A stretch of 13,292 bases of DNA from a virus. The translations under genes and the position numbers were made by a program. Below, piece by piece: positions 1 to 13,292 of the stretch. The notes below the pieces were generated by a model. The model was not told where the DNA came from, made no database searches, and was given only the letters and a program-made list of their open reading frames with translations. Numbering within the stretch: the first letter of the stretch is position 1; every line of letters begins with the position of its first letter. The stretch lies in the UHGV virus genome UHGV-0196552. The stretch is one strand, 5' to 3'.

Positions 1-118
1 ATTCAGTATCTGATACAGCAATATGGGATTTTAGATAGTAAGTAAGGGTTTGGTACTTTCACTTTAGAAAGGTACTAACAGTACTTCAGGATGAAGTACT
101 TAGTTTCAAGGATGAAAT

Positions 119-619
119 ATGAAAAAGGAAAAAAGAAATGACCTAAAGGGTCAGGAATTACCACATGTAAAACAAGCACTACGAGTATGGAATAATTTTC
201 ACTCAAGAGTACGTAATAACATCAATTACAGTACTGTTACCATCTGCGATGACTGGTATCGGTTTAGTGATTTTTATTATTGGTATGTCGAAAATATTGT
301 TGATGGTTGGCATTTAGATAAAGATATATTAGGAGGTAATGAGTACGGCCCAAGTAACTGCATCTTTGTACCGAGAGAAGTAAATCAATTGTTCCGTAAA
401 GTACCAACATCATTATCAACCGGTGTTGTCGTTAATCATAAGGGCTATCAAGCACAAGCAACATTTGATAAGAAAGGACATAAGTTTGGGACATACCCAA
501 CGATAGAAGAAGCTCATGCTGCTTATGTTGTTGGGCGTAAATCATATATCTATAAAATATCGCAGCAGTATAAATCATTTCCAAAACTTAGTGCGATACT
601 ATTACAAAAATCAAAATAA
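119..619 (+). CDS. HNH/AP2-type homing-endonuclease-like protein (degenerate HNH_3-like segment plus AP2-like DNA-binding segment)
   Basis: ATG at 119 with AAGGA 6 nt upstream. Segment WHLDKDILGGNEYGPSNCIFVPREVN resembles the HNH_3 pattern (H-x-D...N...N); GVVVNHKGYQAQATFDKKGHKFGTYPTIEEAHAAY resembles the AP2 pattern (GV..k.gkW.Aqi....k...LG.F.t.eEAa.AY). The usual His-His pair is reduced to WH, so activity is uncertain. Confidence 0.5.
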   Translation: MKKEKRNDLKGQELPHVKQALRVWNNFHSRVRNNINYSTVTICDDWYRFSDFYYWYVENIVDGWHLDKDILGGNEYGPSNCIFVPREVNQLFRKVPTSLSTGVVVNHKGYQAQATFDKKGHKFGTYPTIEEAHAAYVVGRKSYIYKISQQYKSFPKLSAILLQKSK

Positions 620-684
620 CGAAATGGCCTGAGTACTGGAAATACTACAGGCCAATATTAACATCTATCATAGGGGTATTTATT

Positions 685-1209
685 ATGACAAAAAAGAAAG
701 AGCCGCATGAAATAAAGAAACGTGGACGAAAACCAAAAAAACACGATAATGCAGAATTACAAGATCATCTAAGGGGAGTACGCCATCTCAATCAACTTAC
801 AGATGAAGCACGTAGAGTAATATCAAACTCTGTTAAAAGTTACTTTGAAAAGAACAAGAAACGTAAGACTTTCTCAAACAAGAATATGCTACTTCTGGTT
901 ACATCGACTCGATACATCACAGATGAAGCGATAAAGAACAATATCGAGTACTTTGCTGCCTTTACACTCAATGAGTACGGCGATTCCTCAGTACGAGATT
1001 ATAAGATGGTCACGATTGCTATATGTGAAGGCCTGAATGCGATTCTAAGTAGTGGTAAGCCGGTAAGAAGTGATACACCAGAGGGAGCACAGTACTTAAC
1101 TGGTGAAGAAGCATATCAACTACGTATGGCTTTAGATGGTGGCTGTACTAAGGCAGATCTACTAAAGGTTATAGCTACAATTTATCCCGAATTAAGACAT
1201 TCTAAGTAG
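685..1209 (+). CDS. hypothetical protein with strongly basic N-terminus (KKRGRKPKK, AT-hook-like); possible DNA-binding protein
   Basis: 174-aa ORF with ATG start, same strand and 65 nt downstream of the previous gene. No family recognised by eye. Confidence 0.45.
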   Translation: MTKKKEPHEIKKRGRKPKKHDNAELQDHLRGVRHLNQLTDEARRVISNSVKSYFEKNKKRKTFSNKNMLLLVTSTRYITDEAIKNNIEYFAAFTLNEYGDSSVRDYKMVTIAICEGLNAILSSGKPVRSDTPEGAQYLTGEEAYQLRMALDGGCTKADLLKVIATIYPELRHSK

Positions 1210-1758
1210 TGTTTTAATAACGGTTCAAATGTCGTAATTAAGGTTAAATTGGGTTTTTATGGGGTTGATTAGTGTTGCTTGCACTAGATATAGTATCTAA
1301 AATGAGTTAAAACACACTATATATGGGGTGTCCCGAATTTCGACACCATAATTAGAAATTATTAAGACCTCTTGTACTACGTCCAAATCGGTCTTTGAGT
1401 GCCTACACTCCCTGCGGTCGTATAGTCACTGAAAAACAAATTAAACCGATCCTTGCGTTTTTTCTCGCTAGTACTCGAAAAGAACTAAGGGATTTACTCG
1501 CTTTCGCTCAGACAAGTAACAGTACTGACTAAACTATTGGGGGTCGGCATATGGCCTAAAGTTCGCTTCGCTCTTTTTGAAGTATCTACGCGGGCTAAGC
1601 CCTTGTTGGGGTTATCGGGCTGTTTAAGCCCTTACTGAAGTCATCAAATCCTCTAACGACACGAAGCAGTACTATCAAGTTACATACATTAAAGTATGGA
1701 ATGTCAATGAGTTGAGTTGTCCTCTAAGTCGAGAGAAGGGCACATGTACATAGAAATA
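1210..1758. other. structured non-coding region between convergent genes; candidate sRNA or regulatory locus
   Basis: No ORF of 60 aa or more on either strand in the track. GC visibly higher than flanks. Hairpin GGTGTC-N9-GACACC at about 1327-1347. Direct repeats CGCTTTCGCTC (about 1499) and CGCTTCGCTC (about 1565). Two near-identical hairpins CGGGCT-A-AGCCCTT (about 1591) and CGGGCT-GTTTA-AGCCCTT (about 1616). Confidence 0.3.
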
Positions 1759-2472
1759 TCATACTTCGAATAACTCTCGGAATTTGTAATTGTGAATTTT
1801 CCCATGAATAGATATTCCGTTCTGATACGAAGATAAGGCCTCAGCATAATATTCATTGAAATGATTCCCAAAAAGCACAAAAAATCTCTTGTCATCAATA
1901 AATTCTGATAAGGCGTTTCGCAAATTGAATGTGGCATTAGATAGCGACATAATAGTGTTTTGATGAGCATCCAATAACTGCATTAGTTCATTTTCTTTTA
2001 AAATCTTAACATCCCATCGTTTTAATGAATGAAATCTCAACTTAACATCTTCTAGCTTTAATTTGTTATTTTCTATTGAGATCCTTAACTCATCAAGTGA
2101 TATTATCACTTTTGCTTTATCAGCTTGGTTTTCGAAAAAGTTAGAGCGATAGTAAATGTCAGCCTCCGCTAATACATTGATAAATGAGTCATGTACTGGA
2201 GAAACTGAATCCATCTCATTGAGTAATGATTCAGCCTTTTCTAATCCGAGTGTTCGCGTTTTTTCTGATAGCCAATCTTTAGCATTAATTGCTGCATATA
2301 ATGCAGCACCTGCCATTACTATATTACACAAAACAGAAATCCAATCACTTACGCTTCCCCATTCAAAGCCATTAGAATCAGAAAATAGTACTTTAATTAA
2401 AGCTAATATCGCTACCCATAGAAGTACTATGACGGTAGCAACTAATAATTTGTTCCATCCTTCAACTTTCAC
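1759..2472 (-). CDS. two-TM membrane protein with helical cytoplasmic domain; candidate superinfection-exclusion or abortive-infection effector
   Basis: 237-aa ORF. The start codon at 2470-2472 is GTG on the minus strand (the track shows it as M). Two hydrophobic segments near the N-terminus (LLVATVIVLLWVAILALIKVLF and ISVLCNIVMAGAALYAAI) followed by about 170 aa that look helical. Very AT-rich. Confidence 0.55.
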   Translation of the reverse strand: MKVEGWNKLLVATVIVLLWVAILALIKVLFSDSNGFEWGSVSDWISVLCNIVMAGAALYAAINAKDWLSEKTRTLGLEKAESLLNEMDSVSPVHDSFINVLAEADIYYRSNFFENQADKAKVIISLDELRISIENNKLKLEDVKLRFHSLKRWDVKILKENELMQLLDAHQNTIMSLSNATFNLRNALSEFIDDKRFFVLFGNHFNEYYAEALSSYQNGISIHGKIHNYKFRELFEV

Positions 2473-2704
2473 TTTCTTAACCCGTAGAATGGTTCATGGA
2501 TGAAAAATTTTACCATTTGCAGTTATGTTTCGTAAATGATCATCGTAGAGTGAAAATTTAACTTAAGTGGATGTTGAGACGTCATTAGATGGCGTTGTAC
2601 TGGTTGAGATCACGATTTCTATGAAAAAAACGGGGCTGGTTGCTTTGAACTGGTTAACATAGTGGGATTATAAGCACCGAAGAAGTACTTCAGCAGGAGT
2701 AGAT

Positions 2705-3433
2705 ATGAACAGAAAGCAATTCATCCAGTCACACGGAGCTACTTGCAGTAACTGGACGTGGAGTTGGTCATTTGTTAACCATGAAAAGAAGATGGTCATC
2801 TTTGGGTCATGGGATGTTGAGAGTGAACAAGAGCGGTCTGTAATACTCCGGGAGAAATGGGAATACAACTCAAACAACAAAAAACAACCGGGATACACCC
2901 AGGCACTGGAACACATCCGTTTAGCCCATGAAGGCTACGAACTTTACACCTTCAATATGGTTTTCGCAGAACACCCTGAGAATCCTGAAATTGCAGTAAT
3001 CAAGGATTTTGAGCGTAAATTAAACAAGCGATATCTTCGTAAAGAAGGTGTTGTTTGGTATGCAGACTTCTTACCTAATCCATTCCCTGATGAAATTCCT
3101 TCAGGAGAGAGTTTTGTTGAAGGTGCAAAGACTCAAGTAACAGTGAACTACTACGAACGCGATCCAAAGGCCAGACAAGCCTGCATCCAGCATCACGGTA
3201 CTGCCTGTAAATGCTGTGGCTTCGATTTTGAGAAGGTCTATGGTACACATGGCCGTGGGTTCATTCATGTACATCACATCAAGCCGCTTCATACGATTGG
3301 GGAAAACTATGTGGTCAATCCCGTAACAGATATGATCCCATTATGTCCAAACTGCCATGCAATGGTACATCACGGAAGCGAAGTACTTCCAATTGCAGAT
3401 TTGAAAAAGAAAATGACATTCTGGAGCGAGTAA
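2705..3433 (+). CDS. McrA-like HNH nuclease: about 170-aa N-terminal domain of unknown function plus C-terminal HNH (beta-beta-alpha-Me) motif
   Basis: Strong RBS AGGAG 5 nt before ATG 2705. C-terminus contains CKCCGF...GFIHVHHIKPL...LCPNCHAMVHH, the classic Cys-pair, HH, Cys-x2-Cys-His HNH signature as in McrA-type enzymes. N-terminal domain is Trp-rich (WTWSWSF, GSWD). Confidence 0.75.
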   Translation: MNRKQFIQSHGATCSNWTWSWSFVNHEKKMVIFGSWDVESEQERSVILREKWEYNSNNKKQPGYTQALEHIRLAHEGYELYTFNMVFAEHPENPEIAVIKDFERKLNKRYLRKEGVVWYADFLPNPFPDEIPSGESFVEGAKTQVTVNYYERDPKARQACIQHHGTACKCCGFDFEKVYGTHGRGFIHVHHIKPLHTIGENYVVNPVTDMIPLCPNCHAMVHHGSEVLPIADLKKKMTFWSE

Positions 3434-4225
3434 ATGGATTTATCACAATTGAGCAACGTCGAATTGATGCAACTGAATCAGTTGACGCTTGATGAGTTAG
3501 AACGACGAGAGGTTATCAGAACCAGAAACAATCCTATCAGTGAGTACACTGAATGGCTGGTTGCGGATAAGATGCAAATGGTACTGGCTGCACCTAGTAC
3601 TAAAGGGTATGACGCTACAACAACTGACGATCGAAAAATTCAGATTAAGTCTCGTAAGAATAATTTAAAAAACCAATCATTAATTCTTGGGATTATCAGA
3701 AATTATGATCTGAACCAATTCGATGAACTCATTGCCGTAATATATAACCATGATTTCTCAATTCGTTATGCCATATCCATACCACATGAATTAGTGAAGG
3801 AATATGGTTTTTATAATGAGCATCAAAATGGTTACACTTTAAGAATAAGCAATTTATTACTTAACGATCCACGTGTAACAGATATCATTGAATTTATTGA
3901 CCCAGACACTGAACGTTCAAAGGAAGAGATCACGGTGAAGCCAGATTCAAACACTATCCGGGATGTACAGACAATAGGAATGCAGACATTTGTTGAGTAC
4001 TATCAGTATGTTGAAAGTGGTATGAACACAACTGATCTTGTTGAAAAGATGGTAACTGACCATCCAGAATGGAAGGAAAGTACTGCAAGAACTAAGGCAT
4101 CTTCAATGCGAAGAGTATTCAAGAATGGCGACAACATTGAAGTACTAAAAATCATCTATAAGTCGAATCACCCAGCAATAACGCATGAGATTAAGAGTAA
4201 ACTGATGACGCGTTGGGATAAATGA
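3434..4225 (+). CDS. hypothetical protein translationally coupled to the HNH nuclease; N-terminal region has a possible Mrr-like PD-(D/E)xK signature
   Basis: ATG 3434 directly follows the TAA of the upstream gene (3431-3433), with GGAG 8 nt upstream. SEYTEW...KGYD...DDRKIQIKS fits E...D...(Q/E)xK spacing of restriction-endonuclease-fold proteins such as Mrr. This is a weak, motif-only assignment. Confidence 0.5.
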   Translation: MDLSQLSNVELMQLNQLTLDELERREVIRTRNNPISEYTEWLVADKMQMVLAAPSTKGYDATTTDDRKIQIKSRKNNLKNQSLILGIIRNYDLNQFDELIAVIYNHDFSIRYAISIPHELVKEYGFYNEHQNGYTLRISNLLLNDPRVTDIIEFIDPDTERSKEEITVKPDSNTIRDVQTIGMQTFVEYYQYVESGMNTTDLVEKMVTDHPEWKESTARTKASSMRRVFKNGDNIEVLKIIYKSNHPAITHEIKSKLMTRWDK

Positions 4226-4271
4226 ACAAAGTTTGGGTTATATTTTTGACGCAAAAAGATATAATTGTAGT

Positions 4272-4321
4272 ACTTCCACCTTTCGCATTTGGGTAGGTTT
4301 GTTTGGGCGATTGGTGGAAGT
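4272..4321. terminator. 9-bp inverted repeat (ACTTCCACC ... GGTGGAAGT) between convergent genes; possible bidirectional terminator or regulatory structure
   Basis: Arms at 4272-4280 and 4313-4321 are perfect reverse complements. The loop is about 32 nt, which is long for a classical intrinsic terminator. Confidence 0.25.
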
Positions 4322-4325
4322 GCTA

Positions 4326-4637
4326 TCAAAACGGTAATTCTCCCTGCTCATAGAACCATCCATCTTCATCATGCTGCTTATAGACGGCATTCTCAGTACT
4401 CAGATATTGCAAACCTTCCAGTACTGAACTTAGCGGCGTTTCCAGTATGAACACGAAGCAATCACGCTCAATCGTGCCTAACCAGTATGTACCTTGCTGG
4501 TTCTGGAAGAAAACGCGATCCCCATATGAAAACTCATCAAGACTGTATCCCCAATAGCAGACCTTAGCCCATTGGCCTAAATGCTCAAACTGCTGCACCC
4601 CGCGTTTGATTGCCAGATCAAAACCGTTCTTGCCCAT
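4326..4637 (-). CDS. hypothetical small protein (103 aa), Trp/Tyr-rich
   Basis: ATG start with GAGG-type RBS about 9 nt upstream on the minus strand. GC higher than neighbouring AT-rich genes. No family recognised. Confidence 0.5.
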   Translation of the reverse strand: MGKNGFDLAIKRGVQQFEHLGQWAKVCYWGYSLDEFSYGDRVFFQNQQGTYWLGTIERDCFVFILETPLSSVLEGLQYLSTENAVYKQHDEDGWFYEQGELPF

Positions 4638-4743
4638 ACTATGCCTCTACATTAATACTGGTTATCCATACAGTATTGCATCACATTTCGCACAGATCCA
4701 GCCATCAAAATACTTACCACTAAAAACGGTAGAAATGTAATTA

Positions 4744-4813
4744 TCGATCATTTTAATTTGATCAATGGTTAAAAATGATCAATTATCAATCAGTTATGAC
4801 AACTGAGAGATCA
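4744..4813. promoter_or_regulatory. divergent promoter region with clustered GATC sites and TTGATCAA-type palindromes; operator-like
   Basis: Four GATC within about 70 bp (about 4745, 4760, 4777, 4809). Palindrome TTGATCAA at 4758-4765 and related ATGATCAAT at 4775-4783, spaced about 17 bp centre to centre. A DnaA-box-like TTATCCATA lies at 4662-4670. Confidence 0.3.
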
Positions 4814-4815
4814 AC

Positions 4816-5325
4816 ATGAAACTCGAACATTGGGCAATTCCGATCACTTCATTGGACGGTATGTTACTCGGCGTAGAGCTGGAAACCCGTGTACTGATAA
4901 ACGGTTGCCAGGTACTGATGGGGGCAGGAAAAGAAAGTGAATATATCCGTCACGTGGTCTATCAGAACCAGTTAAGAATGATTCAGGGTAAAGCCGCATG
5001 GTTCAAAGAAAAGGGGCTGTTGTGCGTGCTCAGTACTGGCACAGGTACACGCTATGAAGATCTACCATTCATACGGTACATGGCTGCTGAACCACTGCTA
5101 ACGGACGGTTACGACTTAGTTCGACTAAATAGACGGTTCACTGAAGAACACATAGAGCGGCTGATCTTCCCGGTACTCATCAATAACATCATGCAGTACT
5201 GCGACAAGGTGATCGTACAAGTCAGCAGCAATCGAAATCACAGGATTTTACGAGAGTCGGGGGTATGGGCAGTACAGGGAGAGTACAGGCCAATCCGCTT
5301 TGAACAATGCGAACAACTTCTATAG
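4816..5325 (+). CDS. compact, degenerate EAL-like domain protein (probably catalytically inactive c-di-GMP phosphodiesterase homologue)
   Basis: Four EAL-like motifs in the right order: PITSLDGMLLGVELETR (compare YQPIVDL.TG.IVGAEALLRW), LSTGTGTRY (compare DDFGTGYSS, with DD lost), DLVRLNRRF (compare LKIDRSF), VQVSSN...VQGEYRP (compare EGVE...QGY.FSRP, with EGVE lost). Only 169 aa, shorter than a canonical EAL domain. Confidence 0.45.
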   Translation: MKLEHWAIPITSLDGMLLGVELETRVLINGCQVLMGAGKESEYIRHVVYQNQLRMIQGKAAWFKEKGLLCVLSTGTGTRYEDLPFIRYMAAEPLLTDGYDLVRLNRRFTEEHIERLIFPVLINNIMQYCDKVIVQVSSNRNHRILRESGVWAVQGEYRPIRFEQCEQLL

Positions 5326-5335
5326 GGATATAACA

Positions 5336-5608
5336 ATGAAAATACTAATCGTCATGTTGGTAGTACTGCTCACAGGCTGCGGCAGCGTACATCACTCATT
5401 CATGGATAAAGCCTTTGTCGGCAACGTTGATAACAAGGCTACAATAGTACTGTTCGACGCTGGCACACGAAACGGGGTGAAGTACTACCGGCCTCAGTTC
5501 CAGAGTGATTGTGGCCGCACCTACAATCCGATTTACCAGGTGGACAATGGCAGTACTACATGCCATATACGAGAGGAAAGAATTAAAAAAATGCATCAAT
5601 ATAGATAA
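5336..5608 (+). CDS. small lipoprotein (signal peptide with lipobox LTGC); candidate moron or superinfection-exclusion lipoprotein
   Basis: The track ORF 5300-5608 begins with a TTG shown as M. The internal ATG at 5336 has an AGGGA RBS about 7 nt upstream and begins MKILIVMLVVLLTGC, a textbook lipoprotein signal. Mature part has several Cys. Confidence 0.6.
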   Translation: MKILIVMLVVLLTGCGSVHHSFMDKAFVGNVDNKATIVLFDAGTRNGVKYYRPQFQSDCGRTYNPIYQVDNGSTTCHIREERIKKMHQYR

Positions 5609-5688
5609 TAAACAAAAATCAAAGAGATAGAATTATTAAATTATTAAGTGTATGTGGCATGATGAAAAATTAAATAATATATAATACC

Positions 5689-5718
5689 CTCATGCTGTTA
5701 TTGATAAAACAGCATGAG
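5689..5718. terminator. 11-bp perfect inverted repeat hairpin between convergent genes; probable bidirectional terminator
   Basis: CTCATGCTGTT (5689-5699) and AACAGCATGAG (5708-5718) are exact reverse complements with an 8-nt loop. Lies between the lipoprotein gene (ends 5608, +) and the DUF3800 gene (ends 5729, -). Flanks are AT-rich but there is no clean T-run. Confidence 0.4.
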
Positions 5719-5728
5719 AATATATATC

Positions 5729-6883
5729 TCAACGTAGCATGGCTAATGTTCTGGAAATTCTTATTATATCCTTCTCAATATCATCTAAAACAGGAGTTGA
5801 GTTTCTGCTTCGCTCTGCAATTTCTTGCAAAATATATCTATTTAAATGGTTGTTAACATTTTTAGGGTCAAGGTTTTCTGGTGTGGGAACAACACAGCAC
5901 TGCCAATAAAAAATCTCATCTTCAAAATGATTTAGCCATTTAGAATGATATTTTTCTTTCGATTTTTTCTTGTTAAGTACATAAATGCTAGCCGCAGCTA
6001 CCACATCCGCAATTTGTATACCATGCGTGACTTTAGAATCAGAAAGAATCATTGGCTCAGATAGCTTAAATGTGATCGGGATTTTTTTATCATGAAAAGT
6101 CTCGAACACAATCTCATCATTGCCTATCATCTCATTGAATGAGTCCTGATGAGTAATTAATGGTTTTGAGCTGTCGCATATAGCTCTCAATGTACCAAAC
6201 TTACTACTCATATCGCACAGGAGATTATAAAGAGAAGTCGTTGTCAAATCTAATAACCACTTATCAATCCCAGTACCCTCAAGGCCTTCATATTCTTCTT
6301 CAATTATAGAGATGTTATTCTTGGCGAAATCATGAATGTCCATCATAATTTCAGAATTTTTAGAACCAACAACTGGTTCGATAAAACTATTAACCAATAT
6401 TTTACCTCGTGAAAAATCTTCAAATCGCGAATGTAATAGTTCTGAATATTCATCCTTAGCTATTAAAGAAAAATACATTATATTTGAGATGAATAGGTGA
6501 AATTTAAGGTTGTAAAAAATTGAGCTTTTAGCTGCTAATACTGGCTCAAAAATATATTCGAAGAATTTTCCTGAGAGGGCATATTTTTTTTCGTTTACAA
6601 CCACACGCATACGACCACGGAAATGATTAAGTATTTCATCTACGGCTGGTTGAAATCTCTTGCTATTTACGAGAGTGCTACCTTTTAGCTCTTCGGCTGC
6701 GATCGAGTACTTGTTTATTATATAATCAACAAACTGTTTACTTTCCTCATCATCAGTCACGACTGCTGCGTAACTAAAAAAAGGCTGATCTTTTGAAAGT
6801 AAGTTATTACCAGTGAATCCTGATTCATCGAAATATACATTCTTTACCAATTTGGTCATTCCTTTATGAGCTACAATGTGCAT
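5729..6883 (-). CDS. DUF3800-family protein
   Basis: N-terminal VYFDESGFTG and C-terminal HGIQIADVVAAA match the DES and Q-x-x-D motifs I recall for DUF3800. 384 aa, very AT-rich. The start could be the ATG at 6883 or an internal ATG 8 codons downstream; neither has a clean RBS. Confidence 0.65.
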   Translation of the reverse strand: MHIVAHKGMTKLVKNVYFDESGFTGNNLLSKDQPFFSYAAVVTDDEESKQFVDYIINKYSIAAEELKGSTLVNSKRFQPAVDEILNHFRGRMRVVVNEKKYALSGKFFEYIFEPVLAAKSSIFYNLKFHLFISNIMYFSLIAKDEYSELLHSRFEDFSRGKILVNSFIEPVVGSKNSEIMMDIHDFAKNNISIIEEEYEGLEGTGIDKWLLDLTTTSLYNLLCDMSSKFGTLRAICDSSKPLITHQDSFNEMIGNDEIVFETFHDKKIPITFKLSEPMILSDSKVTHGIQIADVVAAASIYVLNKKKSKEKYHSKWLNHFEDEIFYWQCCVVPTPENLDPKNVNNHLNRYILQEIAERSRNSTPVLDDIEKDIIRISRTLAMLR

Positions 6884-6978
6884 GTGCTATTAATATAACA
6901 TTGTAATAATGCTAATGTAAAATAGAATGTAAGTATTTTTAAGCAAGCTAATTAAGTTAAATTACTAATTAAGGTACT

Positions 6979-7060
6979 CCGGCAGCCCAGCTTAGAACGC
7001 GAGTTTTCGGCACCGGATTCTTTAAGTTATGTGTGAAGTTTAGATAGCTTCCCGCACCGC
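6979..7060. other. GC-rich island in an otherwise AT-rich intergenic region; possible cos-like packaging site
   Basis: CGCGAGTTTTCGG (6998-7010) followed by CCGGATTCTTTAAG resembles, from memory, lambda left-end sequence CGCGGGTTTTCGC ... CCGGTTTAAGG. Three related GC-rich repeats: CCGGCAGCCC (6979), CGGCACCGG (7008), CCGCACCGC (7052). Confidence 0.2.
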
Positions 7061-7062
7061 AC

Positions 7063-7626
7063 TTAGCAAAGTACAACACCTATTTCATTTAACGCACAAT
7101 CGCAATGACGGTTTGTCGGACATTCGCATAATTTGAATACTGCATAAGATCCTTTAAGGGTATCGGTTACATACTTGTCCATTTCTTCAACTACAGATGA
7201 TGAGCAATATAAATGAAAACCAACACAGAAAGAATTTCGCATCGGATACTTACATTCTTGTATAGAGTTGAGTTTCAAATGGTCTGCTTGCAATCCTCTT
7301 TTTAAGGCAGATGAACGCTTAGTACATTTCAGCTCAATAAAGATATAGTCTTCAAAAAGGGTATCTTTTTCTCTCATTATTATATCGATTTTTGAGAGCT
7401 TGCTTGCAGGGAAATTATTAGGGTCAAGAAAAGCTGTAACTTCACGTTTAACTTCATATTTTCTTTTTTTGTTAAGGAAGTGCTCAAATTCAATTTGTAG
7501 CCATTTTTCCCAATCATTAGTTTCATTACTGACGAAGGAATACAGACGCCTCTTTATATCTTCATTCTTTAGGAAGCTATTCAGTAACTTTACCAGCAAA
7601 GAAAAATCATTGTTGCGGTCTGACAT
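7063..7626 (-). CDS. PD-(D/E)xK-like nuclease with C-terminal Cys cluster
   Basis: WLQIEFEHF (acidic motif I), KIDIIM (Asp) and IFIELKC (E-x-K) match restriction-endonuclease-fold spacing. C-terminal CECPTNRHCDC (C-x-C-x5-C-x-C) could bind a metal or Fe-S cluster, reminiscent of Cas4/RecB-family nucleases. ATG at 7626, 38 bp from the divergent terS start. Confidence 0.55.
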   Translation of the reverse strand: MSDRNNDFSLLVKLLNSFLKNEDIKRRLYSFVSNETNDWEKWLQIEFEHFLNKKRKYEVKREVTAFLDPNNFPASKLSKIDIIMREKDTLFEDYIFIELKCTKRSSALKRGLQADHLKLNSIQECKYPMRNSFCVGFHLYCSSSVVEEMDKYVTDTLKGSYAVFKLCECPTNRHCDCALNEIGVVLC

Positions 7627-7640
7627 AGTGATCTCAATAA

Positions 7641-10008
<2,368 letters not shown>

Positions 10009-10011
10009 TAA

Positions 10012-13292
<3,281 letters not shown>

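Follow-up and report, generated by a model that had tools for sequence, protein, structure and literature searches.

The question raised by this locus is what an unusually long stretch of non-coding DNA is doing in a phage genome. The gap (1210–1758, 549 bp) is by far the largest in the window, i.e., the whole stretch of 13,292 nt that was analyzed, where the next largest has 232 bp. It is flanked by an ORF of 174 aa on the plus strand (685–1209) and by one of 237 aa on the minus strand (1759–2472). An earlier note, made from the sequence of the window, had described an ORF-free, GC-elevated stretch of about 550 bp with hairpins and direct repeats, and had suggested that it might encode an sRNA or antisense regulator, serve as a site for recombination or as an origin-like site, or be the remains of a gene. 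The lack of coding capacity is confirmed, with 10–16 stops in each of the six reading frames across the gap and a TTG ORF of 45 aa as the sole one of at least 40 aa inside it. The elevated GC applies to the centre (1380–1660, 0.456) and neither to the whole gap (0.397 vs. 0.379 in the window) nor to its 5′ third (0.322). Every sequence feature that had been listed was found in its place. Rather than being a dead gene, the gap is a non-coding region that is modular and conserved and comes paired with the upstream gene, referred to here as X. It is built of three layers, namely repeated sites (1186–1345), two stem-loops followed by a pyrimidine-rich box (1387–1509) and a tail (1534–1758), and it appears to be best explained as a conserved cis-acting control region that would act together with X. 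The features are the following:

685–1209, plus strand: gene X, coding for an orphan helical protein of 174 aa that always precedes the non-coding region and putatively binds the sites below
1186–1199, plus strand: site 1, CCCGAATTAAGACA, overlapping the final codons of X; position kept in L003 and L063
1230–1243, minus strand: site 2, CCTTAATTACGACA, inverted with respect to sites 1 and 3
1265–1294, plus strand: sigma-70-like match TTGATT-18-TATAGT (9/12), a weak and unconserved candidate promoter
1332–1345, plus strand: site 3, CCCGAATTTCGACA, the 3′ arm of the 1327–1347 hairpin (direct repeat D1, spacing 146)
1387–1450, no strand assigned: U, a stem-loop or palindrome with a long irregular stem and a pyrimidine/CG-rich loop of 11–12 nt
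1448–1494, plus strand: stem-loop C, whose stem of about 19 bp has conserved bulges and closes the loop CTAGTACT; GCG and a T-run are part of it
1498–1509, plus strand: pyrimidine box 1, TCGCTTTCGCTC, just 3′ of stem-loop C and equal to the first direct repeat
1510–1533, plus strand: where the shared core ends (..CAGTACTGAC); it coincides with the main mosaic breakpoint
1534–1758, no strand assigned: cargo-linked tail (module 2), with a hairpin (1546–1556), box 2 (1563–1573), twin hairpins (1591–1602 and 1616–1631) and CAGTACTATCAAG
1759–2472, minus strand: first cargo gene, coding for 237 aa; relatives lack it or have other genes in its place

A decayed protein gene, or an attachment or tRNA-like site, is, at the sensitivity of the tools used, an extremely improbable explanation, and what speaks for it is the length of the gap alone. 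Besides the stops in all frames, a blastx comparison of the gap with 65 related loci, covering all their reading frames, matched only homologous non-coding DNA of close relatives and revealed no protein remnants, and the best-conserved part of the gap contains 1-nt indels between relatives, which would break a frame. ARAGORN called no tRNA or tmRNA genes. The prophage junctions are located 3–4 kb to the left of the gap, next to yeaG in elements with a serine recombinase and next to ffs in those with a tyrosine integrase, and the attachment-site core that the earlier note had considered does not belong here, the junction lying at that distance beside yeaG. Nor does the region fall into a described RNA family, as neither the window nor seven related loci reached the gathering score of any Rfam covariance model, and a permissive search of the same loci returned chance-level matches alone (E ≥ 0.67). 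Taken as a whole, the gap folds no better than shuffled sequence (z = 0.30 for the plus strand and −1.68 for the minus strand). An enrichment in GTAC was discarded as a specific property of the gap, since it is genome-wide.

The phage belongs to a little-known family of enterobacterial prophages. A nucleotide search of a phage collection gave no match, and the closest TerL was 35% identical. Members of the family are common in the genomes of Enterobacter, Klebsiella-like bacteria, Citrobacter and E. coli. We compared about 45 syntenic loci (viral contigs, metagenomes and genomes of Enterobacter, Buttiauxella, Mangrovibacter and E. coli), all of them with a constant gene order: integrase, HNH, X, non-coding region, variable genes, HNH-242, terS and terL. 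The two stem-loops and the box were also present in about 30 E. coli ffs-ybaA islands devoid of packaging genes, and the small islands retain exactly the integrase, X and the non-coding region. No satellite genes or functions could be recognized in the islands, and the core, together with a remote homologue of X, was the only nucleotide-level homology detected between phages and islands. The search in E. coli for an intact annotated relative, in which a separate replication module might be found, yielded one IS-riddled remnant alone.

The first layer contains three copies of a 14-bp site, the middle one inverted (→ ← →). The pattern CCYKAATTWMGACA has three matches in the window, compared to 0.07 expected, and all three are in the gap, the first one overlapping the end of X (stop codon at 1207–1209). 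Their spacings are uneven (44 and 146 nt). Sites 1 and 3 are separated by 146 nt in the window and by 142–143 nt in group B, where the motif is a different one, GAATTAGTAC, with inverted copies at the place equivalent to site 2. Other motifs were found in group A (TTACGGCA) and in the island L064 (ATAACCGTA), always with the same geometry. The sequence of the site switches with every change of X subtype, and this holds for the four subtypes, which are remote homologues of one another with lengths of 155–175 aa among the relatives. X is probably a DNA-binding protein, and we infer that it binds the three subtype-specific sites. No similarity of X to known regulators was detectable, no helicase, primase or known initiator fold was found in it, and it could not be assigned to any known family of antiterminators or late activators. 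The hairpin highlighted by the earlier note (GGTGTC at 1327–1332 paired with GACACC at 1342–1347) does exist, but it is not conserved as such. Its 3′ arm is site 3, and the 5′ arm accumulates uncompensated changes in L001, L003 and L019, for which reason we dropped it as a functional hairpin. In fact, the features stressed at that time were mostly the uninformative ones, this hairpin being a copy of the repeated site and the twin hairpins (see below) part of the cargo-linked tail. Directly after site 3 there is AT-rich DNA (1346–1368), with a counterpart in group B and in the islands (TTATATTAATATTAATT). The sigma-70-like match between sites 2 and 3 is degenerate in L019, and scanning the equivalent regions of groups A and B gave no match, in a scan that would miss an activator-dependent promoter without a −35 element.

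The second layer (1387–1509), formed by U, C and the pyrimidine box, is kept in all relatives regardless of the X subtype. In the minimum free energy fold of 1378–1499, U and C appear side by side in the window and in L019, L004, L057, L032, L064 and L065, with z values between −1.0 and −3.8 across these loci. The sequence of U differs between groups W and B, with its architecture maintained, and in group B and the islands it is the minus strand that folds better (z down to −4.85) because four A·C mismatches become G·U pairs. Stem-loop C is well supported. A covariance model (R1) found exactly one copy per related locus, RNAalifold recovered the same helix, and 95.1% of the cells are paired, with changes on both sides in 10 of the 19 pairs. 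The covariation score was 0.29, compared to 0.097 in shuffled alignments (0/500) and at most 0.064 in slid controls, statistics that are inflated by the relatedness of the sequences and by an alignment that had been fitted to the model. The covarying base pairs that the earlier note had proposed to look for in relatives are present in C, a structured element whose compensatory changes go beyond the controls, and a DNA palindrome would behave alike. Wobble cells in C (38 of G·U type vs. 6 of A·C type) favor the plus strand. The evidence about the strand is conflicting, C leaning to the plus strand and U folding better on the minus strand in group B and the islands, something that would fit a palindrome acting at the DNA level too. 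The T-run reported after GCG (GCG at 1455–1457, T6 at 1458–1463) turned out to be part of this conserved stem-loop. As for the CGCTT(T)CGCTC direct repeats, both are present, CGCTTTCGCTC at 1499–1509 and CGCTTCGCTC at 1564–1573, and the first belongs to the strongly conserved combination of stem-loop and box. All relatives have the box motif at +38 to +44 relative to stem-loop C. Each non-coding region has one to three copies, which in L025, L042 and L057 occur in both orientations, and the rest of the 10–18-kb loci has none. The anatomy of the region (specific repeats, AT-rich DNA and palindromes) also has the look of a replication origin.

The core has 78–100% identity between elements whose X proteins are only 16–42% identical or cannot be aligned, which fits a partner belonging to the host machinery (RNA polymerase or an RNase) and not a fast-evolving phage protein. 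No intrinsic terminator was found between 1000 and 2700 with the criterion of a G+C-rich stem of 5–14 bp, a loop of 3–8 nt and at least 5 U in 8. Stem-loop C has a long stem (about 19 bp) with an A-U-rich middle, a loop of 8 nt and a tail that is only moderately U-rich. Of the first 8 nt of that tail, TTTACTCGCTTT, 4 are U, and its counterpart in group A, TTTCTTCT, has 6/8. Stem-loop C could act as a weak or atypical terminator, and the length of its imperfect stem, close to 20 bp, suggests that it is better suited to RNase III than to simple termination.

The third layer travels with the variable cargo. Homology with the relatives breaks at 1461, 1533 and 1678. The identity to L001 and L063 (98.6%) ends at 1533, that to L003 at 1461 and that to L002 at 1678, and the homology with the E. 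coli islands likewise stops at the end of the shared core (1510–1533). The tail is shared with L002, with L006/L008/L021 and with L048, and partly with L001 and L063, at a variable distance from the core. Its hairpin at 1546–1556 covaries (GGCAC/GTGCC in L006 vs. GGTAC/GTACC in L048). The twin hairpins CGGGCT..AGCCC (1591–1602 and 1616–1631), described previously with AGCCCTT as the 3′ part, are real but confined to the tail common to some relatives only, and they show no compensatory change. We also considered 1563–1640 as a nut-like element (boxA-like CGCTCTTTTT plus boxB-like hairpins), and rejected it for being unconserved in L006. The 237-aa protein encoded next to the tail has no family match. 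Other genes take its place in L001/L063, L002 and L005, and neither L004 nor group A has it, the core lying there about 190 nt from the HNH gene. The genes downstream are defence-like (mREase_II, 1e-62; a McrA-like HNH; DUF3800; a Cor-like protein), and this cargo varies among relatives and also among the E. coli islands. The cargo starts directly 3′ of the core, and the non-coding region marks the edge of a defence-gene hotspot.

Our preferred reading, held tentatively and with somewhat less than even confidence, is that the gap would be a transcriptional boundary or leader controlled by X that insulates the cargo hotspot and the late packaging operon. X would bind the three 14-bp sites (→ ← →), starting at its own stop codon, and U and C would stop or process transcripts arriving from both sides, i.e., those of the integrase-HNH-X operon on the plus strand and those of the reverse-oriented cargo genes on the minus strand. 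The stem-loops would in this way act in the RNA, with termination, processing or gating of transcription as the proposed effect. The region would be an X-gated boundary or leader shielding the exchangeable defence-like cargo, and the late packaging operon (terS, terL and portal) behind the hotspot would be likewise insulated. A two-way barrier makes sense because several of the cargo genes point towards the core from its right side. What speaks against this reading is that the terminator scan gave nothing at stem-loop C, that no conserved sigma-70 promoter was seen in groups A and B, that the strand evidence is contradictory, that X shows no similarity to known regulators, and that an origin would have the same anatomy. 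Comparable arrangements are known among late-gene control regions, such as the Q-PR′-6S RNA-tR′ region of lambda, with stx-type cargo downstream, and those served by the C/Mor activators of Mu. Like in those cases, a small regulator gene is found just upstream of a control region that precedes cargo and a packaging or structural operon, and in the window about 200 nt separate the candidate promoter from stem-loop C. However, X is outside the known families and the region lacks a conserved promoter. Long hairpins devoted to processing or retroregulation are also known, as in lambda sib/tI and the RNase III sites of T7, and stem-loop C resembles them in that it lies downstream of an operon containing the integrase and has an imperfect stem of some 20 bp in which the bulges are conserved. 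The regulatory logic of lambda sib is inapplicable here because neither integration nor excision separates the hairpin from int.

Several other explanations have to be weighed against this X-controlled boundary. A replication origin, which we consider doubtful, would have X as a small initiator, the three or four repeats as iterons, the AT-rich stretch as unwinding element, and U and C as generic host-facing elements (hairpins for single-strand initiation or primosome loading). In ori-lambda and in the SaPI origins, located 3′ of rep, repeats specific for a protein lie beside the gene of that protein and are followed by AT-rich DNA and a palindrome. The layout of the gap resembles this one. 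The repeats are directly 3′ of X and track its subtype, AT-rich DNA comes after the last site both in the window and in group B and the islands, the large palindromes that follow fold well on both strands, the generic part is conserved independently of X, and the small E. coli islands have kept precisely these elements with their integrase. Unlike those origins, X is tiny (155–175 aa) and has no signature of initiator, helicase or primase, the sites are only three or four, far apart and unevenly spaced, and phage origins are not usually found where this region lies, with the integrase on one side and the late genes on the other. A free-standing small RNA, sense or antisense, of about 130–200 nt and containing U and C, is quite unlikely. 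It is compatible with the conservation and covariation of the two neighboring stem-loops, with the pyrimidine boxes accessible in the U loop and in the tail after C, and with a sigma-70-like match that in the window would put C about 200 nt downstream of the start. Against it are the lack of conservation of that promoter across groups, the absence of a canonical terminator, the lack of Rfam matches and the ambiguity of the favored strand. For the regulator and the recombination or origin-like candidates of the earlier note, compatible structures were seen, and no independent promoter for a small RNA is conserved. It is very improbable that the conserved blocks are a recombination scar, i.e., functionless flanks reused by homologous recombination or by homing-endonuclease repair when the cargo is swapped. 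The clustered breakpoints, the nearby HNH homing-endonuclease-like gene, the tail that moves with the cargo and the contigs broken at the edge of the shared sequence speak for it. But neutral flanks would not retain pairing through compensatory changes, nor hold one geometry with different motifs in four X subtypes, and a core identity of 78–100% is unexpected where the neighbor proteins have diverged down to 16–42%.

A packaging signal deserves separate mention for its resemblance to well-studied systems, and is nevertheless an improbable explanation. The core would be the site recognized and cut by a lambda-type terminase and shared with hitch-hiking satellite islands, with the cargo hotspot adjoining cos as in P2 and P4. 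The terminase genes are of the lambda type. TerS matches Nu1 (23% over 159 aa, E 8e-6, with the wHTH conserved), TerL is of the gpA type, and a W-like protein and the portal come next. There are just 38 nt upstream of terS, for which reason cos cannot occupy the position that it has in lambda. The conserved element has about 200 bp, like lambda cos, in which TerS has three sites with the middle one inverted (PMC4669245). The two arms of stem-loop C and the box make three pyrimidine-rich repeats (→ ← →), reminiscent of R3, R2 and R1 of the cosQ-cosN-cosB arrangement and with the same CGTTTCC..TTCT flavor (CGTTCCGTTTTTCT vs. CGTTTCCGTTCTTCT, a resemblance judged by eye and without statistics). 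In P2 and P4 the edge of the hotspot is cos, the homology common to phages and satellites (PMC9122126), and here too the exchangeable defence-like genes start directly beside a short conserved non-coding element that, with the remote X homologue, is the sole detected nucleotide homology between phages and islands. The differences are several. The type of non-coding region and that of terminase reassort freely, all four combinations being found: W-type U with W-type TerS (the window) or with A-type TerS (L019), and A-type U with a TerL 90% identical to that of the window (L016) or with A-type TerS (L014). The variable part of the region does not track the terminase, and a single core would have to serve terminases only 37–44% identical and with different recognition helices. 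Because of this reassortment U cannot be cosN, a role for which we had considered it given its symmetric arms, 12-nt GC-rich centre and lambda-like distance to the R-like repeats. Besides, the core (1448–1533) is some 6 kb from terS (7665), with cargo between them in all relatives, and not adjacent as in lambda. There is no IHF-type spacer between the inverted repeats, the base-pair changes and wobble bias suggest a folded single strand, and the islands, unlike the P2/P4 satellites, show no satellite functions and carry the element with its cognate orphan protein X. The contigs that end near the core (L030 at −29 and L051 at −25) were examined as possible virion ends and are explained by breaks of the assembly where the shared sequence stops.

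The edges of the defence-gene hotspots of prophages and satellites are poorly understood. In P2 and P4 the edge is cos, and in the family described here it is built of an orphan protein, its own repeated sites and two deeply conserved stem-loops. To learn whether it is a gate, an origin or a packaging signal would explain how the cargo stays expressed or silent, and would reveal the route by which cargo is swapped and whether the phages mobilize the islands. A more far-reaching proposal, rather unlikely in our opinion, is that X and the U/C module would make up a portable and previously undescribed hotspot-boundary cassette, either a new packaging or hitch-hiking signal or a new structured RNA with a DNA-binding partner that gates the cargo. 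If it were a packaging or hitch-hiking signal, the ffs-ybaA islands would represent a new class of minimal satellites. The cassette may be common to a new family of enterobacterial phages with serine integrases and to these minimal islands, and in small integrase-bearing islands it was found in about 0.6% of the complete E. coli genomes.

The window is the left arm of a temperate phage, belonging to a family whose hosts are Enterobacterales. The features needed here are the following:

119-619, HNH/AP2-type homing-endonuclease-like gene of 166 aa (HNH-166)
685-1209, plus strand, orphan gene X, followed by the gap (1210-1758)
1387-1450, stem-loop U
1448-1494, stem-loop C
1498-1509, pyrimidine box
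1759-2472, minus strand, gene for a 237-aa protein, directly beyond the gap
2705-3433, HNH gene (HNH-242), after the 237-aa gene

To the right of HNH-242 come, in order, a DUF6998 gene, several small genes and a DUF3800 gene, and the arm is closed by a lambda-type packaging block with terS, a gpA-type terL, a head-tail joining gene and the portal gene. TerS, in which the wHTH is conserved, is distantly homologous to Nu1. No close cultured phage was found, the best TerL match being 35% identical. The assembly collection records an identical X protein in 149 blocks (24 contigs examined), and the order was constant in all eight places shown, i.e., host yeaH and yeaG, large serine recombinase, small genes, HNH, X, the unannotated 549-bp gap, cargo and terminase.

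We gathered about 45 related loci by way of the proteins on either side and a conserved pattern in the DNA, and E. coli records were added. They sort into four groups:

Group W: the window, L001-L003, L019, L028, L037, L045, L063
Group B: L004, L005, L006, L025, L032, L042, L048, L052, L057, L061
Group A: L007, L010-L016, L020, L024, L055, L062
Small islands in E. coli chromosomes: L064 (6194-15761), L065 (6364-12988)

In all of these loci an X homologue is followed by 400-800 nt of gene-free DNA. The X subtypes are remote homologues of one another, with 42% identity between W and B and 15-29% between either of these and the islands (pairwise E 1e-4 to 1e-8), while the group A protein is connected to the other subtypes only through that of the islands.

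The gap is the largest in the window. All the features that the earlier note had listed for it are present where they had been placed, and it is indeed free of ORFs, with 10-16 stops in each of the six frames and a 45-aa TTG ORF as the longest. The elevated GC content is real for the centre (0.456 at 1380-1660) and not for the gap as a whole (0.397 vs. 0.379 in the window). Folded in one piece, the gap was no more stable than shuffled sequence, and neither a tRNA or tmRNA nor, in the Rfam search that the note had proposed, any Rfam family was found in it.

Two adjacent stem-loops and the box occupy the region from about 1387 to 1533. The GCG and T-run singled out earlier lie inside the conserved stem-loop C, the first of the direct repeats is the conserved box, and the comparison for covarying pairs did detect covariation, in C. 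A covariance model for C, built from groups A and B, found exactly one copy in each related locus, group W and the islands included. In the alignment 95.1% of the cells are paired and 10 of the 19 pairs have changes on both sides (for example GAAACG/CGTTTC vs. GTAACG/CGTTAC and TTCCG/CGGAA vs. TTGCG/CGCAA). The covariation score was 0.29, against 0.097 for shuffles (0/500) and at most 0.064 for slid partners, in an alignment that was fitted to the model, with related sequences and with counts that a DNA palindrome would equally yield. The same helix was recovered by RNAalifold without the model. A coding origin of the core (U, C and box) was ruled out by the 1-nt indels found between relatives in the C loop and in the box. 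Stem-loop U differs in sequence among W, B and A, and in every group the minimum-energy prediction places it beside C (z -1.0 to -3.8). The box motif TCGCTT(T)(C)GCTC follows C in every group, is also present in the U loop of group B and recurs in inverted orientation farther along in L025, L042 and L057 (group B), with no other occurrence within the loci. The wobble-type cells of C favour the plus strand (38 G.U vs. 6 A.C, or 17 vs. 6 with one constant pair excluded), whereas U in group B and the islands favours the minus strand, where four plus-strand A.C mismatches become G.U and the fold is much better (z -4.85 and -3.46). These opposing signals would fit either an RNA active on both strands or a palindrome at the DNA level.

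In the window, CCYKAATTWMGACA occurs three times around the end of X, at 1186 (+), 1230 (-) and 1332 (+), and nowhere else in the 13.3 kb, with 0.07 copies expected, a count that alone is circular as the pattern was derived from these very copies. Independent support comes from group B, where another motif, CCYGAATTAGTMC, is laid out in the same way: one copy is located at the X stop codon, inverted copies 19-39 nt on and a direct copy 142-143 nt on. In group A the X gene is directly followed by 3-4 copies of (A)TTACGGCA(T), including an inverted one; just past X, L012 (10466-10510) and L016 (2965-3010) read TTACGGCAT ATTACGGCAT ATATCC ATGCCGTA TTACGGCAG, with the motif direct three times and inverted once within 45 nt, the clearest operator- or iteron-like array of the family. 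In the island L064, ATAACCGTA(ACTTAA) is arranged -> <- ->. Since the motif differs and the geometry recurs in B, A and L064, the motif changes with the X subtype over a constant layout. From these sequence patterns we infer that X may bind the repeat sites. The hairpin described at 1327-1347 is the third of the window's sites plus a chance complement, and we reject it as a hairpin because its 5' arm is changed without compensation in L001, L003 and L019 (group W).

The tail of the gap (1534-1758) holds a second box and the twin hairpins. Identity to the window breaks at 1533 in L001 and L063 (98.6%), at 1461 in L003 and at 1678 in L002, and the tail recurs in L002, L006, L008, L021 and L048, and partly in L001 and L063, at varying distances from the core. 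A small tail hairpin covaries (GGCAC/GTGCC vs. GGTAC/GTACC); the twin hairpins, to which the earlier note had drawn attention, showed no covariation when the tail was compared among relatives. As only about 190 nt, with no intervening gene, separate the core from the HNH-242 gene in groups A and B, the window and L006 carry an insertion at this point. A nut-like reading of 1563-1640, with a boxA-like CGCTCTTTTT and two GGGCT..AGCCC hairpins, was discarded, CGCTCTTTTT not being kept in L006.

The genes between the core and terS (2705-3433, 3434-4225, 5300-5608 and 5729-6883) look like defence cargo, and their content varies among relatives. For the DUF6998 protein the match is to a methyl-directed type II restriction enzyme (PADLOC 1e-62) and for HNH-242 to McrA-like type IV enzymes; a DUF3800 protein and a Cor-like exclusion protein are also included. 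Given the McrA-like match and the defence-like cargo, HNH-242 is unlikely to serve as a packaging accessory. In about 30 of 5426 complete E. coli genomes, ffs and ybaA flank an island of 7-10 kb that carries a tyrosine integrase, an X homologue, stem-loops U and C (80-120 nt with 78-82% identity to the window), a small serine recombinase, a DUF2188 gene and cargo of different and variable content, and that has no packaging or structural genes. DUF2188 also terminates a degraded E. coli prophage of the phage family. The island could represent a minimal satellite or else a defence island that arose from the phage family.

Conservation is far higher in the core than in X or the terminase, which suggests a host machine (RNA polymerase or an RNase, for instance) as the partner of the core. 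The cargo genes are often convergent toward the core. A simple scan found no textbook terminator at C, and the bulged stem of about 19 bp suits processing or atypical termination better. We tentatively favour, as plausible rather than probable, a transcriptional control and boundary cassette, made up of X, its sites and the generic stem-loops, at the left edge of a cargo hotspot and upstream of the late operon. X would bind its sites and the stem-loops would act at the RNA level, the direction of their effect being likewise presumed. A replication origin is unlikely: specific repeats, AT-rich DNA and palindromes fit its layout, but X is a tiny protein that lacks an initiator signature. A stand-alone sRNA, for which no conserved promoter or terminator was found, is distinctly improbable, and a neutral recombination scar, which leaves both the compensatory changes and the conserved site geometry unexplained, is slightly more so.

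As improbable as the sRNA is a cos-like packaging site in the core. The terminase is lambda-like, and only 38 AT-rich bases (7627-7664) separate the reverse gene 7063-7626 from terS, so that a lambda-type cos cannot occupy its usual place. The C arms and the box form three pyrimidine repeats (-> <- ->) that by eye resemble lambda R3, R2 and R1, the element measures about 200 bp, and the P2/P4 defence hotspot abuts cos, the sole region common to phage and satellite. However, non-coding type and terminase type reassort, with all four combinations seen, so the group-specific part cannot be cosN, and one shared core would have to serve terminases that are 37-44% identical and have different recognition helices. 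Two contig ends 25-29 nt before C, considered as virion ends, are explained by assembly breaks where shared sequence starts.

On the other side of X, HNH-166 matches phage HNH homing endonucleases (phrog_953, 6e-37), with an AP2-like DNA-binding segment in the group A counterpart; the mosaicism around X could be driven by a homing endonuclease at this place. A second conserved block (583-732) keeps 73-88% nucleotide identity even against groups in which the X body is 42% identical or unalignable. It runs from the 3' end of HNH-166 across a hairpin (GGCCTG..CAGGCC, 627-654) into X, of which it takes in the first 16 codons; the encoded N-terminus (MTKKKEPHE.KKRGRK) is AT-hook-like.

The sole W-group relative in complete E. 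coli genomes (L063 13201-16681, L067 7961-12750; E. coli AREA_C483) is wrecked, with copies of IS3, IS5 and ISSen4 and a group II intron breaking up the cargo region and terL, and with the structural genes missing. The palindrome AGTACT is the commonest hexamer of the window (49 copies vs. 4.4 expected), present in every reading frame and in non-coding DNA, and is enriched 5-10-fold family-wide (also in L008, L018, L016, L011, L014 and L055). It may be a modification or recognition motif; a methyltransferase gene lies at the right end of the degraded E. coli relative (L067 15640-16350).

Follow-up and report, generated by a model that had tools for sequence, protein, structure and literature searches.

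The window, as we call the whole stretch of 13,292 nucleotides analysed here (UHGV virus genome UHGV-0196552), is part of a prophage. It holds, in order, the HNH-like ORF166, ORF174, a gene for a 237-residue protein that is the subject of this study, an HNH gene with a DUF6998 gene, ORF103, the EAL-like ORF169, a lipoprotein gene, a DUF3800 gene, ORF187, terS, a GpA-type terL and the portal gene. The terL product of the closest sequenced phage is only 35% identical. The features that matter for the argument are listed below.

1759–2472, minus strand: coding sequence of 237 codons from the ORF list, GTG start, TAT... stop at 1759–1761
2383–2448, minus strand: predicted TM1, residues 9–30, coinciding with AlphaFold2 helix 3–29 and preceded by a short, net-positive N-tail (residues 1–8) predicted to be cytoplasmic
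2341–2382, minus strand: short acidic loop, residues 31–44, predicted to be periplasmic, with the signature F-E-W-G-S-x-[ST]-D-W; its 3' edge is the allele recombination junction
2281–2340, minus strand: predicted TM2, residues 45–64, Ala/Gly-rich (MAGAALYAA), part of the continuous AlphaFold2 helix 41–110
1762–2280, minus strand: helical domain, residues 65–237, predicted to be cytoplasmic, an antiparallel four-helix bundle that is hypervariable in the family
1679–2340, no strand assigned: allele cassette, replaced by unrelated sequence in the relatives L023 and L040 (blastn)
2507–2536, minus strand: predicted sigma-70-like promoter from a consensus scan, with a −35-like TTTACG (2531–2536), an 18-nt spacer and the extended −10 TGGTAAAAT (2507–2515)
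2561–2568, no strand assigned: palindrome ACTTAAGT, inside CACTTAAGTTAAA, just upstream of the −35; candidate operator
2705–4225, plus strand: HNH-DUF6998 cassette
4326–4637, minus strand: ORF103, on the same strand as the 237-codon gene, matching phrog_2100 (2.6e-10), a PHROG annotated as of unknown function

A GTG-initiated ORF of 237 codons, antisense to its neighbours, had been called here from the letters of the DNA, and this call stands. The adjoining ORF174 and HNH gene both lie on the plus strand, and the GTG start is credible because homologues open with ATG or GTG at the same aligned codon. Twelve clusters of close homologues were found. A profile HMM run against 1.84 billion representatives (clusters at 50% identity, E ≤ 1e-3) added 329 clusters of relatives, most of them 200–260 residues long and matched over their full length. 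Compared with alleles of the same class, the ORF has a dN/dS of ~0.1. On these homologues and this substitution pattern, the ORF is a real gene and more than a chance reading frame. Its ribosome-binding site is weak, which together with the GTG start would fit a low-abundance membrane protein. The sequence-only reading had also taken the gene to be AT-rich and largely free of the AGTACT hexamer. The first point holds weakly: the ORF has a GC content of 33.5%, compared with 37.9% in the window as a whole, which places it at the 3.9th percentile among all 714-nt segments, and the DUF3800 gene, ORF187 and ORF166 are no richer in GC. The second did not hold up: AGTACT occurs 49 times in the window against ~4.4 expected, and at this density the ORF would be expected to have 2.6 sites and has two. 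Both of these lie in the conserved 5' 90 nt, and their absence from the swapped 3' part is not significant.

The family is uncatalogued and uncurated, yet by its homologue clusters it is real and sizeable, and almost confined to one Enterobacterales prophage lineage, which is marked by a serine recombinase and a GpA-type terminase. All named members are annotated as hypothetical protein and all come from Enterobacterales (Scandinavium, Escherichia, Klebsiella, Buttiauxella, Enterobacter, Kosakonia, Citrobacter and Pectobacterium). For the window protein, the best Pfam match has an E-value of 0.039, far below the cut-offs, PHROGs and NCBIfam gave none, and the best match in PADLOC-DB v2 is to an unrelated methyltransferase model (E = 0.028). 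Among 36 diverse members, no Pfam or PHROGs family was matched by more than one, and PADLOC gave scattered single-member matches of E 1e-4 or weaker; NCBIfam gave nothing consistent for the window protein and five relatives. Homology to a holin or to another lysis or structural protein had been named as the finding that would speak against a membrane effector, and none was found for the window protein or the 36 relatives. The protein had no tblastn match in 50,697 phage genomes even at E ≤ 1, megablast of the window against phage genomes returned nothing, and a plasmid search with the protein gave one marginal match. A family member is present in one of 5,426 complete E. coli genomes.

The same reading had described two N-terminal transmembrane (TM) helices followed by a long helical soluble domain, an architecture that hydropathy and AlphaFold2 both bear out. 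The two hydrophobic segments span residues 9–30 and 44–64, with Kyte-Doolittle maxima of 2.8 and 1.9. The AlphaFold2 model, computed from a 13-sequence alignment (mean pLDDT 81.7, pTM 0.66), has helices at residues 3–29, 41–110, 116–153, 160–187 and 195–227. They form a TM hairpin, closed by a loop of 12–14 residues, whose second helix runs on into an antiparallel four-helix bundle. The N-tail of the window protein carries K2 and K8, its loop has three D/E and no K/R, and four K/R follow TM2. The 36 relatives follow the same pattern, with mean net charges of +1.4 in the N-tail, −1.5 in the loop and +0.8 after TM2 (2.7 K+R after TM2). Because of this charge distribution, we predict an inner-membrane protein of N-in/C-in topology with a cytoplasmic bundle of ~170 residues. 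D43 in the loop, A57 in TM2 and W67 at the membrane exit are invariant among the 36 members, A60 in TM2 is kept in 97% and E37 and G39 in the loop are kept in 86%; the comparison also shows a conserved Asn in TM2. Foldseek found no match to the model in the PDB at E ≤ 0.001, a sequence-profile search of the PDB retrieved designed or coiled-coil bundles only, and BFVD held just two uncharacterised paralogues, both from one virome contig. The four-helix-bundle sensor domain of the chemoreceptors Tar and Tsr (4HB_MCP) is periplasmic and lies between TM1 and TM2, whereas in the window protein the bundle comes after TM2 and has a predicted cytoplasmic location. Sequence identity to the 4HB_MCP chemoreceptors is 4–11%, there is no match to the Pfam 4HB_MCP family, and the bundle match is generic because bundles designed de novo reach equal or higher scores.

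The gene appears to have a promoter of its own. The extended −10 TGGTAAAAT lies ~35 nt upstream of the GTG, and it is kept in the family where the surrounding sequence diverges. TGGTAAA[AG]T is found at −40 to −51 in 24 of the 54 unique regions upstream of full-length family members, and other TGnTAnnnT variants between −90 and −25 add four more, which brings the total to 28/54 against 9.7% of random positions. The palindrome ACTTAAGT is a possible operator; either it or a CTTAA...TTAAG inverted repeat is common to the window and L001, L003, L011, L015, L022, L023 and L025. Judged by this predicted, strong extended −10 promoter, the gene is transcribed independently of the prophage lytic genes. 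From its own promoter and its strand, opposite to that of the recombinase and the packaging and head genes, we infer that it is expressed in the lysogen. In L011 and L012, a CI-like repressor gene lies on the same strand as the family gene. No intrinsic terminator and no notable repeats were found near the gene, and Rfam had no match in the window.

In every fetched locus with the markers in reach, the family gene lies between a large serine recombinase gene and terS-terL-portal, on the opposite strand. Two loci have no recombinase or terminase markers in reach (L013 and L017), and L013 looks like a decayed prophage remnant. For an unbiased estimate, 80 viral contigs were fetched by terL alone, and 33 of them extend at least 8 kb upstream of terL. 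In 25 of these 33, with terL identities of 44–100%, there are one to three family copies, all antisense to terL. The locus is therefore typical of the lineage, and the earlier view of the gene as a sporadic moron has to be dropped: the family keeps its site and strand, and prophages differ in the allele and in the number of copies they carry. The genes around it differ between loci and include an Mrr-like gene, PDC-S15, DUF3800, T6SS-related cargo and the HNH-DUF6998 pair. By this content, the neighbourhood of the family is a cargo hotspot rich in conflict genes. A literature search on 8xMP, PF24838, DUF8209 and DUF6998 returned nothing useful.

The variation within the family is concentrated in the bundle. 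Mean pairwise identity among the 36 members is 35% for the N-tail and TM1, 47% for the loop and 39% for TM2, and falls to 14% in the bundle. The source of this divergence can be seen in closely related prophages. By blastn, L023 and L040 are 99.5% identical to the window over 2341–13093 (10.7 kb) and 97% identical over 1–1678, and the segment in between is replaced. In comparison with L001 and L024, the replaced segment is larger (1534–2694), in a background of 96–98% identity. The junction falls at codon 44/45, directly after the FEWGSVSDW motif, and homology to L011, L023 and L025 ends at the same junction (nt 2341–2343). In total, three distinct alleles are found in prophages that are 96–99.5% identical elsewhere. 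The dN/dS of ~0.1 is a within-class value, dS being saturated between allele classes; it indicates that each allele is a constrained functional protein and that the diversity comes from cassette replacement. The stand-alone character claimed for the gene is thus supported, since it forms a self-contained unit with a family-conserved extended −10 promoter whose cassette has moved between near-identical prophages. According to the HMM built in this analysis, ~40% of loci carry tandem paralogues, up to four copies, and the window carries one. In a recurrent array, 9 nt separate a 187-aa gene from a 201/227-aa gene, and the ~245-aa form with two TM helices follows after a gap of ~200–240 nt that holds the promoter. 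The shorter paralogues in the arrays have no TM1 and begin at the loop motif, and shortened copies are found in L014, L015 and L016.

We tentatively favour, at a little under an even chance, the reading that the 237-residue protein is a phage-exclusion or defence factor made by the lysogen. A conserved hairpin, a variable bundle, allele swaps and tandem arrays together suggest the kind of diversification typical of conflict genes, and the specificity of the protein appears to be under pressure to change. The strong promoter of its own, the antisense strand, the low-translation signals and the restriction-like and other conflict cargo nearby also speak for this reading, and suggest that the prophage makes the protein outside its lytic programme. 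According to this model, the conserved hairpin would seat the protein in the inner membrane, where it may oligomerise or contact a conserved membrane partner, and the variable cytoplasmic bundle would set which component of an incoming phage is recognised. On recognition, the protein could block the genome-entry site from its cytoplasmic face and so cause superinfection exclusion. Alternatively, it could lead to a trigger-dependent loss of membrane integrity and abortive infection. The conserved, Ala/Gly-rich TM2 with its conserved Asn is at most suggestive of an abortive-infection membrane effector.

Prophage superinfection exclusion is carried out by inner-membrane proteins such as P22 SieA, T4 Imm, HK97 gp15 and SieB of lambda and P22 (Pfam family PF14163). 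Like these, the window protein is a small, predicted inner-membrane protein of a phage, apparently transcribed independently of the lytic genes from an accessory region near the integration module. Unlike these, it has a much larger folded cytoplasmic domain, and its family forms tandem arrays and swaps the C-terminal two-thirds. It has no detectable sequence similarity to them and belongs to no Pfam family at the curated threshold, SieB included. With abortive-infection membrane effectors (lambda RexB, the TM effectors of CBASS and Pycsar, the 2TM effectors of retrons) it shares N-terminal TM helices that could oligomerise and a membrane module that is conserved while the part attached to it varies. 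It differs from them in being a single polypeptide with no PADLOC match, and the window has no associated sensor or signal-generating gene. A precedent is SNIPE, a GIY-YIG nuclease bound to the membrane that cleaves phage DNA as it is injected; it is a cytoplasm-facing, membrane-tethered defence at the injection site, and its recognition regions are diversified among homologues (PMC13190303). We count this precedent for a membrane-tethered, cytoplasm-facing defence with diversified recognition in favour of the exclusion or defence reading (PMC13190303). In addition, a sister allele of the window family is translationally coupled to a gene for a GIY-YIG-type endonuclease. The window protein itself, in contrast to SNIPE, has no DUF4041 or nuclease domain and is followed by no nuclease gene, and the membrane end, which is variable in SNIPE, is conserved in the window family.

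Some observations count against the exclusion or defence reading, among them the lack of a terminator in the scan around the gene. The protein has no sequence or fold similarity to known exclusion or defence proteins, its fold being a generic four-helix bundle. A variable part on the cytoplasmic side, as predicted for this protein, is unusual among classical injection blockers. Evolution within an allele class is purifying and not positive, so that the case for diversification rests on allele replacement alone.

A bolder proposal, which we hold to be unlikely as it stands, is that the family represents a novel type of prophage immune protein, modular and built from a single chain, with the hairpin as effector and the bundle as sensor. 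Specificities would be diversified by exchange at the codon 44/45 joint, in the stretch coding for FEWGSxSDW, and stacked in tandem. Such a recombination-based repertoire would follow a logic like that of tail-fibre or antigenic-variation cassettes, applied to defence. If the protein is an exclusion or defence factor, it would add a family that Pfam, PHROGs, NCBIfam and PADLOC lack but that most prophages of a widely distributed Enterobacterales lineage carry (Escherichia, Klebsiella, Enterobacter, Citrobacter, Kosakonia and others). The near-isogenic allele swaps would then be a ready-made natural experiment for mapping specificity to the cytoplasmic bundle, and the conserved junction within the gene would reveal how temperate phages shuffle specificities. 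We tentatively class this hypervariable and tandemly amplifiable family with the prophage-encoded membrane conflict proteins.

The protein might instead serve the prophage's own life cycle, either as a membrane regulator of the timing of induction or lysis or as a tether for replication or assembly. We regard such a role as unlikely. The near-constancy of the gene in the lineage, which counts against the exclusion reading, could mean a role of this kind: the occurrence in 25 of the 33 unbiased relatives, at the same position and on the same strand, has a semi-core look. The conserved promoter with its candidate operator palindrome and the purifying selection point the same way. Nevertheless, all packaging and head genes are encoded on the other strand, and the copy number of the family gene ranges from 0 to 4. 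A scan of the 10 neighbouring ORFs against Pfam and PHROGs revealed no lysis gene, and the only lysozyme-like gene of E. coli AREA_C483 is more than 14 kb away, as is the GH-family gene of L001. In addition, unrelated bundles are swapped in prophages that share 97–99.5% identity across a stretch of more than 10 kb in which no partner co-varies, and this is hard to square with a bundle that has to fit a phage-encoded partner. If the life-cycle role were nevertheless correct, the gene would mark an unknown membrane step in a prophage lineage without a cultured representative.

It is rather improbable that the family supplies membrane anchors or adaptors to separate effectors in a two-component defence, the window copy then being an orphan without its partner. 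In favour of an anchor is the allele of L011, L012 and L023, which overlaps by 17 nt the downstream gene of a 244-aa GIY-YIG-type endonuclease (phrog_1111, 5.7e-12; Pfam GIY-YIG, 0.031), an arrangement that echoes SNIPE. The protein P0110 is fused in frame to an 8xMP membrane domain. In L003–L007, an 8xMP gene is found 1.5 kb from the family gene, and the 9-nt spacing between the 187-aa and 201/227-aa paralogues suggests hetero-complexes. Most loci, however, lack a nuclease partner, and the window has a single family copy and no ORF of at least 60 aa in the 550 nt downstream. As an equally good account, the GIY-YIG gene might be a free-standing homing endonuclease that drove the cassette conversion.

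Comparably doubtful is a role of the family in immunity against membrane-targeting toxins of competing bacteria, such as those delivered by T6SS or bacteriocins, with the paralogues as a repertoire of orphan immunity genes. Several neighbours would suit this idea: DUF8209-DUF1493-Hcp lies beside family members in L003–L007, a gene with a Tlde1 domain is convergent with the family gene in L008–L010 and L013, and a PAAR protein is encoded near the family member in L013. Tandem diverged paralogues are, in addition, typical of immunity islands. Yet the window and its closest relatives have no T6SS-type cargo, and the family gene is never co-oriented directly downstream of a toxin-like gene. Furthermore, the variable domain is predicted to be cytoplasmic, whereas such immunity usually needs periplasmic or intramembrane specificity.

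Class II holins have two TM helices in N-in/C-in orientation, ~65–150 residues and a short charged cytoplasmic tail. The window protein resembles them, or a pinholin, in its two N-terminal TM helices and their N-in/C-in topology, and differs in size, location, strand, copy number and family match. Its 237 residues, ~170 of them in a folded cytoplasmic domain, far exceed the size of a class II holin. Its gene runs antisense to the late genes terS, terL and portal, and neither an endolysin nor a spanin gene lies beside it. No PHROG or Pfam holin match was found for the window protein or its 36 relatives, and the family gene occurs in 0–4 copies; a holin function is thus highly improbable. Least credible of all is a decaying or spurious ORF without function, an idea prompted by the missing family matches, the weak ribosome-binding site, the GTG start and the truncated copies at L014, L015 and L016, and one that we rejected in view of full-length homologues in at least eight enterobacterial genera, the dN/dS of ~0.1, a confident fold prediction and the conserved promoter.

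The HNH operon next to the gene was also considered as a functional partner. The DUF6998 protein matches the PADLOC model mREase_II, a methyl-directed restriction endonuclease, at 1e-62, and the HNH-DUF6998 pair is likely a restriction-like module. A partnership was rejected, as the pair is found in E. coli islands without the target family and the family adjoins other cargo as well, namely DUF8209-DUF1493-Hcp, unrelated ORFs, and PDC-S15 at the head of arrays. The divergent region that the gene had been said to share with the HNH operon does exist as a 232-nt intergenic region, but the pairing is not conserved among relatives. In L008, L014, L016, L028 and L034, a homologue of ORF103 lies directly upstream of the family gene or array. 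Because of this arrangement, the plus-strand HNH cassette seems, in the window, to have been inserted between ORF103 and the family gene. E. coli AREA_C483 has an HNH operon that matches the window at 96% identity from nt 2695, and there the whole intergenic region together with the target gene is replaced.

A stretch downstream of ORF174 makes up the left border of a variable cassette, a segment that includes much of the 2TM gene and is replaced by unrelated sequence in some related prophages. Two of the swapped cassettes carry nuclease-like genes.

Window 1210-1678: stretch without an ORF of at least 60 aa, downstream of ORF174
L011:10740-11474, plus strand: GIY-YIG-type endonuclease gene, 244 aa (phrog_1111, 5.7e-12)
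L001:16891-17760, plus strand: 289-aa gene, weakly similar to the restriction-endonuclease family Mrr_cat (E=0.0016)

The border stretch is 97-98% conserved with the prophage loci L001 (up to nt 1533) and L023, and 82% conserved with L008 (up to nt 1633). It contains short GGGCT...AGCCC hairpins at ~1575-1640, and Rfam gave no match within it. The segment that substitutes for window 1679-2340 contains the GIY-YIG-type endonuclease gene, which shares 17 nt with the 3' end of the sister 2TM allele, and the same gene is present in L012 and L023. The endonuclease is either a functional partner or a homing endonuclease behind cassette conversion. In E. coli AREA_C483 (L001), the 289-aa Mrr_cat-like gene sits inside the swapped cassette, convergent with the third 2TM allele. 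This prophage copy also carries many IS3/IS5 elements and a group II intron.

Relatives of the 2TM gene in other prophages or remnants keep varied company.

L018/L019:8001-9386: P0110, in-frame fusion with a family member behind an 8xMP domain (PF24838, 'octameric membrane protein')
L003:5771-6460: separate 8xMP gene
L003:6482-7790: Hcp, DUF1493 and DUF8209 genes
L008:11049-11576, L013:5635-6831 and L013:11334-11900: Tlde1-domain proteins and a PAAR protein
L020:4908-5825, plus strand: FRG-domain gene (PADLOC candidate defence system PDC-S15, 8e-106)

The in-frame 8xMP fusion is seen in one family member, and in L003-L007 a stand-alone 8xMP gene lies 1.5 kb from the family gene on the same strand; the association may reflect a functional link or a read-through artefact. 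The Hcp and Tlde1/PAAR genes are T6SS-related cargo adjoining family members, and therefore the same hotspot also carries interbacterial-competition genes. In L020, the FRG-domain gene is the first of a same-strand cluster that ends with four tandem family paralogues.

Several of the other genes in the window itself follow.

Window 2705-4225, plus strand: HNH endonuclease and DUF6998 protein genes
Window 4816-5325, plus strand: ORF169 (NCBIfam PRK11596, 7e-6)
Window 5336-5608, plus strand: predicted lipoprotein, 90 aa, with the lipobox MKILIVMLVVLLTGC
Window 5729-6883, minus strand: DUF3800 gene, antisense and AT-rich (34%)
Window 7063-7626, minus strand: ORF187, antisense and AT-rich (34%)

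The HNH-DUF6998 pair probably represents a restriction-like defence cassette that is mobile. In the DUF6998 protein, the N-terminal 154 aa match PADLOC 'mREase_II' at 1e-62. Copies of the pair with 84% nucleotide identity lie in non-phage islands of nine complete E. coli genomes; in the single island looked at, that of E. coli SBF45, the pair adjoins an integrase and a subunit of a type III restriction system. ORF169 appears to be an EAL-domain gene in truncated form, covering only the C-terminal ~60 residues of the cyclic-di-GMP phosphodiesterase model, and in L008/L009 its position is taken by a gene of 224 aa that matches Pfam EAL in full. The predicted lipoprotein, kept in related prophages at 48-100% identity and without a family match, may act in surface exclusion or be spanin-like.

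The palindrome AGTACT is the commonest hexamer in the window (1-13292), with 49 sites where base composition predicts ~4.4, which makes an 11-fold excess; all other palindromic hexamers reach at most 2.5-fold. Each of the eight related prophage loci checked (L003, L008, L014, L020, L027, L040, L100 and L113) shows a 3-10-fold enrichment of AGTACT, which persists where terL identity is only 40-50%. It is possible that AGTACT serves this phage lineage as a motif for binding or modification. The four minus-strand genes together hold five sites against 10.1 expected (P=0.06), and the DUF3800 gene and ORF187 together hold one against ~6.4 expected at the window's rate. By composition, it is these two genes that look foreign, not the 2TM gene, to which the sequence-only reading had ascribed a scarcity of AGTACT.

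Follow-up and report, generated by a model that had tools for sequence, protein, structure and literature searches.

A two-gene cassette of an enterobacterial prophage encodes a predicted BisI/Eco15I-family enzyme and a putative modification-dependent HNH endonuclease

INTRODUCTION

The BisI family of Type IIM modification-dependent restriction endonucleases, including BisI, NhoI, Eco15I and EcoBLMcrX/EcoBLI, has been characterised biochemically as well as structurally (PMC4926085, PMC8281217, PMC11347163). Its members are homodimers that are active alone (PMC11347163, PMC4926085); for enzymes including Eco15I and EcoBLMcrX such activity was seen in vitro, and EcoBLMcrX restricts T4gt in vivo (PMC4926085; PMC5487053). 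Eco15I cuts GCNGC sites that carry multiple 5mC or 5hmC bases, and the methyl pocket of the family is built from an (H/R)(V/I/T/M) residue pair together with an Arg of the other subunit (PMC11347163). Type IV enzymes with an HNH nuclease domain include EcoKMcrA of prophage e14 (NEco-HNH, about 277 aa) as well as the SRA-HNH and EVE-HNH enzymes (TagI, ScoA3IV and TbiR51I; VcaM4I and TspA15I), in which the sensor precedes the nuclease. HNH genes close to terminase genes can act in packaging, as PMC4926085 cites for HK97 gp74.

Here we analyse a window of 13,292 nt, i.e. the whole available stretch of the virus genome UHGV-0196552, in which two adjacent genes on the + strand, ORF1 (2705-3433, 242 aa) and ORF2 (3434-4225, 263 aa), are merely annotated publicly as 'HNH endonuclease' and 'DUF6998 / hypothetical'. 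A first-pass annotation had proposed that an McrA-like HNH nuclease and a second nuclease-fold protein form an orphan modification-dependent restriction-like module. Our results support this proposal, with EcoKMcrA nearest to the HNH part and the BisI/Eco15I family matching ORF2; both frames, their motifs and the abutting stop and start codons were found where the first-pass annotation had placed them.

RESULTS AND DISCUSSION

ORF2 resembles Eco15I over its full length

On sequence grounds, ORF2 belongs to the BisI/Eco15I family and has a predicted PD-QXK ('Mrr-like') active site. It shares both domains of Eco15I: a catalytic and recognition domain with the PD-QXK nuclease (aa 1-155; 3434-3898, + strand) and a C-terminal domain homologous to Eco15I_Ctd, an all-helical accessory domain (aa ~170-263; 3941-4222, + strand). 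The N-terminal part matches the PDB entries of Eco15I_Ntd (8q5m, E 2.2e-34) and NhoI (8q5n, E 1.8e-19), and a BLASTP alignment with full-length Eco15I (E 5e-44, 242 aa aligned at 33% identity) reaches residue 244 and thus extends through the C-terminal domain, which has ~110 aa in the Eco15I type; the clade alignment is in agreement. The PADLOC model mREase_II (PDLC03212) hits ORF2 with an E value of 1e-62, and Pfam DUF6998 and phrog_24787 match it as well. The weak E...D...QxK signature that had been noticed before corresponds to E40 (codon 3551-3553), D60 (3611-3613) and Q70-I71-K72 (Q70 at 3641-3643, K72 at 3647-3649, all + strand), which align with the active-site residues verified by experiment in Eco15I and NhoI; in this type of active site the Glu lies in helix alpha-1. 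The set is intact. ORF2 thus agrees with Eco15I in the catalytic residues E / xD / QIK and also in the Arg that contributes to the methyl pocket (R89, 3698-3700, + strand). The Eco15I residues that match E40, D60, Q70, K72 and R89 are essential by mutagenesis (PMC11347163).

The methyl pocket also sets ORF2 apart from the described enzymes. In the pair H130-Q131 (3821-3826, + strand) the His is conserved in the clade alignment, whereas the second position, a Val in Eco15I, is Gln throughout the ORF2 clade and falls outside the published (H/R)(V/I/T/M) pattern, which we count against the main reading given below. With Gln in place of Val, Ile, Thr or Met, the site or modification preference of ORF2 may differ from that of Eco15I, with which its identity is only 31-46%. 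The Gln might therefore give rise to a BisI-type enzyme with altered specificity, and such an enzyme could be of use in epigenetic mapping. ORF2 represents neither a new fold nor a new system; the family as such has already been characterised. The assignment of DUF6998, as it occurs here, to the BisI/Eco15I restriction enzymes nevertheless gives a widespread cassette of enterobacterial prophages and islands a testable function.

[quoted passage not shown] A word-indexed search for homologues of this domain gave only two close matches, and we used an exhaustive HMMER search instead, in which the Eco15I-type C-terminal domain was found again in fusions with nucleases of four other types, including HNH_2. 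These fusions narrow the hypotheses on the role of the domain. An ORF2 relative in a related phage carries the substitutions E40L, D60N and K72L and is catalytically dead; its gene adjoins that of a GIY-YIG protein.

ORF1 combines an HNH nuclease with a predicted SRA-like domain

A canonical HNH motif at the end of ORF1 had been described before and was recovered by Pfam HNH at aa 168-223 (E 4.5e-6), within a C-terminal region reading FIHVHHIKPL...LCPNCHAMVHH. The HNH residues H188-V-H190-H191, N216, H218 and H222 and the Zn-binding residues C168, C171, C214 and C217 are invariant in an alignment of 43 homologues, and the Trp-rich character of the N-terminal part was borne out by the same alignment: W17, W19, W21, W36, W52 and W118 are invariant or nearly so. 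An AF2 model (pLDDT 82.8) divides the protein into an N-terminal domain (aa 1-125; 2705-3079, + strand) with an SRA/PUA-like predicted fold, a linker (aa 130-147; 3092-3145, + strand) that is predicted to be disordered, with pLDDT <50 at residues 130-147, and an HNH (beta-beta-alpha-Me) nuclease domain (aa 148-242; 3146-3430, + strand). In this model, ORF1 has the layout of Type IV enzymes, i.e. a putative sensor followed by HNH, and PADLOC calls it mREase_IV. Profile comparison places its HNH domain nearest to those of EcoKMcrA and ScoMcrA.

The N-terminal domain of ORF1 was left uncovered by every profile library searched; Pfam models of SRA, EVE, ASCH and DUF3427 had no match in ORF1 and 42 homologues at E values up to 1, and a PDB profile search with ORF1 gave matches confined to HNH regions. 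Outside the HNH domain, however, the best structural matches of the ORF1 model are all SRA sensors. We infer from the model that this domain may bind a modified base and that cleavage by ORF1 would depend on the modification.

Compared with EcoKMcrA, ORF1 is shorter and has a similar C-terminal HNH beta-beta-alpha-Me domain with a Cys4 zinc site, whereas its N-terminal domain shows no sequence relationship to NEco and finds no match to it by fold. With the SRA-HNH and EVE-HNH enzymes it shares the order of sensor and nuclease, but its putative sensor is smaller (about 125 aa), lacks detectable sequence similarity to theirs and has an invariant NWTWSWSF motif of its own. Over 4,300 full-length homologues with at least 50% identity were found in several phyla (Proteobacteria, Verrucomicrobia, Ignavibacteria and others), none of them characterised in the literature searched. 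Being large and having an uncharacterised sensor domain, this family is a reasonable target for Type IV enzyme screens.

The two genes abut but also occur apart

The TAA stop codon of ORF1 (3431-3433) is directly followed by the ATG of ORF2 (3434-3436), and together with a Shine-Dalgarno-like GGAG at 3423-3426 they make up a putative coupling junction (3423-3436, + strand). A Shine-Dalgarno-like AGGAG (2695-2699, + strand) can be read from the sequence 5 nt ahead of the ORF1 ATG. Orthologous junctions are just as tight (2-nt gap in L001, 4-nt overlap in L003). ORF1 and ORF2 are probably co-transcribed and translationally coupled. A scan for sigma-70 promoters and terminators around the cassette yielded none that passed, which we count against the main reading. 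By eye, TTGAAC-18 nt-TATAAG (2645-2674) resembles a possible weak promoter; it failed the scan.

The cassette lies among accessory genes, between the early genes and the terminase genes and upstream of the latter. The scanned ORFs of the window yielded no methyltransferase domain, in line with the first-pass annotation, and the last open frame encodes a head protein; PADLOC and Pfam detected no further defence genes among the neighbouring ORFs of the window, save DUF3800. In related phages the same slot holds other cargo, e.g. DarT/Macro genes or an X-GIY-YIG gene. The arrangement is thus usual for prophage defence cassettes in accessory ('moron') regions, with nothing distinctive about it. 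A prophage of E. coli shares 97% identity with the one studied here. By itself, the cassette was also found in an integrase island adjoining ffs, where a Type III R subunit gene is its neighbour. The two exact proteins occur on 41 and 85 contigs of Enterobacteriaceae. Nucleotide and protein searches of isolated phage genomes gave no match to the cassette DNA or to ORF2, and ORF1 was matched via its HNH domain only.

Like the long BisI homologues (PMC4926085), ORF2 is carried as an orphan by a mobile element of Enterobacteriaceae. It differs from the BisI homologues and Eco15I in its upstream neighbour, which is an HNH gene here and an XRE/HTH regulator gene there. The Eco15I gene itself is solitary, adjoining an HTH gene and IS1, and genes of the ORF2 clade were likewise found alone at L027, L033, L034 and L035. 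Homologues of ORF1 stand alone on 157 plasmids, mainly Klebsiella IncFII, and in an island of P. putida, where Gabija-like and GmrSD genes are the neighbours; in Verrucomicrobia they also occur without ORF2.

Two autonomous nucleases are the best reading of the cassette

In our judgement it is rather likely that the cassette stacks, within the prophage accessory region, two orphan modification-dependent nucleases that each work autonomously. We regard this as the best reading because the two families occur each alone, separated or in reversed order; what the sequences show is homology, domain architecture, intact catalytic residues, gene linkage and distribution, whereas the independence of ORF1 and ORF2 from each other, like the specificity of both, is deduced rather than observed. 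An obligate two-component nuclease is less likely. Most likely, the cassette is an ordinary, poorly annotated defence cassette and not a new kind of system, and the general picture of how such systems work is unchanged by it.

According to this reading, an enterobacterial prophage would carry a two-gene defence cassette of two modification-dependent restriction endonucleases without a methyltransferase. By homology, ORF2 would be a homodimeric PD-QXK nuclease that recognises GCNGC-like sites in the intact duplex, flipping no bases, and cuts inside the site only if several cytosines, 2-4 in the BisI/Eco15I group, carry 5-methyl or 5-hydroxymethyl groups. The SRA-like domain of ORF1 would bind a modified base, and the McrA-type HNH domain, tethered by the flexible linker, would cut nearby. 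A lysogen could thereby destroy incoming phage or plasmid DNA that bears foreign cytosine (or other) modifications, whereas unmodified or Dcm-only DNA of host and prophage would be spared.

The tight coupling of the genes favours some functional interplay and counts against autonomy. The pair might be a functional unit in which the nucleases cooperate or are mutually required, as a complex or in sequence, e.g. with one recognising and nicking modified sites and the other completing or extending the cleavage. We think this unlikely, although several observations speak for it. Stop and start codons abut or overlap in three independent contexts; the linkage of ORF1 and ORF2 is kept in at least seven distinct mobile-element contexts, even where ORF1 has diverged to 45% identity (L026), and many Enterobacteriaceae genomes list the pair under consecutive protein accessions. 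The recurrence of the Eco15I-type C-terminal domain in fusions with other nucleases, HNH_2 among them, fits a partnership as well, as does the location of the dead ORF2 relative next to a GIY-YIG protein. However, each family is common without the other, which also weakens the 'novel two-component nuclease' offered as an alternative in the first-pass annotation. Order and spacing of the genes vary, with a reversed order and an antisense gene in between in Kluyvera and a 191-aa gene between the ORF1 and ORF2 homologues in Pantoea. Moreover, a short ORF2 form without the C-terminal domain still follows the HNH gene, so that this domain cannot be the required link; homodimers of the BisI family act alone (PMC11347163, PMC4926085), and ORF1 already has its own putative sensor and nuclease.

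Slightly less probable still, in our estimate, is restriction by ORF2 only. The N-terminal domain of ORF1 would then bind something besides a modified base, and the protein could nick DNA or act sequence-specifically, be a homing or selfish nuclease of the free-standing kind, serve as an effector of abortive infection or take part in phage DNA processing. In agreement with this, the sequence of the domain resembles no known sensor family, and normally Dcm+ E. coli hosts tolerate ORF1, which we take as evidence against plain 5mC recognition. The role of HK97 gp74, as cited in PMC4926085, would also allow for packaging. A packaging HNH of the gp74 type, which would be small, terminase-adjacent and phage-confined, was rejected, however: ORF1 has 242 aa, the small terminase gene follows only ~4.2 kb and six genes downstream, genes of the opposite strand lie in between, and the ORF1 homologues reside on plasmids and in chromosomal defence islands without phage context. 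A homing endonuclease is contradicted by the lack of an Rfam intron, an intein context or a NUMOD/IENR-type Pfam module at ORF1; neither such a module or context nor a missing nuclease fold in ORF2, both of which the first-pass annotation had named as grounds for giving up its proposal, was found. The SRA sensors among the top structural matches and the Type IV enzymes as owners of the nearest HNH domains argue against an unrelated task, too.

Very improbable is a decaying remnant that the prophage carries passively as non-functional cargo. The closest E. coli prophage is indeed full of IS elements and also contains a group II intron, and a dead ORF2 relative exists. Against this, ORF1 and ORF2 are intact with every catalytic residue conserved, the exact proteins are found on the many enterobacterial contigs given above, and a different element keeps the cassette at 84% nucleotide identity.

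It is possible, if rather doubtful, that the Trp-rich SRA-like domain of ORF1 represents a large undescribed family of modification sensors with a target other than 5mC, which in Enterobacteriaceae forms a linked two-nuclease unit with a BisI-like enzyme. If so, a target other than plain 5mC would explain the tolerance in Dcm+ E. coli, and the linked pair might cover complementary modifications or cooperate on the same substrate.

A repeated palindrome reflects an excess of AGTACT

The first-pass annotation had pointed out a 10-bp palindrome, GAAGTACTTC, just upstream of ORF1 (2682-2691) and again within ORF1 (3380-3389, in the codons for S-E-V-L). Both copies of this strand-less motif are present, but a role as operator or operon-specific control element did not hold up. 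The window contains 16 perfect 10-bp palindromes, compared to 16.0 +/- 3.8 in Markov-1 simulations, and a repeated palindrome is seen in 25% of these simulations. The upstream copy is missing from the orthologous cassettes in L001, L002 and L003, and the internal copy is partly kept, as AAAGTACTTT in L002 and in the degenerate forms GAAGTACTTA in L003 and GAAACACTGA in L001. The core of both copies is AGTACT, a site of which the window has 49 where 3.7 are expected. Being at chance level, part of this excess and unconserved, GAAGTACTTC is therefore no operon-specific regulatory element.

As to the excess itself, an origin in very-short-patch repair is not supported, given that AGTATT/AATACT is undepleted (17 observed, 12.8 expected). 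The related E. coli prophage ends with a gene annotated as 'methyltransferase', which was considered as a possible link to AGTACT and has no Pfam match, and nothing relevant to AGTACT over-representation was found in the literature. Low G+C content does not account for it either: a 50-kb phage stretch of ~40% G+C has 0.1 sites per kb. The excess is confined to these mobile elements; AGTACT sites are almost absent from the host flanks.

ORF2 belongs to the BisI family

The two genes of the cassette abut on the forward strand: the TAA stop codon (3431-3433) of ORF1 (2705-3433, 242 aa) is followed on the very next base by the ATG of ORF2 (3434-4225, 263 aa), and AGGAG (2695-2699) and GGAG (3423-3426) precede their respective start codons with a spacing suited to ribosome binding. 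All sequence features named in the first-pass annotation, i.e. the ORFs, the abutting codons, the motifs and both copies of the GAAGTACTTC palindrome (2682-2691 and 3380-3389), are present in the window. In NCBI the exact proteins are listed as 'HNH endonuclease' and 'DUF6998 domain-containing protein', and many genomes number them consecutively.

Residues 1-155 of ORF2 match the crystallised Eco15I N-terminal domain (8q5m, E 2.2e-34), NhoI (8q5n, E 1.8e-19), the methyl-directed Type II restriction enzyme model of PADLOC (E 1e-62) and Pfam DUF6998. Against full-length Eco15I, the sequence of which we took from the supplement of PMC11347163, the identity is 33% over 242 residues (E 5e-44), the extra C-terminal domain included. 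The BisI family, to which Eco15I belongs, comprises orphan Type IIM enzymes that cleave inside GCNGC only if 5mC or 5hmC is present at two to four of the cytosines, use a PD-QXK ('Mrr-like') active site and recognize the methyl groups while the duplex stays intact, with no base flipping (PMC4926085; PMC8281217; PMC11347163). The catalytic Glu, Asp and QIK as well as the pocket Arg (R89) are all kept in ORF2. The weak Mrr-like signature noted earlier was thus read correctly, E40, D60 and Q70-I-K72 being the PD-QXK active site; the family was already known, though, and ORF2 is a further member of a well-characterised group. One position deviates: at the histidine-valine methyl contact ORF2 carries His130-Gln131, and our clade alignment shows the Gln to be conserved throughout the ORF2 clade, whereas the published motif is (H/R)(V/I/T/M) (PMC11347163). 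Since Gln131 lies outside this motif, the precise specificity of ORF2 could differ.

The C-terminal domain of ORF2 (3941-4222) is of the Eco15I type. In Eco15I this domain showed no binding to modified target DNA, and activity does not depend on it (PMC11347163); Xu et al. noted its similarity to some putative HNH proteins (PMC4926085). An exhaustive HMMER search returned about 40 relatives, many of them stand-alone proteins of ~100 aa and others fused to HNH_2, DUF559, PLD-like (MIT_C), HSDR_N_2 or DUF4145. AF2 predicts a bundle of six helices (pLDDT 85), for which only weak, HTH-like structural matches were found. The domain appears to be a portable accessory module that different defence nucleases carry.

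ORF1 combines an HNH nuclease with a putative SRA-like domain

The C-terminal end of ORF1 reads ...FIHVHHIKPL...LCPNCHAMVHH and gives a Pfam HNH match; PADLOC assigns the protein to Type IV. The nearest relatives of the HNH domain are EcoKMcrA and ScoMcrA. The earlier description as 'McrA-like' holds for the nuclease part, to which the likeness to EcoKMcrA is confined, but not for membership in the NEco-HNH family. Many of the 4358 homologues are full-length proteins with 50% identity or more, and they occur in Enterobacterales, Pseudomonas, Verrucomicrobia, Omnitrophica, Desulfamplus and Ignavibacteria. Conservation is strong in the two halves alike, with an invariant NW.WSWSF motif and likewise conserved HNH and zinc residues. 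For the N-terminal 125 residues of ORF1 and 42 homologues no match was found in Pfam, NCBIfam, PHROGs or PADLOC. The predicted model matches the two-domain SRA-HNH enzyme TagI (score 6.6) and the SRA domains of SUVH5 (5.9), ScoMcrA (SBD-SRA, 5.7) and UHRF1 (4.7), as well as PvuRts1I and AbaSI (4.6 each), LpnPI (4.4) and SauUSI (3.9). Since these are moderate scores obtained with a predicted model, we infer rather than demonstrate that this domain is an SRA-like modified-base sensor. The family is uncharacterised, yet architecturally conventional.

Linkage of the pair and possible modes of action

The window is an enterobacterial prophage, and over 60% of the window the identity is 97% to an E. 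coli prophage that a serine recombinase has inserted beside yeaG. Downstream of the cassette follow small and large terminase genes, a portal gene and head genes; the stacking of the two nuclease genes in a prophage accessory region is a typical arrangement. The cassette alone (2695-4250) recurs in some ten E. coli chromosomes, where it is 84% identical and lies in an integrase island adjoining ffs and beside a Type III R subunit. The closest sequenced relative (L002, the E. coli AREA_C483 prophage; 11350-14830 and 19634-23732) is broken by a group II intron and by IS3-family, IS5 and ISSen4 elements; the ORF2 homologue, annotated there as 286 aa, is immediately followed by one IS3-family element, and another splits the terminase gene.

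The genes are adjacent in the window and in loci L030, L031 and L002/L032, with a 2-nt gap in L001, with a 4-nt overlap and a short ORF2 devoid of the C-terminal domain in L003, and with a 186-bp gap and an ORF1 of only 45% identity in L026. A 191-aa gene separates them in Pantoea (L023/L036), and in Kluyvera (L014) their order is reversed with an antisense gene in between. ORF2-clade genes stand alone in L027, L033 (89% identical), L034 and L035, 19 more distant BisI-like genes borne by phages all lack a neighbouring ORF1, and the Eco15I gene itself lies beside an HTH gene and IS1 without an ORF1 partner. Lone ORF1 homologues are carried by 157 plasmids, most of them Klebsiella IncFII; others lie on a Verrucomicrobia contig and in a P. 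putida island that also has Gabija-like and GmrSD genes. Given these mixed arrangements and solitary genes, the linkage is frequent but facultative.

The best-supported model, which we consider fairly probable, is that one operon expresses two orphan nucleases, each of which depends on DNA modification and acts autonomously. An ORF2 homodimer would cleave densely 5mC/5hmC-modified GCNGC-like sites, the SRA-like domain of ORF1 would bind a modified base for the HNH domain to cut nearby, and their joint range would shield the lysogen from phages and plasmids that carry foreign modification. The chief rival is that the two proteins truly cooperate. Tight coupling and a linkage that has persisted speak for it, but the genes are distributed independently and BisI enzymes are known to be autonomous, so that we regard it as unlikely. 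The next rival, equally in the range of the improbable, is that ORF1 is no modification-dependent enzyme at all. That the cassette is decaying or passive cargo is very unlikely.

AGTACT sites are in excess, the palindrome is not

The window holds 16 perfect 10-bp palindromes, compared with 16.0 ± 3.8 in Markov-1 simulations, a quarter of which contain a repeated one; GAAGTACTTC is therefore statistically unremarkable. Its upstream copy is missing in the orthologous cassettes of L001, L002 and L003, and the internal copy, which is part of the coding sequence for conserved S-E-V-L residues, has degenerated in L001 and L003. AGTACT forms the core of both copies. We rejected GAAGTACTTC as an operator of the operon on the basis of the chance-level count, this core and the missing upstream copy.

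No other hexamer of the window comes close to AGTACT in over-representation (49 observed, 3.7 expected; z = 23.5). The 49 sites in 13.3 kb occupy all three codon frames (17, 7 and 13) and non-coding DNA (12 in 2.7 kb), with only a weak flank preference towards CAGTACTG. A 5- to 12-fold excess likewise occurs in every low-G+C enterobacterial element with close relatives of the cassette (L001-L011, L014-L016, L023-L027, L030-L036), located at 2900-14400 in L001 and in the prophage parts of L002, L009, L014, L023-L027 and L030-L036. No excess was seen in adjacent host DNA, IS elements or the group II intron, on plasmids carrying ORF1 or Eco15I homologues, or in a 50-kb phage stretch of similar G+C (40%). 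Only one of six sites is common to the cassettes of the window and L001; this turnover suggests that the pressure is on how dense the sites are and not on where each one lies. The window shows no depletion of AGTATT/AATACT, which argues against an origin in Vsr-type repair. Our literature search found no published account of the excess, which may deserve more interest than the cassette.

Neighbouring genes

On the opposite strand, between cassette and terminase genes, lie accessory cargo genes for a DUF3800 protein (5729-6883, 384 aa) and an unannotated Cys-rich protein (7063-7626, 187 aa), neither with a PADLOC match; the DUF3800 gene by itself has an 88% identical counterpart in another E. 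coli chromosome. In the related phage L009 the slot taken by the cassette in the window, upstream of the terminase genes, holds an ORF2 relative (P0146, 4001-4810) and a GIY-YIG protein (4872-5678). P0146 is 41% identical to ORF2, has lost catalytic (E40L, D60N, K72L) and pocket residues and lacks an HNH neighbour; the 268-aa protein that follows has a C-terminal GIY-YIG nuclease domain (weak Pfam match, E 1.2e-3). A forward-strand ORF at 119-619 (166 aa) with a ...HLDKD...N... motif has no Pfam match at E 0.01, but is likely a free-standing HNH_3-type homing-like endonuclease, because the L009 gene in the equivalent position has NUMOD4/HNH_3 matches. The nearest isolated-phage relative of the window terminase (35% identity) is the lambda-type gpA terminase at the start of Escherichia phage DCP80 (PQ671644.1, 1-23000; L029), classified as a T4-like Gaprivervirus; as the record also contains two rIIA genes, it looks like a chimeric assembly.

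Follow-up and report, generated by a model that had tools for sequence, protein, structure and literature searches.

Conserved GATC boxes in the predicted promoter of a prophage STM1697/YdiV-like gene, with a candidate IHF site

Four GATC sites stand close together immediately upstream of an EAL-like gene in the viral genome UHGV-0196552, and they raise the question of whether Dam methylation could control that gene or whether the sites belong to an ordinary promoter, to another kind of DNA site, or to chance. A sequence-only reading had taken the cluster, which includes two near-identical palindromic sites, for the pattern expected of a methylation-sensitive or repressor-controlled switch. 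We examined the locus within a window of 13,292 nucleotides, the whole stretch of DNA to which coordinates refer, and compared it with related loci.

The four sites are at 4746-4749, 4760-4763, 4777-4780 and 4809-4812 (#1 to #4), with more at 4695 and 4842, so the earlier count of four within about 70 bp is confirmed. They lie in the 178-bp intergenic region between a 103-aa open reading frame on the minus strand (4326-4637) and a 169-aa frame on the plus strand (4816-5325). The description as a divergent regulatory region holds, as does the placement immediately upstream of the EAL-like gene, with site #4 ending at 4812 and the ATG at 4816. The cluster is only modestly unusual. Four GATC in 67 bp is the tightest grouping of the window, and an equal or tighter one arose in 69 of 2000 dinucleotide-preserving shuffles; under uniform placement of the 53 sites the probability is 0.086. 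Shuffles equalled five sites in 100 bp 15 times in 2000, and six in 151 bp 13 times. The window is not enriched overall (53 observed, 44.7 expected), while the intergenic region holds five sites where its local composition (32% G+C) predicts 0.49 (Poisson P = 1.5e-4). An E. coli-sized genome, at 19,120 GATC per 4.64 Mb, should contain about 46 equally tight clusters by chance, so that GATC density alone is weak evidence and it is on the comparative data that the argument rests.

The two palindromic sites, TTGATCAAT at 4758-4766 and ATGATCAAT at 4775-4783, are both present but are not equivalent. The first contains the only perfect 8-bp palindrome, TTGATCAA (4758-4765), coincides with a predicted -35 hexamer and has its GATC replaced in most lineages; the second is palindromic over TGATCA only.

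The label ‘EAL-like’ is well founded. The family profile matches STM1697 (5hxg) with E = 1.8e-29, and an AlphaFold model of the 169-aa protein (pLDDT 80.8) has as its top Foldseek matches in the PDB STM1697 in complex with FlhD (5hxg_A, E = 2.4e-10) and YdiV. NCBIfam gave a weak match to the PdeH C-terminus, and the Pfam EAL model gave no match to the window protein at E <= 0.01. These matches identify a degenerate EAL-like protein of the STM1697/YdiV (anti-FlhD4C2) family; the family inhibits the flagellar master regulator FlhD4C2. The window allele differs from its relatives in the alignment by the absence of a segment of about 20 aa, WLDDLG. The likeness to STM1697 and YdiV/RflP is one of protein family, by profile and fold, and not of DNA element: the upstream region of E. 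coli K-12 rflP/ydiV has no comparable GATC/IHF module. The next gene (5336-5608, plus strand), probably co-transcribed with the EAL-like gene, encodes a small Cor-like lipoprotein with the lipobox LLTGC and matches to phrog_1754 and, weakly, phrog_1119 (Cor); in E. coli AREA_C483, whose copy of the locus lies at 2,164,325-2,164,505 of NZ_CP123310, the annotation gives it as a CDS of 273 bp.

Upstream regions of approximately 25 related loci, whose encoded proteins are 25-99% identical, were gathered by protein homology and DNA pattern search. Elements were tabulated over 23 upstream regions, and sites were counted in 14 representative lineages. Pattern-scan matches in Roseivirga, Tannerellaceae, Emticicia and Chloroflexota contigs were taken as chance, by taxonomy alone. 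The DNA found no match to known phages among 50,697 phage records, and of 5,426 complete E. coli genomes a single one carries the locus.

This comparison points with good confidence to a sigma-70-type promoter directed rightward, with -35 element TTGATC at 4758-4763, -10 element AATTAT at 4781-4786 and a predicted start near 4792-4794. A scan of the single sequence missed TTGATC-17-AATTAT (8/12 matches, below threshold). Among relatives, TTGnnn stands exactly 17 bp from the -10 element in 20 of the 23 upstream regions, the AAT of the -10 element and the 17-bp spacing are invariant in close and mid-distance relatives, and the distance from -10 to ATG is 35 bp in nearly all lineages. A GATC is included in the -35 hexamer of the window group and of L010 alone; elsewhere the hexamer reads TTGACT, TTAACT, TTGATA, TTGATG, TTGCGA, TTGCCA, TTGAGT, TTGATT or TTGAAT. 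Site #2, read in this light, is incidental and exists only because the -35 element of the window lineage happens to be TTGATC. Site #4, between the ribosome-binding site GAGAG (4805-4809) and the ATG, occurs only in the subgroup of the window, L003, L004 and L030; it is replaced by GAGC or GAAC in L005, L028, L029 and L020 and is absent from all distant lineages, a distribution that marks it as a lineage-specific neutral passenger. Two other promoter readings were rejected. A minus-strand candidate, TTGTCA-16-GATCAT (4802-4775), has a -35 element that is not kept in L010, L014 and other lineages, and a sigma-28 reading of CGATAA strings, judged by eye, does not fit in spacing or -35 element.

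The remaining two sites behave differently. Box A (ATCGATCATT, 4743-4752) holds site #1, about 46 bp upstream of the predicted start, and box C (ATGATCAAT, 4775-4783) holds site #3, whose GATC occupies -16 to -13 and abuts the -10 hexamer. In 19 of 23 upstream regions a box A GATC is found 30-33 bp upstream of box C, and box A is present in 11 of the 14 representative lineages; its GATC is preceded by C, T or G and followed by A or G. L005 keeps box A too, L015 has lost its GATC (GTTC), and L036, L012 and L033 are without the box. In 21 of 23 regions the box C GATC runs straight into the -10 hexamer, with T, C or A before it and AATTAT, AATATT, AATCAT or AATATC as the hexamer; it has been lost in L005 and L028 (GATT, AATT). 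L043 has no GATC, and L039 has a different arrangement. At both boxes the tetranucleotide is constant while adjacent bases vary, and even where protein identity has fallen to 39-50% the two sites still stand about 70 and 39 bp upstream of the ATG. Half of the representative lineages (7/14) have exactly two GATC in the 130 bp upstream, at these positions. The 14 lineages contain 12 other GATC where composition predicts 4.9; common descent accounts for several of these and the box A of L005 for one, leaving approximately six to seven independent events, about the chance level. In L004 and L030 a promoter patch of about 45 bp has diverged by about 50% inside near-identical DNA, with both GATCs and a -35 element retained. 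Two Cedecea loci, L037 and L042, are chromosomal, non-prophage copies with the same promoter architecture, so that any factor involved must be host-encoded. The variable spacing between the boxes, 30 to 33 bp, argues against a rigid cooperative complex.

Boxes A and C (YGATCRAT, about 31 bp apart) are, on this alignment evidence, the sole GATCs kept across the family, and the conserved GATC unit is the pair #1 and #3, bracketing the -35 element, rather than a four-site cluster. The pattern indicates strong purifying selection on part of the cluster, of the kind expected of a protein-binding or methylation target, and we consider both boxes likely to be functional. In other intergenic regions of the window and related prophage loci, neither TGATCAAT (with at most one mismatch) nor ATYGATCRAT or TYGATCRA recurs; a phage-wide repressor operator was rejected on this absence of TGATCAAT and YGATCRAT-type motifs.

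Spanning box C is a predicted integration host factor (IHF) site (4771-4796, plus strand), consisting of an A-tract at 4771-4775, 8 nt, and a core TATCAATCAGTTA (WATCARNNNNTTR) at 4784-4796. An A-tract 8 nt upstream of the core is also found at lambda H'. The core matches the consensus (PMC8407004) at 9 of 9 positions and overlaps both the -10 element (4781-4786) and the predicted start. Two consensus matches were found in the window against 1.6 expected, so a single match is not significant alone. The relatives add that the core is perfect at the same offset in 18 of the 23 upstream regions, and also in L033 and the 25%-identical L043, with WATCAR and TTA constant around an N4 that takes at least six forms (TCAG, TAAG, TAGG, TGAC, TCAC, TGGG). 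We lean slightly towards a genuine IHF site here. Since core and A-tract lie over the -10 element and start, bound IHF should cover both and occlude RNA polymerase. Site #3 falls between the A-tract and the core, 4 bp upstream of the latter.

The leftward gene appears to be controlled separately. The 103-aa gene (phrog_2100), the divergent partner of the EAL-like gene, encodes a protein with homologs of 46-92% identity and no PDB match below E = 0.6 by fold; its synteny is kept in L010, L014 and L041. About 20 bp upstream of its start is a LexA (SOS) box, TACTGGTTATCCATACAGTA (4656-4675), an exact TACTG-N10-CAGTA that is unique in the window, matches the E. coli consensus at 16 of 20 positions and has 0.015 exact matches expected by composition. 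CTG-N10-CAG is kept in L002-L005, L010, L014, L031, L034-36, L038, L040 and L041, and in all lineages with a leftward gene. LexA is predicted to repress the leftward promoter from this box, which would place the gene under a control separate from that of the EAL-like gene. Between this box and the rightward promoter, an imperfect palindrome ACCACTAAAAACGGTAG (ACCA-N7/8-TGGT, 4716-4732) is conserved in alignments and perfect in L038 (CTACCAAAAATGGTAG) and L023 (CCACTAAAAGTGG), and is possibly a further factor site. A search of Rfam for structured RNA or 5′UTR elements gave nothing, its sole match being a plant miRNA family at 14.7 bits (gathering threshold 160), and a UCAGUU/AACUGA hairpin was equal to shuffles (z = 0.06).

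Motifs for OxyR, Lrp, Fur, CRP, ArcA, FNR, DnaA, H-NS and the pap GATC box were scored on 4638-4815, where none rose above chance except LexA and IHF. The switch pattern proposed by the sequence-only reading survives in part: sites #1 and #3 appear to be under selection, while #2 and #4 are unconserved and the usual partner motifs are poor, with a best OxyR half-site of 7/10 to ATAGnTnnnAnCTAT (164 window positions as good; full site 13/20), a best Lrp match of 11/15 (235 window positions as good) and a best Fur match of 12/19. No phage-encoded Dam was found in the window, and Pfam gave no match to the ‘methyltransferase’ that lies far away at the other end of the AREA_C483 prophage.

The nearest parallel is the promoter of the Salmonella integrase gene intA, with its IHF-Dam switch; this too is a mobile-element gene in a Dam-positive enterobacterium. 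There the IHF motif partly overlaps the -10 element and IHF is a repressor (Yang et al. 2025, PMC12455584); IHF blocks Dam, methylation is reported to hinder IHF re-binding, and the single critical GATC, about 20 bp ahead of the IHF motif, is conserved mainly within Salmonella (PMC12455584). The window locus resembles it, at the level of sequence only, in the IHF consensus over the -10 element and start and in site #3 within the stretch from A-tract to core. It differs in having a conserved pair bracketing the -35 element instead of one GATC, in the retention of that pair across several genera, and in unrelated sequence. Another phage accessory gene, P22 gtr, has four GATC in its promoter region, with OxyR half-sites of 9-10/10 and its GATC paired at a distance of 13 bp, one pair at -110/-97 and the other at -46/-33 (PMC2909390). 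The Dam/OxyR switches (agn43, P22/Salmonella gtr, opvAB) share with our locus several GATC within about 100 bp, one of them over the core promoter, but need GATC-containing half-sites of 9-10/10 and two alternative states, whereas the window offers 7/10 and another geometry. The std promoter, with three GATC in 25 bp at about -230, is also unlike it in geometry. With pap the likeness is a T/A-tract flank: CGATCATTT (4745) agrees with the pap box CGATCTTTT at 8/9, a score reached at 10 window positions. For its part, pap has two GATC boxes 102 bp apart among six Lrp sites, with PapI, and the conserved window pair is 31 bp apart. The EAEC sci1 T6SS promoter is reportedly under Fur/Dam control, and IS10, IS50, dnaA P2 and P1 cre have Dam-sensitive -10/-35 promoters that couple expression to replication or DNA entry. 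All of these resemble our locus in having GATC in or abutting core hexamers, and in them full or half methylation acts directly on the binding of polymerase or repressor; at our promoter such an effect would have to act at -15/-14. Our locus has neither a Fur box nor a transposase or replication function.

Our tentative reading, which we hold at a little short of even confidence, is that the cluster is a composite core promoter and operator of a prophage STM1697/YdiV-like gene, IHF-gated and with two functional GATC boxes. The same elements could instead make up an ordinary regulated promoter on which Dam methylation has no regulatory consequence, box C providing polymerase contacts and box A a UP-like, H-NS or other site; this is a serious possibility, though one to which we give well under half of our belief. 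It gains from the continuation of conservation past the box C tetranucleotide, as GATCAAT, into the -10 element, and from T(-14)C(-13) of box C, which could be a sigmaS-type -10 extension: C at -13, T at -14 and TG-N0-2-C are reportedly sigmaS determinants, and many genes related to c-di-GMP are sigmaS-dependent. Variants of box A often carry TCGATAAT-like strings that match the H-NS nucleation motif TCGATAAATT at 8 of 10 positions; this is, however, the chance level (28 window positions as good), and the match is absent from L014 and L031. The alleles that have lost a GATC (L005, L028, L015) retain an intact gene, and no partner motif of a Dam switch is found on 4638-4815. Against this reading, no polymerase contact is assigned to the G and A of box C, bases beside each constant tetranucleotide vary freely, and the box A GATC survives both flank changes and the patch replacement in L004 and L030.

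A heritable Dam ON/OFF switch like those of pap, agn43, gtr, opvAB or std, in which a regulator bound at alternative GATC-containing sites keeps them unmethylated and fixes the expression state, is improbable. The conserved pair does flank the -35 element, near which an inverted repeat (4740-4754 / 4772-4786, 13/15 matching) is centred, P22 gtr gives a phage precedent, and both boxes have AT-rich flanks (AAAATGATC on one strand) like those of switch sites, which are said to be poorly methylated. Such flanks are also mentioned in PMC2909390. Against a switch of this type, OxyR, Lrp and Fur matches are at chance level, the pap 102-bp, gtr and std geometries are not reproduced, two alternative, mutually exclusive sets of sites are missing, and natural GATC losses are tolerated. 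Chance clustering in AT-rich intergenic DNA, with every GATC functionless, would suit the genome-wide expectation of such clusters, the window-level P of 0.035-0.086 and the neutral or incidental behaviour of #2 and #4; it is very improbable in view of #1 and #3, whose positions are fixed in 11 or more lineages although the proteins share only 39-50% identity and the surrounding intergenic DNA cannot be aligned. We give still less weight, close to none, to a DNA-transaction site, whether a replication origin with SeqA sequestration or a cos/terminase-binding region bent by IHF. A GATC cluster with an IHF consensus in DNA of 27-32% G+C could suggest one, as could weak DnaA-box-like strings (7/8) and a terS gene at 7665 with only 38 bp of upstream spacer, so that cos is not obviously at terS. 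But the elements keep a fixed distance from the EAL-like ATG, and the architecture recurs in chromosomal L037 and L042, which have no phage genes around them. The DnaA-like matches do not exceed chance (equalled at 20 positions of the window), neither iterons nor a 13-mer array is present, and only two GATC are conserved.

Under the composite promoter reading, transcription would run rightward from a sigma-70-type promoter, possibly leaning towards sigmaS, with an A-tract in its 17-bp spacer, and boxes A and C would be real recognition elements bracketing the -35 element. Because every host is Dam-positive, the boxes should normally be methylated. Their state (full, hemimethylated once replicated, or unmethylated when phage DNA is newly replicated or injected) might then tune the binding of a factor or of polymerase, as at intA, with an effect that would be graded rather than classical phase variation. 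A measurable Dam dependence of the promoter is plausible, though we hold it less likely than not.

The list of promoters known to be under Dam control is short (pap, agn43, gtr, opvAB, std, sci1, intA), and almost every one was discovered singly. A GATC pair fixed across several enterobacterial genera, together with an IHF consensus, makes this locus a candidate for a promoter of the IHF-Dam type. That YGATCRAT-(-35)-YGATCAAT-(-10)-IHF is a new and widely conserved Dam/IHF epigenetic element of STM1697-like genes, in Enterobacteriaceae prophages and chromosomes, tying their expression to how the DNA stands in methylation or replication, seems unlikely at present. Should methylation prove irrelevant, the locus still illustrates how a GATC ‘cluster’ can resolve into promoter hexamers and passengers. 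If the candidate is real, it would link methylation state to host motility, biofilm formation and flagellin exposure as imposed by a prophage; and if the epigenetic element is real, a prophage could silence host motility heritably or in step with replication, for instance in a subpopulation only, or only just after infection or induction.

The intergenic gap of 178 bp separates a leftward 103-aa ORF (4326-4637, minus strand) from the rightward 169-aa ORF of the EAL-like gene (4816-5325). The GATC cluster and palindrome strings of the sequence-only reading were recovered here: GATC at 4746, 4760, 4777 and 4809 (GATC#1 to GATC#4), TTGATCAAT at 4758-4766 and ATGATCAAT at 4775-4783; further GATCs occur at 4695 and 4842. 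Both strings, which had been described as near-identical palindromic sites, are present, but only TTGATCAAT contains a perfect 8-bp palindrome, which is the predicted -35 hexamer. The four sites in 67 bp form the window's tightest GATC cluster; 69 of 2000 dinucleotide shuffles gave one equally tight, while five in 100 bp and six in 151 bp were matched in 15 and 13 shuffles, respectively. The gap holds five GATCs against 0.49 expected from local composition (32% G+C; P = 1.5e-4). A random model yields approximately 46 clusters of equal tightness per E. coli genome, and GATC density by itself would be too little to argue for a function.

Upstream regions of the EAL-like gene were compared at approximately 25 loci: close relatives from IMG/VR, metagenomes and Scandinavium; relatives with 39-50% identical proteins from Lelliottia, Pseudescherichia, Enterobacter, Klebsiella, Cedecea, E. 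coli and metagenomes; and two more relatives with full-length EAL proteins, 25-27% identical. Across relatives the intergenic DNA is unalignable except for one short block. In 20 of 23 upstream regions a TTGnnn hexamer precedes an invariant hexamer containing AAT (AATTAT, AATATT, AATCAT), with a spacer of exactly 17 bp, a couple that we predict to be the -35/-10 pair (plus strand; TTGATC at 4758-4763 and AATTAT at 4781-4786 in the window). GATC#2 would then be simply the -35 of the window's lineage, other lineages having TTGACT, TTAACT, TTGATA, TTGATG, TTGCGA, TTGCCA, TTGAGT, TTGATT or TTGAAT. GATC#4, between the ribosome-binding site and the ATG, is restricted to one subgroup, and the nearest relatives read GAGC or GAAC. 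GATC#3 (box C, 4775-4783) directly adjoins the -10 hexamer in 21/23 upstream regions, preceded by a variable base (T, C, A), and GATC#1 (box A, 4743-4752) lies 30-33 bp upstream of GATC#3 in 19/23, with variable immediate flanks (ATCGATCATT, ACCGATCGAT, ATTGATCAAT, AAGGATCGTT, AACGATCAAT). These two are the sole GATCs in the 130 bp upstream in half of 14 representative lineages (loci L034, L031, L041, L037, L042, L038 and L040). The remaining GATCs in the 14 regions total 12 versus 4.9 expected; several are common by descent and one is box A of locus L005, leaving some six or seven independent events, about the chance level. What the relatives share is thus a pair of GATCs flanking the predicted -35 rather than the full cluster of four.

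In two loci, L004 and L030, a promoter patch of about 45 bp (about 4918-4962 in L004, aligned to window 4733-4778) has been replaced, at approximately 50% identity, within DNA otherwise near-identical to the window; the conserved GATC pair is still present in it, as is a -35 close to consensus (TTGACT). The copy in E. coli AREA_C483, 83.9% identical over the gap, is probably of this mosaic type. The Citrobacter locus L039 has, at about 2411-2440, a perfect 11-bp inverted repeat, TATCGATCAAT-N8-ATTGATCGATA, bearing two GATCs, whose right arm overlaps a TTGATC-16-TATAAT promoter of a gene for a 229-aa true EAL/STM1697-like protein; it is a GATC-bearing operator of different arrangement in a distant homologue's promoter.

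The left arm of the gap carries a LexA box, TACTGGTTATCCATACAGTA (4656-4675), an exact TACTG-N10-CAGTA approximately 20 bp upstream of the leftward gene. Only 0.015 exact matches are expected by chance, and the box is kept in all lineages possessing a leftward gene. By these signals the gap really does look like a region that controls two divergent genes, the left one under SOS control. The small prophage protein of 103 aa (phrog_2100) has homologues but is itself unannotated, and a fold search gave no match; it could be an antirepressor or other induction-linked factor. About 25 bp upstream of box A, an imperfect palindrome, ACCACTAAAAACGGTAG (ACCA-N7/8-TGGT, 4716-4732), is conserved in relatives and looks like an additional putative factor-binding site; in Klebsiella locus L038 (about 2410-2425) it is perfect, CTACCAAAAATGGTAG.

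The 169-aa EAL-like protein had no match in Pfam. Its family profile matches STM1697 (E = 1.8e-29), the best fold matches of its structure model (pLDDT 80.8) are the STM1697-FlhD complex and YdiV, and by profile and predicted fold we assign it to the STM1697/YdiV anti-FlhD4C2 family as a degenerate EAL protein. In alignment every relative of 39-50% identity has a WLDDLG segment of about 20 residues that the window allele lacks; this allele may therefore have degenerated further or changed in function. Members of the family are encoded on prophages and also at chromosomal locations, such as one in Cedecea between rimO-like and bssR-like genes. The downstream gene (5336-5608), for a Cor-like small lipoprotein (lipobox LLTGC; weak similarity to Cor superinfection exclusion), is probably co-transcribed with the EAL-like gene, and the two look like a lysogenic-conversion cassette.

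The window is a fragment of an enterobacterial prophage, with genes for an HNH endonuclease (2705-3433), DUF6998 directly after it (3434-4225), DUF3800, Nu1-like and gpA-like terminase subunits and a portal. The HNH-DUF6998 pair, also kept in the AREA_C483 prophage, might serve in defence or homing. That prophage (locus L009; NZ_CP123310 2,151,860-2,176,662) lies between yeaG and mipA, begins with a large, 644-aa serine recombinase and holds, next to it, a 94.7%-identical copy of window DNA. It is strongly decayed: it has copies of IS3, IS5 and ISSen4 and a group II intron, and its terminase gene is split. A Pfam search with the 236-aa ‘methyltransferase’ close to its right end gave no match. 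The locus was found in one of 5,426 complete E. coli genomes, and deposited phages gave no match to window DNA. Between a leftward gene for a 187-aa protein and terS, the Nu1-like gene for the small terminase subunit (7665), there are only 38 bp (7627-7664); this leaves no obvious lambda-style cosB/cosN ahead of terS, and the cos site of the phage would lie elsewhere.

Overlapping and directly following the -10 is a predicted IHF core, TATCAATCAGTTA (4784-4796), which matches the consensus WATCARNNNNTTR exactly (PMC8407004). The 13-kb window has two such matches versus 1.6 expected, so a single match is not significant. The core is perfect at the same offset in 18/23 upstream regions; its N4 varies (TCAG, TAAG, TAGG, TGAC, TCAC, TGGG) and WATCAR and TTA are kept. 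L033 has a perfect core directly past its -10, and so does L043, the 25%-identical relative, which has zero GATCs. A genuine IHF site would be expected to vary in just this way. The core is preceded, at 8 nt, by an A-tract, as in the lambda H' site. Bound IHF would cover the -10 and start point, so the natural reading is that it would repress the rightward promoter.

The best OxyR half-site match here is 7/10, equalled at 164 window positions; P22 gtr has half-sites of 9-10/10 and GATC pairs at -110/-97 and -46/-33 (PMC2909390). The Lrp consensus reaches 11/15, without pap box geometry, and Fur 12/19; the std switch has three HdfR-bound GATCs in 25 bp, far upstream. By motif scores and geometry none of the OxyR, Lrp/pap, Fur and std types of Dam switch fits. 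Of the switches compared, the one that does, at the sequence level only, is the IHF-Dam switch of Salmonella intA, where an IHF motif overlaps the -10 with a GATC slightly upstream, IHF blocks Dam, and methylation reportedly hinders IHF re-binding (PMC12455584).

The best-supported reading is a host-factor-gated promoter whose functional parts would be the two GATC-centred boxes and the predicted IHF site. The module is kept in chromosomal, non-prophage copies (Cedecea and another genome), and the GATC-box motif does not recur in the rest of the prophage DNA sampled, which argues that the factor acting there must come from the host genome and be conserved throughout the Enterobacteriaceae, as holds for Dam, SeqA, IHF, H-NS and sigmaS. 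To our knowledge all hosts of the module are Dam-positive, so boxes A and C would normally be methylated and some methylation-state dependence is therefore plausible; an invariant GATC amid freely varying neighbour bases points the same way. Against it, however, conservation runs on into GATCAAT and the -10, T(-14)C(-13) also fits the known sigmaS preference, and the spacing between boxes is not fixed. Natural alleles with an intact gene (L005, L028, L015) each lack one conserved GATC, box A is absent in L036, L012 and L033, and the layout is another one in L039 and L043.

We therefore regard a measurable Dam dependence of the promoter as possible though somewhat doubtful, and a true heritable ON/OFF switch as improbable; should the Dam link fail, this is an ordinary promoter. 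What stands of the proposed methylation-sensitive or repressor-controlled switch is a real regulatory region, probably under repressor or IHF control; methylation sensitivity is possible, but would involve just two of the four GATCs. Should Dam prove to act here, the locus would join the known IHF-Dam type of switch.

Follow-up and report, generated by a model that had tools for sequence, protein, structure and literature searches.

A prophage-borne gene pair for a shortened, catalytically degenerate EAL-like protein related to STM1697 and a small lipoprotein

What use could a temperate phage make of an EAL-like protein that has been compressed to 169 residues, has lost most of its catalytic positions and is encoded directly in front of a small lipoprotein? 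This question is raised by the virus genome UHGV-0196552, whose sequence of 13,292 nucleotides is called the window in the following. To our knowledge, FlhD-binding EAL-like proteins without c-di-GMP chemistry (YdiV and STM1697) have been recorded solely as regulators encoded on the chromosomes of Salmonella and E. coli, and full-text searches yielded no paper on a phage-borne protein of this kind. One paper considered as a precedent (PMC5425062) was rejected because it deals with a prophage esterase-like gene that is unrelated and raises motility. The features discussed below and the arrangement of the two genes in related loci are listed in Table 1.

Table 1. Features of the region in window coordinates, and arrangement of the EAL-like and lipoprotein genes in the window and in related loci (L numbers)
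Feature	Position or locus	Strand	Remarks
ORF1, miniaturised catalytically degenerate EAL-like protein, 169 aa, STM1697 lineage	4816..5325	+	
ORF2, lipoprotein precursor, 90 aa	5336..5608	+	sequence, family alignment
103-aa gene, phrog_2100 (unknown function)	4326..4637	-	divergent from ORF1; same GC-rich patch
Hairpin with 16-bp stem between ORF2 and the convergent DUF3800 gene	5684..5723		terminator score on minus strand
LexA (SOS) box-like palindrome	4656..4675		precedes the start codon of the 103-aa gene by 18 nt
Operator-like array of three GATC-centred palindromic repeats (D1, D2, I1)	4739..4795		presumed ORF1-ORF2 promoter region
EAL-like gene, then lipoprotein homologue, gap 2-13 nt	window, L001, L002, L004, L006, L009, L010		
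Same adjacency, gap about 10-13 nt	L013 (Klebsiella, 175-aa EAL-like protein), L014, L016		gap from gene coordinates
Same adjacency, EAL-like protein 22% identical and truncated differently	L022/L023 (Pantoea)		
EAL-like gene, then a different secreted protein	L008		
Lipoprotein gene after a gene for some other secreted protein; EAL-like gene at a distance of 2.7 kb	L017/L018		
Lipoprotein gene alone	L020/L021 (Serratia)		

The two genes of the window are separated by 10 nt, and a divergent intergenic region of 178 bp lies between ORF1 and the 103-aa gene on the other strand. For ORF2 we prefer the ATG at 5336, from which the product begins MKILIVMLVVLLTGC, in agreement with the homologues and with the RefSeq call in E. 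coli AREA_C483; a start at the TTG at 5300, as listed by the ORF tool, only extends the frame upstream. The length of ORF1 and the presence behind it of a small Cys-containing lipoprotein with an LTGC lipobox, both claimed in the original prediction, are confirmed with these boundaries. The higher GC content that had been noticed by eye is also real, since the pair has a GC fraction of 0.462 against 0.379 for the whole window, a value reached by 0.5% of equal-sized windows, and the GC maximum of the window lies at 4784. Third-position GC (GC3) is 0.52 in both ORF1 and ORF2 versus 0.26-0.36 in the terminase, portal and neighbouring genes, and the 103-aa gene, with a GC3 of 0.50, resembles the pair in composition. 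The GC3 of the pair is consistent with capture from a host-like source.

Downstream of the pair lie genes for a DUF1441-type small terminase, a lambda GpA-type large terminase and a lambda-type portal, as marked by Pfam on the near-identical locus L010. The window belongs to a temperate phage and the pair is prophage-borne, as had been supposed: in E. coli AREA_C483 the same element is found between yeaG and mipA, adjoining a large serine recombinase. The element of this strain is disrupted by IS3 and IS5 elements and by a group II intron, and ORF1 is still intact there. A DNA search found the region in one of 5,426 complete E. coli genomes, and the 1.7-kb region gave no DNA matches in phage and plasmid collections. 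Since the two genes immediately upstream of the pair match methyl-directed restriction enzymes (PADLOC mREase_II 1e-62; mREase_IV 5e-8), the stretch from the recombinase to the terminase genes is regarded as an accessory or defence island; PADLOC gave no match for ORF1, ORF2, the 103-aa gene, the DUF3800 gene or the 187-aa gene. The hairpin behind ORF2 is likely to be the end of the operon transcript.

Several features of the intergenic region were recorded as side observations. The LexA box-like palindrome in front of the 103-aa gene, TACTGGTTATCCATACAGTA, is the sole exact match to TACTG-N10-CAGTA in the window; at least one such match was obtained in 78 of 200 shuffles, so that it is not exceptional alone. 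The palindrome is conserved in four diverged loci (L001, L009, L002 and L006). The array upstream of ORF1 is built of the repeat (T)GATCAAT and belongs to the densest GATC cluster of the window, with four sites in 67 bp (at 4746, 4760, 4777 and 4809), and the GATC sites at -70, -56 and -39 recur in diverged loci. The motif TGATCAAT, taken singly, is not enriched beyond chance in the window. Because of their conservation across loci, and not because of single-motif statistics, the palindrome suggests SOS control of the 103-aa gene, and the GATC repeats suggest an operator or a Dam-sensitive promoter of the ORF1-ORF2 operon. The 103-aa gene is syntenic with the pair in L001-L003, L006, L007 and L009-L015, while L016 gave no tblastn match to it; its protein has no PDB sequence match.

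The relationship of ORF1 to EAL proteins was examined by sequence searches. Against Pfam, ORF1 matched no family even at E<=1, and the NCBIfam match to PdeH was confined to its C-terminal 57 residues and scored 25 bits against a cut-off of 190. The sole PDB sequence match was STM1697 of Salmonella Typhimurium (5HXG; phmmer, E=1.3e-15). This match is split, with ORF1 residues 6-77 aligned to 6-80 and residues 90-169 to 142-223, which indicates a large internal deletion in ORF1. A profile of the short family searched against PDB gave STM1697 at 2.5e-29, YdiV at 0.03 and no catalytic EAL protein, and BLASTP of ORF1 with an STM1697-like protein (P0054) gave 8e-18. Similarity to YdiV/STM1344 (PDB 3TLQ and 4ES4; 237 aa) is thus marginal, at 14-18% identity. 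Among 1.84 billion representative proteins the family profile found 61 relatives, comprising a handful of short ones (146-193 aa), a few intermediates (194-224 aa) and, for the rest, mainly stand-alone EAL-like proteins of 218-263 aa. Since ORF1 lacks a direct Pfam match and 27 of 34 aligned relatives match the Pfam EAL family (PF00563), its homology to EAL is transitive; as judged from these alignments, the likeness is beyond chance. A tblastn search of 50,697 phage records gave one match, an unannotated Salmonella fragment of 2 kb, and a viral structure library contained no match to ORF1 at E<=0.001.

The EAL-like fold expected in the original prediction was also obtained by structure prediction. 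From an alignment of 34 sequences including full-length EAL-like relatives, AlphaFold2 gave a model with pLDDT 93.3 and pTM 0.87; the confidence depends on the full-length relatives, as the nine short-family sequences alone gave a pLDDT of 48.8. The predicted fold, guided in this way, is a TIM-barrel-like EAL fold. Foldseek placed STM1697 first (5hxg, the STM1697-FlhD complex; E=5e-13, TM 0.77), followed by YdiV (3tlq), the YdiV-FlhD complex (4es4) and then catalytic EAL domains, and the degenerate EAL domains of LapD and FimX were also among the matches. Strands of the model span residues 2-11, 17-28, 69-72, 86-90, 101-104, 131-135 and 152-154, and there are no helices between 72 and 101. ORF1 falls short of a full stand-alone EAL-like domain (about 235 aa): compared with the 235 aa of STM1697, it has two internal deletions that total about 55-60 residues. 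The helix after the third strand and that after the fourth are absent in all short-family members, so that the barrel of the short family is without two of its outer helices. The strand and loop with WLDDLG, equivalent to DDFGTG, are additionally absent solely in the 169-aa E. coli clade and are retained in the other short members (175-193 aa). Compared with catalytic EAL proteins (PF00563; PdeH, RocR, YahA/PdeL), ORF1 is about 70 residues shorter and lacks one strand and several helices.

Catalytic residues were mapped against the row of a PdeH-like enzyme in the alignment. ORF1 retains E21 (the Glu of "EAL"), E92 (the second Glu of ExxE) and Q154 (the Gln of QG, here Q154-G155). The Asn has become S73, the first Glu of ExxE M89 and the Lys R103; both aspartates of DDFGTG are deleted, and the glutamates of EGVE are replaced by Q135 and S137. 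In total, seven of the ten catalytic or metal positions are gone. The Gln of QPI is I8 in ORF1, and an ExLxR-like E21-L22-x-x-R25 is retained in the E. coli clade. It had been claimed that the order of EAL motifs is kept and that the DDFGTG aspartates and the EGVE motif are lost; the mapping bears this out and goes further for DDFGTG, whose whole strand is deleted rather than mutated. The proposal that ORF1 is a degenerate, non-catalytic EAL protein of the YdiV/STM1697 kind and not a phosphodiesterase is likewise upheld, STM1697 being also the nearest structure. As far as the sequence shows, hydrolysis of c-di-GMP is excluded. Binding of c-di-GMP, which had been offered as one option, is very unlikely, because most of the ligand and metal positions have gone together with the DDFGTG strand; c-di-GMP is neither a ligand nor a substrate of STM1697 and STM1344/YdiV themselves (PMC5622320).

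The nearest characterised relatives of ORF1, STM1697 and YdiV, both act on FlhD, and STM1697 blocks the recruitment of RNA polymerase by FlhD4C2 (PMC5622320). In the crystal structure of STM1697 with FlhD there are eleven contact residues with F160 and L173 at the centre of the interface, and the mutants F160A/L173A and L172A/L173A/H176A have lost FlhD binding (PMC5622320). We compared the contacts F160, L173, K167, L172, K175, H176, Y180, V147, L136, 115 and 116 with ORF1. Three are identical (F160=F108, L173=L121, Y180=Y128) and three are conservative (K167 to R115, L172 to V120, V147 to L95). Unlike STM1697, ORF1 has altered two polar contacts (K175 to N123 and H176 to N124, the Lys at the first being kept by most short-family members) and misses three of the eleven positions (115, 116 and 136), which fall within its deleted segments. 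The interface residues of YdiV (F155, F168, F181 and A184) also differ from those of STM1697 (PMC5622320). The most conserved segment of the family, R115-L-I-F-P-V-L-I-x-x-I-x-Q-Y-C-D-K, corresponds to the FlhD-binding helix of STM1697. Since this helix is the best conserved part and the central contacts are identical, FlhD binding is rated as the likeliest mechanism of ORF1, and an action on FlhD4C2 is given slightly less than an even chance. Of the two options in the original prediction, a protein-interaction module like YdiV is preferred to a c-di-GMP binder. The positions of F108, L121 and Y128 are conserved across nearly the whole alignment, including the row of the PdeH-like enzyme, and these aromatic, Leu and Tyr positions may be structural rather than specific for FlhD.

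Both genes have evolved under purifying selection. For ORF1 in the 169-aa clade, dN/dS is 0.11-0.20 at dS of 0.13-0.39; for ORF2, dN/dS is 0.09-0.21. ORF1 has an uninterrupted frame in each of the ten 169-aa loci examined (the window, L001, L009-L012 and L014-L016). The low dN/dS and the intact frames show that the deletion in ORF1 is old and maintained rather than a sign of decay, and we regard it as highly probable that ORF1 is a selected, non-catalytic protein with an EAL fold of the STM1697 type. Adjacency of an EAL-like gene and the lipoprotein gene was found in related prophages of Escherichia, Klebsiella, Lelliottia, Pseudescherichia and Pantoea, and a 90%-identical variant of the EAL-like gene adjoins a lipoprotein whose cluster is indexed in 167 sample blocks. 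As the exceptions in Table 1 illustrate, the pairing is strongly preferred and not obligatory; such a pattern is easier to reconcile with two lysogenic-conversion genes that act independently than with products bound in an obligate complex.

The product of ORF2 has the signal peptide MKILIVMLVVLLTG and a lipobox in which MKILIVMLVVLL-T-G-C15 conforms to the pattern [LVI][ASTVI][GAS]C; Cys15, which is nearly invariant in the family, is the predicted site of lipid modification and is followed by Gly at +2. In E. coli, lipoproteins without Asp at +2 are sorted by the Lol system to the outer membrane. Since the +2 residue in the family is Gly, Ser or Thr and not Asp, sorting of ORF2 to the outer membrane is predicted. 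The conserved core of the family reads HSFMDKAxVG...RNGVKYYRPQFQSDC...ST-C-xIR, and two further cysteines, C59 and C76 in the numbering of the window, are invariant and presumably form a periplasmic disulfide. Most members have a C-terminal extension of 30 residues, which ORF2 of the window lacks. The family stems from prophages of Enterobacterales and comprises 107 clusters, every one of which is annotated as "hypothetical", from Escherichia, Klebsiella, Kosakonia, Enterobacter, Pantoea, Citrobacter, Raoultella and Serratia. It has no Pfam domain and no PDB sequence relative, and a weak PHROG match was obtained to phrog_1754 (8.6e-6), whose function is unknown.

It was considered whether this lipoprotein is a lysis component (o-spanin) or a true FhuA-blocking exclusion protein of the Cor/Llp type. 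ORF2 shares with Cor (phi80, N15, HK022) and Llp (T5) the character of a small phage-encoded, moron-like lipoprotein with an outer-membrane-type signal and a conserved Cys pair, and PHROG gave weak matches to Cor (phrog_1119, E=0.0024), obtained with just 4 of the 27 family members, and, with a single member, to an Rz-like spanin (E=0.0043). The homology to Cor is not significant, however, because hhalign with N15 Cor gave a probability of 20.6%, largely within the signal peptide. N15 Cor is also encoded among tail genes, whereas ORF2 stands beside terminase genes. As for a spanin, the neighbours of ORF2 are the EAL-like gene and the DUF3800 gene, with no holin or endolysin gene adjacent, no adjacent or overlapping i-spanin gene, and no lysis gene in the window upstream of the terminase genes; a lysozyme-like gene of the related prophage in AREA_C483 is about 8 kb away, past the terminase genes. 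The mature part, with 2 Pro in 76 residues, is also not proline-rich. A true Cor/Llp identity is therefore improbable for ORF2, and a spanin is rejected, in keeping with the original prediction, which a spanin component beside lysis genes would have contradicted.

Three other explanations concern ORF1. That it is a functionless, decaying remnant of a captured EAL-like gene, and the pair hitch-hiking DNA, could be argued from its two internal deletions, its lack of a Pfam match and its foreign composition, but the selection described above at dS up to 0.39, the intact frames, one of them kept in an otherwise degraded prophage, and the compact and confident model make this very improbable. A role as a catalytically inactive receptor or "sponge" that takes up c-di-GMP or a different cyclic (di)nucleotide, by which the phage would modulate host signalling or blunt an anti-phage defence based on cyclic nucleotides, would fit the EAL fold and the retention of E21-L22-x-x-R25, E92 and Q154 in the E. 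coli clade; LapD and FimX, seen among the structural matches, are degenerate EAL proteins that serve as c-di-GMP receptors. We consider this role improbable as well, though less so than decay. The strongest competitor is a protein-interaction module with a target other than FlhD. It might bind another host regulator, a phage protein or a partner whose function is tied to the lipoprotein, or it might serve as a protease adaptor, as YdiV does for ClpXP. An EAL-like fold without catalysis fits such a module equally well, the STM1697 interface is partly deleted or changed in ORF1, and the linkage with an exported lipoprotein is tight and widespread and has no evident tie to FlhD. Furthermore, a homologue of ORF1 is present in a prophage of Klebsiella pneumoniae, which is normally non-flagellate, and therefore FlhD need not be the sole target, or the target at all. 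Against this explanation, the most conserved segment of the family is the helix with which STM1697 binds FlhD, both central contacts are identical, and STM1697 and YdiV both act on FlhD (PMC5622320). A different target is thus possible but rather unlikely, and FlhD is preferred.

The best explanation as a whole, to which we assign a probability of roughly 0.45, is a lysogenic-conversion cassette consisting of a non-enzymatic STM1697-type binder of FlhD4C2 and a surface lipoprotein. According to this explanation, a temperate phage integrated between yeaG and mipA of E. coli carries, in the accessory region between its serine recombinase and terminase genes, a small separately acquired operon ("moron"). 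ORF1 is a trimmed descendant of the host STM1697 lineage, differing from STM1697 in being encoded by a prophage instead of the chromosomal core and in lying in a predicted operon with a lipoprotein gene. It would bind its partner through the conserved helix 108-128, with the FlhD subunit of FlhD4C2 as the best candidate, and this binding would reduce the expression of flagellar genes in the lysogen. ORF2 would be exported, carry a lipid on Cys15 and reach the outer membrane, where its likeliest role would be to alter or mask a surface component in the style of superinfection exclusion.

A more specific and rather doubtful version is that an STM1697-type gene of a host was taken up by the phage lineage and reduced there to about 170 aa, giving apparently the first phage-encoded anti-FlhD4C2 factor, which together with the outer-membrane lipoprotein would form a two-pronged "receptor-hiding" cassette. 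If so, flagella would be switched off from the cytoplasm and an envelope receptor masked from outside; the lysogen would be protected from flagellotropic and other superinfecting phages and would expose less flagellin in the gut, and ORF1 would represent a minimal EAL-fold scaffold able to bind FlhD. If ORF1 does bind FlhD4C2, it would establish a new route of lysogenic conversion, in which a prophage shuts off motility directly at the post-translational level, with a bearing on phage exclusion, immune evasion and gut colonisation. It would further illustrate that an EAL barrel deprived of one strand and several helices can stay a selected, folded binding module. The ORF2 family, with its 107 unannotated clusters, is a candidate for a new superinfection-exclusion or envelope-modifying function.

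The genes and repeats around the cassette, which consists of the EAL-like and lipoprotein genes, are listed below, together with two related prophage regions.

Features around the cassette and in related prophages (window coordinates unless a source is named)
Feature	Location	Strand	Description
Methyl-directed restriction enzyme-like gene pair	2705-4225		adjacent genes; PADLOC matches
103-aa gene	4326-4637	minus, divergent	phrog_2100, unknown function
LexA/SOS-box-like palindrome TACTGGTTATCCATACAGTA	4656-4675		18 nt before the start codon of the 103-aa gene
GATC cluster	4739-4809		4 sites in 67 bp, upstream of the EAL-like gene
Genes for DUF3800 protein (384 aa) and 187-aa protein	5729-7626	minus	between cassette and terminase genes
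Large-terminase ORF as listed	8119-10008		629 aa counted from first ATG
Accessory module of Pantoea agglomerans prophage L022/L023	5373-7080 (L022/L023)	minus	3 genes with mSLOG/DUF4326, DUF488 and DuOB domains, directly behind the lipoprotein homologue
Degraded prophage L001	NZ_CP123310, 2151860-2176662		E. coli AREA_C483, integrated at yeaG|mipA

Just upstream of the cassette lies a predicted prophage-borne defence pair, composed of a 242-aa HNH protein (PADLOC mREase_IV, 5e-8) and a 263-aa DUF6998 protein (PADLOC mREase_II, 1e-62). On the other side, the DUF3800 protein matched phrog_12991 (8.5e-119), while the family search gave no match for the 187-aa protein and PADLOC gave none for either. 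GC is low in both genes (0.34), and they are possibly another accessory or defence module; in the Pantoea prophage, the slot of the DUF3800 gene is filled by a different accessory module. The listed large-terminase ORF shares 95 nt with the small-terminase gene. In the near-identical locus L010 the large terminase is called at 587 aa, so translation in the window probably begins some 40 codons after the listed ATG.

The LexA-like palindrome is kept in four related prophage loci (L001, L002, L006 and L009) and suggests that an SOS-induced small protein, the product of the 103-aa gene, adjoins the cassette; this product is perhaps an antirepressor-type switch. GATC density in the window is highest in the cluster upstream of the EAL-like gene, where three of the four sites are centres of palindromic repeats, (T)GATCAAT, 14 and 17 bp apart. 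GATC sites at -70, -56 and -39 were found again at the same positions in diverged prophages, and the repeat region may serve as an operator array or as a promoter that responds to Dam methylation.

Among deposited phage genomes, only Escherichia jumbo phage EJP2 has a relative of the lipoprotein (OQ411014.1, 308059-308259; E=3e-6, with 37% identity across residues 13-90), and its annotation there is "hypothetical".

The AREA_C483 prophage is the same prophage as that of the window, heavily degraded by insertion of IS3 and IS5 elements and a group II intron, and its large terminase gene is split. Despite this degradation, the 103-aa, EAL-like and lipoprotein genes are intact, which fits with the cassette being kept because it is useful to the host.

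Follow-up and report, generated by a model that had tools for sequence, protein, structure and literature searches.

Several described systems share features with the locus reported here. In P2 and P4, hotspots adjacent to cos carry old, tin, PARIS, and other genes (Rousset et al., 2022, PMC9122126). In type VII retrons, the DUF3800 domain (Pfam PF12686) is found as a partner protein or as a fused domain; in Cas12a2 and VI-F loci, it is an accessory in the form TPR-DUF3800. In other settings, DUF3800 genes are associated with ncRNAs (PMC5737381). Solitary nucleases of the PD-(D/E)xK type include the type IV/Mrr-like enzymes, NucC, and CinB, and the order cosN-cosB-Nu1 is found in lambda. We analyzed a window (the whole stretch of DNA under study, 13,292 bp) in which two minus-strand genes, a DUF3800 gene and a gene for a PD-(D/E)xK-fold protein (ORF B), lie beside the terminase genes terS and terL. 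The locus is similar to the P2 and P4 hotspots in that it is short, shows a high turnover of genes, lies between conserved anchors beside packaging genes, and carries nuclease-type exclusion genes, and in that an Old homologue occupies the same slot in relatives. Unlike those hotspots, it belongs to a phage that combines a serine recombinase with a terminase of the lambda Nu1/gpA type; a conserved element divides it into two slots, the location given for cos is putative, and the cargo genes are candidates for exclusion genes. An earlier note on this DNA proposed that the two genes form one anti-phage or abortive-infection module. Our results indicate that they are very probably independent genes and do not constitute a two-gene system.

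The window comes from a prophage of Enterobacteriaceae, which is also termed an E. coli prophage. Positions 1–9175 aligned with a prophage of E. coli AREA_C483 at 97% identity; the aligned part amounts to 60% of the window, and IS and intron insertions break up the match. The AREA_C483 prophage is located between yeaG and mipA, and its first gene encodes a serine recombinase. A near-identity search of a phage collection with the window returned no similar record, and the phage is known only from prophages and metagenome contigs. The phage is of a temperate Enterobacteriaceae type that combines a lambda-type terminase with a serine recombinase. The features of the region are summarized in Table 1. 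The small lipoprotein-like gene at its far side gave weak matches only, to the Cor-like phrog_1119 and to PD-T4-4_B; its homologues border the variable region in many relatives, where they are followed by homologues of orf169 and orf103.

Table 1. Features of the terS-proximal region, in window coordinates.
Feature	Position	Strand	Details
Small lipoprotein-like gene, 102 aa	5300..5608	+	Conserved backbone anchor, far side of slot B
Hairpin, 16 pairs, T-runs on both sides	5684..5723	.	Only terminator-like site in 5500–7800
DUF3800 gene, 373 aa	5729..6850	-	Most likely TTG start at 6850; mechanical ORF extends to ATG 6883
Sigma-70-like promoter of the DUF3800 gene	6892..6921	-	TTTACA, 18 nt, TG-TATATT
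Two CTTAATTAG copies (minus-strand sense), 17 bp apart	6948..6973	.	Just upstream of the -35 element
Backbone element, ~80 bp	6973..7050	.	GGTACTCC, 17-nt spacer, CGCGAGTTTTCGGCACCGG, 13 nt, TGTGTGA
ORF B, 187 aa	7063..7626	-	Unannotated PD-(D/E)xK nuclease-fold family; E46, D81, E98-x-K100
Divergent intergenic region ORF B/terS	7627..7664	.	38 bp
terS	7665..8213	+	phrog_57 at 5e-22; lambda Nu1 type; near-side anchor of slot A
terL	8119..10008	+	GpA_ATPase 5e-49, GpA_nuclease 2e-42; lambda gpA type

The two minus-strand ORFs described in the earlier note (5729–6883, 384 aa, and 7063–7626, 187 aa) were both recovered, and the ATG of ORF B (7626) lies 38 bp from that of terS (7665), as had been stated. 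ORF B is separated from the DUF3800 gene, which has the same orientation, by 179 bp. The two genes had also been described as markedly more AT-rich than the structural genes. The direction of this difference is right, with a GC content of 34.4% at 5729–7626 versus 38.2% at 7665–13292, but "markedly" overstates it, since the GC content drops equally far elsewhere in the window (e.g., 33.5% at 1759–2472).

At least 22 distinct relatives share the backbone element, irrespective of whether they carry ORF B or the DUF3800 gene, and the sequences diverge right at both of its sides. Because the element is common to relatives whatever their cargo, with divergence on either side, ORF B is assigned to one slot (slot A) and the DUF3800 gene to another (slot B), so that the layout runs from terS through slot A, the ~80-bp element, and slot B to the lipoprotein-orf169-orf103 block. 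In relatives, slot A is occupied by an Old-family nuclease (PADLOC Old, 4.7e-75), by a PLD nuclease, or by small unknown ORFs, or it is empty, and slot B holds a PLD/DrmC-like protein, many unknown genes, or a three-gene set with PDC-M45A/DuOB (7e-55) and mSLOG+DUF4326. Downstream of ORF B, ~93 cargo clusters were counted in ~50 loci, and most of the other cargo in the slots of relatives is likewise unannotated. The suggestion that this variable terS-proximal region houses accessory cargo therefore agrees with what the relatives carry there, namely Old, PLD/DrmC-like, and PDC-M45A genes. The locus is a hotspot in the sense of Rousset et al. (2022): it is short, has conserved anchors and a high turnover, and includes known defence genes among the alternatives. 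In the AREA_C483 prophage, terL is split by IS3 and IS5, and ORF B and the DUF3800 gene are 99–100% intact. The cargo is likewise intact in the decayed prophages of E. coli G3/10, a DUF3800 locus without ORF B, and of three further loci (L006–L008). Intact genes in prophages with an IS-broken terL suggest selection at the level of the host or lysogen.

The backbone element is a candidate DNA site for packaging, such as cos, or for regulation, and we keep cos only as a lead. As in the lambda order cosN-cosB-Nu1, terS is preceded by a conserved element, at a distance of ~100–250 bp in those relatives without ORF B that were examined. Unlike the situation in lambda, ORF B is located between the element and terS in the window. 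The invariant core of the element, CGCGAGTTTTCG, matches lambda nt 13–24, beside cosN, at 11 of 12 positions, a match that is not significant because 413 of 2000 shuffles reach 11/12. The 17-nt spacer of the element varies among relatives in sequence and somewhat in length, no contig ended within the element, and no consensus RNA structure was obtained for it (RNAalifold, -1.2 kcal/mol). This conserved, GC-rich element upstream of the DUF3800 gene was also considered as an ncRNA or as the terminator of ORF B, and was rejected in both roles, since it occurs in relatives in which one or the other gene is lacking and gave no consensus structure. If the element is cos, packaged DNA would have ORF B at one end and the DUF3800 gene at the other.

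The product of ORF B is small and consists of one domain; sensor, DNA-binding, and cyclic-nucleotide-binding domains are all absent. Its AlphaFold model is confident (mean pLDDT 90.5), and the core of the predicted model has the restriction-endonuclease-like alpha-beta-beta-beta-alpha-beta fold, which bears out the fold that had been proposed from motifs; the motifs themselves, including the cluster C167-x-C-x5-C-x-C177, were all found at their places. In 30 sequences with identities down to 18%, E46 is invariant, and D81, E98, and K100 are each present in at least 90%. The residues conserved in the family (to ~18% identity) are W39, E40, W42, Q44, E46, E62, D81, E98, K100, D115, K118, and R130. 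Since the E...D...ExK arrangement is retained down to ~18% identity, the site is a property of the whole ORF B family. We regard ORF B as a stand-alone protein of the PD-(D/E)xK endonuclease fold whose E/D/ExK site is intact, and nuclease activity is predicted for it. The CxCx5CxC cluster is confined to a phage-borne subclade, lies in a low-confidence part of the model, and may form a Zn site.

An exhaustive HMMER search placed ORF B in a family of ~194 clusters at 50% identity, composed of stand-alone proteins of ~175–200 aa, and a third protein search for remote homologues added only three further usable members. No model in Pfam, PHROGs, PADLOC, or NCBIfam matched ORF B or any of 29 diverse relatives, and a sequence profile search of the PDB with ORF B returned nothing. 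ORF B is like the solitary PD-(D/E)xK nucleases (type IV/Mrr-like, NucC, and CinB) in its fold and its E...D...ExK constellation, and unlike them in belonging to no Pfam, PADLOC, or NCBIfam family at the sequence level, in its small size and one-domain make-up, and in having the subclade-specific CxCx5CxC cluster. The distant relatives of ORF B are solo chromosomal genes outside phages, which indicates that ORF B is independent of the packaging genes. Neither the window nor any of the relatives has a methyltransferase adjoining ORF B, an arrangement that does not correspond to a type II R-M system; the sole methyltransferase seen was at the far end of the prophage in locus L001. In the scanned region (5500–7800), no convincing promoter was found for ORF B.

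The second gene belongs to a recognized family. Its product matched PF12686 (E = 3.3e-9; 38 bits versus a cutoff of 21; profile positions 1–145 of 149) and phrog_12991 (8.5e-119), and the precomputed PF12686 assignment was present on 120 of the 120 listed homologues. More than 300 homologues were found, in Proteobacteria and beyond. The DUF3800 motifs read earlier from the translation are present as FDESG and QIAD. The start codon is most likely the TTG at 6850 (373 aa) and not the ATG at 6883 (384 aa), because RefSeq and nearly all homologues agree on the former and the upstream ATG is absent from relatives. The predicted fold is RNase H2/H3-like, which places the protein in the RNase H-like group (type 2), and it has a large helical insert. 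The conserved acidic residues are found at D8-E9 (DESG), D226, D271-S272, and Q279-x-x-D282; D8-E9-S10-G11, D226, S272, Q279, and D282 are invariant in 32 DUF3800 sequences that are 37–93% identical.

In its Pfam domain, its RNase H2-like fold, and its DE...D...D motifs, the protein resembles the DUF3800 proteins known from type VII retrons as well as those from Cas12a2 and VI-F loci, in agreement with published predictions. In contrast to those systems, the neighbourhood contains neither a reverse transcriptase nor a Cas gene and lacks a TPR domain and any known DUF3800 RNA motif, and the subfamily found here (373 aa, phrog_12991) is a solo gene whose product carries the helical insert. No RVT domain was detected in the scanned ORFs of the window, no Cas gene was nearby, and the protein had no hit in PADLOC, including the retron VII models. 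PADLOC thus matched neither protein, in keeping with the remark in the earlier note that no characterized defence system with this pairing is known. An Rfam scan of the window gave no hit at E ≤ 1, and so no retron or DUF3800-associated RNA family, and a scan of 13 homologous DUF3800 loci gave none at the gathering score. Among 51 other DUF3800 loci, there was no conserved protein neighbour; the largest shared cluster consisted of tyrosine integrases, in 7 loci. Outside phages, homologues stand as solo genes in many different chromosomal settings, and in one case a CRISPR array lies 1.1 kb away.

The promoter of the DUF3800 gene is the best match in the region (10/12, with an extended -10) and is kept in the four closest ORF B-less copies (L002 and L064–L066), but not in L067, in which the upstream region is different. 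The CTTAATTAG repeats are kept in the window and in the same four copies and are absent from L067; they are a candidate operator of the DUF3800 cassette. The hairpin downstream of the gene is likely to act as a bidirectional terminator between the convergent lipoprotein and DUF3800 genes.

We consider that the two genes are probably independent single-gene nuclease cargoes of a terS-proximal prophage hotspot, most plausibly serving phage exclusion. From their folds and the association with the hotspot, we infer a defence role for both, including their anti-phage activity, substrates, and triggers, and we give this role about an even chance. Each gene would be expressed from the prophage and, by itself, would exclude superinfecting phages or abort their infection through the degradation of nucleic acids. 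The target of ORF B would be DNA, in the manner of a solitary type IV-like or triggered restriction-fold nuclease. The DUF3800 protein would act on RNA:DNA hybrids or on structured nucleic acid of the invader. Slot B holds a self-contained cassette with a promoter, candidate operator repeats, and a terminator, and its product is a predicted nuclease of RNase H2/H3-like fold with the acidic residues DE...D...D. Several points count against this explanation. PADLOC has a model for neither protein, most of the cargo next to these sites in relatives is itself unannotated, and a search for a promoter of ORF B in the scanned region was negative. The fixed position of ORF B over 27–100% identity would also fit a role in the phage life cycle, a solitary ORF B nuclease without an adjacent methyltransferase or immunity gene needs a mechanism of self-protection, and a partner of the DUF3800 protein, such as a novel RNA, may have been missed. 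If the explanation is right, the locus supplies two single-gene candidates for new anti-phage nucleases, of which the ORF B family has no model in any database and the DUF3800 protein stands alone, in a domain family known so far only in an accessory role, in retrons and in class 2 CRISPR systems. It would also define a hotspot, anchored by terS and the lipoprotein block in a common Enterobacteriaceae prophage lineage, that can be mined from short contigs.

A bolder version is that ORF B and the solo DUF3800 subfamily are each a new single-gene defence, that they flank cos, and that the lineage-wide avoidance of AGTACT in ORF B (described below) stems from a functional connection of the nuclease with this palindrome; we regard this as possible but doubtful. 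ORF B would then represent an undescribed PD-(D/E)xK family, and the DUF3800 protein would function as an RNase H2-like nuclease in the absence of any retron or Cas partner. Were this version true, the hotspot would be a discovery anchor for many more unannotated systems in widespread Enterobacteriaceae prophages.

Alternatively, ORF B could be a nuclease of the phage life cycle, acting as a helper in cos cleavage or packaging, in recombination or repair, or in the degradation of host DNA, with its linkage to terS serving co-regulation. HNH proteins are cos-cleavage and packaging helpers of HK97-type terminases. Such a role would accord with the strict position of ORF B, divergent from terS over 27–100% identity and with terL down to ~43%, with its location between terS and an element that may be cos, and with its intact active site. 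However, the gene is missing in more than half of the close relatives, including one with a 95%-identical terL (L119), and the slot is then either empty or occupied by Old or PLD genes. The alleles are only 38% identical where terL is 88–92% identical, indicating that alleles have been exchanged; moreover, distant family members lead a solitary life in chromosomes, and ORF B is intact in prophages in which terL is destroyed. This pattern makes a life-cycle role unlikely.

A benefit of the DUF3800 protein to the phage itself is similarly improbable. It could serve as an RNase H in the removal of primers or R-loops, or in counter-defence, destroying guide RNAs or RNA:DNA hybrids that belong to host systems (e.g., retron msDNA or CRISPR), and the RNase H2/H3-like fold, the conserved acidic residues, and the links of the family with the RNA-DNA hybrid biology of ncRNAs, retrons, and Cas12a2 loci are consistent with this. 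Against it, the gene is sporadic and found in few relatives, with defence-type cargo in its place elsewhere; it runs antisense to the late operon with its own sigma-70-like promoter, as morons expressed in lysogens do; it is intact in defective prophages; and its homologues outside phages are solo genes, with the CRISPR-proximal copy among them.

The independence of the two cargoes is evident from their distribution. Homologues of ORF B (27–100% identical) are divergent from terS in 48 IMG/VR loci, with terS readable beside 46 of them, and in 7 further Logan/ENA lineages. A DUF3800 gene follows ORF B only in contigs 98–100% identical to the window, and none was found in the other ORF B lineages. 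Conversely, an ORF of the ORF B family was present in 0 of the 51 other DUF3800 loci (L002 and L064–L114). In five relatives (L002 and L064–L067), comprising E. coli G3/10 and four IMG/VR phages, a DUF3800 cassette with 86–93% identity adjoins terS without ORF B. In a sample of loci anchored on terL, ORF B occurred in ~22 of 51 and both genes together only in the window clone, and the relative L119 lacks both. The promoter and terminator that the DUF3800 gene has of its own were also counted for its independence from ORF B. One anti-phage or abortive-infection module, gained in one piece and pairing, e.g., an effector with a sensor or nuclease, is very improbable: the genes are adjacent and co-oriented, both are predicted nucleases, both are AGTACT-poor and slightly more AT-rich than their neighbours, and the combination persists across samples, having been met in four IMG/VR contigs, in one RefSeq genome, and in Logan runs, but every such co-occurrence is one near-clonal set of contigs, neither gene accompanies the other elsewhere, the DUF3800 gene stands beside terS without ORF B in five relatives, and a conserved backbone element lies between the two. 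The claim of a two-gene module is thus not upheld, and the pair should stay out of defence catalogues as a two-gene system.

The scarcity of the palindrome AGTACT in the two genes had been noted and is correct. The window contains 49 sites versus 4.4 expected, and only one of them (6706) lies between 5552 and 7934; in the 1,898-bp stretch of the two genes, ~8 sites would be expected at the flanking density (Poisson P(≤1) ~0.003). Its reading as a sign of recent joint acquisition does not hold, because ORF B is AGTACT-poor in 48 loci over 27–100% identity and at the same position throughout. The paucity therefore gives no date for the acquisition of a "pair." Across these 48 loci, AGTACT occurs at 0.45 per kb in ORF B versus 2.9 per kb outside it. 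The density in the lineage is 2–5.7 sites per kb, including phages with a terL identity of no more than 43%, and the sites fall in all three reading frames and between genes. ORF B was considered as the cause of the enrichment and was rejected; the density is 3.0 per kb in relatives with ORF B and 3.1 per kb in relatives without it, and since the enrichment is equal in both, ORF B is not its cause. Over the whole phage lineage, AGTACT is ~11-fold enriched, yet it is nearly absent from ORF B.

The palindrome AGTACT, which is the ScaI site, occurred 49 times in the 13.3 kb of the whole window, against 4.4 expected occurrences (an approximately 11-fold excess), and the next most common 6-bp palindromes in the window reached only 11 occurrences. 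The sites were distributed over the three reading frames as 17, 7, and 13, and were also present in intergenic DNA. Among the related loci L003–L179, the enrichment (2–5.7 sites per kb) extended to relatives in which terL was only approximately 43% identical. The excess probably reflects selection at the DNA level or a mutational bias. When the positions were aligned to the start of ORF B, the nuclease-fold gene beside terS, the density was greatest (6.6–7.5 per kb) in the bins from -1000 to -250, which cover the larger part of terS and the beginning of terL. Within the window itself, the highest density, 12.9 per kb, was that of the 102-aa lipoprotein-like gene.

ORF B was nearly devoid of these sites throughout the lineage. 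In the 48 loci containing this gene (window 7063-7626) or its homologue, 12 AGTACT sites were found in 26.7 kb, i.e., 0.45 per kb, compared with 2.9 per kb outside the gene. The AGTACT-poor stretch was limited to about -250 to +750 around ORF B, and the enrichment outside the gene was equal in phages with and without it.

The coordinates of further features of the window and its relatives are summarized in the table below.

Features of the window and related loci, with their positions and PADLOC matches
Feature	Location	Setting	PADLOC match
HNH endonuclease, 242 aa	window 2705-4225 (pair)	first gene of the pair	mREase_IV-like, 5e-8
DUF6998 protein, 263 aa	window 2705-4225 (pair)	directly after the HNH gene	mREase_II, 1e-62
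Conserved DNA element, lineage-wide	window 6973-7050	between the two cargo slots	
Old-family ATPase-Toprim nuclease	L147 2317-4137; L171 2315-4135	antisense to terS	Old, 4.7e-75
Perfect 10-bp hairpin, then T-run	L002 11545-11600; L064-L066 about 5790-5850	relatives lacking ORF B	

The position held by ORF B in the window is filled by the Old gene in L147 and L171, two close relatives with terL sequences 86–87% identical. In L002 and L064-L066, a hairpin with the sequence GTCCTCCTGA-N8-TCAGGAGGAC lies directly upstream of the terS ATG, with an AGGAGG ribosome-binding site inside its 3' arm; the window lacks this hairpin and has ORF B in its place. This hairpin could act as a terminator or in the translational control of the late operon.

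The element between the slots consists of GGTACTCC, a variable spacer, CGCGAGTTTTCGGC, and TGTGTGA. We consider it a candidate cos or packaging site; 11 of 12 positions of its core agreed with lambda DNA immediately adjacent to cosN, a match that was not significant, and a search of the element for a conserved RNA fold detected none.

Two genes at window 4816-5608, orf169 and the overlapping lipoprotein-like gene, are both conserved backbone genes of the lineage. The C-terminus of orf169 weakly matched the c-di-GMP phosphodiesterase model NF008617 (7e-6, far under the cutoff), and the lipoprotein-like gene gave weak Cor-like and PD-T4-4_B matches. The HNH and DUF6998 genes recurred as a two-gene unit, with 83.7% identity, in at least nine other E. 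coli chromosomes. The pair looks like a mobile module, and it is a candidate methyl-directed restriction pair.

The closest RefSeq copies were decayed prophages of E. coli AREA_C483 (L001, 15178-27560) and E. coli G3/10 (L002), in which an IS3 split terL, IS5 and ISSen4 came after it, an IS3 contained a group II intron, and structural genes were lost. Despite this decay, ORF B and the DUF3800 gene were 99–100% intact.

An Alteromonadaceae MAG (L072, 920-1488) carries a gene distantly homologous to the DUF3800 gene, with 41% identity, approximately 1.1 kb from a CRISPR array with 10 DR4-type repeats.

Follow-up and report, generated by a model that had tools for sequence, protein, structure and literature searches.

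A conserved element upstream of the terminase genes as a probable cos site in an uncharacterised family of temperate Enterobacteriaceae phages

Introduction

The locus described here raises the question of what a short GC-rich island does in an otherwise AT-rich non-coding gap upstream of the terminase genes of a phage. The window, i.e., the whole stretch of 13,292 nucleotides analysed (from the UHGV virus genome UHGV-0196552), belongs to an AT-rich prophage with a GC content of 38%. A first-pass annotation, made from the sequence alone, had proposed that the island, situated between two minus-strand genes, might be a cos-like packaging site. The genes around the gap and the main features within it are listed below.

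5729-6883, minus strand: accessory DUF3800 gene that closes the variable cargo region left of the element (Pfam DUF3800, 3e-9; phrog_12991, 8e-119)
6892-6921, minus strand: promoter-like site for the DUF3800 gene (TTTACA-18-TATATT preceded by a TG), located in the AT-rich half and outside the conserved element
6972-7062, plus strand: family-conserved non-coding element, putative cos with nicking and TerS-recognition regions (nhmmer profile, 74/74 loci)
7063-7626, minus strand: p187 (187 aa), optional gene in the slot separating the element from terS, coding for a putative PD-(D/E)xK nuclease
7665-8213, plus strand: terS, Nu1-type small terminase with an N-terminal winged helix-turn-helix (phrog_57, 5e-22; BLASTP to lambda Nu1)
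8119-10008, plus strand: terL, gpA-family large terminase with ATPase and nuclease (Pfam GpA_ATPase, 5e-49; GpA_nuclease, 2e-42)
10021-10551, rightward: head-tail joining gene
10551-12059, rightward: portal gene, lambda family

By its sequence, the terminase is a lambda-type Nu1/gpA homologue. TerS aligned with lambda Nu1 collinearly from residue 1 over 159 residues (BLASTP, 8e-6) and TerL with lambda gpA over 621 residues (1e-13, 21% identity), the terminase proteins being 21-23% identical to those of lambda. The Pfam Phage_Nu1 match of TerS reached 20 bits, which is under the cut-off of 30, and RefSeq labels the terS product as 'terminase small subunit'.

A conserved GC-rich element upstream of terS

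The gap between the DUF3800 gene and p187 is 179 bp long (6884-7062). The GC profile confirmed the island that had been described there: the GC content is 19.5% in the left 87 bp (6884-6970) vs 51% in the right 92 bp (6971-7062), and the richest 40-nt GC stretch of the 13.3-kb window (0.65) starts at 6977. The strings that had been quoted from the island were all found in place, namely CGCGAGTTTTCGG at 6998-7010, CCGGATTCTTTAAG at 7013-7026, CCGGCAGCCC at 6979, CGGCACCGG at 7008, and CCGCACCGC at 7052.

Analysis of the gap by blastn showed that its positions 88-162 recur in relatives devoid of DUF3800, of p187 or of both genes, where they lie upstream of terS at a distance of approximately 100 bp. 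With an nhmmer profile of the element, each of the 74 loci covering the start of terS gave a single match, always upstream of terS and on the same strand as it; seven further loci gave no match, and these stop short of the terS upstream region. The profile had no further matches in 1.01 Mb of related prophage and viral loci, and the 74-locus comparison revealed no other conserved non-coding elements near the terminase genes. Because the island is conserved in single copy in all 74 relatives, it is not a product of chance. Conservation of the AT-rich half is limited to L015 and L054, both of which carry DUF3800.

The two minus-strand genes bordering the gap had initially been regarded as one cassette that cos would split. 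This did not hold, as DUF3800, which is carried by some relatives only, and p187 occur independently of one another among the relatives. They are therefore best described as two unrelated accessory modules flanking a site that belongs to the phage backbone.

Anatomy of the element

The anatomy of the element was derived from an alignment of 45 distinct versions. From left to right, the following parts were recognised in the window.

6972-6980, plus strand: left box AGGTACTCC, family consensus AGGTWCYCC
6981-6997, plus strand: hypervariable spacer GGCAGCCCAGCTTAGAA, candidate cohesive-end region, of fixed length and essentially free sequence
6998-7011, plus strand: right box CGCGAGTTTTCGGC, family consensus (C)GCG[A/TA]G(A)TTT(T)CG[GAC]C
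7021-7036, plus strand: TATGTGA box TTTAAGTTATGTGTGA, family consensus T.A..T.TATGTGA
7051-7059, plus strand: distal box (box 3) CCCGCACCG, candidate TerS-binding, cosB-like site adjoining the p187 stop codon at 7063

The AGGT of the left box is at least 90% conserved and forms an abrupt left limit, with no conservation further left. From the left box to the GCG the distance is 16-20 nt, and it is 18 nt in 27 of 44 distinct versions, although the sequence in between is essentially free: the window and L015 agree at 53% of the spacer positions, as opposed to approximately 80-95% in the two flanks. The spacer is a candidate for the cohesive-end region by analogy with lambda, a role that we infer because the homologous box of lambda starts at base 13, directly after the 12-nt overhang.

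Three related GC-rich repeats had been suggested as terminase-binding elements. The strings exist, and the second and third of them correspond to conserved boxes, but they do not form a repeat family, as boxes 2 and 3 have just GCACCG in common. The first, CCGGCAGCCC, had to be dropped as a binding element, since it sits in the unconserved hypervariable spacer. The distal box CCCGCACCG occurs once in the window, and no inverted second copy of it (rR2-like) was present in terS or elsewhere in the window.

Being GC-rich in an AT-rich setting and located at the 3' end of p187, the element could in principle act as a structured nucleic acid, such as a terminator (of p187 or of the upstream cargo genes), a cruciform, or a small RNA, and L031 does contain a weak minus-strand hairpin (GCGT...ACGC). 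We consider this explanation very improbable. The site had no Rfam or tRNA match, both strands of the gap folded like shuffled sequences (z-scores of +0.36 and -0.90), no terminator was predicted in the window, and inverted repeats between the TATGTGA box and box 3 were not enriched, with a frequency of 3.69 vs 3.57 in shuffles. Furthermore, the element is kept without p187 in 38 loci. Inspection by eye for dyad co-variation between the left and right boxes gave inconsistent results.

Comparison with lambda and other gpA-type phages

The cos of lambda is approximately 200 bp long, and TerS binds to its cosB part while TerL nicks cosN (PMC4669245). Around cos, the lambda sequence (NC_001416) runs from ...GACAGGTTACG through GGGCGGCGACCT into CGCGGGTTTTCGCTATTTATGAAAATTTTCCGGTTTAAGG, with AGGTTACG as the flank of the left nick and CGCGGGTTTTCGC as bases 13-25. 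The likeness to the lambda left end that had been noted for the first string of the island was borne out, as 11 of the 13 positions of CGCGAGTTTTCGG are the same in lambda bases 13-25. For a match of this quality 0.10 occurrences are expected in the window (19/200 shuffles), and in lambda two such matches were found vs 1.39 expected, one of them being the cosN-adjacent site. Taken alone, the 13-mer match is thus suggestive only. The second string fared worse: the similarity of CCGGATTCTTTAAG (CCGG...TTTAAG) to lambda CCGGTTTAAGG is at chance level, because the offset is different and the CCGG is not kept in the relatives.

The left ends of lambda, N15 and phi80 all have CGCRGRTTYTCGC directly after the 12-nt overhang, followed by TATWTATGAAAA. 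Allowing at most 2 edits, CGCRGRTTYTCGC was found inside the element in 37 loci, where approximately 0.4 matches are expected, vs 123 matches in the other approximately 2 Mb, which amounts to an approximately 80-fold enrichment in the family elements; TATWTATGAAAA at no more than 1 edit was found inside the element in 18 loci vs 92 matches outside, both locus counts being inflated by kinship among the loci. The likeness to TATWTATGAAAA is good in relatives of the L029 type and weaker in the window itself. Both consensus boxes stand in the lambda order and orientation, approximately 14 nt further apart in the family than in lambda.

There are further parallels in the layout. Like the element, the lambda cos lies on the same side of terS and in the same orientation, it is served by homologous terminase subunits, and it has an AGGT-containing box across the spacer, the distance from the AGGT box to the CGCG box being 26 nt in the element vs 20 nt in lambda. 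As in lambda, the putative recognition part of the element lies beyond the putative nicking part, on the distal side. For the left box (RGGTNCY) there are two equally similar sequences in lambda, namely GGGTCCT at 48473-48479, which we take to be the 7-bp cosQ, and the AGGTTAC left of cosN. Its spacing is not that of lambda, however, and such a short motif does not lend itself to statistics.

On the other hand, the element is approximately 90 bp long overall and, unlike in lambda, p187 can intervene between it and terS. Lambda-like phages in the strict sense have 12-base cohesive ends similar to those of lambda (PMC4669245). The lambda cohesive end GGGCGGCGACCT has no counterpart in the element, where the corresponding segment is hypervariable: allowing up to 3 mismatches, no similar sequence was found near the element, and the only two matches, at 12254-12266, are at chance level. 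No IHF consensus with at most 1 mismatch was found in 6737-8048, and the complex cosB, with its array of R3, the I1 IHF site, R2 and R1, is not present at the element. Judged by these motifs, the element does not belong to the strict lambda-like cos group. When alignment with lambdoid cos sites was carried out, as had been recommended, the right box gave its 11/13 local match, but the whole-element profile did not recover the cos junction of circularised lambda. Global homology to the lambda cos was rejected on these grounds. At the level of sequence, the resemblance between the element and lambda is confined to short boxes, and the cosN conservation of the right flank (I2 side) is present in the element but local only.

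The phage N15 has a 'simple cosB' with a single critical R3 site (PMC4669245). A simple cosB of this kind is conceivable for the element as well, whose one distal box, CCCGCACCG, appears from the comparisons to carry the TerS specificity. In addition, CGCAGATTCTCGC plus TATATATGAAAA of N15 and phi80 resemble the family variants GCGTAGATTTCG ... ATATATGTGAAAA. The cohesive-end sequence of N15 is not common to the element, and the inverted, rR2-like counterpart of box 3 was not found in the window. Records of other gpA-type phages begin just upstream of terS, among them HFM1 with a PhageTerm-annotated 11-nt 5' cohesive end; the right box was absent from the left ends of Arya and HFM1, both gpA-type phages, and from the start of the DCP80 record.

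The gene slot between the element and terS

Homologues of p187 (26-100% identity) occupy the same slot, in the same orientation, in 36 of the 74 loci and were not detected in 38. The distance from the end of the element to terS varies accordingly, being 20-112 nt in 36 loci without a detected p187 homologue and 603-710 nt in the 36 loci where one is inserted. In the window, the end of the element lies approximately 600 bp from the ATG of terS, with p187 in between. L047 has a frameshifted p187 in the slot (626 nt from the element to terS), and L057 carries there a gene for a 311-aa HKD/PLD-like protein in the same orientation (1008 nt). Optional nuclease-like genes are the only genes ever seen between the element and terS.

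Among 18 homologues of p187, a D and E.K are invariant, i.e., residues of the E/D/ExK type. All Pfam matches were sub-threshold (RE_XamI, 0.036; UPF0102, 0.12), the search against PDB sequences gave no match, the NCBIfam and PADLOC searches were likewise uninformative, and the single-sequence AlphaFold model was of too low confidence to be used (pLDDT 38).

The position of the element upstream of a terS-led structural operon makes it necessary to consider a late promoter or regulatory region, e.g., one that depends on a phage-encoded activator, an alternative sigma factor, or a Q-type promoter-proximal antitermination site, and that would be conserved through a regulator common to the whole family. 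In the 38 loci without p187 the element is directly upstream of terS, ending approximately 20 nt before the ATG in the L029 type, and two boxes with a fixed spacer of approximately 18 nt are also promoter-like. Moreover, a strong hairpin followed by a T-run separates the element from the terS ATG in L013, L015, L053 and L054, an arrangement compatible with a promoter-terminator-antiterminator design. However, promoter prediction gave no rightward sigma-70-like site inside the element, neither in the window nor in the diverged relatives L031, L013 and L036, and the GC-rich boxes match the cosN flank of lambda and no promoter consensus. In 36 loci the element is intact 600-700 bp away from terS behind a convergent gene, where a promoter would be expected to decay or shift, and transcription from it would need antisense reading through p187. 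The co-variation with the TerS helix described below would not be expected either. As the element is kept whether it lies near terS (20-112 nt) or far from it (603-710 nt), a distance-tolerant cis-acting DNA site fits better than a promoter or leader. We therefore regard a regulatory role as improbable; some weight is left to it because transcription of terS must start in the element or cross it in the phages without p187.

Mosaicism and cargo at the edges of the element

Pairwise comparisons of the loci revealed mosaic junctions at three places: at the left limit of the left box, where the spacer meets the right box, and in the interval separating boxes 2 and 3. On the left side of the element, the adjoining 1.5 kb fell into 32 unrelated clusters among 67 loci, while 1.5 kb inside terL fell into 4 clusters among 71 loci. 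In the window, the cargo region has restriction-like genes (padloc mREase_II, 1e-62; mREase_IV, 5e-8). Cargo hotspots adjacent to cos have been documented in P2 and P4 (PMC9122126), and in the present family hypervariable cargo likewise begins exactly at one edge of the putative cos. P2 is of another phage lineage, with a terminase of the P/M family and not of the gpA/Nu1 family, and the extra single-gene slot toward terS is a feature of the present family.

Could the element then be a mere anchor of a hotspot for cargo exchange, with no role in packaging and with the real cos or pac elsewhere? The abrupt end of conservation at the AGGT with a hypervariable left flank, the mosaic junctions at three positions of the element, and the nuclease genes inserted precisely at its right edge would all agree with this. 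Nevertheless, no recombinase is tied to the element; the sole one, a serine integrase, is approximately 8 kb off, and its attP is split in the prophage. Hotspots next to cos are also a known consequence of cos itself (PMC9122126). An anchor leaves the lambda-type box, the orientation relative to terS, and the co-variation with TerS unexplained, and the vicinity of the terminase genes offers no rival conserved non-coding element, the spacer between p187 and terS being merely 38 bp. Hence, we find it quite unlikely that the element is an anchor alone.

The element was also considered as the attP of the serine integrase, and this was rejected, as it is intact and internal in the prophages integrated between yeaG and mipA. 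Its distance to the recombinase is approximately 13-14 kb in the IS-expanded E. coli copy (measured to the recombinase end) and approximately 8 kb in intact copies (measured to the gene).

Co-variation of the distal box with the TerS helix

The sequence of box 3 falls into classes that pair with classes of the TerS recognition region. The box class CCCG[CA]A[CA]C pairs with the TerS helix class ESTVR.W, the class ACA[CT]AA(A)ACA with RRYG[YF]DVSVISR.W, and the class CCCACGACAGG with PSVVSRDW (MYGYDPSVVSRDW). The VSVISR.W class spans two lineages, with TerL identities to the window of 62-75% and 86-95%, respectively, in which the sequences between the boxes are otherwise unrelated. Between the window and L013 there is no difference from the left box up to and including CGGCACCG, but box 3 and the TerS helix-turn-helix differ. 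This parallels the mosaic pattern of lambda and phage 21, which have cosQ and cosN in common and a private cosB and Nu1 helix specificity (PMC4669245); in the present family the pattern is a correlation across linked sequences. The co-variation is supportive of TerS recognition of box 3 and not decisive, because physical linkage and shared ancestry confound it.

Prophage context and relatives

One E. coli genome carries the prophage between yeaG and mipA, and a serine recombinase is encoded at one of the prophage ends. A literature search on a prophage at the yeaG/mipA site found no report. The exact p187 protein was found across many Escherichia/Shigella-like assemblies, several of them IS-riddled, and relatives of the prophage were present in Buttiauxella, Pluralibacter, Scandinavium, Pseudescherichia and Enterobacter, with 63 IMG/VR contigs as further relatives. 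Searches with the region and with the island by megablast and blastn against 50,697 phage records found no relative, and the closest TerL of an isolated phage in these records is 35% identical. The family is a temperate, uncharacterised phage family of Enterobacteriaceae without a cultured representative. As a side observation, IS elements riddle many of the copies found in Escherichia/Shigella-like genomes, so this particular prophage may be inactive, a point that was counted against the cos reading.

Among the viral, genome and metagenome contigs examined, no contig began or ended inside the element and all matches were internal. One apparent break, between L027 and L112, was traced to a 97-nt contig overlap, i.e., a branch of the assembly graph and not a DNA end.

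Proposed function of the element

Taken together, we conclude that 6972-7062 of the window is probably the cos site of an uncharacterised family of temperate enterobacterial phages. This is the best-supported reading in view of the Nu1/gpA-type terminase, the fixed single-copy site, the layout of the boxes, the lambda-type box, the co-variation with TerS, and the adjacent hotspot, with the lambda-family portal and the GC-richest 40-mer of the window as further points in its favour. The original suggestion of a cos-like site is thus supported in its central idea, as a probable reading from the comparative analysis, and not in several of its details.

If the element is cos, packaging may proceed as follows. 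The Nu1-type TerS would bind to the distal part via its N-terminal helix-turn-helix, with the main contact at CCCGCACCG (7051-7059), possibly assisted by the TATGTGA and CGGCACCG boxes. Bound TerS would position the gpA-type TerL on the boxes AGGTACTCC and CGCGAGTTTTCGGC, where TerL would nick the two strands at staggered positions, either inside the approximately 17-nt spacer (6981-6997) or at its borders, and thereby leave 5' cohesive ends. One of the nicks is expected, as in lambda, just left of the CGCG at 6998; the overhang would measure somewhere between 12 and 18 nt. Packaging would then proceed rightwards, from p187 through terS to terL, up to the next cos. The left box may be cosQ-like or serve as a left half-site in termination. 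As a consequence, the virion DNA would have p187 first at its left end and DUF3800 last at its right end.

A more far-reaching combination of these observations is that the terminase uses the flanking boxes only and that a dedicated landing slot for free-standing nuclease genes lies just inside the left end, between the putative TerS-binding box and terS. We regard this joint reading as rather doubtful at present. Nicks placed at measured distances in a free spacer would create hypervariable cohesive-end 'barcodes' of approximately 12-18 nt among close relatives. Such barcodes would limit the annealing of ends between co-infecting relatives and put recombination junctions exactly at cos, and the putative nucleases of the slot (PD-(D/E)xK in 36 loci, HKD/PLD in one) could serve phage exclusion or homing.

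The location of cos sites upstream of Nu1/gpA terminase genes is textbook biology, so the general significance of the finding is modest. If the element is confirmed as cos, the TerS helix and DNA box pairs would be a natural series for studying packaging specificity beyond lambda, 21 and N15. Such a result would demonstrate the persistence of a short cosN-flanking box across terminases with no more than 21-23% identity. Confirmation would also define the packaging site and the chromosome ends for a widespread, uncultured, AT-rich phage family of Enterobacteriaceae, provide a precise landmark for prophage annotation, and account for the accessory and restriction-like genes that pile up there.

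Variable Genes Left of the Putative cos Element

The element under study is a conserved non-coding putative cos upstream of terS (window 6972-7062), and its left edge is formed by an AGGT box. The 1.5 kb to its left was compared among related prophage and viral loci, and the sequences of 67 loci fell into 32 unrelated clusters, in contrast to only 4 for a terL segment. This stretch is a hypervariable cargo hotspot, and its start coincides exactly with the AGGT box. The following genes of the window lie in the cargo region to the left of the element:

2705-3433, rightward: HNH protein gene (PADLOC mREase_IV, 5e-8; Pfam HNH)
3434-4225, rightward: DUF6998 protein gene (PADLOC mREase_II, 1e-62)
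5300-5608: small ORF, N-terminus of the lipoprotein type (MKILIVMLVVLLTGC)
5729-6883, minus strand: DUF3800 gene

The adjoining HNH and DUF6998 genes look like a methyl-directed restriction pair. The small ORF is kept in many relatives with 27-100% identity, and this conservation suggests that its product may be a moron-type surface or exclusion protein.

Two metagenome contigs (L027 1-97 and L112 1-97, the latter as its reverse complement) were found to overlap by exactly 97 nt across the element. Rather than a DNA end, the overlap looks like a branch of the assembly graph at a sequence common to different phage variants.

The terS-terL Region and Copies with IS Insertions

The longest terL ORF of the window encodes 629 aa, and its first 95 nt overlap the end of terS (window 8119-8213), while the gene callers used for other assemblies chose a later start, giving products of 540 or 546 aa. 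The prophage copy of E. coli AREA_C483 (L074, NZ_CP123310 2146330-2188039) is decayed. In it, terL is interrupted by IS3 and IS5 elements and the cargo region carries an IS3 remnant with a group II intron inside; IS insertions in terL or in the portal gene were seen in several Shigella-like copies as well.

Directly before the terS start codon, four loci (L013 5465-5494, and likewise L015, L053, and L054) have a hairpin of 13 bp and, next to it, a T-run; together they look like an intrinsic terminator directly ahead of the first late gene. The 38-bp spacer between the p187 gene and terS in the window (7627-7664) is built from short A-rich units, AAAAAT and GGATAAAAA. Comparison of this spacer between the window and L001, L004, L006, L007, L012, and L069 revealed that the copy number of the units differs among otherwise near-identical prophages.

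Genes Between the Element and terS

Two different genes were seen, in different loci, in the slot that separates the element from terS:

window 7063-7626, minus strand: p187, an optional gene for a 187-aa product
L057 4524-5459, minus strand: gene for a 311-aa product with an HKD/PLD-type motif (HHKFCIIDD)

Homologues of p187 were found in 36 loci, invariably on the minus strand and exactly between terS and box 3, the distal box of the element and a candidate TerS-binding site (window 7051-7059). Among loci L013-L060 the gene is not inherited together with the DUF3800 gene: L015 and L054 carry DUF3800 but no p187, many loci have only p187 of the two, and both genes are missing from L013 and L053.

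Against Pfam, p187 gave only matches below the threshold, to RE_XamI and UPF0102, and an AlphaFold model built from the single sequence could not be used (pLDDT 38). The protein and its homologues share the invariant residues NDWEKW.Q, RE, D, E.K, D..K, R, and GF and a mostly conserved C-terminal CxC-x6-CxC, a pattern that fits a putative PD-(D/E)xK nuclease whose small tail would bind metal. As L057 carries the HKD/PLD-type gene instead of p187, it seems that nuclease-like genes gather in this slot.
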